This document shows positions 1 to 32,000 of a stretch of 32,000 nucleotides of DNA, in pieces (positions within the stretch are counted from its first letter, which is position 1; the number at the start of each line of letters is the position of its first letter). The stretch is from Candidatus Woesearchaeota archaeon (GTDB lineage Archaea; Nanobdellota; Nanobdellia; Woesearchaeales; DSVV01), in assembly GCA_016192995.1 (NCBI GenBank), contig JACPTB010000005.1, forward strand, positions 206,791-238,790, written 5' to 3'. The position numbers were made by a program, and so were the translations under genes. The notes under the pieces are model-generated. The model made no database searches and was not told where the DNA came from. It saw only the letters and a program-made list of their open reading frames with translations.

Positions 1-2
1 AA

Positions 3-92
3 TTAGCTGACCAATTAGGAGAGAATTTCACCGCGTTAGATGCTGATCTGTTAGAAGATATTGAAGTGGAATTAGTCAATAGTTCTAAGTAG
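3..92 (+). CDS. C-terminal fragment of an unidentified protein (gene starts upstream of the window)
   Basis: Frame is open from the window edge to TAG at 90-92. Translation is LADQLGENFTALDADLLEDIEVELVNSSK. No family recognised. Confidence 0.25.
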   Translation, partial: LADQLGENFTALDADLLEDIEVELVNSSK

Positions 93-150
93 AATAGTAC
101 GTAAATCTTCTTATTTATTTCTTGAATACAATAATTCTTTGGTTTTAACG

Positions 151-305
151 GAGTTTGTCGCATAATCTGCCACCATCAATATTGCGAGGCTTATCAAGTA
201 AAAGTATCGAGTACTTTTCGAGGTTCCAGAGAGAAAAGTACCATAGAGTAAATAATCAAAAGCCGAGCCGATGGTGGCTGCCGAAGGCATTTATGCGACA
301 AACTC
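151..305 (-). repeat. Diverged long-hairpin element (variant G) carrying the conserved stem-loop module in reverse orientation
   Basis: Outer 15-bp inverted repeat gagtttgtcgcataa (151-165) / ttatgcgacaaactc (291-305). Second stem gccaccatc (169-177) / gatggtggc (270-278). Central hairpin gtactttt (211-218) / aaaagtac (234-241) with loop cgaggttccagagag, the reverse complement of the loop seen in the other copies. Confidence 0.7.
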
Positions 306-313
306 AGAAAAAC

Positions 314-635
314 GTACGTAATAAGTTTTTCATAGTTTTAGCGCCGGTTCAGCTTTTGAAGTGTATTTTAATTGGATTTTTCTCTCTGGAACTCCGAAAA
401 ATCCTCGAAATATAGATAAGAAGAGCTTCACAAAAGTAGGCGCTAAAACCTAAAGAGAACTTTGCAAAATACTCGCAAAGCTCGGGTTACTGCCAGTTCG
501 CATTTCAATAATTTACCCTAAGGAAAAAATTCCCATTGTAATTTCCTTTTTTCTTGCTCCTTGTATCGAAAATGCTCACGAAATTGGCAGTAACCATAAT
601 TTTGCAAAGTTCTCTAAAGAAGACTTATTACGTAC
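314..635 (+). mobile_element. Composite MITE-like element: GTACGTAATAAGT(C) terminal-repeat class with core hairpin 335-449 and a second element nested inside it
   Basis: Left end gtacgtaataagt at 314-326 and right end gacttattacgtac at 622-635. Core runs gttttagcgcc (335-345) to ggcgctaaaac (439-449). It aligns with the 154-155 bp copies at 6486 and 8940 except for a roughly 160-bp insert. No clear TSD. Confidence 0.75.
454..615 (+). mobile_element. Nested hairpin element (17-bp inverted termini) inserted into the element at 314-635
   Basis: agagaactttgcaaaat (454-470) pairs with attttgcaaagttctct (599-615). Inner stem is ggttactgcca / tggcagtaacc. Central 36-nt module at 520-555 is shared with the elements at 1126 and 24087. 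This insert is absent from the sister copies at 6486 and 8940. Confidence 0.65.
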
Positions 636-1080
636 AACTCTTTATTCCTTCTATAACCAACGCTTTATTCAAAGGACAAACTTGTTCTTTACCATCATTA
701 AGAATAATAGGGGTTATTTTAAGCTTTTCAAGGTTTCCTAATAAAGACTGGTCATAAGGAATATTTAATTTTTTAGTCTCTGACTTACCAAAAAAAGCTT
801 CTAAATCACGATTATCCACATTTCGTGATCCCTGGAGGGTTAATTTAAACTTTCCAAGTTCCTCTTTAGGACCATTTTCAAGCGTTACTTCAATAGTGCC
901 TGTTTCATCATTGAAGCAAACTTTTGGATTGCCTTCAACTTTAGCTACATTTAAGATAACAGTTCCACATTCTCCAATACTCCCAGAATAGGTCATAATT
1001 ACTGCGCCTACAGCTACTGAAAAGGTGATAAGCAAGACTGTTGCTATCAAGGGTGATAAACCTTTTTTACGAAAAAACAT
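628..1080 (-). CDS. Archaeal type IV pilin-like protein (class III signal peptide)
   Basis: N-terminus MFFRKKGLSPLIATVLLITFSVAVGAVIM has basic residues, Gly and a hydrophobic helix typical of archaeal pilin/flagellin N-terminal domains. TATA-like tttataaa lies about 25-30 nt upstream. The last two codons and the stop lie inside the repeat terminus 622-635. Confidence 0.7.
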   Translation of the reverse strand: MFFRKKGLSPLIATVLLITFSVAVGAVIMTYSGSIGECGTVILNVAKVEGNPKVCFNDETGTIEVTLENGPKEELGKFKLTLQGSRNVDNRDLEAFFGKSETKKLNIPYDQSLLGNLEKLKITPIILNDGKEQVCPLNKALVIEGIKSCT

Positions 1081-1125
1081 GAAGGAGATTCTGAATGTAT
1101 ATCTTTATAAAGGTTTTGCAAAATT

Positions 1126-1287
1126 GGCTCTGCCATGAATGTAGTTTTTGGTGCCATACTGGTGATTATCCTTCAAATTAATACGTGGGAAAAAAGGAAA
1201 TTACAATGGGAATTTTTTCCTTGTTATAAATACGTGAGATAATCACGGCACCAAAACCCAGGCGTGAGCCGAGATTCATGGCAGAGC
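1126..1287 (-). mobile_element. Hairpin MITE-like element with GGCTCTG-type termini (variant D)
   Basis: ggctctgccatgaat (1126-1140) pairs with attcatggcagagc (1274-1287). Inner stems are tttttggtgcc / ggcaccaaaa and ggtgattatc / gataatcac. Central module at 1187-1222. It is homologous, in inverted orientation, to 24087-24251 but with different, mutually complementary termini. No TSD seen. Confidence 0.7.
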
Positions 1288-1296
1288 TATATAAAG

Positions 1297-1513
1297 GGCT
1301 CTGGTGAAAATCTTTCAGGTTTTAGCGCCGGTTCAGCTTCAAAGTGATTTAAATATCGGATTTTTCTCTCTGGCACTCCGAAAAATCCCCACAATGATAT
1401 AGAAAGAGCTTCACAAAAGTAGGCGCTAAAACTATACTAATCAAAGAAAGTGTTGAATAATATTTGACTTTCTTTGATGGTATATTGCTACGCAATACAT
1501 TTTCACCAGAGCC
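1297..1513 (+). mobile_element. MITE-like element with GGCTCTGGTGAAAAT termini, carrying core hairpin 1319-1432 plus an extra hairpin at 1441-1477
   Basis: ggctctggtgaaaat (1297-1311) pairs with attttcaccagagcc (1499-1513). It is flanked by direct repeats atataaag at 1289-1296 and 1515-1522, with one extra base (c1514) at the right end. Confidence 0.8.
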
Positions 1514-1558
1514 CATATAAAGTGAAGATTTATATATAAAAAAGATACCTACAAGTAT

Positions 1559-2491
1559 ATGTCGAAATTCATGAATGTTGGCGGGCAAGCTGTTATTGAA
1601 GGTGTGATGATGAAATCACCGAATTTTGTAGCAGTTGCGGTGAGAAAATCCAATAAAACCATTACTATAAAGGAAATGCCCTATAATTCTTTGACTAACA
1701 AGTATTCTTTTTTGAAATGGCCGTTTTTAAGAGGGATGGTACTATTATTTGAAATGCTTATTCTTGGATTAAAATCATTAACTTTTGCAGCTCATGAAGT
1801 ATTTGAGGAAGATGAAGAGCAATTATCTAATTGGGGCATTGCACTCACGCTCATTGTTTCATTAGTTTTCTCTATTGGTTTGTTTTTGGTAGTGCCTTAT
1901 GCAGTAACGTATCTTTTAGGATTTAATGAGGAAACAAATTCCATTATGTTTAATGCTATTGACGGCATGATTAAACTAGGATTATTTATTGGTTATGTTG
2001 CTCTCATCAGTATGATGACTGACATAAAACGTGTATTTCAATATCATGGCGCTGAACATAAAGCAGTAAATTGTTATGAAGGTGGAAAAAAATTAACTGT
2101 TGCTAACGCGCAGAAATTTACCACCATTAATGCAAGGTGCGGAACAAGTTTTGTCCTCTTTGTTATGCTTATTGGCATTTTCGTATTTTCAATAGTGCCA
2201 ATACTTGTTACCCATAGTTATCCCGCATTTGAAGAACTTAATTTCTTGGTGCAACGAGGAATATTGTTGGTGACGCGATTATTATTTTTATTGCCGCTAG
2301 CAAGCGTTTCTTATGAAGTATTAAAATTATCAGCAAAGCATAGCACTAATCCTCTGTTTAAAATAATCATGCAGCCAGGGTTATTGGTTCAGAAGCTAAC
2401 AACACGGCAGCCAACTGATGATCAAGTTAAAGTTGCCTTAGAAAGCATGAAATATGTTCTCAAAAAAGAGCAGTTGTTAGCGATAAGATAA
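1559..2491 (+). CDS. DUF1385 (YqhQ-like) membrane protein
   Basis: N-terminal GGQAVIEGVMMKSPN and internal YHGAEHKAVN motifs are typical of DUF1385. Several hydrophobic segments. TATA-like tttatatataaaa sits about 20-30 nt upstream. Confidence 0.8.
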   Translation: MSKFMNVGGQAVIEGVMMKSPNFVAVAVRKSNKTITIKEMPYNSLTNKYSFLKWPFLRGMVLLFEMLILGLKSLTFAAHEVFEEDEEQLSNWGIALTLIVSLVFSIGLFLVVPYAVTYLLGFNEETNSIMFNAIDGMIKLGLFIGYVALISMMTDIKRVFQYHGAEHKAVNCYEGGKKLTVANAQKFTTINARCGTSFVLFVMLIGIFVFSIVPILVTHSYPAFEELNFLVQRGILLVTRLLFLLPLASVSYEVLKLSAKHSTNPLFKIIMQPGLLVQKLTTRQPTDDQVKVALESMKYVLKKEQLLAIR

Positions 2492-2640
2492 GATGTTTGC
2501 TGAAGATGCAAAAACACTAAAAAAGGATTTGGAAAAACTGAAGGAATTAATAGAGCCTGGTTCTTAAAAAACTCATGTAGTAACTTAAGTTACCAGTTAG
2601 TAACCAAAAAGCTTATATAGTACTATAAGTCACCATATAT

Positions 2641-3231
2641 ATGGTTAAACAACAACTGTTAACAATAAAGAAGCCGGAAACAAATGAAGCTCATCAAAAA
2701 GTACTCTATTGGTTCTTTTCCTTTCCTGATATCAATATAGGGCTTACTGACTTATCTGAGGAGTTAGAAATTTCTAAAACAACTGCAAAAAACATTGTTT
2801 TAGATCTTGAAAAAAAAGGATTTCTAATTAAAAAAGTATATGGCAAAGCGTGGATTATTAGCTGCAATAAGCAACATCCATTTAATTTAACCCAAAAAAT
2901 AGCATTCAATTTATTGATGGTTTCTGAACTATATCACTATATGATAAAAAGCAAAATATTAGAGATCTTAGGAAATCCTAAAGCAGTCATACTTTTTGGC
3001 AGTTATAGAAAAGGAGATGATACAGAAAAAAGTGATATAGATATTGCAGTGGAAGTGGCAAATAGTACTGATTTAAAGATTATTGAACCTTTTAAATGGA
3101 ATAAATTTGGCTACAGAAAAAACGTGCCAGTTAATCTCCATATTTTTTCAAGAAATAAAATAGACATTAACTTATTTTCAAATATTGCAAATGGCATTGT
3201 GTTAGACGGATTTCTTGAGGTAAGACCATGA
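2641..3231 (+). CDS. wHTH-fused minimal nucleotidyltransferase (MNT-like, antitoxin-type)
   Basis: Contains the ILFGSYRKGDDTEKSDIDIAV motif (GS-x9-11-D-x-D nucleotidyltransferase signature). N-terminal region is helix-turn-helix-like. Overlaps the next gene by 4 nt (ATGA). Confidence 0.75.
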   Translation: MVKQQLLTIKKPETNEAHQKVLYWFFSFPDINIGLTDLSEELEISKTTAKNIVLDLEKKGFLIKKVYGKAWIISCNKQHPFNLTQKIAFNLLMVSELYHYMIKSKILEILGNPKAVILFGSYRKGDDTEKSDIDIAVEVANSTDLKIIEPFKWNKFGYRKNVPVNLHIFSRNKIDINLFSNIANGIVLDGFLEVRP

Positions 3232-3620
3232 GATATAAACGCCCTGACAAGAAAAATGCTTTAAGCATCCTTGAGGCATCCCAACGAGATATGAAGTTTA
3301 CCCAATCATTAGAGATATCAGAACAATCCGGTGCAACAATTGTAAGAAATGTGTATGAATCATTCAGGATGCTAGATGATTCATTATTAGTTGCAAAAGG
3401 AATAGAATCAGAAGATCATGTAACACCAATTAATGAACTGATGAAACTCAAAGTAAATACCGATAGACCAATCAATTTAGTAGATAATCTCAGGAGATTA
3501 CGGCATAATATTAATTATTATGGCTACCAACCTTCTGTTGAAGAAGTGAAAGAAGTAAAATCCATTGCAAATAGTCTTTTTGAACCTATAAAAAATGAAG
3601 TCTTGAAAAAAATTAAATGA
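3228..3620 (+). CDS. HEPN-like partner of the nucleotidyltransferase
   Basis: 130-aa, apparently all-helical protein translationally coupled to the NTase gene. C-terminal LRRLRHNINYYGY resembles the HEPN R-x-x-x-x-Y/H region. Assignment rests mainly on gene context. Confidence 0.55.
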   Translation: MRYKRPDKKNALSILEASQRDMKFTQSLEISEQSGATIVRNVYESFRMLDDSLLVAKGIESEDHVTPINELMKLKVNTDRPINLVDNLRRLRHNINYYGYQPSVEEVKEVKSIANSLFEPIKNEVLKKIK

Positions 3621-3637
3621 TTAATGGAGGAATAACT

Positions 3638-4027
3638 ATGAAAAACCCAATAGTACATTTTGAAATACCTGCAGATAACGTTGAACGAGCAAAAAAATTT
3701 TATGAAAAAACCTTTGGATGGGAAATAACAAAATTTACGATGGAAGGAGGAGATTACTGGATCGTGAGAACAACTGAAGTAGATAAAAACATGATGCCAA
3801 CATCACCGGGAATAAATGGAGGTTTAATGCAGCGTAAAAATCCTAGTCAACCGTTTATGAATTATATAAGTGTCGAATCCATTGATAACATGTTAAAAGT
3901 AGTGGAAACAAATGGCGGAAAGATATGTATGCCTAAAATGGAGATTGGGAAAGGCATGGGATGGATTGCTGCATTCCAAGATACAGAAGGCAATCTTATG
4001 GGATTGCATCAAGAAGAGAAAAAATAA
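3638..4027 (+). CDS. VOC / glyoxalase-bleomycin resistance family protein
   Basis: N-terminus MKNPIVHFEIPADNVERAKKFYEKTFGWEI is a classic VOC start. GGAGG lies upstream of ATG 3638. The ORF track start at 3617 is an alternative. Confidence 0.8.
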   Translation: MKNPIVHFEIPADNVERAKKFYEKTFGWEITKFTMEGGDYWIVRTTEVDKNMMPTSPGINGGLMQRKNPSQPFMNYISVESIDNMLKVVETNGGKICMPKMEIGKGMGWIAAFQDTEGNLMGLHQEEKK

Positions 4028-4058
4028 GTATGGGGAGAAAAGAATAAATTAATGGGTA

Positions 4059-4430
4059 TTATATCTTCTCAACTTTCTTCCATAGGTAATAAGATACAAA
4101 CAACACTGCTAAAAATACCAAAGGGAATATCATACCTAACACATCACGATTTACAAAGTAAAATGATGCAGAAGCACTTATATAATCAATAGTAAAACCC
4201 GCGTAAGCCCATTCTTTAACAGCTTTGAATTTTGTTTGAATAATTGCAATAGAACCTAAAATTTTTGCCACACCAAGAATAATAAGAAAATAAACGGGAT
4301 ATCCCAACAATTTCATCACCTTTAGAGCTTGTTGATTGGGAAATAATTCAGCTATACCTGAAAACAAATTAGCAAGACAAAAAATAATAGTAACAGTCCA
4401 ATAGAGTATTTTTATTGTTTTTGGGGTCAT
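4059..4430 (-). CDS. DoxX-like membrane protein
   Basis: Four hydrophobic helices. LLGYPVYFLIILGVAKILG and KEWAYAGFTIDY match the DoxX_2-type pattern. Confidence 0.7.
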   Translation of the reverse strand: MTPKTIKILYWTVTIIFCLANLFSGIAELFPNQQALKVMKLLGYPVYFLIILGVAKILGSIAIIQTKFKAVKEWAYAGFTIDYISASASFYFVNRDVLGMIFPLVFLAVLFVSYYLWKKVEKI

Positions 4431-4476
4431 AGTGTTATGGTTCTAGTTAATATTTATAACTTTTTTGAATTTCTGT

Positions 4477-4704
4477 TTACTCTACAAATTTAAATCTCTG
4501 CATTTTTTTTCCATCAACAATTACCGCCTCAGTAAACTCTTCAACCGGTCTAACCCATAATGCATAATTCCCATATTCAGGATGATTATAAAGTCCGCGA
4601 TAGACAACTAATTCCTGTTTAGTTTTGTGATGTTTTGCAATACCAAGTACTTCATAGAAATTACCCTGGTAATGCTGGTATCTGCCAAGAGGGAGTTTGG
4701 ACAT
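4477..4704 (-). CDS. DUF1653 protein
   Basis: YQHYQGNFYEVLGIAKHHKTKQELVVYRGLY...WVRPVEEF matches the DUF1653 pattern. Confidence 0.75.
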   Translation of the reverse strand: MSKLPLGRYQHYQGNFYEVLGIAKHHKTKQELVVYRGLYNHPEYGNYALWVRPVEEFTEAVIVDGKKMQRFKFVE

Positions 4705-4775
4705 AATTTATGCACCTGTTTTAATTAAAGATACTTCTCAAAATCTTCAGTATCCACTTTTGCAAGTTCTAATAT

Positions 4776-4979
4776 TCATTTTAATGTCCCTATCTTAATT
4801 TCACTATGATTTGGAACAACAGTCCCTACAGTTCCACCAGGAGTTTCTTTCTTTAGAACAATATGACTTCCTTTTTGACGAGCAATCTGAAATTGAAATT
4901 TGTTGCATAATATTTTAACACATTCTTTGCCTGAAATCTTCCGAAATTTCCGCAACTTAAGCAACCTCAAAGGTAGCAA
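4776..4979 (-). CDS. hicA: HicA-family mRNA interferase toxin, ended early by an in-frame TGA (family-like tail continues to 4725)
   Basis: Core is QKGSHIVLKK...VPNHSEIKIGTLK. After TGA (4776-4778) the same frame reads ILELAKVDTEDFEKYL then TAA at 4725-4727, resembling the usual HicA C-terminus. The real start may be TTG at 4955, just after the hicB stop. Confidence 0.7.
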   Translation of the reverse strand: MLPLRLLKLRKFRKISGKECVKILCNKFQFQIARQKGSHIVLKKETPGGTVGTVVPNHSEIKIGTLK

Positions 4980-5154
4980 GAATAGGATGACTTTTTTCTT
5001 TCAAAGGAAATTCCTCTAAATATAATTCTGTGGCTTCCTTCAGGTTATCTATCGCTTCTTCAATAGTATTTCCCTGGCTAACAGTTCCAATCTCCGCACA
5101 TTTAGCAATATACATGTCTTCATCTTTTTGGATTATTGCGGTGAATGTTTCCAT
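4957..5154 (-). CDS. hicB: HicB-like (UPF0150) antitoxin
   Basis: METFTAIIQKDEDMYIAKCAEIGTVSQGNTIEEAIDNLKEA is the typical HicB/UPF0150 fold signature. It sits directly upstream of hicA. Confidence 0.8.
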   Translation of the reverse strand: METFTAIIQKDEDMYIAKCAEIGTVSQGNTIEEAIDNLKEATELYLEEFPLKEKSHPILATFEVA

Positions 5155-5210
5155 GTTCTATTGAATGTGATACTGATATATAAAGATTACGAGAAAAAAT
5201 TTATAATAAG

Positions 5211-5831
5211 TTGATTAATAAAGCAAATATGATCCTCAACAAGATAGAATTTATGATGATGAATAATCCCCTCAGAGCTTTTATTCAAAAAAAGATTGAG
5301 ATTAAACGATTGAGAAAATATGCAACGTTGGAAAAAGATAAGATTGTTCTTGAAATTGGCTGTGGGAATGGCAACGGAACTACATTAATCAAACAATATT
5401 TTTCTCCAAAGAAAATATATGCCATAGACTTGGATCCTAAAATGATTAGTCTTGCAAAGAAAAAACATAACCATGATAAAACTATTAATCTTTCAGTCGG
5501 TAATGCTGCAAAGCTAAAATTTAAATCCAATCAATTTGATGCAGTTATTGATTTTGGTATTATCCACCATATTCCCAACTGGAAAACCTGTTTAAAGGAA
5601 ATTAAAAGAGTGTTAAAGCCAGGTGGAGAATTAATTTTAGAAGATTTGTCAATTGAGACATTTAGTACGCCTTTTGGCAGAATATTGAAACGAATTCTTA
5701 AGCATCCTTATGAGCGTATGTATACTCAGGAACAGTTTACGGTAGAACTGCAGAAATTAGGATTTAAAATAGAAACTAAAAAAGAATATAATCGCGGAAT
5801 TAAGTATTTTCTGATAATTGCTAAGAAGTGA
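5211..5831 (+). CDS. Class I SAM-dependent methyltransferase
   Basis: VLEIGCGNGNGT (motif I), AIDLDPKM and LKPGGELILED. Start uncertain: the ORF begins with TTG and several in-frame Met codons follow. Confidence 0.8.
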   Translation: MINKANMILNKIEFMMMNNPLRAFIQKKIEIKRLRKYATLEKDKIVLEIGCGNGNGTTLIKQYFSPKKIYAIDLDPKMISLAKKKHNHDKTINLSVGNAAKLKFKSNQFDAVIDFGIIHHIPNWKTCLKEIKRVLKPGGELILEDLSIETFSTPFGRILKRILKHPYERMYTQEQFTVELQKLGFKIETKKEYNRGIKYFLIIAKK

Positions 5832-5839
5832 AACCAGAA

Positions 5840-6220
5840 TTATTTAACAAACACACCATTGACATTTCCATCTTGTCCTGGACGTGAAGTAATTCTGACT
5901 TTGCCTTTGTCAGTTTCAACAACTGCGCCTTGCGTGAGAATATTTCGCCTGACAAAGAACTTGCTTGCAGGATTGTCAACAACGTTTTTCATAACAGCTT
6001 TAACACATTTTTTAGAAGCTGCATCATATACATTAACTGCAGGTGTTGTTACAACTCTTATTTTAGTATGTCCGCCTAAAGTTCTGTATTTTTTAACTTT
6101 ATGGACACCCATAGTAGTCATAGCTGGCACATTTCCTGATTCAAACTGTCGCTTGCCACGAGCAGCTCTATATCTGCCACCGCTTACTTTTCTTCGTGAT
6201 CTATGTTGTACAATAACCAT
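5840..6220 (-). CDS. rps8e: 30S ribosomal protein S8e
   Basis: Translation is HRSRRKVSGGRYRAARGKR...TLGGHTKIRVV...VRRNILTQGAVVET, with the length typical of archaeal S8e. Confidence 0.9.
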   Translation of the reverse strand: MVIVQHRSRRKVSGGRYRAARGKRQFESGNVPAMTTMGVHKVKKYRTLGGHTKIRVVTTPAVNVYDAASKKCVKAVMKNVVDNPASKFFVRRNILTQGAVVETDKGKVRITSRPGQDGNVNGVFVK

Positions 6221-6485
6221 GTTGTTTTGAGATTAAGAGAGTATTTATTAATATTATGTTTTTATTAAAAATAAGAGTTAATGGCTCTTCTTGTGAGTGT
6301 GGGGGGTTGGTTTAGAATCAGTTTGAAGAGCCACCCTCTTTATTACTAGACTATCTTAAGGTGTAACTAGTATATAAATGTTACTATTTAGTATACTGGT
6401 TTGGTGCGCAATATAGAGACTTTCAGCTAACCTTAGTTTTATTAAAGATGGCAAAAACTACATTTTCTACAGAGCCTCAAGAACG

Positions 6486-6639
6486 GTACGTAATAAGTCT
6501 TTCATAGTTTTAGCGCCGGTTCAGCTTTTGAAGTGTATTTTAATTGGATTTTTCTCTCTGGCACTCCGAAAAATCCTCGAGATATAGATAAGAAGAGCTT
6601 CACAAAAGTAGGCGCTAAAACCCCAGACTTATTACGTAC
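6486..6639 (+). mobile_element. Intact 154-bp hairpin MITE (GTACGTAATAAGTC class) with perfect 8-bp TSD
   Basis: Terminal repeats at 6486-6499 and 6626-6639. Core at 6507-6621. Direct repeat caagaacg at 6478-6485 and 6640-6647. Confidence 0.85.
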
Positions 6640-6654
6640 CAAGAACGTACATAA

Positions 6655-7251
6655 TTATATAGGGGAATAATTTAGATATTCCTTTAAAGAAGGAATAATT
6701 ACCAGTAAAAACACCAAGGATACAACCGTAAACACAAACCCTACTATTAAACCGGTCATTGCTAAACCTTTACCTTTTTCTTGGTAACCTGCTTTTTTCA
6801 ACTTAACAAGTGCAATGCCTGAAAGAATAAAGCCTATTAAGGACAAAATAATGGTCAAAGAAAAAAAGAAACCAAAAATTGCAAGAGTGTTATACCGTGC
6901 TGGATGTTGAACTGTTGGTGATGATTGCTGAATTGATGGTTTTTGTTGAAGAACTTGTTGATGCTGTTGTGCATTTTGCTGTTGAGAACCAAAATCAGCA
7001 CCAGGATGTGTTTCAGGAAGTTGATCTTGAGCTTTAGTAAATGGAGCTTCCTGCATATGATCAGCTGAAGCCTCACCAAATGGTTCTGGCAACGATTCAT
7101 CTTCACTAGGCACCATAGATGCAAGAGAAAACCCTTGATTAATCATTTCTTGCTTATACCCTGCTTTAGCGAGTGTTTGTTTAATTTGTTCTTCAGAAAA
7201 ACCATTTTCAAGCTGCTCTTTGATATAAGTAACTAATTTTTCATAAGGCAT
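6655..7251 (-). CDS. Membrane protein with Q-rich linker and C-terminal two-helix (DUF4190-like) anchor
   Basis: Start chosen at Met43 of the track ORF (MPYEKLVTYIKEQLENGFSEEQIKQ), which avoids overlap with the divergent gene. C-terminal hydrophobic helices. Confidence 0.55.
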   Translation of the reverse strand: MPYEKLVTYIKEQLENGFSEEQIKQTLAKAGYKQEMINQGFSLASMVPSEDESLPEPFGEASADHMQEAPFTKAQDQLPETHPGADFGSQQQNAQQHQQVLQQKPSIQQSSPTVQHPARYNTLAIFGFFFSLTIILSLIGFILSGIALVKLKKAGYQEKGKGLAMTGLIVGFVFTVVSLVFLLVIIPSLKEYLNYSPI

Positions 7252-7323
7252 AGCATCATTCTGAAAACACAAATTTATAAAGATTTTGAAAAAAGCTATA
7301 AAGTAATGAAAAATAATATCATT

Positions 7324-7722
7324 ATGAATAAAATTACCTTTACTTGTTTTGGACATAAAAACATCCTTGGCACTCATAGAAATACTTTAGAATTTACCCA
7401 TGATAAAGAATTGACATTAAAAGGTGATTGTATTATTGGTATAAAGACAAACTATGATATAAAAGCGTTTGAAAAGTTACAACCTAAAAAAATCAAAATC
7501 ATACTACAAGTAGATGATTTAGAAGATGAAATAACTGCAGTATTCCATCAAAAATTTACCCACCATCATGAGATGGTTATAAGAAAAAGCAAGTTCACTG
7601 ATAAAAGAACTTTCGCTATTACCTCAAGCAAGGCTGCAATTGATATCAACAGAAACCTAATCAAAAAAATGCAAAATCCTCAGCAAAAAATGATAGTTAC
7701 TATCAAGGATGAACATGACTAA
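7324..7722 (+). CDS. DUF371 protein
   Basis: MNKITFTCFGHKNILGTHRNTLEFTHDKELTLKGDCIIGIK matches the archaeal DUF371 pattern. Confidence 0.7.
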   Translation: MNKITFTCFGHKNILGTHRNTLEFTHDKELTLKGDCIIGIKTNYDIKAFEKLQPKKIKIILQVDDLEDEITAVFHQKFTHHHEMVIRKSKFTDKRTFAITSSKAAIDINRNLIKKMQNPQQKMIVTIKDEHD

Positions 7723-8167
7723 GCGATTAAGTAATTCTGAAAAAAAGGATATCAATAAATTGCTTGAAAAGCAATTTAATCTTATTGAGTTTATCAAAAA
7801 ACAGGATATTGTTGATAATGATGAGCAAAATAACATTATTGTCAATGGTAAAAAAGTATTTTTTAATTATGAAAAGAATCTTGTTCCAACACTGCGCCTG
7901 CTATTAGAAAAAACAGTGCTTAAAAAAATAACCATTGACATGGGTGCAGTGAGGTTTATCATTAAAGGTGCAGACATTATGCGGCCAGGCATTAGAAAAC
8001 TTGATGAAAACATTGCTAAGGATGAGTTTGTCGTTATTGTTGATGAAACTCATGGGAAACCCTTAGCTGTTGGAAAGATATTATTTTCAGGCGAAGAAGT
8101 TAAAGCAATGAATTCTGGGAAAGTTATTAAGAATATTCATTATATCGGCGATGGGATATGGAAATGA
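7709..8167 (+). CDS. PUA-domain RNA-binding protein (COG2016 / MCT-1-Tma20-like)
   Basis: C-terminal PUA signature GAVRFIIKGADIMRPGI...VIVDETHGKPLAVGK. Size of about 150 aa is typical of the archaeal family. Confidence 0.7.
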   Translation: MNMTKRLSNSEKKDINKLLEKQFNLIEFIKKQDIVDNDEQNNIIVNGKKVFFNYEKNLVPTLRLLLEKTVLKKITIDMGAVRFIIKGADIMRPGIRKLDENIAKDEFVVIVDETHGKPLAVGKILFSGEEVKAMNSGKVIKNIHYIGDGIWK

Positions 8168-8174
8168 GTTGATA

Positions 8175-8303
8175 TTAAGCATTTTTCAGCAAGTAAGCTC
8201 GTGCCGTAATTTCAACTAATGCTCCAAGAGGCAGTTCCGCTACTCCAACCATTGTTCTCGCTGTTTTAGGTATTCCCGATTCAATATATCCTTCGGATTC
8301 AGG
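8175..8303 (-). pseudogene. RidA/YjgF-family C-terminal remnant (about 40 codons), truncated at a repeat-element boundary
   Basis: KTARTMVGVAELPLGALVEITARA matches the conserved RidA C-terminus (PARS-V-V-LP-VEI-A). The N-terminal two thirds are missing. The ORF upstream of 8303 is element sequence. Confidence 0.6.
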
Positions 8304-8431
8304 TAGCGCCAGTTCAGCTTTGAATGTGATTAAATATTGGATTTTTCTCTCTGGCACTCCGAAAAATCCCCATCGTAAGAATAGAAAGGCTTCAGAATAT
8401 AGGCGCTAAAACCCCAGGACTTATTACGTAC
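8301..8431 (+). mobile_element. 5'-truncated, diverged copy of the GTACGTAATAAGTC-class MITE
   Basis: Right terminus gacttattacgtac at 8418-8431 and ggcgctaaaac at 8402-8412. Hairpin module at 8339-8369. Left terminal repeat absent. The right end touches the stop codon of the gene at 8432. Confidence 0.75.
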
Positions 8432-8896
8432 CTATTCAGGAGTATCTTCGCTCTTAACTCTTCTTTCTTTAGGGATATAATTAATAATTTTTTTATCAAT
8501 TAACTTACCGCAGCCAAGATAGTTATCGCCATATTTCATAATAAACATTGTTCTGCCTTCCTGGTCAAGAGATATATCATATCCTTTTACCCATAACGCA
8601 ACAACACCCTTTTTCATCTCAAACACATTTTTGGTTGCGGTTTTACCAACTAATTGCGTTCCTTCAATAGAAAGCCGCAATTCAGTTCCTGACATTTGCC
8701 CAAAATAGAGGCCAAGAGAATTGATGCGAAGCTTGCTGAGATCAACTTCACCAATTTGCCGGTTAATAAGATAAATTCTGTTTTCTGCATTCACAAAAAA
8801 GACATAATCTCCTTCTAAAGAAGCTCCCCATTGTTTTTCAAGAACAGACTGCAATTCTTTTATTTTCTTTTTATTGAGAATCTTAAGATTAAACAT
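8432..8896 (-). CDS. Nip7-like (pre-PUA + PUA) RNA-binding protein
   Basis: Start set at MFNLKILNKKK (ATG 8896) because the track ORF's first 54 codons read through a repeat element. Architecture and size fit archaeal Nip7/COG1374. TATA tttttata (minus strand) at 8918-8925. Confidence 0.5.
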   Translation of the reverse strand: MFNLKILNKKKIKELQSVLEKQWGASLEGDYVFFVNAENRIYLINRQIGEVDLSKLRINSLGLYFGQMSGTELRLSIEGTQLVGKTATKNVFEMKKGVVALWVKGYDISLDQEGRTMFIMKYGDNYLGCGKLIDKKIINYIPKERRVKSEDTPE

Positions 8897-8939
8897 AGCG
8901 ATGAAAACGCTTTCTCCTATAAAAATGTTAATGTTTATG

Positions 8940-9094
8940 GTACGTAATAAGTCTTCTTTAGGTTTTAGCGCCGGTTCAGCTTTTGAAGTGTATTTCGATT
9001 GGATTTTTCTCTCTGGAACTCCGAAAAATCCCCGATAAATATACGAGAGGAGCTTCACAAAAGTAGGCGCTAAAACCCCAGACTTATTACGTAC
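8940..9094 (+). mobile_element. Intact 155-bp hairpin MITE (GTACGTAATAAGTC class) with perfect 8-bp TSD
   Basis: Terminal repeats at 8940-8953 and 9081-9094. Core at 8962-9076. Direct repeat tgtttatg at 8932-8939 and 9095-9102. Confidence 0.85.
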
Positions 9095-9129
9095 TGTTTA
9101 TGTGAAGAAATATTCTTAAAGTTGTTCGA

Positions 9130-9288
9130 TCACTTATACGGGCATCCAGGACATCCTCGATGGCAGCAAGGATCAAGCTTGTAATTAGTAGTATGTTCTA
9201 AGGTTGTTTCTGGGGAATACGTAGATGAATTTGAGGTATAATTACCTGCACATGAACTATAATTTGAAGAAGAACTTGTATAATCCAT
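9130..9288 (-). CDS. Small (52 aa) Ser/Thr/Asn/Tyr-rich peptide with Cys-rich C-terminus (not in ORF track)
   Basis: ATG at 9288 is preceded by GAGGTGAT, 3 nt upstream. Translation is MDYTSSSSNYSSCAGNYTSNSSTYSPETTLEHTTNYKLDPCCHRGCPGCPYK with stop TGA at 9130-9132. The coding stretch is locally GC-richer than its surroundings. Confidence 0.4.
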   Translation of the reverse strand: MDYTSSSSNYSSCAGNYTSNSSTYSPETTLEHTTNYKLDPCCHRGCPGCPYK

Positions 9289-9438
9289 GGTATCACCTCA
9301 TTAATTAATTGATTTCTTGATTTATAAAATTTATCTGAAAACTATGAGAAAAAAGTCACCCCGCTATTTTTACCGAAAGCTTAATAAACATTACTCTTCA
9401 TAAAATATAATTATTATCTTAATTAAAAAGAGGAAACT

Positions 9439-12400
9439 ATGAACAAGCATGATTTGTTCCTTGTTACTATTGTTGGATTAGTTATGTTTATTGGATTTTC
9501 CGCAGCTGTAACAACACCTACTGGATATTATCTTGCTGCTGAAGGTTATAGCCAGCTTACTGTTTCAACTTCAGGTCACGGTTATGTTTCTTCATCTCCT
9601 TCTGGCATTGAATGTGGTTATGCATGTTCTGAAAGCTATAATACAGGAACAGTTATGAGATTAACTGCTAAACCGCAAGGAAATAGCAAATTTCAAGAAT
9701 GGCAGGGTGATTGCACTGGAACAGAACTTATTTGTACACTAACCTTGGATACATCAAAGTCAGTTTCAGCAGTTTTCTCTTCAGAAACTAAAACAGCTTC
9801 TTTACCTGAGCAGGCAGCAACTCAAGCACTTGAGGTAAAAGAACAGGAAATCCTTCCTGAACAAAATTTCATTAAAAAAACACAACCTTCTCCTAAGAAA
9901 ACAGTAACTCCACCAACTACTCTTTCAACAAATTATTATGAAAAAAAATCTGTGTCTTATAAAGAACAATCTTCTTCAACCTTTAAGCTTACCATTAAAA
10001 AAAAAGGTAAAGGGATAGTAACATCATCAGATTACAAAATTTATTGTGGAGACTATTGTAATGGCCAATATCCCTCAAAAGCAACCATCAAGATTCAAGC
10101 CTTTCCCCATGAAGGTTATGTATTTAGTTCTTGGAGTGGTGCTTGTACTGGCAAAGATTCTTGCAATGTAATAATGGATAAACAACAAATAGTAGAAGCA
10201 AATTTTATTGAAGAAAAAATAAGTGATTCATCTCCAGTTCTCACCACAGCTGCTGTTCCTCAACAAAAATCTAAACTCGAACAATCGACAGCGCCTAAAA
10301 TACAGTCTAGTGATAATTCAGAGTATCCTGCTCATCCTACAGCTTGTGATGATTATCCAACCATGCCTGGTTGTCCAGGGGAGGGAACAAATATTGCTCC
10401 GCCATCTCAAGTCACCATTCCTGAAGTAACAATCACTAGTTTTGAACCAAAAAAAGCATACCCTAACAACGTTGTTAATATCAAGGGAAAAAATTTAGGA
10501 TATGTCTCAAAAATATATTTTAATGGAGAGCTGGTTGAAGGCTTTAGTGTCCTGTCAAATGGAGCTGAGCTGCAAACAATTGTTCCACAGGGAGCACAAA
10601 CTGGTCAAATCACTTTAGTTTTAACTTCAGGTGGAGCTGAGTATTCCGAGCAAGATTTCATAGTATGGTCGGGCAAATGCAACAATCCAGATATTACCAA
10701 AGCATTCAAGCAATTAAATAAATGGCCACAAGGGGAAAAAGATCAAGATGATTGTGATGTAAGAAAATATGGTCCTTACTCAAATTATAAAGAGCTCAGG
10801 AATGCAATACGAAAAGTGGTTGGATTTAGCAAATTGCCTGGGCCTAAAATCAATCATTTCAATCCATCAATAGTATTACCAGGTCAGGAAGTATCAATAA
10901 TTGGATCATCTTTAGATATTTATGCAGACGATATACAATTTGATGGAAAGGCAATTCCTTTTAGGCTCATCGATGACGGGGAAGTTAAAATAAAGATTCC
11001 TGAGGGTGCTTTATTTGGAGAACATGAAATAAAAATTGTTTCTGATATTCATGGCAGCGGGAGCGCAAAAATTAAAATCGTTCCATTGCCAGGAATAACT
11101 GATTTTAATCCTAAAAAAGTCTATGTAAATGAAGAAATAACAATATCTGGAGAAAATTTTTATGAGACCGAAGAAATAAGCTTTTATGAAACAACTACTC
11201 AAAAAGAGACGCTTACAAAAAATTTCAGAAAAGAATCTTTAGAATCTTTACAGCAGATAAAAGTCAATGCACCGCAAAACCCAGGATCATATATTATAAC
11301 AGTGAAAGCAAAAAACAGTTATGCTAAGAGTCAAACATTTTTAATAGTTGGAGAAAAACAATCGCCTCCACAAATAACAAACATAGAGCCTGAAGATGGC
11401 AGATTAGGAAACAATGCAATTGTTTATGGCGATAATTTAGTTGGCATTCAGTTAATTACCCTTAACGGATACAGGATACCTGGATATACAGAGGATAAAA
11501 CAGGTAAGACCTTAAAGCTTTGGCTATCATGGGGAATAGACCATGGCGTAATTAAGATTAAGACTGCTGGCGGAGAAGCTCAAGCTGAATTACTATCAAA
11601 CAAAGACCCAGTGACTAAACTGATAACAGGAAAAGAAGAAACTTGTTTTGGCGGAGTTGGTAAAGGATGTTATGGGAGCGAGGATAATAAAGAAGAATGG
11701 AGTTGGGGTTCGCAAAAAATTATTGCTCCCGTAGGGTGCTCAAAAGAAGTTAACGGGCAAAGAAATTGCTGGGTTGTTCCAGGAAGTATTAAACATGATA
11801 ATTGTTGTGCAAGATATCCTTCGGGTAAGATGTGCGGAGGTCCTGGCAACGACGGAAAACCTGCAGGTGAAAGTAATCATAATGGAAAATGTGTTGAAGA
11901 GTGGGATGCAGCATTCTGGGACGTGTTTTGGTGGAGGGCATTCGTAGGAACCTTTGATGCTACAAAATCGACAGACTTAACGCCAAAATCAAGCTCAAGA
12001 TACACTTTAAAAAATGATGAAGGAAATGCTATCATTTCTGAAACAGCAGAAACATTAAGATTATGTGCTCCTGCTGGTCATGAGTTGCGGGAACAATATG
12101 ATGAAGGCTTTTGTTGCTCTGGAAAAGCTGTAAACAAAAAATGTACTGGTGGCAGAGGGGTACAGGCACTGGCCATCGATGATGGTGTAACAAGAACAGA
12201 ACAAGGCGCAGACCTTTCAACAGTGACAATACCTTTAGCCCCAGGAGAAAAGCCAAGACATTTAACATTTGATCTTGAAGTAACTGGCGCATTCTCTGGT
12301 TCTGTCAAAACAGAAGATGGAAAAATAACCAATTGCAGAAATCAAAATGTTTGCAAAGCAACATATCCTAAAAACACCAAAGTTACCTTAATTGCAACAC

Positions 12401-12636
12401 CAGACATGATTGATTATGAAAACTCTGGTTGGTATGGTGATTGTAGTAAGACCCCTAAGACTGAATCATGTAAACTAACCATGGATGCTAATAAAAAAGT
12501 GAATTTAGGATTTTTCAAAGTAGCCAAACCTAATCCTCCTGCTCCGCCAAAAATGGGAACACGTCCTGGTAGAGGCAAAGGAGATTATACTTGTCCAAAA
12601 GGCAGATTAGGATGTGTACAGCGAGTATTAGGTTAA
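9439..12636 (+). CDS. Large secreted/surface protein: signal anchor, three InlB-B-repeat-like domains, four IPT/TIG repeats, and a Cys/Trp-rich domain
   Basis: Hydrophobic N-terminus. Repeats of the G-x-V-S-SP-GI-CG...Y-GT-V-LTA-P-F-W-G-C type at about aa 40-113, 183-257 and 950-1025. IPT/TIG-like units start at ITSFEPKK, INHFNPS, ITDFNPKK and ITNIEPED. Twelve Cys lie between aa 736 and 902. Confidence 0.75.
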   Translation: MNKHDLFLVTIVGLVMFIGFSAAVTTPTGYYLAAEGYSQLTVSTSGHGYVSSSPSGIECGYACSESYNTGTVMRLTAKPQGNSKFQEWQGDCTGTELICTLTLDTSKSVSAVFSSETKTASLPEQAATQALEVKEQEILPEQNFIKKTQPSPKKTVTPPTTLSTNYYEKKSVSYKEQSSSTFKLTIKKKGKGIVTSSDYKIYCGDYCNGQYPSKATIKIQAFPHEGYVFSSWSGACTGKDSCNVIMDKQQIVEANFIEEKISDSSPVLTTAAVPQQKSKLEQSTAPKIQSSDNSEYPAHPTACDDYPTMPGCPGEGTNIAPPSQVTIPEVTITSFEPKKAYPNNVVNIKGKNLGYVSKIYFNGELVEGFSVLSNGAELQTIVPQGAQTGQITLVLTSGGAEYSEQDFIVWSGKCNNPDITKAFKQLNKWPQGEKDQDDCDVRKYGPYSNYKELRNAIRKVVGFSKLPGPKINHFNPSIVLPGQEVSIIGSSLDIYADDIQFDGKAIPFRLIDDGEVKIKIPEGALFGEHEIKIVSDIHGSGSAKIKIVPLPGITDFNPKKVYVNEEITISGENFYETEEISFYETTTQKETLTKNFRKESLESLQQIKVNAPQNPGSYIITVKAKNSYAKSQTFLIVGEKQSPPQITNIEPEDGRLGNNAIVYGDNLVGIQLITLNGYRIPGYTEDKTGKTLKLWLSWGIDHGVIKIKTAGGEAQAELLSNKDPVTKLITGKEETCFGGVGKGCYGSEDNKEEWSWGSQKIIAPVGCSKEVNGQRNCWVVPGSIKHDNCCARYPSGKMCGGPGNDGKPAGESNHNGKCVEEWDAAFWDVFWWRAFVGTFDATKSTDLTPKSSSRYTLKNDEGNAIISETAETLRLCAPAGHELREQYDEGFCCSGKAVNKKCTGGRGVQALAIDDGVTRTEQGADLSTVTIPLAPGEKPRHLTFDLEVTGAFSGSVKTEDGKITNCRNQNVCKATYPKNTKVTLIATPDMIDYENSGWYGDCSKTPKTESCKLTMDANKKVNLGFFKVAKPNPPAPPKMGTRPGRGKGDYTCPKGRLGCVQRVLG

Positions 12637-12659
12637 TGAACAAAAAGAGATGATGTAAC

Positions 12660-13334
12660 ATGGTTGATAGATATGATATTAGTATTGCGATAATGCTGGG
12701 TTTTGTTATAGTCACTGCAATGGTAGCAAGTGTTGGAAATAATGATAATGGAGTTACTGGTTATGCTACAAAATCATTCAGCGAGTGGAAAGATGCATTA
12801 AAAGAACAACGCGATAAGGTTGCACAACAAAGAGTTCCAAAACAAAAATCTGATATTGAAGAAGCTTATGAAAAAATGCGCAAGGCTAAAACAGCAGGTA
12901 AAGATAAATCCTTTCTTGCATCAGATAATGCATTAATAGAAAAAAAACAGAGTAAAAAAAGTAAATATGGTATGTTAGATAATAAGCTTGTTGGGTCATG
13001 GCGTCCGTTTTCAGAAGCAATTTTCTATGATAATGGCGGTAATAATTGGATAACACCAGTTTCAAGACGAATAGAACTATCATCTGATGGAACATGGAAT
13101 TTTGGAACTTCAACGGGAACATGGAGTGTTGCACCGATAACTAACAGTGATTGGAGTGTTTGGAAAATATCATCGTATGGTCCTACTCGAAAAATAATTT
13201 TAGACGGTTGGAATAAAGGAATTAGTTCAGGTCCTATTGAAGAATCAGGCGCAAACATTGATTTTTTTTGGGTAATCTATCATAGCGATATGTCAATGGG
13301 TCCTGCAACAATCCAGATGAAATTTGGGCATTGA
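12660..13334 (+). CDS. Hypothetical membrane-anchored protein
   Basis: N-terminal hydrophobic helix (ISIAIMLGFVIVTAMVASV). Co-directional with the surface protein and 23 nt downstream of it. No family recognised. Confidence 0.5.
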   Translation: MVDRYDISIAIMLGFVIVTAMVASVGNNDNGVTGYATKSFSEWKDALKEQRDKVAQQRVPKQKSDIEEAYEKMRKAKTAGKDKSFLASDNALIEKKQSKKSKYGMLDNKLVGSWRPFSEAIFYDNGGNNWITPVSRRIELSSDGTWNFGTSTGTWSVAPITNSDWSVWKISSYGPTRKIILDGWNKGISSGPIEESGANIDFFWVIYHSDMSMGPATIQMKFGH

Positions 13335-13353
13335 ATATAATCATCCTCTTTAC

Positions 13354-13486
13354 GGCTCTGGTGAAAATCTCGGCATAGCCTCGGTTTTGGCATCAGTTCG
13401 GCTTTTGATGTATTTATTTTATTGGATTTTTCTCTCTGGCACTCCGAAAAATCCTCACTTATGAAATTAAAGAGCCTCACAAAAAG
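13354..13486 (+). mobile_element. 3'-truncated hybrid MITE copy (GGCTCTGGTGAAAAT left end plus hairpin module)
   Basis: ggctctggtgaaaat at 13354-13368, followed by ctcggcatagcctcggttttgg as in the element at 24087. Hairpin module at 13424-13454. Right arm ends in agagcctcacaaaaag. No right terminal repeat. Overlaps the last two codons and stop of the gene at 13477. Confidence 0.7.
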
Positions 13487-13686
13487 ATGATCAATCCAAG
13501 AAGAAAAGGCAATGATAATCCTAGTGAGGCTAACATTTTAAGCTGGAATGAATATGCAACTGTTTGTTCTGTGAGCCATATTGTTAAAAGCAAAGAAATA
13601 AAACTCACAGCAATTATACCTATATAAGTTAGATTATGTTGGGCATCAATCTCTAAAATAGTTTTTTCCTTCTCAAACTCATACAT
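13477..13686 (-). CDS. Small two-helix membrane protein
   Basis: Start taken at MYEFEKEK (ATG 13686), which overlaps the upstream stop (ATGTATGA coupling). Two hydrophobic helices. Confidence 0.45.
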   Translation of the reverse strand: MYEFEKEKTILEIDAQHNLTYIGIIAVSFISLLLTIWLTEQTVAYSFQLKMLASLGLSLPFLLGLIIFL

Positions 13687-13897
13687 CTTTTGTCCCCTCA
13701 AATGCATATATTAATCCAAGGCAACCAAATATAATTCCCCCTATGTAAAGCAGATCAAATGATTGTTTTACAAAGTAAATTGCTATAAGCGCAAAGCCGG
13801 TAAATATCGCAATCGTTGCAAATCGTTGTTGATAAAGATTATTCTTAAACGGCCACATGTTATACGTTTGATCTTTGAGATTTATAATGTTTTTCAT
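13679..13897 (-). CDS. Small two-helix membrane protein
   Basis: 72 aa with two hydrophobic segments. Translationally coupled to the next small gene. Confidence 0.45.
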   Translation of the reverse strand: MKNIINLKDQTYNMWPFKNNLYQQRFATIAIFTGFALIAIYFVKQSFDLLYIGGIIFGCLGLIYAFEGTKDV

Positions 13898-14130
13898 AGA
13901 ACTTATGTTTCTTTTATCATTTATATATCTTATGAGAAAAAAAGATAAAGATTTTTGGTGGAATCGGAAATCCTTACTTATTATTTGAAAACAATATTTA
14001 AACCAAACTTAATTTTCCGAAATATTTTTGGTTTATTCGGAAATTTATTCCAACATTTTCTTTACTTTTTTCTTATTTAACAATCTTAACTTAAGCATGT
14101 TGTGGGATAATAGTTTCCTCTATAAAAATG

Positions 14131-14871
14131 TTAATGTTTATTCCACAATTTCATGAAGAACTCTCTATATCTTTTTGCCATTCTTTTCGATTCAATTTCA
14201 AAACCAATAGCGGCAGGTTCCCATAACGTGATAATGATCCGGTTCACGCCAATTCCTATCGCATGCGGAAAAGGCAAATTTATGAATTTTAAACGGATAT
14301 TTTTTCTTTCTTTAAACATAGCAAGATATTTTTGTTTTGTTGAAATGTCTGCAATACCTAGCGTTGATATTTTTCTGTCTTCTCGTTTGGCATGAAGGTT
14401 TTGAAAGAATAACGCTAAAGCATCTAAATCAACAGTTGGTGCTCCTATAAAATAGAAATATTCTTTTTTTGGAAGTTCTTCTAAAATATTTTGAAATGCC
14501 GTAACGATGCTTTTTGTTCCATGATATATTTTTGCCGATTCTTCATCATGTGTACCAAGCAATCCTTGCAATTCTTTAACCAGCACTTGAGCTTCTTTTT
14601 TGTTTTTTTCCAATGCTTGTTCTTGCTCAGCTATATACTCCATAATATTAACTGGATTAGTCGGATGAAACTTTTTGACATTGTTTTCAATAGTATAGGT
14701 AACAAACCCTTTCTGTATCAGTCTATCTAATATGAGGTAAATTTTTGAGCTTGAAATACCGCATTTTTCCATTATTGGTCCTGTTGAAGCTGTTCCTAAT
14801 TTGATTACTGATTCATACACACGTATTTCTCCTTCAGTAAGTCCTATCTTCCGCAGGATTTCTTTATTCAT
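14131..14871 (-). CDS. TrmB-family transcriptional regulator
   Basis: N-terminal wHTH LTEGEIRVYESVIKLGTASTGPIMEKCGISSSKIYLILDRLIQKGFV. Length and C-terminal domain are consistent with TrmB. Confidence 0.8.
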   Translation of the reverse strand: MNKEILRKIGLTEGEIRVYESVIKLGTASTGPIMEKCGISSSKIYLILDRLIQKGFVTYTIENNVKKFHPTNPVNIMEYIAEQEQALEKNKKEAQVLVKELQGLLGTHDEESAKIYHGTKSIVTAFQNILEELPKKEYFYFIGAPTVDLDALALFFQNLHAKREDRKISTLGIADISTKQKYLAMFKERKNIRLKFINLPFPHAIGIGVNRIIITLWEPAAIGFEIESKRMAKRYREFFMKLWNKH

Positions 14872-14978
14872 TACTGATAGATTGATTCTGTTCTTTTTAA
14901 ATCTTATTATTACTACGCACTTAGGGGGAGAGAATAAAGAAATAGGACTGGTTTATACTTTATTAGGGGATTTATACT

Positions 14979-15956
14979 ATGGACTCTAAAAAAATATGCG
15001 CATTATCTCATACATCGCAGAATATAGCTATCAAAGATATCATTGCCAAAATTCTTGGCGCTGAAAAAACTATGACTATTCATGCTCATGGTTTGAATTA
15101 TCCAAGTCATATGGAATGGACAGCCGATGGACGATTGCTGGTAAGTGAATTTCTTGGCGGTACTGTTAAAGATATAACTGTAGGTGGAGATTGCAGAACG
15201 ATTAAACCATTTGCTTTTAATTTTGGACATCCGGCCAGTATTCTCACAAACTATAAATCCAACCGAATTATCGTTGTTGATAATGGCAGAGGAAAAATAT
15301 ACGATATAACTGCAGGTGGAAATGCAGAGAAAGCTCCAGTAGTGTTTAGTGGTATTCCTGGACCATATGGTTTAGTTGCTCACGATGGTAAAGTTTATTC
15401 TACGTTTAGCAATAGTCGAGAAAATGGGTTAGTAAAAGTAGATGAGGGCAAAAGTTTTTCAGATGACTTAATTTTAACACGTGGGTTTCCACGAGGAGTA
15501 AGAGAAACACCTGATGCTCGTATGGAAGGAGTAGAAATAGGAGATTGCGGATCATGGTCAGCGCGAAGTGTTGGTGATCGATTACTTTATCTACATTCAG
15601 GGCTTGGCATTATTTTTGATTTAGAGCATGATGATGAAAAAGTAAGACATCATCGATGTTATTCGACTAATATTCCTATTGTAGCTCAAGGATTGTATAA
15701 GCCATTAGGTTTTACTTCACAACAAATTAATGGTCAAGATGTTCTTTTTGTTGCTGAACGTTTTGGTCATGACATTAAAGTGATTCCACCAGATGAGTAT
15801 GGTGTTGATATGAGATATATTCCTCCTGTGGTTACAGGTTTTAGAGAACCAAGCTGCTTGCGTTTCTCACCTTCAAATCTTAATGAAATGTATGTTTGCG
15901 ATTTTGCTGCAGGTGTTGTCTGGAAAATAACTTTCAAAGATTTGCTAGAGAAATAA
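14979..15956 (+). CDS. Beta-propeller-like protein (SGL/NHL-type), function unknown
   Basis: Recurrent short strands with G-x-x-Y/D-I motifs (GKIYDITAGG, DGKVYSTFSN, DRLLYLHSG, MYVCDFAAGVVWKI). Weak pattern-level call only. The start could be Met32. Confidence 0.35.
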   Translation: MDSKKICALSHTSQNIAIKDIIAKILGAEKTMTIHAHGLNYPSHMEWTADGRLLVSEFLGGTVKDITVGGDCRTIKPFAFNFGHPASILTNYKSNRIIVVDNGRGKIYDITAGGNAEKAPVVFSGIPGPYGLVAHDGKVYSTFSNSRENGLVKVDEGKSFSDDLILTRGFPRGVRETPDARMEGVEIGDCGSWSARSVGDRLLYLHSGLGIIFDLEHDDEKVRHHRCYSTNIPIVAQGLYKPLGFTSQQINGQDVLFVAERFGHDIKVIPPDEYGVDMRYIPPVVTGFREPSCLRFSPSNLNEMYVCDFAAGVVWKITFKDLLEK

Positions 15957-15987
15957 ATAATTTTGATTATACCGGGGGAATATCACT

Positions 15988-17171
15988 ATGAAAATAAATA
16001 ACATTTATGCAATAAAATCTACCGTGATTGTTTTAATTTTAATCGTAATATTTTTGAGTAGTCTTTCTTGCAGCAAAGCATCTACAATAATGACTAATAA
16101 TAATGATATTGCTAAAGAAAATAATGAGGAACGCATTACCATTGGCGTCATTCAATCATTAACGGGAAGTGGCAACCAGCAGGGAAATAATGCAAAACAC
16201 GGTATTGAACTTGCGGTTGAACATATTAATCAACAAGATGGTATCAACGGAAGAAAGTTGCAAATGATTTACGATGATGAAAAATGTGATGCTAAAATTG
16301 GTTTGAGCATTGCGCAAAAATTTATTGAAGTAGATAATGTTTCTGTTATTATTGGTCCAGGATGTTCTGGCACTTCGATGGCTGTAGCTCCTTTAGCTGA
16401 ACAAAAAAAGTAATTATGATCACACCAGTATCATCAGCAAAAGATTTAAAGTTTGCAGGAGATTTTATTTTCAGAAATCGAGTTGCTGGAGATAAATTTA
16501 GTGAAGAAATTGCGCAATTTGCTATGGCTGAGTTAAAAGCAAAGACTGCTGCCATTTTATACATTAATCAAGAAAATGGTATTACTTATCGTGATGCTTT
16601 TATCAATACATTTGATCAATTAGGTGGCATAGTTGTAATTAGTGAAGCCTATGAAAAAGGTGAAAATGATTTTAAAACCCAATTAACCAAAATAAACACT
16701 AAAAATCCTGATGTTATTTATCTTGCTGGTCAAGAACCTGAGTATGCTATAAAGCAAATTAAGGAGTTAGGAATTACAGCACAACTTCTTGGACCATTAA
16801 CCATTGAAACACCACAATTGCTCAAAACTGCAGGTCAAGCTGCTGAAGGAATTTATTATTCATATCCTTTATTTGATCCTTATGAAGGAACTGAAAAAAT
16901 GAAACAATTTAACCAACTATATCATAGTAAATTTGGGGAAGATGCTGAAGGTTATGCTGCTTATGGTTATGATGCAACTATGGTAATTGCTGATGCTTTA
17001 AAACAGTGTGAACAGAACGATACTCTGACTATATGTATTCGTGATTATCTCTATCATATTAAAAATTATGAAGGAGTAACTGGCAATATCAGTTTTGATG
17101 AATATGGTGAAGTTATACAGCCATTAACAGTGAAAACAGTTAAGGATGGACAGTTTGTCAAACTGAAATAA
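15988..17171 (+). pseudogene. LivK/Peripla_BP_6-type substrate-binding lipoprotein split by a frameshift in an A7 run
   Basis: ORFs 15988-16413 and 16416-17171 are the N- and C-halves of one SBP (GVIQSLTGS...IIGPGCSGTSMAVAPLAEQKK | VIMITPVSSAK...FRN). The second frame is open from 16401. A 1-nt shift inside caaaaaaag (16402-16410) joins them. Lipobox-like LSSLSC. Confidence 0.65.
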
Positions 17172-17191
17172 TTTATTTCAGTTTATTTTTT
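17160..17191 (+). terminator. Hairpin plus T-tract terminator at the SBP gene stop
   Basis: 12-bp inverted repeat at 17160-17171 / 17173-17184 spans the TAA stop and is followed by a T6 run at 17186-17191. Confidence 0.5.
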
Positions 17192-17303
17192 CCGTTTTAT
17201 TCGCAAACTTTCCGATAAATTATTTTTCATTTTTAAACCATTTCGGTTTATCCGAAAATTATTTCTGTTCAATACAACAATTTAACACTTTTGATTAAAT
17301 AGT

Positions 17304-17783
17304 TTAATTATCTGAAATTTTAATTATTTTTCCTTCACTCTCAATCAGTTGATTGAACATCTTTTGTAAATCTGCTGTCACTTTAGGTTCTAATTTTAAA
17401 AATTCTAAATACTCATTTTCAAAATCGATATTACTGTCTAATTTTTTGGGATTTGGTATGACTCCATTACTATTTTGTGTAGGTCTTTCATGTCCATAAT
17501 AAAACTTATTGTTAAGATGTGCAAAATGATTTCTAATTGCATTAAGTCTATCCATATTATTAAGAAATGTACTATCTATATTTGATACTATTTTTTTAAG
17601 AATATTCCTTCTTAATCCATAACTAAATGAGTCCTGATAAAGAACTTCTAAAATAAATTTTACATTTGTATCCTTGAAATAATTCTGTGTTATTATTACA
17701 TTAATCCACATTTCACAGTTTATGAATTTTTCAATCACTTCACTTCTTTGTTTAGATAACGCTTCATTTTCCATTTTAATCAA
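17304..17783 (-). CDS. Stand-alone HEPN-domain protein (Abi/DUF4145-like, R-N-x-x-A-H motif)
   Basis: LNAIRNHFAHLNN contains the R-x4-H HEPN catalytic motif in its usual RNxxAH form. The protein appears helical, 159 aa. Confidence 0.55.
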   Translation of the reverse strand: MIKMENEALSKQRSEVIEKFINCEMWINVIITQNYFKDTNVKFILEVLYQDSFSYGLRRNILKKIVSNIDSTFLNNMDRLNAIRNHFAHLNNKFYYGHERPTQNSNGVIPNPKKLDSNIDFENEYLEFLKLEPKVTADLQKMFNQLIESEGKIIKISDN

Positions 17784-17798
17784 TTTTTAATAATATAA

Positions 17799-19718
17799 TT
17801 ATTTCACCATCTCTTTTACTTTCTTTACCACACTTTCAGAATCCAATCCCTGGTAAGGAATATGCTCATAAATCCCACCAGCTCCTAATTTATGCGTTCC
17901 AAGATGATCATAGTTACCTTTAAATCCCTGCTGCAACAGCCAAGTGCCAAATCTTATTCCTAAACCGGTTTTTATATTCTGGCTTTCGACGACTAAAATA
18001 AAAGAAGCGTTACTCAATTTCTTCATCATTGCTTCATCAATAACATTCAAGGTATTTTTATTAATTAATCCCATAGAAATACCTTGTTGTTTTAATTGTT
18101 CAACTGCATCCAAACAACGATATAACATATCACCATAAGAAACAATATATCCTTGTTTTATATATCCTTGTTTCCCCTCTCGAATAAGATCATCTTTTCC
18201 TGTAAAAATATAATTTTTAAATAATTGATTTCCTTTTTCATCCAGGATAAAAGGAACTGAGCTTCGCGTTGAAAAAATAAATCGCAATCCTTTTTCAAAA
18301 AATATTTTTTCCAACATCGCTTTCATCTGCAAAGCATCAGCAGGGAAATATAATCGAGTGTTATCATGTTCTGGAATGCCGTTGTCAGCAAAAAAATTAT
18401 TAATGCCGTAATGACAAGTATTATCTGCCATCCAGTCAACACCAGCATGGGAAAAATGCGCTAGAACATTGCTGTGATTTAAGCGCGACATCGTTATTTC
18501 TGAAACAACCATTTCCAAAAATGCTGAAAATGTTGCAAATATTCCTTGTTTGTCGTTGTCATAACCAAAACCAGCAGCAGCCGAGAAATTATTTCTTTCC
18601 ATGACCCCACCTTCAACATAAATATCAGAAAATTGATCTTTGATTACTTTCAAACCAGTGCTGCCATCTAAATCGCAATCAAATACTTTTACCGTTTTCT
18701 TCCGTTGCTCAGTTGGCATTTGTCTGAGAATATTGCAAATAATTTTACCAAACTCACTTCTGTTCGTTGCAACTTCTTTGCTTGATCCAAGATAACTGGT
18801 AGTTGCATCCTTAACTTTCACTGCAGATTTTAACATGGCAACAGCTTCACTATACCCATGTTTTTCAAGATATTTTATTGCCACATCAGCAGCTACAACA
18901 TCATGGGCTTTATGAGAATCTTCTATACCCTCGATACCAACAGCCATTTTTCTTTTGTTAAGAAGCACTGCAGGTTTCTTTGATAGAATTGCAGTTCTCA
19001 TTCTTGTATACAATGATTCTAAATTCTCTGGATCGCCTTGGTCAACTGACAAACCATGACCTTCTAATGTTTTTTTCAAGTCATAGCCTTTCATGTATTC
19101 ATTCGGATGTCCAGAGATAGTAATATTGTTATCATCAATGGTAAGAACTATTTTTAATTGTTGAGCAACACAACAGCGTGCCGCTTCTGCGTCATTGCCT
19201 TCCTGCTGGCTTCCATCACTGCCAAACAATATTATCTTTTTATCAGGGTGCGCTAATGCAACACCATTAACAAAACTCCACATATGCCCTAATCTTCCTG
19301 AACTAAATTTTATTCCTAATTTCTCATCACGTTCAGGATGTCCGTACAATCCAAAGCCATGTTCACGATAATGAAGCAAGGTTTCTGGCGTGATTGCTTT
19401 ATTTTGTTGATCTAATGCAGACATTATGTATTGAATAGCAACTCTATGGCCTGCTTCATCCCAAAATATAGGCATTACATTGTTGTTTTTATTGCGCATG
19501 AAACCATCAGCCAACAATACTTCGGGAACAATATCATATGGTCCTCCAGTATGTCCACCTAAACCTCTTGCACCAGCATAAGCTGTGAAAAATACGATGC
19601 TGTCTCTGACTAATTGTATATTTGTTTGTAATTGTTTTTTTTGCTCTGAAGATAGTTTTTCCTGTTGGAGATCAAGAATTACAGGTTTGTAGGATGATAG
19701 GTTTATAGGGAATTTCAT
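17799..19718 (-). CDS. Transketolase-family thiamine-diphosphate enzyme (fused N- and C-terminal parts)
   Basis: GGHTGGPYDIVPE, GSDGSQQEGNDAEAAR (GDG-x-EG TPP motif), MERNNFSAAAGF and HAGVDWMADNTCHYG. 639 aa. Confidence 0.75.
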   Translation of the reverse strand: MKFPINLSSYKPVILDLQQEKLSSEQKKQLQTNIQLVRDSIVFFTAYAGARGLGGHTGGPYDIVPEVLLADGFMRNKNNNVMPIFWDEAGHRVAIQYIMSALDQQNKAITPETLLHYREHGFGLYGHPERDEKLGIKFSSGRLGHMWSFVNGVALAHPDKKIILFGSDGSQQEGNDAEAARCCVAQQLKIVLTIDDNNITISGHPNEYMKGYDLKKTLEGHGLSVDQGDPENLESLYTRMRTAILSKKPAVLLNKRKMAVGIEGIEDSHKAHDVVAADVAIKYLEKHGYSEAVAMLKSAVKVKDATTSYLGSSKEVATNRSEFGKIICNILRQMPTEQRKKTVKVFDCDLDGSTGLKVIKDQFSDIYVEGGVMERNNFSAAAGFGYDNDKQGIFATFSAFLEMVVSEITMSRLNHSNVLAHFSHAGVDWMADNTCHYGINNFFADNGIPEHDNTRLYFPADALQMKAMLEKIFFEKGLRFIFSTRSSVPFILDEKGNQLFKNYIFTGKDDLIREGKQGYIKQGYIVSYGDMLYRCLDAVEQLKQQGISMGLINKNTLNVIDEAMMKKLSNASFILVVESQNIKTGLGIRFGTWLLQQGFKGNYDHLGTHKLGAGGIYEHIPYQGLDSESVVKKVKEMVK

Positions 19719-19775
19719 AACAGTTGTAGATTTGAGGTAAATTAATAAATATTTGCTTATTTAAAATTCTTCATT

Positions 19776-21554
19776 CTATACCCCCCAAACCGGATTATCC
19801 TTCCTCATAATCTCTGCTATTTCCTTCAATACTTCAATTTCTTCCTTTTTCAGCAGATGTTTCATTTCTTTCAATTTCTTAAAGTGCCCTTCAGGAATTG
19901 CTGTGTAAAGGATATCTCCTTCTTGAATTTGTCTGCCAACCGTTGGTCCGTCAATTGAAATAGGCAATTGCTTTGGCGCAGTTGTTTCTGAAACATTCTC
20001 TTGCTCAATTTTAATTGATTTAATAACACCAATATGCCCAGGAGTATTTTTCATTAATGCAGTTCCTATTTTTATTTTGCCTGCTAGTAAATCAACTCCT
20101 ATGATTGCGGGATGTGATTGCCTAAACGTATGATTGCGTAAAAATTCAAGTTTTGCCGGATACATTAAGCCATCTAAATTCTTCTGTTCTCCAAGTTTCT
20201 TTTGCATATCCAACCATTTTTCAAATTGCTCTAATAAAGAATAAATAACTTCATGAGTGATAATTTTCACTGCTGATCTACTAGCATAATCTGCAACATC
20301 TGAAGCAATCACTACATTAAAACCAAGAATAACACCTTTAAGAGGATTCTTTGCAATTACTGCTTCTGCTTCGATAATATCTTTTTTAGTAATATCGCCG
20401 ATAGTAGCTTTTCTTACAATAAGATTTTTCTCTTTGAGTAGTGAGATCATTGCCTCTAAACTGCCAAGAGAATCAGCTTTGATAATAATTCCTTCTTTAT
20501 CTGTTTCAATAATAACTTCCTCAACCTGCGATTGAATTTCTTCAACTGCTTTTTGAAGATTATCTCCGACAACCATAAGAGGCATTCCTGCAACAACACC
20601 ATCTAATTCAGGCGCAGCAATTTTGATGCCTGTTGCTGCAAAAGCAGTTTTAACCGAAGCAAACTTTGATTTAGCATCCCGCATTTCATGCAAAGGCACT
20701 GGCTCGAATAATGCTTTTACTTTGGTAATAATAGGTTTTCCAATGCCGCCAATAATTAAGGTATCTTTTACCTTTATTTGCCCGTCATAAATAATAACAT
20801 CAATAGTTTTGCCTAGACCTTTGTCTTCTTTCACTTCAAGAATGCTTCCCTTTGCAGGTCCATCTAATTCATATCTTAAACTTTCATTAAGATATTTCTG
20901 CGTTAATCCTGTTAAAACCATTAATAATTCAGGCAAACCTAACCCTGTTTTAGCAGAGATAGGAATAAGAGAAAGTTGTTTTGTAATATCAGTTACACGA
21001 TCAAAGCGTTCAGCCTGAAACCCAAGTTCATAGAATTTCCCTACCAACTCATAAAGCCTTGTTTCAAACAATCCAAGCGTTGCAGGAATTTGCTTAGTTA
21101 TATTCATGAGCAATGGTTCGTCATTCACTTTCCAGCCATTAATAAGATCGATTTTATTAGCTGCTATGATAAAAGGTGTTTTAGAAACTTTCAATATTTC
21201 AATTGCCTCAAAAGTTTGCGGTTTAAACCCTTCATTAATATCAACAACAAGGATGGCAATATCTGCCAAATTACCTCCACGTTTTCTTAAGTTAGAAAAA
21301 GCAGCATGACCTGGAGTATCAATAAACAACAATCCTGGAATAGTTAATGCTACCTTGAGCTGTTTAAGCAATGAACCGCAAAGCCGAGTAATAGTTTCAG
21401 CTGGGATAATAGAAGCGCCTATTGCCTGGGTAATGGCGCCTGATTCACGTTCAGTAACGGTTGTTCTTCTAATAGTATCTAATAAGGTGGTTTTACCATG
21501 ATCAACATGGCCAAGTATAGTTACAATTGGTTTACGCATGATAGATGGTGGCAT
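19776..21554 (-). CDS. infB: Translation initiation factor aIF5B (IF-2 homologue)
   Basis: GTPase motifs ILGHVDHGKTTLLD, DTPGH and NKID. 592 aa, as in archaeal aIF5B. No intein. Confidence 0.9.
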   Translation of the reverse strand: MPPSIMRKPIVTILGHVDHGKTTLLDTIRRTTVTERESGAITQAIGASIIPAETITRLCGSLLKQLKVALTIPGLLFIDTPGHAAFSNLRKRGGNLADIAILVVDINEGFKPQTFEAIEILKVSKTPFIIAANKIDLINGWKVNDEPLLMNITKQIPATLGLFETRLYELVGKFYELGFQAERFDRVTDITKQLSLIPISAKTGLGLPELLMVLTGLTQKYLNESLRYELDGPAKGSILEVKEDKGLGKTIDVIIYDGQIKVKDTLIIGGIGKPIITKVKALFEPVPLHEMRDAKSKFASVKTAFAATGIKIAAPELDGVVAGMPLMVVGDNLQKAVEEIQSQVEEVIIETDKEGIIIKADSLGSLEAMISLLKEKNLIVRKATIGDITKKDIIEAEAVIAKNPLKGVILGFNVVIASDVADYASRSAVKIITHEVIYSLLEQFEKWLDMQKKLGEQKNLDGLMYPAKLEFLRNHTFRQSHPAIIGVDLLAGKIKIGTALMKNTPGHIGVIKSIKIEQENVSETTAPKQLPISIDGPTVGRQIQEGDILYTAIPEGHFKKLKEMKHLLKKEEIEVLKEIAEIMRKDNPVWGV

Positions 21555-21812
21555 ATTATGATAAAATATGATGGGTATTTTAAAGGTTGCGGAATGATGT
21601 TGGTTTAGACATAATTTTATCTAATATTTATTCATATATCCTTTTAAAAGATTTAACTCAATATGTTCTTAAAATAGAAAAGTTTTTACATACTTAAGTT
21701 TTTTCCCCCAAAATGAGAAAAAATTTTACATTATTTGGAACTTTAATTGGTATATTGTCTATTTTATTATTATTATTATTTATATATGTGATATTAAAAT
21801 TATTACTTTAAA

Positions 21813-22715
21813 ATGGAACCCATATACGAACAAATTCAAAAAAAAATAATTAGGCAATATAAACAAAGAGCTTTTTTTAATAGGGTTAGTAATACAAATT
21901 TAACAGTTATGGTTATTTCTATTATCGTTATAATCTTTTCTTTATTGCTTTGGAATATAAAATATATAATTATAGCTTTAGTTCTATGTTTTGTTGAATA
22001 TTTTATTGATAAACGATGTAAAGCAGACTTGGAATCTATTGGTCCTTTAATTAATTTTGAATATAGATTATTAATTTTTATAAATTTATTTTCTGAATTT
22101 CAAAAGAAGAAAAACTTTCTTACTTATTTTTTGTATAATAACAAATTTCAGAAATCTTTAAATAAGTTAGAAGATGAATTCCCAAATTTAAATGAATTTC
22201 CTATTCTTTCAATTTCACAAGATTTGATTTCTTCTTTTCAAACATTTACTAAAATTATTAATCGTATTAAAGAATTGAACTATTTGAAAAATATTGAAAT
22301 TAACAAGACCGACTCTTTAATTTTAAATAGTATACTAAATAAACTTTTATCTTCTTATGATCAACGCGATTTAATGTCTGTAAACAAACGTTTAAACTCT
22401 TTTCTTGCTCAATTAGAGAAATTTCAAAAGCCTAAATCTGAACTGGGACTTTTCTTTGGGAAAACATTAGGAGATATTTTTAATTTATTTAGCGAAGCAA
22501 TTCGTATTCCTAAATTAAAAATGCCTAATTTGTTAAAATGGATTATATTATTTTTATCGGTGTATTTTGTATATTTTTTATTACATTATCTCAATTCTTT
22601 ATTAAGTGAGGATGTATTGTGGTTTAAACCAATTTTTGATGCTTCTCAAATATTGATCCCAATTATTATTTCAACTTTTGGAGTTATAAATCTCTTAGGT
22701 CTTTCAAAAACTTAA
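21813..22715 (+). CDS. Hypothetical membrane protein in an extremely AT-rich islet
   Basis: A 300-codon open frame in sequence with 9-13 G+C per 60 nt (hand count of two lines) is unlikely by chance. N- and C-terminal hydrophobic helices. No family recognised. Confidence 0.5.
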   Translation: MEPIYEQIQKKIIRQYKQRAFFNRVSNTNLTVMVISIIVIIFSLLLWNIKYIIIALVLCFVEYFIDKRCKADLESIGPLINFEYRLLIFINLFSEFQKKKNFLTYFLYNNKFQKSLNKLEDEFPNLNEFPILSISQDLISSFQTFTKIINRIKELNYLKNIEINKTDSLILNSILNKLLSSYDQRDLMSVNKRLNSFLAQLEKFQKPKSELGLFFGKTLGDIFNLFSEAIRIPKLKMPNLLKWIILFLSVYFVYFLLHYLNSLLSEDVLWFKPIFDASQILIPIIISTFGVINLLGLSKT

Positions 22716-22947
22716 CAAAACCCTTTAACTTAATATTTGAATCTTCTTTCATACTCTTTATGATCAAACCATTCAAGAACAATGCTTACAATCTTTTAAT
22801 TCATCAATTTAAATAGTCTAAATCAAAAGAAATCAAGGATCTTTCTTATCTTTTAACATCTTTTTTGACATTTTATCAAAATCTAAGTTATGGTATTATG
22901 TTGATGTGTTTTTTATCACTCACAGTGTATCCATTTTTTGCACTAAC

Positions 22948-23874
22948 TCAAGCTTCATTGATTTCCAGCCGATCAAGTATTTTGAATATTTCTTTATCGA
23001 ATTTTGAGAATGCTAACCATTTCTTTCCTAAATCTTTTAAAGATGCCCCTAAGTGATAGACTTCTTTATTATCAATTATCAGAAACCTATCATGTGATAG
23101 CTTAAATTCTTTAACTTCAATGGGGGGATATTGTGAATTATATTTCATTAAATCGAGTGAGAATTGTTTAGAAATCTCTTTAGTGAATATAGTAACTTGC
23201 ACCAGCTTATTTCTTTTGTTTAACATAGTCAATACGGTGTCATCTAGATAATTATCAATAAGAATTATTGACTTGTTAGCACTTCTGATTATTCTGCTAA
23301 TGAATTGATATGAATCAAATATTTGTCCATCGAAAAATATACCTTTTTCAGGTATAGTTTCCTTATTCTGTAGGGCATCAAATATTTCATCAAATTTTTT
23401 ATCATAATTTATCTGCTTTTTTTCCACACTATTTAATCTATGAAATATTTGAGTATTTAAAGAAATAAGCTTCCTCATTGTTACAAAAGCATTGATTATT
23501 TTTATACTTACCCTTATTGCACTATCACTCTTTAATACTGCTGAAAGCATTCCAACTCCTTGCTCAGTAAAAACATAAGGTAAATACTTTCGATGATGGC
23601 CTCTTTCACTGTTTAAGGTCACAACTTGTGACCTTAGATCCTTTATACTTGGAGTCACTAATTGTGATCTCAGGTGATTAAACTCTTCAAGATTTAATTG
23701 AAACATAAATTCCTTTGGAAATCTTTCAGAATTTCTCTTAACAGCTTGGTTTAATACTTTTGTCTTGACATCATAGAGTTCTGCAAGATCTGTATCAACC
23801 ATTACTTGTAAACCTCTTACAGAATAAATTCTACTTTTTATATCGCCAATATTTATGAGTGAGTTATTAGTCAT
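22948..23874 (-). CDS. ORF6N-domain (KilA-N-like) DNA-binding protein with a conserved C-terminal HDRFLIID...GASLKDLGKK domain
   Basis: SRIYSVRGLQVMVDTDLAELYDVKTKVLNQAVKRNSERFPKEFMFQL is the canonical ORF6N signature. C-terminal H-x-R-x4-D...G-A-S resembles a degenerate PLD/HKD motif (inference). Confidence 0.8.
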   Translation of the reverse strand: MTNNSLINIGDIKSRIYSVRGLQVMVDTDLAELYDVKTKVLNQAVKRNSERFPKEFMFQLNLEEFNHLRSQLVTPSIKDLRSQVVTLNSERGHHRKYLPYVFTEQGVGMLSAVLKSDSAIRVSIKIINAFVTMRKLISLNTQIFHRLNSVEKKQINYDKKFDEIFDALQNKETIPEKGIFFDGQIFDSYQFISRIIRSANKSIILIDNYLDDTVLTMLNKRNKLVQVTIFTKEISKQFSLDLMKYNSQYPPIEVKEFKLSHDRFLIIDNKEVYHLGASLKDLGKKWLAFSKFDKEIFKILDRLEINEA

Positions 23875-24086
23875 TTTCCATCTTACGAACTAATGTGAGT
23901 AGCTTATAAACCTTACTTCAACATGTCCAGTGGAAACGCTAAATTCGGAAAGTTTTCAAATAGAATGAAACCTTTTCGGAAATCCATGAATAAAATGATT
24001 AAATTATAACTTAAATCTCCACTGGACATATGGCTGTCTACTGCTTGGTATCTTGCTTCTGCATATTCTACACACCCCACCTTTCC

Positions 24087-24251
24087 GGCTTCGGTGAAAA
24101 TCTCGGCATAGCCTCGGTTTTGGTGCCGTGATTATCTCACTTATTATATATAAGAAGGAAAAAATTCCTATTGGAATTTCCTTTTTTCTTGTACGTTAAT
24201 TTGAAAGATAATCACCAGCATGGCACCAAAAACTACATTTTCACCGAAGCC
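24087..24251 (+). mobile_element. Intact hairpin MITE with GGCTTCGGTGAAAAT termini and 8-bp TSD
   Basis: ggcttcggtgaaaat (24087-24101) pairs with attttcaccgaagcc (24237-24251). Direct repeat acctttcc at 24079-24086 and 24253-24260, with one extra base (a24252). Inner stems ttttggtgcc / ggcaccaaaa and gtgattatc / gataatcac. Central module at 24155-24190. Confidence 0.8.
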
Positions 24252-24335
24252 AACCTTTCCGAAAACCTTAAATATAACCAACAGACACTGCATAACTCTC
24301 AAAACAAAATAAGAAGAAATCAAGTACATGAAGTA

Positions 24336-24770
24336 ATGTGGCAAGATGAAAACATGAGCGTAGATGACGTAACAACAGATGAAGTAACAAGCTATGATAT
24401 GAAATCAAGAAAACCTTCTGTAGATTCTTCAGTTTCTGATAAAACTCCAGTGCAGTTCTATGGAAAACGAGTCATGATAAGGGATGTTTCTGATCCTAGA
24501 AACGTAAATATTGTAGGAGTTTTGCATCCTGATAATGGAGAACTATCCTGCCGTTTAGATTTTCTCGATCAAGGTGTTGCAAAAACAACGTACTTTGATC
24601 CTGATGCATTAAGAGTTAAAGAAGTAGATGGTAAATATACCTTATTAACTGCAGAAAGAAGTTTAGAAACAGTTTCAGTACATGGTGTAGCAGGGGCGCT
24701 TAAACGATTAGATCTTTATAGACGCGGTGTTCGTGTTCATAACACAGTTTATCCAGCAAATCATATCTAA
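24336..24770 (+). CDS. Hypothetical protein
   Basis: Start moved to ATG 24336 (MWQDENMSVDD) because the track ORF begins inside the MITE. No family recognised. Confidence 0.4.
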   Translation: MWQDENMSVDDVTTDEVTSYDMKSRKPSVDSSVSDKTPVQFYGKRVMIRDVSDPRNVNIVGVLHPDNGELSCRLDFLDQGVAKTTYFDPDALRVKEVDGKYTLLTAERSLETVSVHGVAGALKRLDLYRRGVRVHNTVYPANHI

Positions 24771-24782
24771 ATATTTTTATCT

Positions 24783-25652
24783 TTAATTATGCGCGCCTCT
24801 TGATTTCAATACATCAAAGAAAGTATCGAATATTGGTTCATCAGTAGTTACCTGATTAAAACTTGCATGTAACCCAATGCAGATATCATGGATTTTAGAA
24901 GAATGTTCATTTAATTTCTGCTGGTATTTTTCACGCAATCGCTTGCTCATAAACGTATGCAATACCTGATTTGATTCAGCGTCATATAATTTAACATCTC
25001 CTTCAAAATTCAATTCTTTTTCAACACGATCAAGAACTTGGATTACTTTAATCTCTTGTTTTCCTAAACGCAATAATCCTCGTTCGATTTCTTCTGGGGG
25101 AAACAGAAAATCGCTTGCAAGCACAATTAATGACCTTCCCTTTAATGTTTTTCTTAATTTAACCATAGCATCCTCAAAATTAGAAACACCTTTCGCAGAG
25201 ATTTCATTAATATTATCAATTACTGATACCATTTGCGACATTCCTCTTCGCGGCCGTAAGGTATTAAGCTGCGCAGAAAAGGTAGAGAATTGGAATTTAT
25301 CATTCTCTTTCATAGCAAGATACGCAAACCCAGCTCCAATCATACCGCCGTATTCATACTTATTCAACGGTTTGCCAAAATTCATGCTTGCGCTAGCATC
25401 GACAATAATATACACGGTTAGAGTTCTATCTTCTTCATATTGTTTGACATATAATTTATCAGTTCTTCCAAGAAGCTTCCAATCAACAAGCCTTATATCG
25501 TCTCCAGCGACATAATTTCTGTAATCTTTGAGTGTTAATCCATGCCCAAAAGCAATAGATCTTCTTGCGCCGGAGTAATTAGAAGTAACCCTCTTATTGA
25601 CAATTAAACTAAATCTATTCAATTGCTCTAAAAAATCAGTTTTGATGGCCAT
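24783..25652 (-). CDS. DUF58 (vWA-fold) protein, MoxR partner
   Basis: GHGLTLKDYRNYVAGDDIRLVDWKLLGRTDKLYVKQYEEDRTLTVYIIVDASASM is the DUF58 signature. It starts 3 nt after the MoxR stop. Confidence 0.85.
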   Translation of the reverse strand: MAIKTDFLEQLNRFSLIVNKRVTSNYSGARRSIAFGHGLTLKDYRNYVAGDDIRLVDWKLLGRTDKLYVKQYEEDRTLTVYIIVDASASMNFGKPLNKYEYGGMIGAGFAYLAMKENDKFQFSTFSAQLNTLRPRRGMSQMVSVIDNINEISAKGVSNFEDAMVKLRKTLKGRSLIVLASDFLFPPEEIERGLLRLGKQEIKVIQVLDRVEKELNFEGDVKLYDAESNQVLHTFMSKRLREKYQQKLNEHSSKIHDICIGLHASFNQVTTDEPIFDTFFDVLKSRGAHN

Positions 25653-25655
25653 TAT

Positions 25656-28172
25656 TTATTTAAGCTCCTTTTTGAGGATCTCACGGATAACATCATCAGT
25701 TGTCATACCTTTTCTCTCTGCTTCAAAGTTAAGAACAATTCTATGCCGCAGGACAGGGTAGGCTAATTTTTCAATATCTTTTGCGCTAACATGGCTTCTC
25801 CCGGTGATTAATGCTTGCGCTTTCGCAGCTAAAATCAAGCCAATGCTTGCTCGAGGTGATGCGCCATATTCAATATGATCTTTATCATTTCTTGTCGCAG
25901 CAACAATTTTAACCACTGCTTTTTGCAAATCATCAGATAAAGGAACCTGCCTGGTAAATTTTTGCAAGGCTAAGAATGAATTCTTGCCCAAGATCTTTCT
26001 AATCTCTGGATCCTTTAATTGTTTTGCATATCTATTAACTATTTCTATCTCATCATCAAATTTAGGATAGTCTATTTTTATTTTTAATAAAAACCTGTCT
26101 GTTTGCGCTTCAGGCAAAGGATAGGTGTTATGATTTATGCCACAACCTCCGAACCCTGCTATGTAATTTTGATGTTCAGGAACGGTTAATCCAAAAGCCA
26201 TGCCTTTTGAAGGAGCGTACTCAATAGATGCAATGCCATCATAATAAATATCTTCACTGAGCAAGGCTTTGCAATACTCAAGTAATTGTTCAGCCTCTTC
26301 AAGGCATTTTTCATATTTTTGTTCCAGTACTTGTTTTATTGCTGATGCAGAATGAGGAGTGCTTCCCTGATAAAGATTCCATACTTGATTTTTTGAAATT
26401 TGCAATTGTTGAGCAATTGCCGTCATAGGGAGTCCAATATTTGCTGCAAAATACCTTGGATTTTGTTCAAGTTCTGCGGTAAACGCTGCTTCTTTTCGAT
26501 AGTTAATTTCATGGTCTATATCATCAACAAATTGCTGGAGAGAATTAACTGCCATTACTGTTTCTCCTTCTTTTATTCCTTTATAACTCCCATACCAGCT
26601 TCGTTCAGTGAAGGTTTTTCTCCCTTTTAATGTGTGGAAACTGTTTAAACCAAGCATTTCTACTAATGATAAAATTACCCTTCGAGAAACAGGAACTACG
26701 CGGAAGCTTGAGGCAATAGTTCTTTGAAGATTGATTCCCATCATTTTTTCCTGAGATAGCCATCCTATGTTCTTCAAAAATGCAACGCAATCTTCTCCTT
26801 GAATTTTTAGCCTAAAAATTCTCCCATCAAAACGAGGATATGAAATAATGCCTTCACGCAATAACATATAAGAAATGAGGTTTATATTATGTTCACTTTT
26901 TTGGGTGAAAACAATTCTATTGTCTCGTAGTGATGATTCAAGCGCAATAAATGTTTTTAAAAATTCTCTATTCATTGCATCAGGAAAAGATAAAAACCAT
27001 GACGGAATTTGTTTATCTTTTCCACCTTTCACACCAAATCTAATACGAAGATATTCTACCAATGGTTTAGCATAGATAGTAGCGTATCTGCACCCTCTGT
27101 TTAAAGTTACTGCAGGGTTAAATCCATATTTTTTTGATATAGTTACAAATCGATCAAGCACTTCAGGATAATTTTTCTGCACTGCTTGAACTGATTTTTC
27201 GCCAATATAACCATCAGATAATAAAAATCCTATCCAAAACGCAAAATCTTCATCAAAATGTATCTCCTTTGTCAACGGTTTTTGTTCCATTTGTGCTATG
27301 GTTTCTTGATGAGTTGGTATTTTTACAAAGTTAGGGTCAACAGAAATTTTTCGTGGATTAACTAAATAATCATATTTTGTTAAATCTTCTGCTTTTTTCC
27401 ACATTATAATCCCATGTTCATTGACAAGGAAAGGATGGTTTTTAGTTACTGTTATCTTTTTTCCTGTTTTTGTAGTAATCGTTGCCATCTCAGCATTATA
27501 AGGAAGTGTATATAAATAACAGGATTGTTGTTCTAATTTACCGTGAGGATTCAAAGCAAGGGTGTAGGCATTAAGCTGATATAATTTTATTCCCTTCTCA
27601 TCTTCTGCTATGCAATTATCGCCAGCAAGAGCTAGAAGTTCATTTCCCGTCTTAAGCTGGCCATTGATAAATACTGTCTGATCAAGCGCTAAGCTTCCTT
27701 CCTGCTCAATGGGGTTCTGTGTTGCTAAAACAAAGAAAGGCTGGGGGAGTTCATAGGTTTTATTTCCAACAGTTACTTGCTTCTCCTGCATTGCCTCTAG
27801 CAGAGCTGATTGTGTTTTAGGCGTTGCCCGATTGATCTCGTCTGCCAGGACAATATTGGCAAAAACAGGACCTTCTTGAAATTTAAAATACCTTTTTCCT
27901 TGATGTTCTTCAATAATCTCTGTCCCTGTAATATCACTTGGCATTAAATCAGGGGTATTTTGAATTCTTGAAAACTTCATATCCATAACATTGGAAAGAG
28001 TTTTAATCGTAAGGGTTTTACCTAACCCCGGGTAACTCTCCAGCAAAGCATTGCTTTCGCATAACATTGCAATAAGAATTTGTTCAACAACATCACGCTG
28101 CCCTACAATGACCTTCTCAATCTCCATAAACACAGCGTCAAATGTTTTTTTAAGCTTTTCTATTTCAATCAT
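25656..28172 (-). CDS. MoxR-family AAA+ ATPase interrupted by a 523-aa intein
   Basis: Exteins are ESYPGLGKT (Walker A), VLADEINRA (Walker B), VLATQNPIEQEG | TYPLPEAQTDRF and YGASPRA. Joined they give 315 aa, the normal MoxR length. Confidence 0.9.
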   Translation of the reverse strand: MIEIEKLKKTFDAVFMEIEKVIVGQRDVVEQILIAMLCESNALLESYPGLGKTLTIKTLSNVMDMKFSRIQNTPDLMPSDITGTEIIEEHQGKRYFKFQEGPVFANIVLADEINRATPKTQSALLEAMQEKQVTVGNKTYELPQPFFVLATQNPIEQEGSLALDQTVFINGQLKTGNELLALAGDNCIAEDEKGIKLYQLNAYTLALNPHGKLEQQSCYLYTLPYNAEMATITTKTGKKITVTKNHPFLVNEHGIIMWKKAEDLTKYDYLVNPRKISVDPNFVKIPTHQETIAQMEQKPLTKEIHFDEDFAFWIGFLLSDGYIGEKSVQAVQKNYPEVLDRFVTISKKYGFNPAVTLNRGCRYATIYAKPLVEYLRIRFGVKGGKDKQIPSWFLSFPDAMNREFLKTFIALESSLRDNRIVFTQKSEHNINLISYMLLREGIISYPRFDGRIFRLKIQGEDCVAFLKNIGWLSQEKMMGINLQRTIASSFRVVPVSRRVILSLVEMLGLNSFHTLKGRKTFTERSWYGSYKGIKEGETVMAVNSLQQFVDDIDHEINYRKEAAFTAELEQNPRYFAANIGLPMTAIAQQLQISKNQVWNLYQGSTPHSASAIKQVLEQKYEKCLEEAEQLLEYCKALLSEDIYYDGIASIEYAPSKGMAFGLTVPEHQNYIAGFGGCGINHNTYPLPEAQTDRFLLKIKIDYPKFDDEIEIVNRYAKQLKDPEIRKILGKNSFLALQKFTRQVPLSDDLQKAVVKIVAATRNDKDHIEYGASPRASIGLILAAKAQALITGRSHVSAKDIEKLAYPVLRHRIVLNFEAERKGMTTDDVIREILKKELK
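26127..27695 (-). mobile_element. Intein with LAGLIDADG homing-endonuclease domain inside the MoxR gene
   Basis: Begins with Ser (SLALDQTVFING, block A-like) and ends GCGINHN, followed by Thr +1. Contains FWIGFLLSDGYIG and EFLKTFIALESS LAGLIDADG-type motifs, plus an HTH-like segment IGLPMTAIAQQLQISKNQV. Confidence 0.85.
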
Positions 28173-28185
28173 GGGTAAAACCTCT

Positions 28186-28249
28186 TTTTAGTCAAGTGAG
28201 AGACCTTCAGCCTCCTGTAACCGGTTGAAGGTCTCTCACTTGACTAAAA
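28186..28249. other. Perfect 24-bp inverted repeat (16-nt loop) spanning the junction between the 246-aa gene and the MoxR gene
   Basis: Positions 28186-28209 are the exact reverse complement of 28226-28249. The stop codon (28207-28209) and the last 14 codons of the upstream gene lie inside the structure. The MoxR ATG (28172) is 14 nt from its base. Confidence 0.8.
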
Positions 28250-28947
28250 TATTTTCTAATATATATTCTTTTCTTTTTTGACAGGAGTTCTTCAAATGTT
28301 TTATCTGATGCTTTGAATAATTCATCAGGCAGAGCTTCAGCCTTTTTGAGCTGGTTTTTATTGCCAATTTCCTGTATTTGGACATCCTGATTCAAATCAT
28401 CTAAAGAAATATCCAAATCAAGCAATGAATCATGAAGCTGGTGTTTTAATAGCGAATTGCGGATGTTAAAACTCAACCCCCTATCTTGGAGTATTCCTTC
28501 AAGATCTAGGATCTGCCATCCATTAACCCCAATAATAATATTAAATATTGCAAAGAGAGAAATAAATGCAAATAATTTACCAAGTTTTTTAAGGTTAATA
28601 AATGACGAAATTCTAATCTCTTTTATCCCTTGAAACACTTGTTCCTGAAGCTTTAATACCATAAAATTCTCTACATGAACATTATCAGCAGCAGTTGAAA
28701 GCATTTCTTTTAAAAAAGGATTTTTCCCCTCAACTTCTTTAAGAGATTTTTTATTAATCTCTTTCTGCACGGTATAGGCAAAATAAAATAATGCTATAAT
28801 GAATGCCATGTTTTTATAAAAATGAATAAGAATTAAGATACTGTACGCCAGCAGAAAAACAATAACTGTTTTGAGGAATGTTGTTAATATAATTACTTTA
28901 TTTTGAGTGTCATATACCTCTTTGAGTGCAATATTAAAACGTGACAT
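28207..28947 (-). CDS. Membrane protein of the MoxR operon (three predicted helices)
   Basis: Hydrophobic segments at VIILTTFLKTVIVFLLAYSILILI, MAFIIALFYFAY and LFAFISLFAIFNIIIGV. Operon position. No family recognised. Confidence 0.55.
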   Translation of the reverse strand: MSRFNIALKEVYDTQNKVIILTTFLKTVIVFLLAYSILILIHFYKNMAFIIALFYFAYTVQKEINKKSLKEVEGKNPFLKEMLSTAADNVHVENFMVLKLQEQVFQGIKEIRISSFINLKKLGKLFAFISLFAIFNIIIGVNGWQILDLEGILQDRGLSFNIRNSLLKHQLHDSLLDLDISLDDLNQDVQIQEIGNKNQLKKAEALPDELFKASDKTFEELLSKKKRIYIRKYFSQVRDLQPVTGG

Positions 28948-28973
28948 AACATACCTCTTCTATTACCTGATTA

Positions 28974-29537
28974 TTAATCAGGTAATTCTAGTTTATTATA
29001 ACAAGATGCTTGGTTGTCATTAGTTCTGCAATGATCAAAATCATCGATAAAGTCACCGGCATCTTTCTTGAATTTCTCCAGTTTACTGTTTGTTTTTTCA
29101 AGCTCGTCAACATTTTCCGTTAAGTCTTCAGTTTGTTTTTGAAGTTTTGCAATGCTGTTTATCTGCTGCGCTACTTGTGTTTTAAGGCTGGTAATAAGGT
29201 CATCTTTGTTGACAAGATCTTCTTGAGTTTTCTCAAGTTCACCTTCTGTTTCTTCATAAATAACATTGTATTCTTCTCTTGACTTTAAGAGGAATTGCTT
29301 AGTGTCATTTAATTCCAACGAGAGATTGAAATAATCATTTCTGCATAATTCGAGATTATATAATGTTTTGCTCATATTATTCTTGAGATGAGCTAATTGC
29401 TTTTCAAGAACATCATTGGAATTGTTAATTTTCCCCAGACTTCCTTGATACATTACTGTTAATACCACTAACACCAGCCCTATTCCAAGGATAATATACA
29501 ACAACCTCAGATCAACATCAGATTTTAAGTAACCCAT
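28974..29537 (-). CDS. Membrane-anchored coiled-coil protein of the MoxR operon
   Basis: N-terminal helix LLYIILGIGLVLVVLTVMY, followed by heptad-like E/K/L/Q-rich sequence. Confidence 0.5.
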   Translation of the reverse strand: MGYLKSDVDLRLLYIILGIGLVLVVLTVMYQGSLGKINNSNDVLEKQLAHLKNNMSKTLYNLELCRNDYFNLSLELNDTKQFLLKSREEYNVIYEETEGELEKTQEDLVNKDDLITSLKTQVAQQINSIAKLQKQTEDLTENVDELEKTNSKLEKFKKDAGDFIDDFDHCRTNDNQASCYNKLELPD

Positions 29538-29586
29538 ATTTACACCTTTCTATGTTAAGTATATTTATATTTTATTACATTTTATT

Positions 29587-31923
29587 TTATTGCATTTGGC
29601 TTTGTTTGATTTTGTCTTTAATTCTTCGAATAAGTATTTCAAGCAGTAATAAAGCAATAGCAGCTGTCAAAAGATAAGTATCTAATGGCTTTTTGGTTAA
29701 AATTTCAACCTTTGCATTATTTTTTGTTTGCTGAATAATTGCTTGGACTTGATCTTGATTGAAATAGCTTCCTTTGCTTTTCTTGACTAATTTGTCAAGA
29801 CTTGCTTCATTAAATCCCGTTTGCTCATATTCTTCATCATAATTAACTGCAAAGAGGGTGTTAACAACCGTATCAAAACCAATTTTTGTCGGCACCATAG
29901 TACATTCATAATAATCTTCAATAATCATAAAATTACATCTCTCTGAAACAGGCTTGCCTTTTGTTTTATACTGCACTTTAGTATTCTTATTAACAACAGC
30001 ATCTTGCACGGATACATATTCTTCTTTATTTCTATTAGGATCTCCTACTGCCCAATCAATAGAGCGATATACTAAAAATATGTTATCTTTGTTATATAAT
30101 TCAGGCGCCCATTCTTGACCGGTATCTGTTGAGATAACTACTACTTTATTATAACTATTTGTTGTAATAATCGGAACTCCTGTTCCTGTGGTGACAAGGG
30201 TTCGTGCAGAGGCAGTAGGAATGACATTATTATATCCAAGAATTTCTGCATTAACTGTTGCATCAGCAGTGATCCAATGCTGTGGGTTTGAGATAATTAA
30301 ATTCTTTTCAAAGAGCTTGTTGATGTCAGCAGCATTCTGCATAAACATTCCTCGTCCTTCAGAACTAATAAGCTGCCGTGTAGGTTTTAAGGCATTATCA
30401 TCCAATTGCGTATTGATAACATTAAAACTATGGACTCTTACCCCCATATCTCGCAATACTTGCAAGCTCTGCAAACCTTTTTCAAGCAGTTGCTCATGAA
30501 TTGCTCCATCACTTAATACAATGACATTATTATTGCCTTGTTTTGTTCGCATTTCCTGAGCTGCAAGATCTAATCCTTCATGAATCTCAGCAGGCCTGTA
30601 CCAAATAATTCCGTCAATAGTGGTGATATCTTGATAATCAATCATTGATTTTATCATAGCATCTGCTTTATCAACTCCTCCCCAAGAATGAACAAGCATG
30701 CCAATATGAGCAAAGCTTAATACTTCCATCTGCACAGTCTCGCGGCGTTTGGAAAGAAGCGTTATCATCTGGCCAGCGTATTCTTCTTCAGGAGTGAATT
30801 TAGTATCAATATATCCAGATGCATCAGTAAGAAAAATAAAGTTGAAGTTAGTTCCTGTTTCTTGCATTGATCCACTAACAACAGGCAATAATAAATCAAT
30901 CGGTGATGGACCCCTAAATGAATTTAATCCTCCAAAAAGAACTAAACCATTTCCATCATCAACAAAACTTTCTAGAACACGTGCTTCTTCCTGCGTAATA
31001 CTATGCATTTTATCATCAATGACTACGGCAAAGTATCCCTGAAGACTGGAAGGAATTTTAGATTCTTTGGTAGCATAAAATCGAGCTTGGAGTATTTTAT
31101 CAATGATTGAAGTTTTATCTGAAATATACAACACTTTTGGCTTTTCTACAACATCAACGACTTTGTAATACACATTATTAATTTCAAAAAAGTCTTTATC
31201 AAGAACTCGGGCAACAACTCTGTGCTGCCCGAGTTCATTAAAACGTTTTTTTATTTTAACTTTCTCTTCTCCTTCTTTAACCAGCTGGTCAAACGCAATT
31301 TTATCATCAATAACCACTTGTACTTTTACTAGCTTCTCAATCCCCTTCACGATCAATTGGAAATTATAATCTGTATCAACAATCGATATCTTTGGACCTT
31401 CAATTTTAATGCTGACATCTTTATCTTGAGATGTTAATTTAAGAGCATGGATAGTGGTGTTAAACTTTTCTGCAAATGCTCCAACATCAGAGAAACTCAT
31501 AGAATCCAGATCATTATTACCATCAGTAACAAGGAGAATATTTTTCTTGCTTAATTGCCTGAATATTTCATCTCCTAATGGAGACCGCACATCATTAGCT
31601 ATGTATTTTACCTCAACAGGAACTTCTTTTTCTATTTGTTTAACAAGGTTATTGACCTTGTCTACGTCGCTCTTAAAAAGCGACAGGGAAGTAGAATTAT
31701 CATAAAGGATGGTAACTTCAGGATTTCCATCGCTGTTTTCACGTTTCGTAATAAAAGGATTCGTCAACGCAGCTACCAATAACGTAATAATAATGGTTCT
31801 CGAAACAAATATCCAAAATCGATATCGTCTCTTCTCCTTTTTCTCTTCACTATTAAACCTGACAAAGTTAATCATTAATAACAAAATTAAAACTATCAGC
31901 AGGATCGGGAGCACAAAAATCAT
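29587..31923 (-). CDS. Large BatA/BatB-like vWA-domain membrane protein
   Basis: Two N-terminal helices and one C-terminal helix. MIDAS-type ILYDNSTSL (D-x-S-x-S) and LLVTDGNND. First gene of the operon that ends with MoxR and DUF58. Confidence 0.65.
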   Translation of the reverse strand: MIFVLPILLIVLILLLMINFVRFNSEEKKEKRRYRFWIFVSRTIIITLLVAALTNPFITKRENSDGNPEVTILYDNSTSLSLFKSDVDKVNNLVKQIEKEVPVEVKYIANDVRSPLGDEIFRQLSKKNILLVTDGNNDLDSMSFSDVGAFAEKFNTTIHALKLTSQDKDVSIKIEGPKISIVDTDYNFQLIVKGIEKLVKVQVVIDDKIAFDQLVKEGEEKVKIKKRFNELGQHRVVARVLDKDFFEINNVYYKVVDVVEKPKVLYISDKTSIIDKILQARFYATKESKIPSSLQGYFAVVIDDKMHSITQEEARVLESFVDDGNGLVLFGGLNSFRGPSPIDLLLPVVSGSMQETGTNFNFIFLTDASGYIDTKFTPEEEYAGQMITLLSKRRETVQMEVLSFAHIGMLVHSWGGVDKADAMIKSMIDYQDITTIDGIIWYRPAEIHEGLDLAAQEMRTKQGNNNVIVLSDGAIHEQLLEKGLQSLQVLRDMGVRVHSFNVINTQLDDNALKPTRQLISSEGRGMFMQNAADINKLFEKNLIISNPQHWITADATVNAEILGYNNVIPTASARTLVTTGTGVPIITTNSYNKVVVISTDTGQEWAPELYNKDNIFLVYRSIDWAVGDPNRNKEEYVSVQDAVVNKNTKVQYKTKGKPVSERCNFMIIEDYYECTMVPTKIGFDTVVNTLFAVNYDEEYEQTGFNEASLDKLVKKSKGSYFNQDQVQAIIQQTKNNAKVEILTKKPLDTYLLTAAIALLLLEILIRRIKDKIKQSQMQ

Positions 31924-32000
31924 ATAAGGTTTTTCAATAGTTATTAATCCTAGTTGATCGAGAAGTATGATTATAAATCACCTCTGAACTTAATATAGAG

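Follow-up and report, generated by a model that had tools for sequence, protein, structure and literature searches.

Introduction

The Correia/NEMIS repeats of Neisseria, ERIC/IRU of enterobacteria, and BOX and RUP of pneumococcus are imperfect palindromes of ~100–200 bp that fold into hairpins; nested or internal insertions are a feature of ERIC, and BOX is modular in its make-up. These bacterial intergenic repeats adjoin genes and can affect transcripts, and we know of no report placing any of them at a fixed spacing from archaeal BRE/TATA. The hairpin palindromes are shared by the archaeal family described in the present study, but its hosts, sequences, TSDs, and TIRs are all different.

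With prokaryotic MITEs such as Sulfolobus SM1–SM4, the haloarchaeal MITEs, and those of a published census (PMC11602168), the elements of this family share a short length, the lack of coding sequence, TIRs, and a TSD of fixed length; like them, they are also multicopy, intergenic, hairpin-forming, and without a transposase of their own. Unlike known prokaryotic MITEs, the family has a core and an apical loop that are conserved at least as well as the ends, this core is common to several TIR types, and the hosts are DPANN archaea with genomes of <1 Mb. The initial annotation had called the repeat density unusual for a small archaeal genome. The density is indeed high, but by itself is not new, because the census had reported it in bulk, with “a Woesearchaea genome” carrying 105 MITEs/Mb, among the highest values in archaea (PMC11602168). 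The family itself appears to be undescribed, the supplementary MITE lists of the census lying outside this comparison.

The best explanation of the repeats, which we regard as very probable, is that a Woesearchaeota genome harbours them as non-autonomous DNA transposons (MITEs) belonging to a superfamily spread through Nano/Woesearchaeota.

Hairpin elements in the window

In the window, i.e., the whole 32-kb stretch of DNA that was analysed, 11 copies or fragments of the hairpin repeats were counted, seven with the A core and four with the B core (Table 1), in keeping with the earlier estimate of at least ten. All of the elements listed at that stage were present, with coordinates that were correct or shifted by 1–3 nt. 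The profile HMM of the A core recovered exactly seven window copies (E = 1e-20 to 6e-25), and the A-core loop motif was likewise found seven times against 0.00 expected by chance. Pairwise identity among the window copies was 64–97%, and their TSDs were distinct.

Table 1 Hairpin elements of the window, with folding z-scores against dinucleotide shuffles
Position (strand)	Element	State	TIR or frame	z	TSD	Further features
151-305 (-)	A-type MITE, divergent	intact	GAGTTTGTCGCATAA	-7.8	none clear in flanks	HMM E=6.5e-25; core 165-282
314-635 (+)	composite, A-type host (314-456 + 613-635)	intact	GTACGTAATAAGT	-8.9		right arm split by B-type MITE
457-612 (+)	nested B-type MITE	intact	GAACTTTGCAAAAT	-6.2	CCTAAAGA (449-456) / TCTAAAGA (613-620)	7/8 TSD positions match
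1126-1288 (-)	B-type MITE	intact	GGCTCTGCCATGAAT	-6.2	right side lost	
1297-1513 (+)	A-type core in other frame	intact	GGCTCTGGTGAAAAT	-7.2	ATATAAAG (1289-1296 + 1515-1522)	TSD offset 1 nt from right TIR; core 1319-1434; additional hairpin within right arm
6448-6476 (+)	B-type element, solo right end (TIR)					
6486-6639 (+)	A-type MITE	intact	GTACGTAATAAGTC	-6.0	CAAGAACG (6478-6485 / 6640-6647)	junction confirmed by L146
8301-8431 (+)	A-type MITE without left end	truncated	right TIR intact	-0.8		
8940-9094 (+)	A-type MITE	intact	GTACGTAATAAGTC	-8.0	TGTTTATG (8932-8939 / 9095-9102)	
13354-~13500 (+)	A-type core in other frame	truncated, right end lost	GGCTCTGGTGAAAAT	-1.1		
24087-24251 (+)	B-type MITE in other frame	intact	GGCTTCGGTGAAAAT	-10.6	ACCTTTCC (24079-24086 / 24253-24260)	TSD offset 1 nt

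The individual elements are 154–217 bp long (322 bp for the composite), with a constant length of 161–165 bp in the main subfamily, and they have no coding capacity, the ORFs that overlap them being spurious extensions. Over-extended ORF calls due to the repeats were seen at 8432-9058, where the true start lies near 8896, and at 24171-24770. Folding into one long imperfect hairpin, which had been proposed for the elements ahead of the DUF1385 gene, held end to end for the eight intact elements of the window (z -6.0 to -10.6), but not for the truncated copies 8301-8431 and 13354-~13500 (z ~-1); small membrane-protein ORFs come after the latter. The repeats are genuine MITEs of ~155–220 bp, each folded as one long hairpin, in a DPANN archaeon. 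They do dominate the non-coding DNA before the DUF1385 gene, as had been noted: of the 537 nt that separate the first partial gene from the gene at 628-1080, 477 nt are MITE DNA, as are 379 of the 478 nt between the latter and DUF1385.

A modular, “Russian doll” organisation of the family had also been suggested. One true nesting was found, in which a B-type MITE is inserted in the composite element; its own TSD supports the nesting, and its limits were corrected from 454-615 to 457-612. Once this insert is taken out, 314-635 has a right arm identical to the reverse complement of the 8940-9094 left arm. Repeated nesting elsewhere was not borne out, as the A and B cores within other frames lack separate TSDs. 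The same internal segments do occur inside different outer repeats, a conserved core lying under GTACGTAATAAGTC, GGCTCTGGTGAAAAT, and GAGTTTGTCGCATAA in the window and under GGCGKYATTGAAAAG elsewhere; in the divergent element 151-305, the core contains CCATCGGCTCGGC ... GCCTCGCAATATTGATGG, the same as in other genomes. The modular look is that of subfamilies, with one conserved core under different TIRs, and not of repeated nesting.

Terminal repeats and target site duplications

TIRs of 14–17 bp, perfect or nearly so, were present in all intact copies. Four window copies have an exact 8-bp TSD, and the nested copy has one matching at seven of eight positions. Among 40 TIR-bearing copies from all sources, the TSD was exact in 13 and had no more than one mismatch in 18, compared with 1 in the shifted control; it was absent in several copies (151-305, 314-635, and L143).

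REP/REPIN and IS200/IS605-derived PATE systems have neither TSDs nor TIRs. The possibility that the present repeats are single-strand hairpin elements of this kind, moved by an HUH/Y1 enzyme (REP/REPIN with RAYT, or PATEs) that would recognise the hairpin, is very improbable. Two observations would suit such a mechanism, namely that the imperfect hairpins are conserved, down to an invariant mismatch and bulge, and that no IS family is commoner in archaea than IS200/IS605 (PMC13343696), but it is contradicted by the frequent 8-bp TSDs and by the TIRs; moreover, no fixed short sequence was found 5′ of the insertion point, and none of the copies has a Y1 or TnpB gene next to it.

Mobility and spread of the family

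Insertion of the elements into each other, and their presence or absence at homologous sites in close relatives, were both shown. In the relative L152 (93% DUF1385 identity), the element 1297-1513 is absent at the homologous TTATAAAG site, which provides an empty site of the kind that the initial annotation had proposed to look for, and in L153 and L154 (85%) the spacer homologous to that of 1297-1513 is likewise without a MITE. At the same time, a B-type MITE occupies the position of window element 1126-1288 in both L152 (TSD GCAAAGTT) and L155 (74%; TSD GCAAACCC). The earlier label “MITE-like” is well justified by the TIRs, the 8-bp TSDs, the lack of coding sequence, the dispersed intergenic copies, and these occupied versus empty sites.

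Among named homologues of the window protein, those closest to it are from Woesearchaeota. Copies of the A family were found in ~14 genomes of Nano/Woesearchaeota and in metagenome contigs of low GC, every copy being intergenic, in both orientations. The metagenome search pattern was GC-rich, and ~100 of the 120 stretches retrieved were chance matches in high-GC bacterial contigs, while ~14 were real. In the 25 loci from the ~14 genomes, the flanking genes are not homologous to one another, and the neighbours are housekeeping genes. A conserved single-locus ncRNA was rejected on the basis of these 25 loci, which lack flanking-gene homology and carry the element in any orientation.

That the repeats could be assembly artefacts, i.e., the products of collapsed or chimeric contigs, was also considered, as short-read assemblies of the same strain do end at repeats. 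In the Logan assemblies of this strain (n = 6), contigs end inside the repeats, but the MITE/flank junctions are reproduced independently in the six sequencing runs. The strain is present in runs SRR12113383–SRR12113428. Since, in addition, the copies are not identical, their flanks and TSDs are distinct, and the family is present in many unrelated assemblies, an artefact is hardly credible.

Putative transposase partner and resemblance to ISL3

A DDE transposase acting in trans would bind the TIRs, cut the target with an 8-bp stagger, and then insert the element. The absence of a transposase gene from the window, noted at the outset, was confirmed by a Pfam domain scan of ORFs ≥80 aa, and the window, the viral contigs, and the low-GC loci examined (~293 kb) yielded no autonomous IS with matching TIRs. 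An inverted-repeat search with 600–3500 bp spacing over the ~293 kb of low-GC loci gave no candidate partner, BLAST among the loci gave no repeat >300 bp except for one coding duplication, and the Pfam families listed for 91 ORFs of the related loci were solely housekeeping ones, families found in a single protein lying outside this list. In the viral contigs, there were 0 matches to the loop motif, eight to a relaxed motif, none of them in a hairpin context, and only single, chance-level matches to the TIR 16-mer. Viral origin or carriage was rejected, as the viral contigs held no real match.

All 27 annotated IS families are present in Nanobdellota genomes (PMC13343696). The ISL3 element ISArsp7 has the IR GGCTCTTCGCGG...GGTGAAT and an 8-bp DR (PMC6305408), and the present family resembles it in TIRs that begin GGCTCTG, GGCTTYG, or GGCG, in its 8-bp TSD, and in its AT-rich targets. 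Judged from TIR and TSD resemblance alone, the family is most likely ISL3-like, because its TIRs begin GGCTCTG/GGCG... and its TSD is 8 bp. The TIRs GGCTCTGGTGAAAAT, GGCTCTGCCATGAAT, GGCTTCGGTGAAAAT, and GGCTCTGTCCCAAAT, together with this TSD, are of the ISL3 kind (GGCTCTT type), whereas the GTACG... and GAGTT... frames are not, GTACGTAATAAGTC and GAGTTTGTCGCATAA being dissimilar to ISL3; neither an ISL3 transposase nor a full-length ISL3 element was seen.

Position relative to promoters

Whatever their orientation, insertions were concentrated 6–8 bp away from a TTTAAA-like box, on one side of it or the other. The hexamer peaks at -12/-14 and +14/+16 from the start of the TSD (score 3.6, against a mean of 2.1 and an sd of 0.47), and it was found at -12 or +14 in 12 of 20 sites. 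Additionally, 12 of 26 flanks have an outward-facing ATG at a distance of 43–49 nt from the edge of the MITE, compared with ~1.4 expected for a uniform distribution over 130 nt. In the window, the ATG of DUF1385 (1559) is 45 nt downstream of 1297-1513, and that of the Methyltranf_PUA gene on the minus strand (~8896) is 43 nt from 8940-9094, with TATAAAAA at 8918-8925. The family thus tends to occupy the upstream edge of gene promoters. The insertion position would correspond to the upstream edge of the BRE/TATA promoters of leaderless genes, and insertion there would leave the promoter intact.

Ty3 inserts at Pol III start sites, Tf1 at Pol II promoters, and mPing upstream of genes. The resemblance of the present family to these elements lies in the clustering of insertions at a defined position by the binding site of the transcription machinery, with the gene left intact; they are eukaryotic, however, whereas this is an archaeal DNA MITE for which targeting is deduced from only 20–26 sites and selection is an alternative. 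The promoter-edge pattern could reflect selection in very compact genomes rather than targeting.

The conserved structured core

The A core has a near-constant length of 113–118 nt and is conserved across different TIR types, at least four of which enclose the same core. The stems of this core show covariation, with 96.5% of cells paired and changes on both sides in 18 of 26 pairs, values that were reached by 0 of 500 shuffles and compare with 38–49% paired in slid controls. The apical 9-bp stem is capped by the conserved loop TCTMTCTGGAAC. Below it, an internal loop opposes GGYTCRGC to GCYTCRC-AnATT and contains a T·C/C·T mismatch, present in 30 of 31 copies, and the 3′ bulge AnATT; a K-turn was rejected for this loop, since the bulge is two base pairs from the tandem mismatch, hence not a canonical k-turn. 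The TIRs, the 5′-arm segment CTCRC.TTYG.TYGGG, and the basal stem are the other conserved parts. B-type and other apical modules take the place of the core in the same frames.

Beside the apical hairpin lie two ~20-nt blocks of constant length that are essentially random and differ in nearly every copy. The metagenome sample was ascertained without reference to the apical hairpin, which 11 of its 14 real elements retained; the mean pairwise identity there was 82% in the hairpin and 54–56% in the variable blocks, against 48% for random sequence. The constant length of the variable blocks and the conservation of the surrounding stems would be expected if the blocks were guides pairing with target or donor DNA, like the loops of IS110 bridge RNAs. 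This guide reading was rejected and has next to no probability, because the blocks are no more similar to the flanks of their own copy than to those of other copies (longest shared k-mer 5.67 on average, against 5.89); TIRs and TSDs are also foreign to IS110, and no recombinase gene is adjacent.

It is unlikely that several transposon frames carry the core as cargo, as a functional module of structured RNA or single-stranded DNA whose hairpin would bind a protein or be regulatory; beside promoters, such a module would have a host-level role as a terminator, an insulator, or a 5′-leader element. The constant length and covarying stems of the core, its invariant asymmetric features (mismatch, 3′ bulge, and 5′-arm segment), the apical loop kept without ascertainment next to random blocks, its occurrence beneath several TIR types, and the fixed position relative to BRE/TATA are all consistent with this idea, as are the T-runs on both strands of the apical stem and the tandem G·A into which the opposite strand turns the mismatch. 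On the other hand, the inner 24 pairs are Watson–Crick in 722 of 744 cases (G·T 5, A·C 8), G·U is not in excess on one strand or the other, and this near-pure Watson–Crick pairing is more in line with a DNA palindrome than with a strand-specific RNA. Orientation relative to neighbours is unbiased (three sense and six antisense in tandem contexts), the core has no conserved promoter or terminator, and it is replaceable in its frames by the B-type and other modules. A search of both strands of the window against Rfam 15, proposed at the outset, gave 0 matches at the gathering score and 0 at E ≤ 1, and a tRNA/tmRNA scan gave none.

As only lineages still capable of transposition would leave copies, the conserved hairpin would most likely be required in cis for mobility: it might fold the short element onto itself as a cruciform or hairpin, bringing the two ends together, or, alternatively, bind the transposase or a bending protein. 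In most described MITEs, the cis-acting constraints are at the ends rather than in the middle, and the conserved apical loop under variable TIRs is for this reason not explained by the standard DDE mechanism. It is conceivable, albeit with low probability, that the core is a protein-recognised module (the loop TCTMTCTGGAAC and the T·C/C·T loop) that has been adopted by several frames and is actively targeted to the upstream edge of BRE/TATA, for example via TBP/TFB-bound DNA.

Significance

In practical terms, the repeats fragment short-read assemblies of these genomes and produce over-extended ORF calls. DPANN genomes of <1 Mb have hardly any spare DNA, yet this lineage tolerates MITEs that fill most of some spacers. 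With its constant length, structured core, and hypervariable blocks, the family provides an alignable model for the cis requirements of MITE mobility, and its fixed BRE/TATA spacing would allow targeted or safe-haven insertion to be tested in archaea. If the actively targeted module were real, this would be the first promoter-targeted transposon family described in archaea, a portable element set systematically before genes in streamlined DPANN genomes.

Transposon nature of the hairpin repeats

Self-comparison of the window, an archaeal stretch of about 34% G+C with genes including ribosomal protein S8e, aIF5B and TrmB, recovered all of the repeats listed in the initial annotation and divided them into two core types, A and B. 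The A-core loop motif occurred seven times against 0.00 expected, and a profile search with the A core found the same seven copies and no others (E = 1e-20 to 6e-25). All intact elements form one long imperfect hairpin over their full length (z −6 to −10.6); such an end-to-end fold is absent from both truncated copies.

Cores, elements and adjoining sequences in the window
Feature	Coordinates	Strand	8-bp duplication	Adjoining sequence
A core	165-282	minus		
A core	335-450	plus		
B core	457-612	plus		
B core	1126-1288	minus		
Element	1297-1513		ATATAAAG	TGAAGA, then TTTATATA (1529-1536), then ATG 1559
A core	1319-1434	plus		
B-type solo end	6448-6476			
Element	6486-6639		CAAGAACG	
A core	6507-6623	plus		
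A core	8299-8414	plus		
Element	8940-9094		TGTTTATG	TATAAAAA at 8918-8925, ATG near 8896 (minus strand)
A core	8961-9078	plus		
A core	13383-13498	plus		
B core	24087-24251	plus	ACCTTTCC	

The elements end in terminal inverted repeats (TIRs) of 14–17 bp inside 8-bp direct repeats, whose sequences are unrelated between elements; the duplication lies one base off the right TIR in the two copies with a GGCTYYGG frame (1297-1513 and 24087-24251). Among TIR-bearing copies from all sources, the duplication was exact in 13 of 40 and had at most one mismatch in 18 of 40, with 1 in the shifted control. The hairpin repeats of the window are transposons, and with these duplications and TIRs they cannot be hairpin elements of the HUH/Y1 type.

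The copy 457-612 (TIR GAACTTTGCAAAAT) lies inside the right arm of 314-635, bounded by CCTAAAGA and TCTAAAGA, and this arm, minus the insert and one repeat, is the reverse complement of the left arm of 8940-9094; 457-612 is a genuine nested insertion. The Russian-doll arrangement proposed initially holds for this pair but not for the wider modularity. Near-identical GGCTYYGGTGAAAATCTCGGCATAGCCTCGGTTTTGG frames in the window hold either an A core or a B core, and the A core is common to several TIR types (GGCGKYATTGAAAAG, GGCTTTGCYCGAAAAG, GGCTCTGTCCCAAAT, GTAMGTAATAWGTCT and GAGTTTGTCGCATAA); the cores inside these frames have no duplications of their own, and the modularity is therefore subfamily structure rather than repeated nesting.

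An assembly artefact was rejected, as the element junctions recur in six assemblies made independently for this strain, which begin within 1297-1513 and stop within 6486-6639; MITE repeats interrupt short-read assemblies. Differences in occupancy between related genomes are evidence that the elements moved recently. In the relative L152 (93% identity in DUF1385), the homologous promoter region has one TTATAAAG and no A-type element, and is an empty site for 1297-1513; the same locus has a B-type right end with the flank GCAAAGTT where the window has 1126-1288. At that position a further relative, L155 (74% identity), carries a B-type MITE bounded by GCAAACCC repeats, and the two relatives with 85% identity (L153 and L154) have no MITE in this spacer.

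Distribution among genomes

Scanning one genome per species with the A-core loop motif gave 25 loci. The roughly 14 MAGs that contain them carry the labels Woesearchaeota, Nanoarchaeota or Nanoarchaeia, and in some cases Methanosarcinales. The last label looks doubtful because one such record is a complete 774-kb chromosome, and it looks wrong for the "uncultured Methanosarcinales archaeon" records carrying this family, namely locus L018 (OZ246410.1) and the contigs CAYVTQ01, CAZNFC01, CAZGTJ01 and CAYNCK01. The closest named homologues of the window DUF1385 protein all belong to Woesearchaeota or Nanoarchaeota. In these genomes, the element is 161–165 bp long, has mostly GGCGKYATTGAAAAG as its TIR and occupies tight intergenic gaps with housekeeping genes on either side. 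Flanking genes of different loci show no homology, and all orientations of the element are found; it is therefore dispersed and mobile rather than an RNA gene conserved at a single locus. The viral contigs searched held no real copy.

Probable placement at promoter edges

In 20 reconstructed empty sites, TTTAAA-like hexamers peaked symmetrically at −12/−14 and +14/+16 from the duplication start (score 3.6; mean 2.1, sd 0.47), and a hexamer of this kind was present at −12 or +14 in 12 of the 20. Among 26 flanks with an outward-pointing gene within 130 nt, the distance from the element edge to the ATG was 43–49 nt in 12, where a uniform spread would give about 1.4. The flank reads element, 8-bp duplication, 6–8 A-rich nt, TTTAAA, about 24 nt and ATG. 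Archaeal promoters have a BRE and a TATA box centred near −26, with leaderless mRNAs; read by this geometry, the layout places the elements at the upstream edge of an intact promoter, in roughly even orientation. This position may reflect active targeting or what remains after selection in compact genomes; the roomy sites of 8940-9094, L001 and L103 (two related loci) lean towards targeting.

ORF calls in the window are lengthened by MITEs: the mechanical ORFs 8432-9058 and 24171-24770 extend into 8940-9094 and 24087-24251, respectively. For the first, the true start is probably the ATG near 8896, which gives 154 aa; for the second, it is probably an ATG lying about 84 nt downstream of 24251. 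An 84-nt repeat (8855-8938 and 14058-14141) is 73% identical overall and 93% over 28 nt (TTTCTCCTATAAAAATGTTAATGTTTAT); the first copy spans the TATA-like box and start region of a PUA-methyltransferase gene, and the second adjoins the TrmB gene, with no long ORF after it.

Conserved A core

The alignment of 31 copies showed a constant A-core length of 113–118 nt, comprising a basal stem, a 3′ bulge AnATT and an apical 9-bp stem with a 13-nt loop, with an additional conserved segment in the 5′ arm only. GGYTCRGC faces GCYTCRC; their T·C/C·T tandem mismatch, which is TC/TC in 30 of the 31 copies, is surrounded by covarying Y-R and R-Y pairs. On this structure, 96.5% of cells were paired and 18 of 26 pairs had changes on both sides, values reached by 0 of 500 shuffles; slid partners were 38–49% paired. 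The inner 24 pairs were Watson-Crick in 722 of 744 cases, with 5 G·T, 8 A·C and no strand bias, a pattern that fits a DNA-level palindrome better than an RNA from one strand. The absence of G·U pairs, of orientation bias and of any Rfam match makes a functional RNA a less likely reason for core conservation; neither the gathering score nor the looser threshold of E ≤ 1 gave an Rfam hit in the window, the MITE family included. It also held no detectable tRNA genes.

Since the loop had been the search key, ascertainment was repeated without it, using internal-loop motifs against metagenomes; of the 120 stretches obtained, most were chance hits in GC-rich bacteria. The real low-GC elements kept the apical hairpin in 11 of 14 cases and had other apical modules in three; in this set, changes in the apical stem were compensatory (AAAATTC...GAATTTT against ATTTTC...GAAAAT; loop TCTMTCTGGAAC). 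Mean pairwise identity was 82% in the apical hairpin and 54–56% in two adjacent blocks of about 20 nt, against 48% in composition-matched random sequence. A role of the variable blocks as guides was tested and ruled out. Over all A-type copies (alignment A3, element plus strand), the 5′ block (columns 23-43) is 52% T and 24% A and the 3′ block (columns 75-93) a balanced 35% T and 33% A, a strand asymmetry within an otherwise palindromic element.

Other loci in the window

DUF1385 and S8e, adjacent in L155, lie about 3.3 kb apart in the window, where 2641-5831 is a variable gene island between MITE-rich spacers. It holds a nucleotidyltransferase with a small partner ORF, a glyoxalase-like gene, DoxX, DUF1653, a methyltransferase and a HicA/HicB pair (4776-5154, minus strand); in L152 the gene set there differs and is shorter. 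A MoxR-type AAA ATPase gene (AAA_3, AAA_lid_2; 25656-28172, minus strand) is split by an intein (Intein_splicing, residues 217-682) with a LAGLIDADG homing-endonuclease domain and is followed by a DUF58/vWA gene (24783-25652). At the MoxR/DUF7502 gene junction lies a 64-nt palindrome (28186-28249) whose 27-nt arms are 96% complementary and separated by a 10-nt spacer; it is unrelated in sequence to the MITE family and could be a terminator or some other small repeat. The neighbouring plus-strand ORFs 15988-16413 and 16416-17171, in different frames, match a single periplasmic binding protein, the first its N-terminal part (Peripla_BP_6 positions 2-93) and the second its C-terminal part (positions 106-342), a pattern that points to a frameshift in the gene or an error in the sequence.

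Mobility and relation to known elements

Because of the 8-bp duplications and TIRs, the elements would be moved by a DDE transposase acting in trans. As stated initially, no transposase domain occurs in the window ORFs scanned, and no partner transposon was found by BLAST among related loci or by inverted-repeat search of about 293 kb of low-GC loci. The TIRs starting GGCTCTG or GGCG and the 8-bp duplications resemble those of ISL3 elements, such as ISArsp7 (IR GGCTCTTCGCGG..., 8-bp DR; PMC6305408), and assignment to ISL3 is offered as a lead; Nanobdellota are reported with all 27 annotated IS families (PMC13343696). The conserved hairpin is probably required in cis for mobility, since copies would be left by competent lineages only.

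MITEs are well known in archaea, and the density initially called unusual is already on record: a Woesearchaeal genome is among the densest in a 2024 census, with 105 per Mb (PMC11602168). This family was not found described in the literature on DPANN/Woesearchaeota MITEs, a comparison that covered sources other than the sequence lists of PMC11602168. Two features are worth following up: across TIR types the core shows stronger conservation than the ends, and the elements have a fixed placement at promoter edges.

Follow-up and report, generated by a model that had tools for sequence, protein, structure and literature searches.

The window, which is the whole stretch of 32,000 nucleotides analyzed here, contains a 31-nt hairpin-forming sequence in seven copies, one of which has diverged from the others in a way that preserves base pairing. 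The locus raises the question of whether this hairpin is an RNA motif or a protein-binding site in its own right or part of a larger element and, if the latter, what that element is and at which level, DNA or RNA, its fold is used. The window is archaeal (approximately 34% G+C), with genes for aIF-2/aIF5B, ribosomal protein S8e, PUA-domain proteins and an intein-containing MoxR-type ATPase.

The repeated hairpin

The pattern GGATTTTTCTCTCTGG(A/C)ACTCCGAAAAATCC has six exact matches on the + strand of the window, beginning at positions 374, 1358, 6546, 8339, 9001 and 13424, and is present in none of 100 dinucleotide-preserving shuffles of the window, so that none is expected by chance. The seventh copy, on the - strand at 211-241, reads GTACTTTT-CTCTCTGGAACCTCG-AAAAGTAC: positions 2 and 4 of its stem have changed along with their partners to give two compensatory pairs, and the sole difference of its loop from that of the other six is CT in place of TC. 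The outer helices of this copy (GCCACCATC/GATGGTGGC versus TTAGCGCC/GGCGCTAA) are different in sequence with their complementarity kept, as far out as the outermost pair of GAGTTTGTCGCATAA arms at 151-165 and 291-305. The pattern search with its shuffles and the reading of the diverged copy agree with a preliminary description that had claimed six exact copies on the + strand and a diverged one on the - strand, two compensatory stem pairs beneath a nearly invariant loop, and outer helices that differ yet remain complementary. The hairpin claimed there also stands, with dimensions corrected from an 8-bp stem and a 15-nt loop to a 9-bp stem and a 13-nt loop, because the first C of the supposed loop pairs with its last G.

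The 31-mer by itself is a modest hairpin (approximately -8 kcal/mol, z approximately -2.5 versus shuffles). The element that surrounds it, a far longer and imperfect hairpin, has a minimum free energy of -64.7 kcal/mol as RNA (8935-9100, z -7.6) and folds at -32.7 kcal/mol with DNA parameters (8940-9094, z -6.9), so the strong folding signal belongs to the whole element of approximately 155 nt. Comparison of five + strand copies in the window finds identical tip stems and spacers that are approximately 50% identical, and the loop motif does not occur outside the hairpin in the approximately 360 kb of DNA examined.

Architecture of the element

Alignment of the seven window copies shows that they are alike in sequence well beyond the 31-mer, which is the tip of a conserved core of approximately 117 nt and is no unit on its own. 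From base to tip, the core consists of an 11-bp helix (P1), an asymmetric internal loop with a 2-bp helix inside it, a 4-bp helix (P2), two spacers of approximately 20 and 19 nt, and the 9-bp helix P3 with its 13-nt loop; although the spacers are hypervariable, the length of the core is constant across copies at 115-120 nt. Terminal inverted repeats lie outside the core and 8-bp direct repeats lie directly outside those (Table 1), for a family element size of approximately 153-165 bp, or 153-223 bp if longer elements are included. The terminal repeats GTACGTAATAAGTCT, GGCTCTGGTGAAAAT and GGCG(G/T)(C/T)ATTGAAAAG each occur at both ends, inverted, and the terminal repeats that bound the core are of three kinds or more (GGCGTTATTGAAAAG, GGCTCTGGTGAAAAT and GTACGTAATAAGTCT).

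An automatic search for inverted ends with matching flanking 8-mers found perfect 8-bp duplications in the window around the copies at 8940-9094 (TGTTTATG) and 6486-6639 (CAAGAACG), and outside the window around at least 15 further elements, each with a different duplicated sequence matching at 8/8 positions; those at least 15 elements are 161-165 bp long with the ends GGCG(G/T)(C/T)ATTGAAAAG. Further elements match at 7/8 duplication positions, and more duplications were read by eye. The elements have no coding capacity, and the open reading frames that overlap them are mechanical only. The density reaches seven copies in 14 kb of the window, and elements are nested (457-612 inside 314-635) or abutting (1126-1288 beside the duplication of 1297-1513).

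Table 1. Coordinates of the element and of sister-type elements in the window; assignment to MITEs is putative.
Feature	Positions	Strand	Details
Tip hairpin P3	9001-9031	+	9-bp stem GGATTTTTC/GAAAAATCC; 13-nt loop TCTCTGGAACTCC
Core with P1, internal loop (GGTTC / TCACAAAAGTA), P2 (AGCT/AGCT), spacers and P3	8960-9079	+	Model R1, 101 bits
Putative MITE, complete copy	8940-9094	+	Terminal inverted repeats GTACGTAATAAGTCT / AGACTTATTACGTAC
Left 8-bp target-site duplication	8932-8939	.	TGTTTATG; flanks the 8940-9094 copy; directly upstream of the TATA box at ~8921-8928 (- strand) of the gene placed at 8432-8896(-)
Right 8-bp target-site duplication	9095-9102	.	TGTTTATG; flanks the 8940-9094 copy
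Putative MITE, complete copy	6486-6639	+	Tip 6546-6576, core 6505-6624; duplication CAAGAACG at 6478-6485 and 6640-6647; 98% identity to the copy at 314-450
Putative MITE, right arm split by a nested putative MITE	314-635	+	Tip 374-404, core 333-452; right terminal repeat at 621-635
Nested sister-type putative MITE	457-612	+	Tip AAGGAAAAAATTCCCATTGTAATTTCC; terminal repeats GAACTTTGCAAAAT; 45 bits; duplication CCTAAAGA/TCTAAAGA at 449-456 and 613-620; lower module related to the main family, tip different
Diverged copy, opposite orientation	151-305	-	Tip 211-241, core 164-282; 110 bits; all three helices altered in sequence with complementarity kept; outer stem GAGTTTGTCGCATAA
Copy with terminal repeat GGCTCTGGTGAAAAT	1297-1513	+	Tip 1358-1388, core 1317-1435; duplication ATATAAAG at 1289-1296 and 1515-1522; then TATA box 1529-1542 and ATG at 1559
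Damaged copy, left arm truncated or replaced	8298-8431	+	Tip 8339-8369, core 8298-8415; 84 bits; right terminal repeat retained at 8419-8431
Damaged copy, left terminal repeat GGCTCTGGTGAAAAT	13354-13499	+	Tip 13424-13454, core 13382-13499; right arm degenerate, right terminal repeat missing
Sister-type putative MITE	24087-24251	+	Shell GGCTTCGGTGAAAAT; P1 GGTTTTGGTGCC; alternative tip module; flanked by ACCTTTCC
Third sister-type putative MITE	1126-1288	-	Terminal repeat GGCTCTGCCATGAAT; abuts the duplication of the 1297-1513 copy

The three sister-type elements of the window, together with those at L026:6134-6295 and L033:480-650 among the loci collected from elsewhere, make up a sister family with the same kind of shell as the main family, a related lower module of the form …GYTCGCAT … ATGCTCRCAAA…, the tip AAGGAAAAAATTCCCATTGTAATTTCC and 8-bp duplications. 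The right arm of the copy at 1297-1513 contains approximately 65 nt of extra sequence (1440-1495) with a hairpin of its own (ATCAAAGAAAGT…ACTTTCTTTGAT), which may be another small inserted palindromic element.

Relatives in other genomes

A scan of one genome per species, with the loop and the four inner stem pairs as query and the outer stem left free, found 25 loci, mostly in metagenome-assembled genomes (MAGs) labelled Nanoarchaeota, Nanoarchaeia or Woesearchaeota. Seven of these loci are labelled 'Methanosarcinales', one of them a 774-kb chromosome; to judge from the size of the genome, these labels are probably wrong, and the genome matches would then come from DPANN-type archaea only. 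The element is carried on up to eight contigs of a single MAG. The outer stem varies among these copies as GCAA/TTGC, GCAT/ATGC, GCGC/GCGC, GAAC/GTTC, GGAT/ATCC or GTAC/GTAC, and a second conserved module lies lower down, CCATC-GG(C/T)TC(A/G)GCT ... AGC(T/C)TC(G/A)CA-n-ATT-GATGG. Because the sample of 31 sequences in the first alignment had been chosen through the tip, a second, independent sample was drawn by a metagenome scan with the lower module only, which yielded 14 true elements and 2 chance hits. The viral contigs that were searched had no match to the element.

Several relatives share only part of the architecture. Those at L010:4209-4373 (-), L020:2773-3023 (+) and L026:4445-4578 (+) share the lower module or the end type, but their tip domains are larger and include a CCC-GTAA-GGG hairpin (GNRA-type loop). 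At L003:4797-5113, a G+C-rich cargo of 317 nt that folds very strongly (-136.8 kcal/mol, z -8) lies between ends with the shared terminal repeat GGCTGCATTGAAAAG; it has no Rfam match, and the flanks agree at 7/8 positions. A small inserted hairpin (TCGGAAATCG…CGATTTCCGA) is common to L020 and L033:1300-1487.

Short-read contigs of the same organism end inside copies of the element, as they should if it is a repeat. In a related strain no clean empty site could be identified, the syntenic region of L009 not being comparable and the same-organism contigs ending where they do; two window proteins that were looked up while seeking empty sites gave no record. A contig of the same population from another sample (L046:1-1170) is identical to the window downstream of approximately 9134 and has different genes upstream of that junction, one of them for a PIN-domain toxin. 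The rearrangement is at strain level, and divergence begins approximately 40 nt beyond the end of the element, not at its end.

Selection on the fold

In the alignment of 31 sequences, 96.5% of stem cells are canonical and 18/26 pairs have changed on both sides; none of 500 shuffles and no slid control comes close. When 46 copies are aligned to model R1, the canonical proportion is 97.2%, with 22/26 pairs changed on both sides, one-sided stem changes almost nil and a pairing score that 0/500 shuffles equal. The 13 copies ascertained by the lower module have an inner stem that covaries (GCAAAATTC/GAATTTTGC, GCCCGTTTC/GAAACGTGC, GCAACTTCC/GGAAGTTGC) around a loop that stays T(C/A)T(C/A)TGGAAC-NN-C, and their mean pairwise identity is 0.85 in the loop, 0.79-0.80 in each stem arm and 0.40-0.42 in the spacers. 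The bases of the internal loop and of the tip loop stay fixed across copies, which is to say that the conserved bases are the unpaired ones.

Pairing that is kept by compensatory change around a nearly fixed loop indicates that the folded structure is under selection. The preliminary description had drawn this conclusion from preserved pairing and a fixed loop, and had proposed that copies be collected and tested for covariation; the compensated pairs of the 46 copies and the tip-independent sample uphold it. Of the two roles that had been suggested for such a structure, a protein-binding DNA or RNA hairpin is possible, and a stand-alone RNA motif does not survive, the hairpin being a module of a putative MITE.

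Probable identity and proposed mode of transposition

All 46 strong copies (46/46) are intergenic, their positions differ between genomes, and their neighbors are unrelated housekeeping genes. With its small size (less than approximately 500 bp), its inverted ends flanked by duplications of fixed length, its many copies dispersed at unrelated sites and its lack of coding capacity, the element is very probably a MITE, a non-coding, non-autonomous DNA transposon. The hairpin therefore belongs to an unusually well-conserved example of a type of mobile DNA that is already known, rather than being an RNA gene in its own right.

The genes of the window include no transposase, integrase or reverse transcriptase. 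An all-against-all comparison of 326 ORFs from all collected loci found recurring families of housekeeping genes only, with no partner protein or transposase recurring beside the 46 copies, and no pair of ends encloses a gene in the approximately 360 kb examined. A suspected pair of ends in L016 was rejected, as it encloses a secretion-type ATPase and no transposase.

Hairpins with a conserved loop on a covarying stem resemble those that are read as single-stranded DNA, either by an HUH/Y1 enzyme (as in REP/REPIN-RAYT systems and at the ends of IS200/IS605) or as attC-like sites of integrons, and six of the seven window copies are in one orientation. Such a site is nevertheless highly improbable here. 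The 6/7 bias is not significant, and orientation is random across all loci; a conserved 5' GTAG/CGTC tag and R/L boxes are both lacking; and neither the window nor the surroundings of the 46 copies contain a Y1 transposase or an integrase. The 8-bp target duplications largely refute the HUH/Y1 reading, as neither HUH/Y1 transposition nor attC recombination is known to make terminal inverted repeats or 8-bp target duplications, both of which the element has. An integron attC array was rejected as well, the flanking genes being housekeeping genes that point both ways and the conservation lying in the loop, not in the base of the stem.

The preferred reading, which as a whole is considered likely, is of a MITE of DPANN-type archaea that is moved in trans, its fold being kept by selection at the level of the element for a snap-back or cruciform role. 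A DDE-type transposase encoded elsewhere in the genome would move the element in trans by making 8-bp staggered cuts, as the duplications suggest; the DNA examined contained neither its gene nor an autonomous element bounded by these ends. The duplications together with ends of the type GGC... or GTAA/GTAC... are presumably compatible with the DDE families ISL3, IS66, IS6, IS1595 and IS256; a literature search for a matching transposase family gave nothing usable. Only lineages that preserve the fold would keep transposing, so that selection would act on the element, the spacers would drift between sub-lineages, and each present copy would be a fairly recent insertion; the hypervariable spacers set against fixed modules fit selection at this level. 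The fold would most likely act as snap-back or cruciform DNA, bringing the ends together and exposing the invariant bases of the loop to a host architectural protein or the transposase. The scarcity of wobble pairs and the indifference to orientation described below fit this role, which taken specifically is a tentative suggestion with somewhat less than an even chance of being correct. Any RNA hairpin formed in a read-through transcript from a neighboring gene would be a side effect.

Action as DNA or as RNA

Outside the two basal pairs, the alignment contains 5 G.T and 8 A.C cells among approximately 800, so that wobble is almost absent, and because G.T and A.C are about equally rare, neither strand looks like an RNA strand. 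The orientation of the element relative to genes is random (3'-side gene on the same strand in 21 cases and on the opposite strand in 18; 5'-side gene on the opposite strand in 26 and on the same strand in 13), and copies are found in all four gene-orientation contexts with no preference. The aligned elements show no promoter-like motif that is conserved, and many copies lie immediately upstream of a TATA box, a position into which transcripts are unlikely to extend. The window has no match in Rfam at gathering score, and only chance-level matches were obtained for the element, with E up to 10, and for three sister elements; nor did the window yield a tRNA or tmRNA. The near absence of wobble, the random orientation and the strong folding with DNA parameters lean toward a DNA-level role in the element's own spread rather than a dedicated RNA gene.

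Other features are less easily accommodated at the DNA level. The left spacer is T-rich without a correspondingly A-rich right spacer (T 264 / A 115 versus T 168 / A 173), a strand asymmetry not predicted by a model of duplex DNA alone. Conservation of unpaired bases together with an asymmetric internal loop is classic for a folded single strand, which could be RNA as well as DNA; the GNRA-type loop in related elements suggests RNA. The occurrence of the same core behind at least three kinds of terminal repeat is awkward for a pure transposase-recognition device and fits a cargo with its own function better.

It may accordingly be asked whether the core of approximately 117 nt is a structured non-coding RNA or RNA-form module, such as one that binds or sequesters a DPANN protein, that MITE shells carry and copy. 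This, the main rival to the preferred reading, is unlikely, as the near lack of G.U pairs with G.T not above A.C on either strand, the random orientation without a conserved promoter in the element, the many copies placed upstream of promoters where read-through is not expected, and the lack of an Rfam match at E up to 10 all speak against it. What recommends it, besides the strand asymmetry of the left spacer and the presence of one core in shells with different terminal repeats, is the combination of covariation with invariant unpaired bases, a core length that is constant despite the hypervariable spacers, and the existence of sister elements that carry different cargo, also strongly structured and in some of them with GNRA-type GTAA loops. 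The probability is similarly low that the core is a mobile module of structured nucleic acid with its own function, perhaps an RNA or folded-DNA ligand for a protein of the host or of the element, restricted to DPANN-type archaea and captured by at least three kinds of transposon shell. If the core were such a module, the 13-nt loop and the internal loop would be recognition surfaces, and the spacers of approximately 20 nt might carry copy-specific information; should it act in RNA form, it would count among the first DPANN-specific families of structured non-coding RNA.

Ends of the element are often approximately 10-20 nt from a BRE/TATA-like box and approximately 35-50 nt from a start codon, in either orientation, at many loci, among them 1515-1559 and 8896-8939 of the window. 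This placement reflects either a target preference for DNA immediately upstream of promoters or the sole tolerated sites in a compact genome.

Recruitment of the copies by the host as cis-acting signals, whether bidirectional terminators or insulators or sites for chromatin or replication proteins, would explain the conservation of the loop by a need of the host. Oligo-T is an archaeal termination signal, and the stem yields a T4-T5 run on both strands at gene boundaries, where copies either abut the TATA box at the distance just given from the start codon or follow stop codons; moreover, conservation of the tip is 100% in six window copies with spacers that are only approximately half identical. 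The T-run, however, is not conserved, some tips being GCAAAATTC or GCAACTTCC; all four gene-orientation contexts are occupied without preference; positions are not conserved between genomes and neighbors are unrelated; and the placement is explained by the few sites beside promoters that compact genomes tolerate. Host recruitment is therefore regarded as quite improbable, and the specific candidate of an oligo-T terminator was rejected on the grounds that the T-run is not conserved in other genomes.

Comparison with known elements

By their defining features, REP/RAYT hairpins, attC sites and every Rfam family are distinct from the element. REPs are 20-40 bp, G+C-rich sequences with a GTAG/CGTC tag, without target duplication, and paired with a Y1 transposase; none of these features applies to the DPANN element, which resembles REP/REPIN-RAYT sequences in being a short dispersed hairpin with covarying stems and fixed recognition bases. 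The ERIC/IRU elements of enterobacteria and the Correia elements of Neisseria are similar to it, being imperfect palindromes over their whole length of approximately 100-160 bp, intergenic, conserved across species, with internal insertion variants and possible roles in protein binding or RNA processing. They differ from the DPANN element in sequence and domain of life, and Correia elements duplicate TA rather than 8 bp. Described archaeal MITEs, namely Sulfolobus SM1-SM4 and those of haloarchaea and methanogens, are like it in being non-autonomous, with terminal inverted repeats, and located in archaeal intergenic regions.

Hammerhead- and twister-type ribozymes, the kink-turn, C/D and H/ACA guides, the bulge-helix-bulge and group II domain V were rejected as misfits to the conserved bases, in comparisons made by eye. 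An origin recognition box was also rejected: the reverse complement of the loop, TTCCAGAGAGAAAA, agrees with the archaeal mini-ORB, TCCAGTGGAAAC, at only approximately 8/12 positions, a weak match, and the dyad is absent.

The closest described analogue found is bcr1 of the Bacillus cereus group, a MITE-like, intergenic, transcribed element of approximately 155 bp with 5-bp direct repeats, which folds into a long hairpin or cruciform kept by compensatory changes of base pairs (PMC3184786). The two are alike in size, dispersal from gene to gene, flanking short direct repeats and a compensated hairpin; bcr1 is bacterial, unrelated in sequence and flanked by 5-bp instead of 8-bp duplications, and the DPANN element differs from it in having a core that recurs in many genera and within several types of terminal repeat. 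A census of MITEs in prokaryotes places a Woesearchaeal genome among the most MITE-dense of archaea, at approximately 105 per Mb, and gives no description of families (PMC11602168). No paper describing the sequence, structure or family of the element was found in the literature search, and as far as such searches show, a conserved core with covarying helices and fixed loops has not previously been described.

DPANN archaea have genomes of approximately 1 Mb with very little non-coding DNA, and yet seven copies are present within 14 kb and an elaborate fold has been kept across many genera. Model R1 with its 46 sequences is an alignable family for annotating repeats that break DPANN assemblies, and the element is a marker for tracing mobile DNA between uncultured DPANN lineages. 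That its unpaired bases are invariant points to a specific binding partner, predicted to be a transposase or a host protein.

Other features of the window

A long inverted repeat at 23921-24030 (ATGTCCAGTGGAGA … TTTCCACTGGACAT, arms approximately 92 nt apart) surrounds an A+T-rich stretch, and the lower strand contains TCCAGTGGAAAC, which corresponds to the mini-ORB origin motif of archaea. No Orc1/Cdc6 gene is present in the window; the neighboring gene at 22948-23874(-) encodes a phage-type ORF6N domain, and the cumulative GC skew of the window turns at approximately 17 kb. A 28-nt repeat (8911-8938 and 14114-14141, 93% identical) covers a - strand TATA box, and both of its copies are followed by similar N-terminal coding sequence (MFNLKILNKKK… and MLKLRLLNKKK…, the latter then reaching a stop), which suggests that part of the gene at 8432-8896(-), its promoter and 5' end, has been duplicated. 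An intein that contains a LAGLIDADG homing-endonuclease domain splits the MoxR-type AAA+ ATPase at 25656-28172 (-), and the next gene, at 24783-25652(-), codes for a DUF58/VWA partner.
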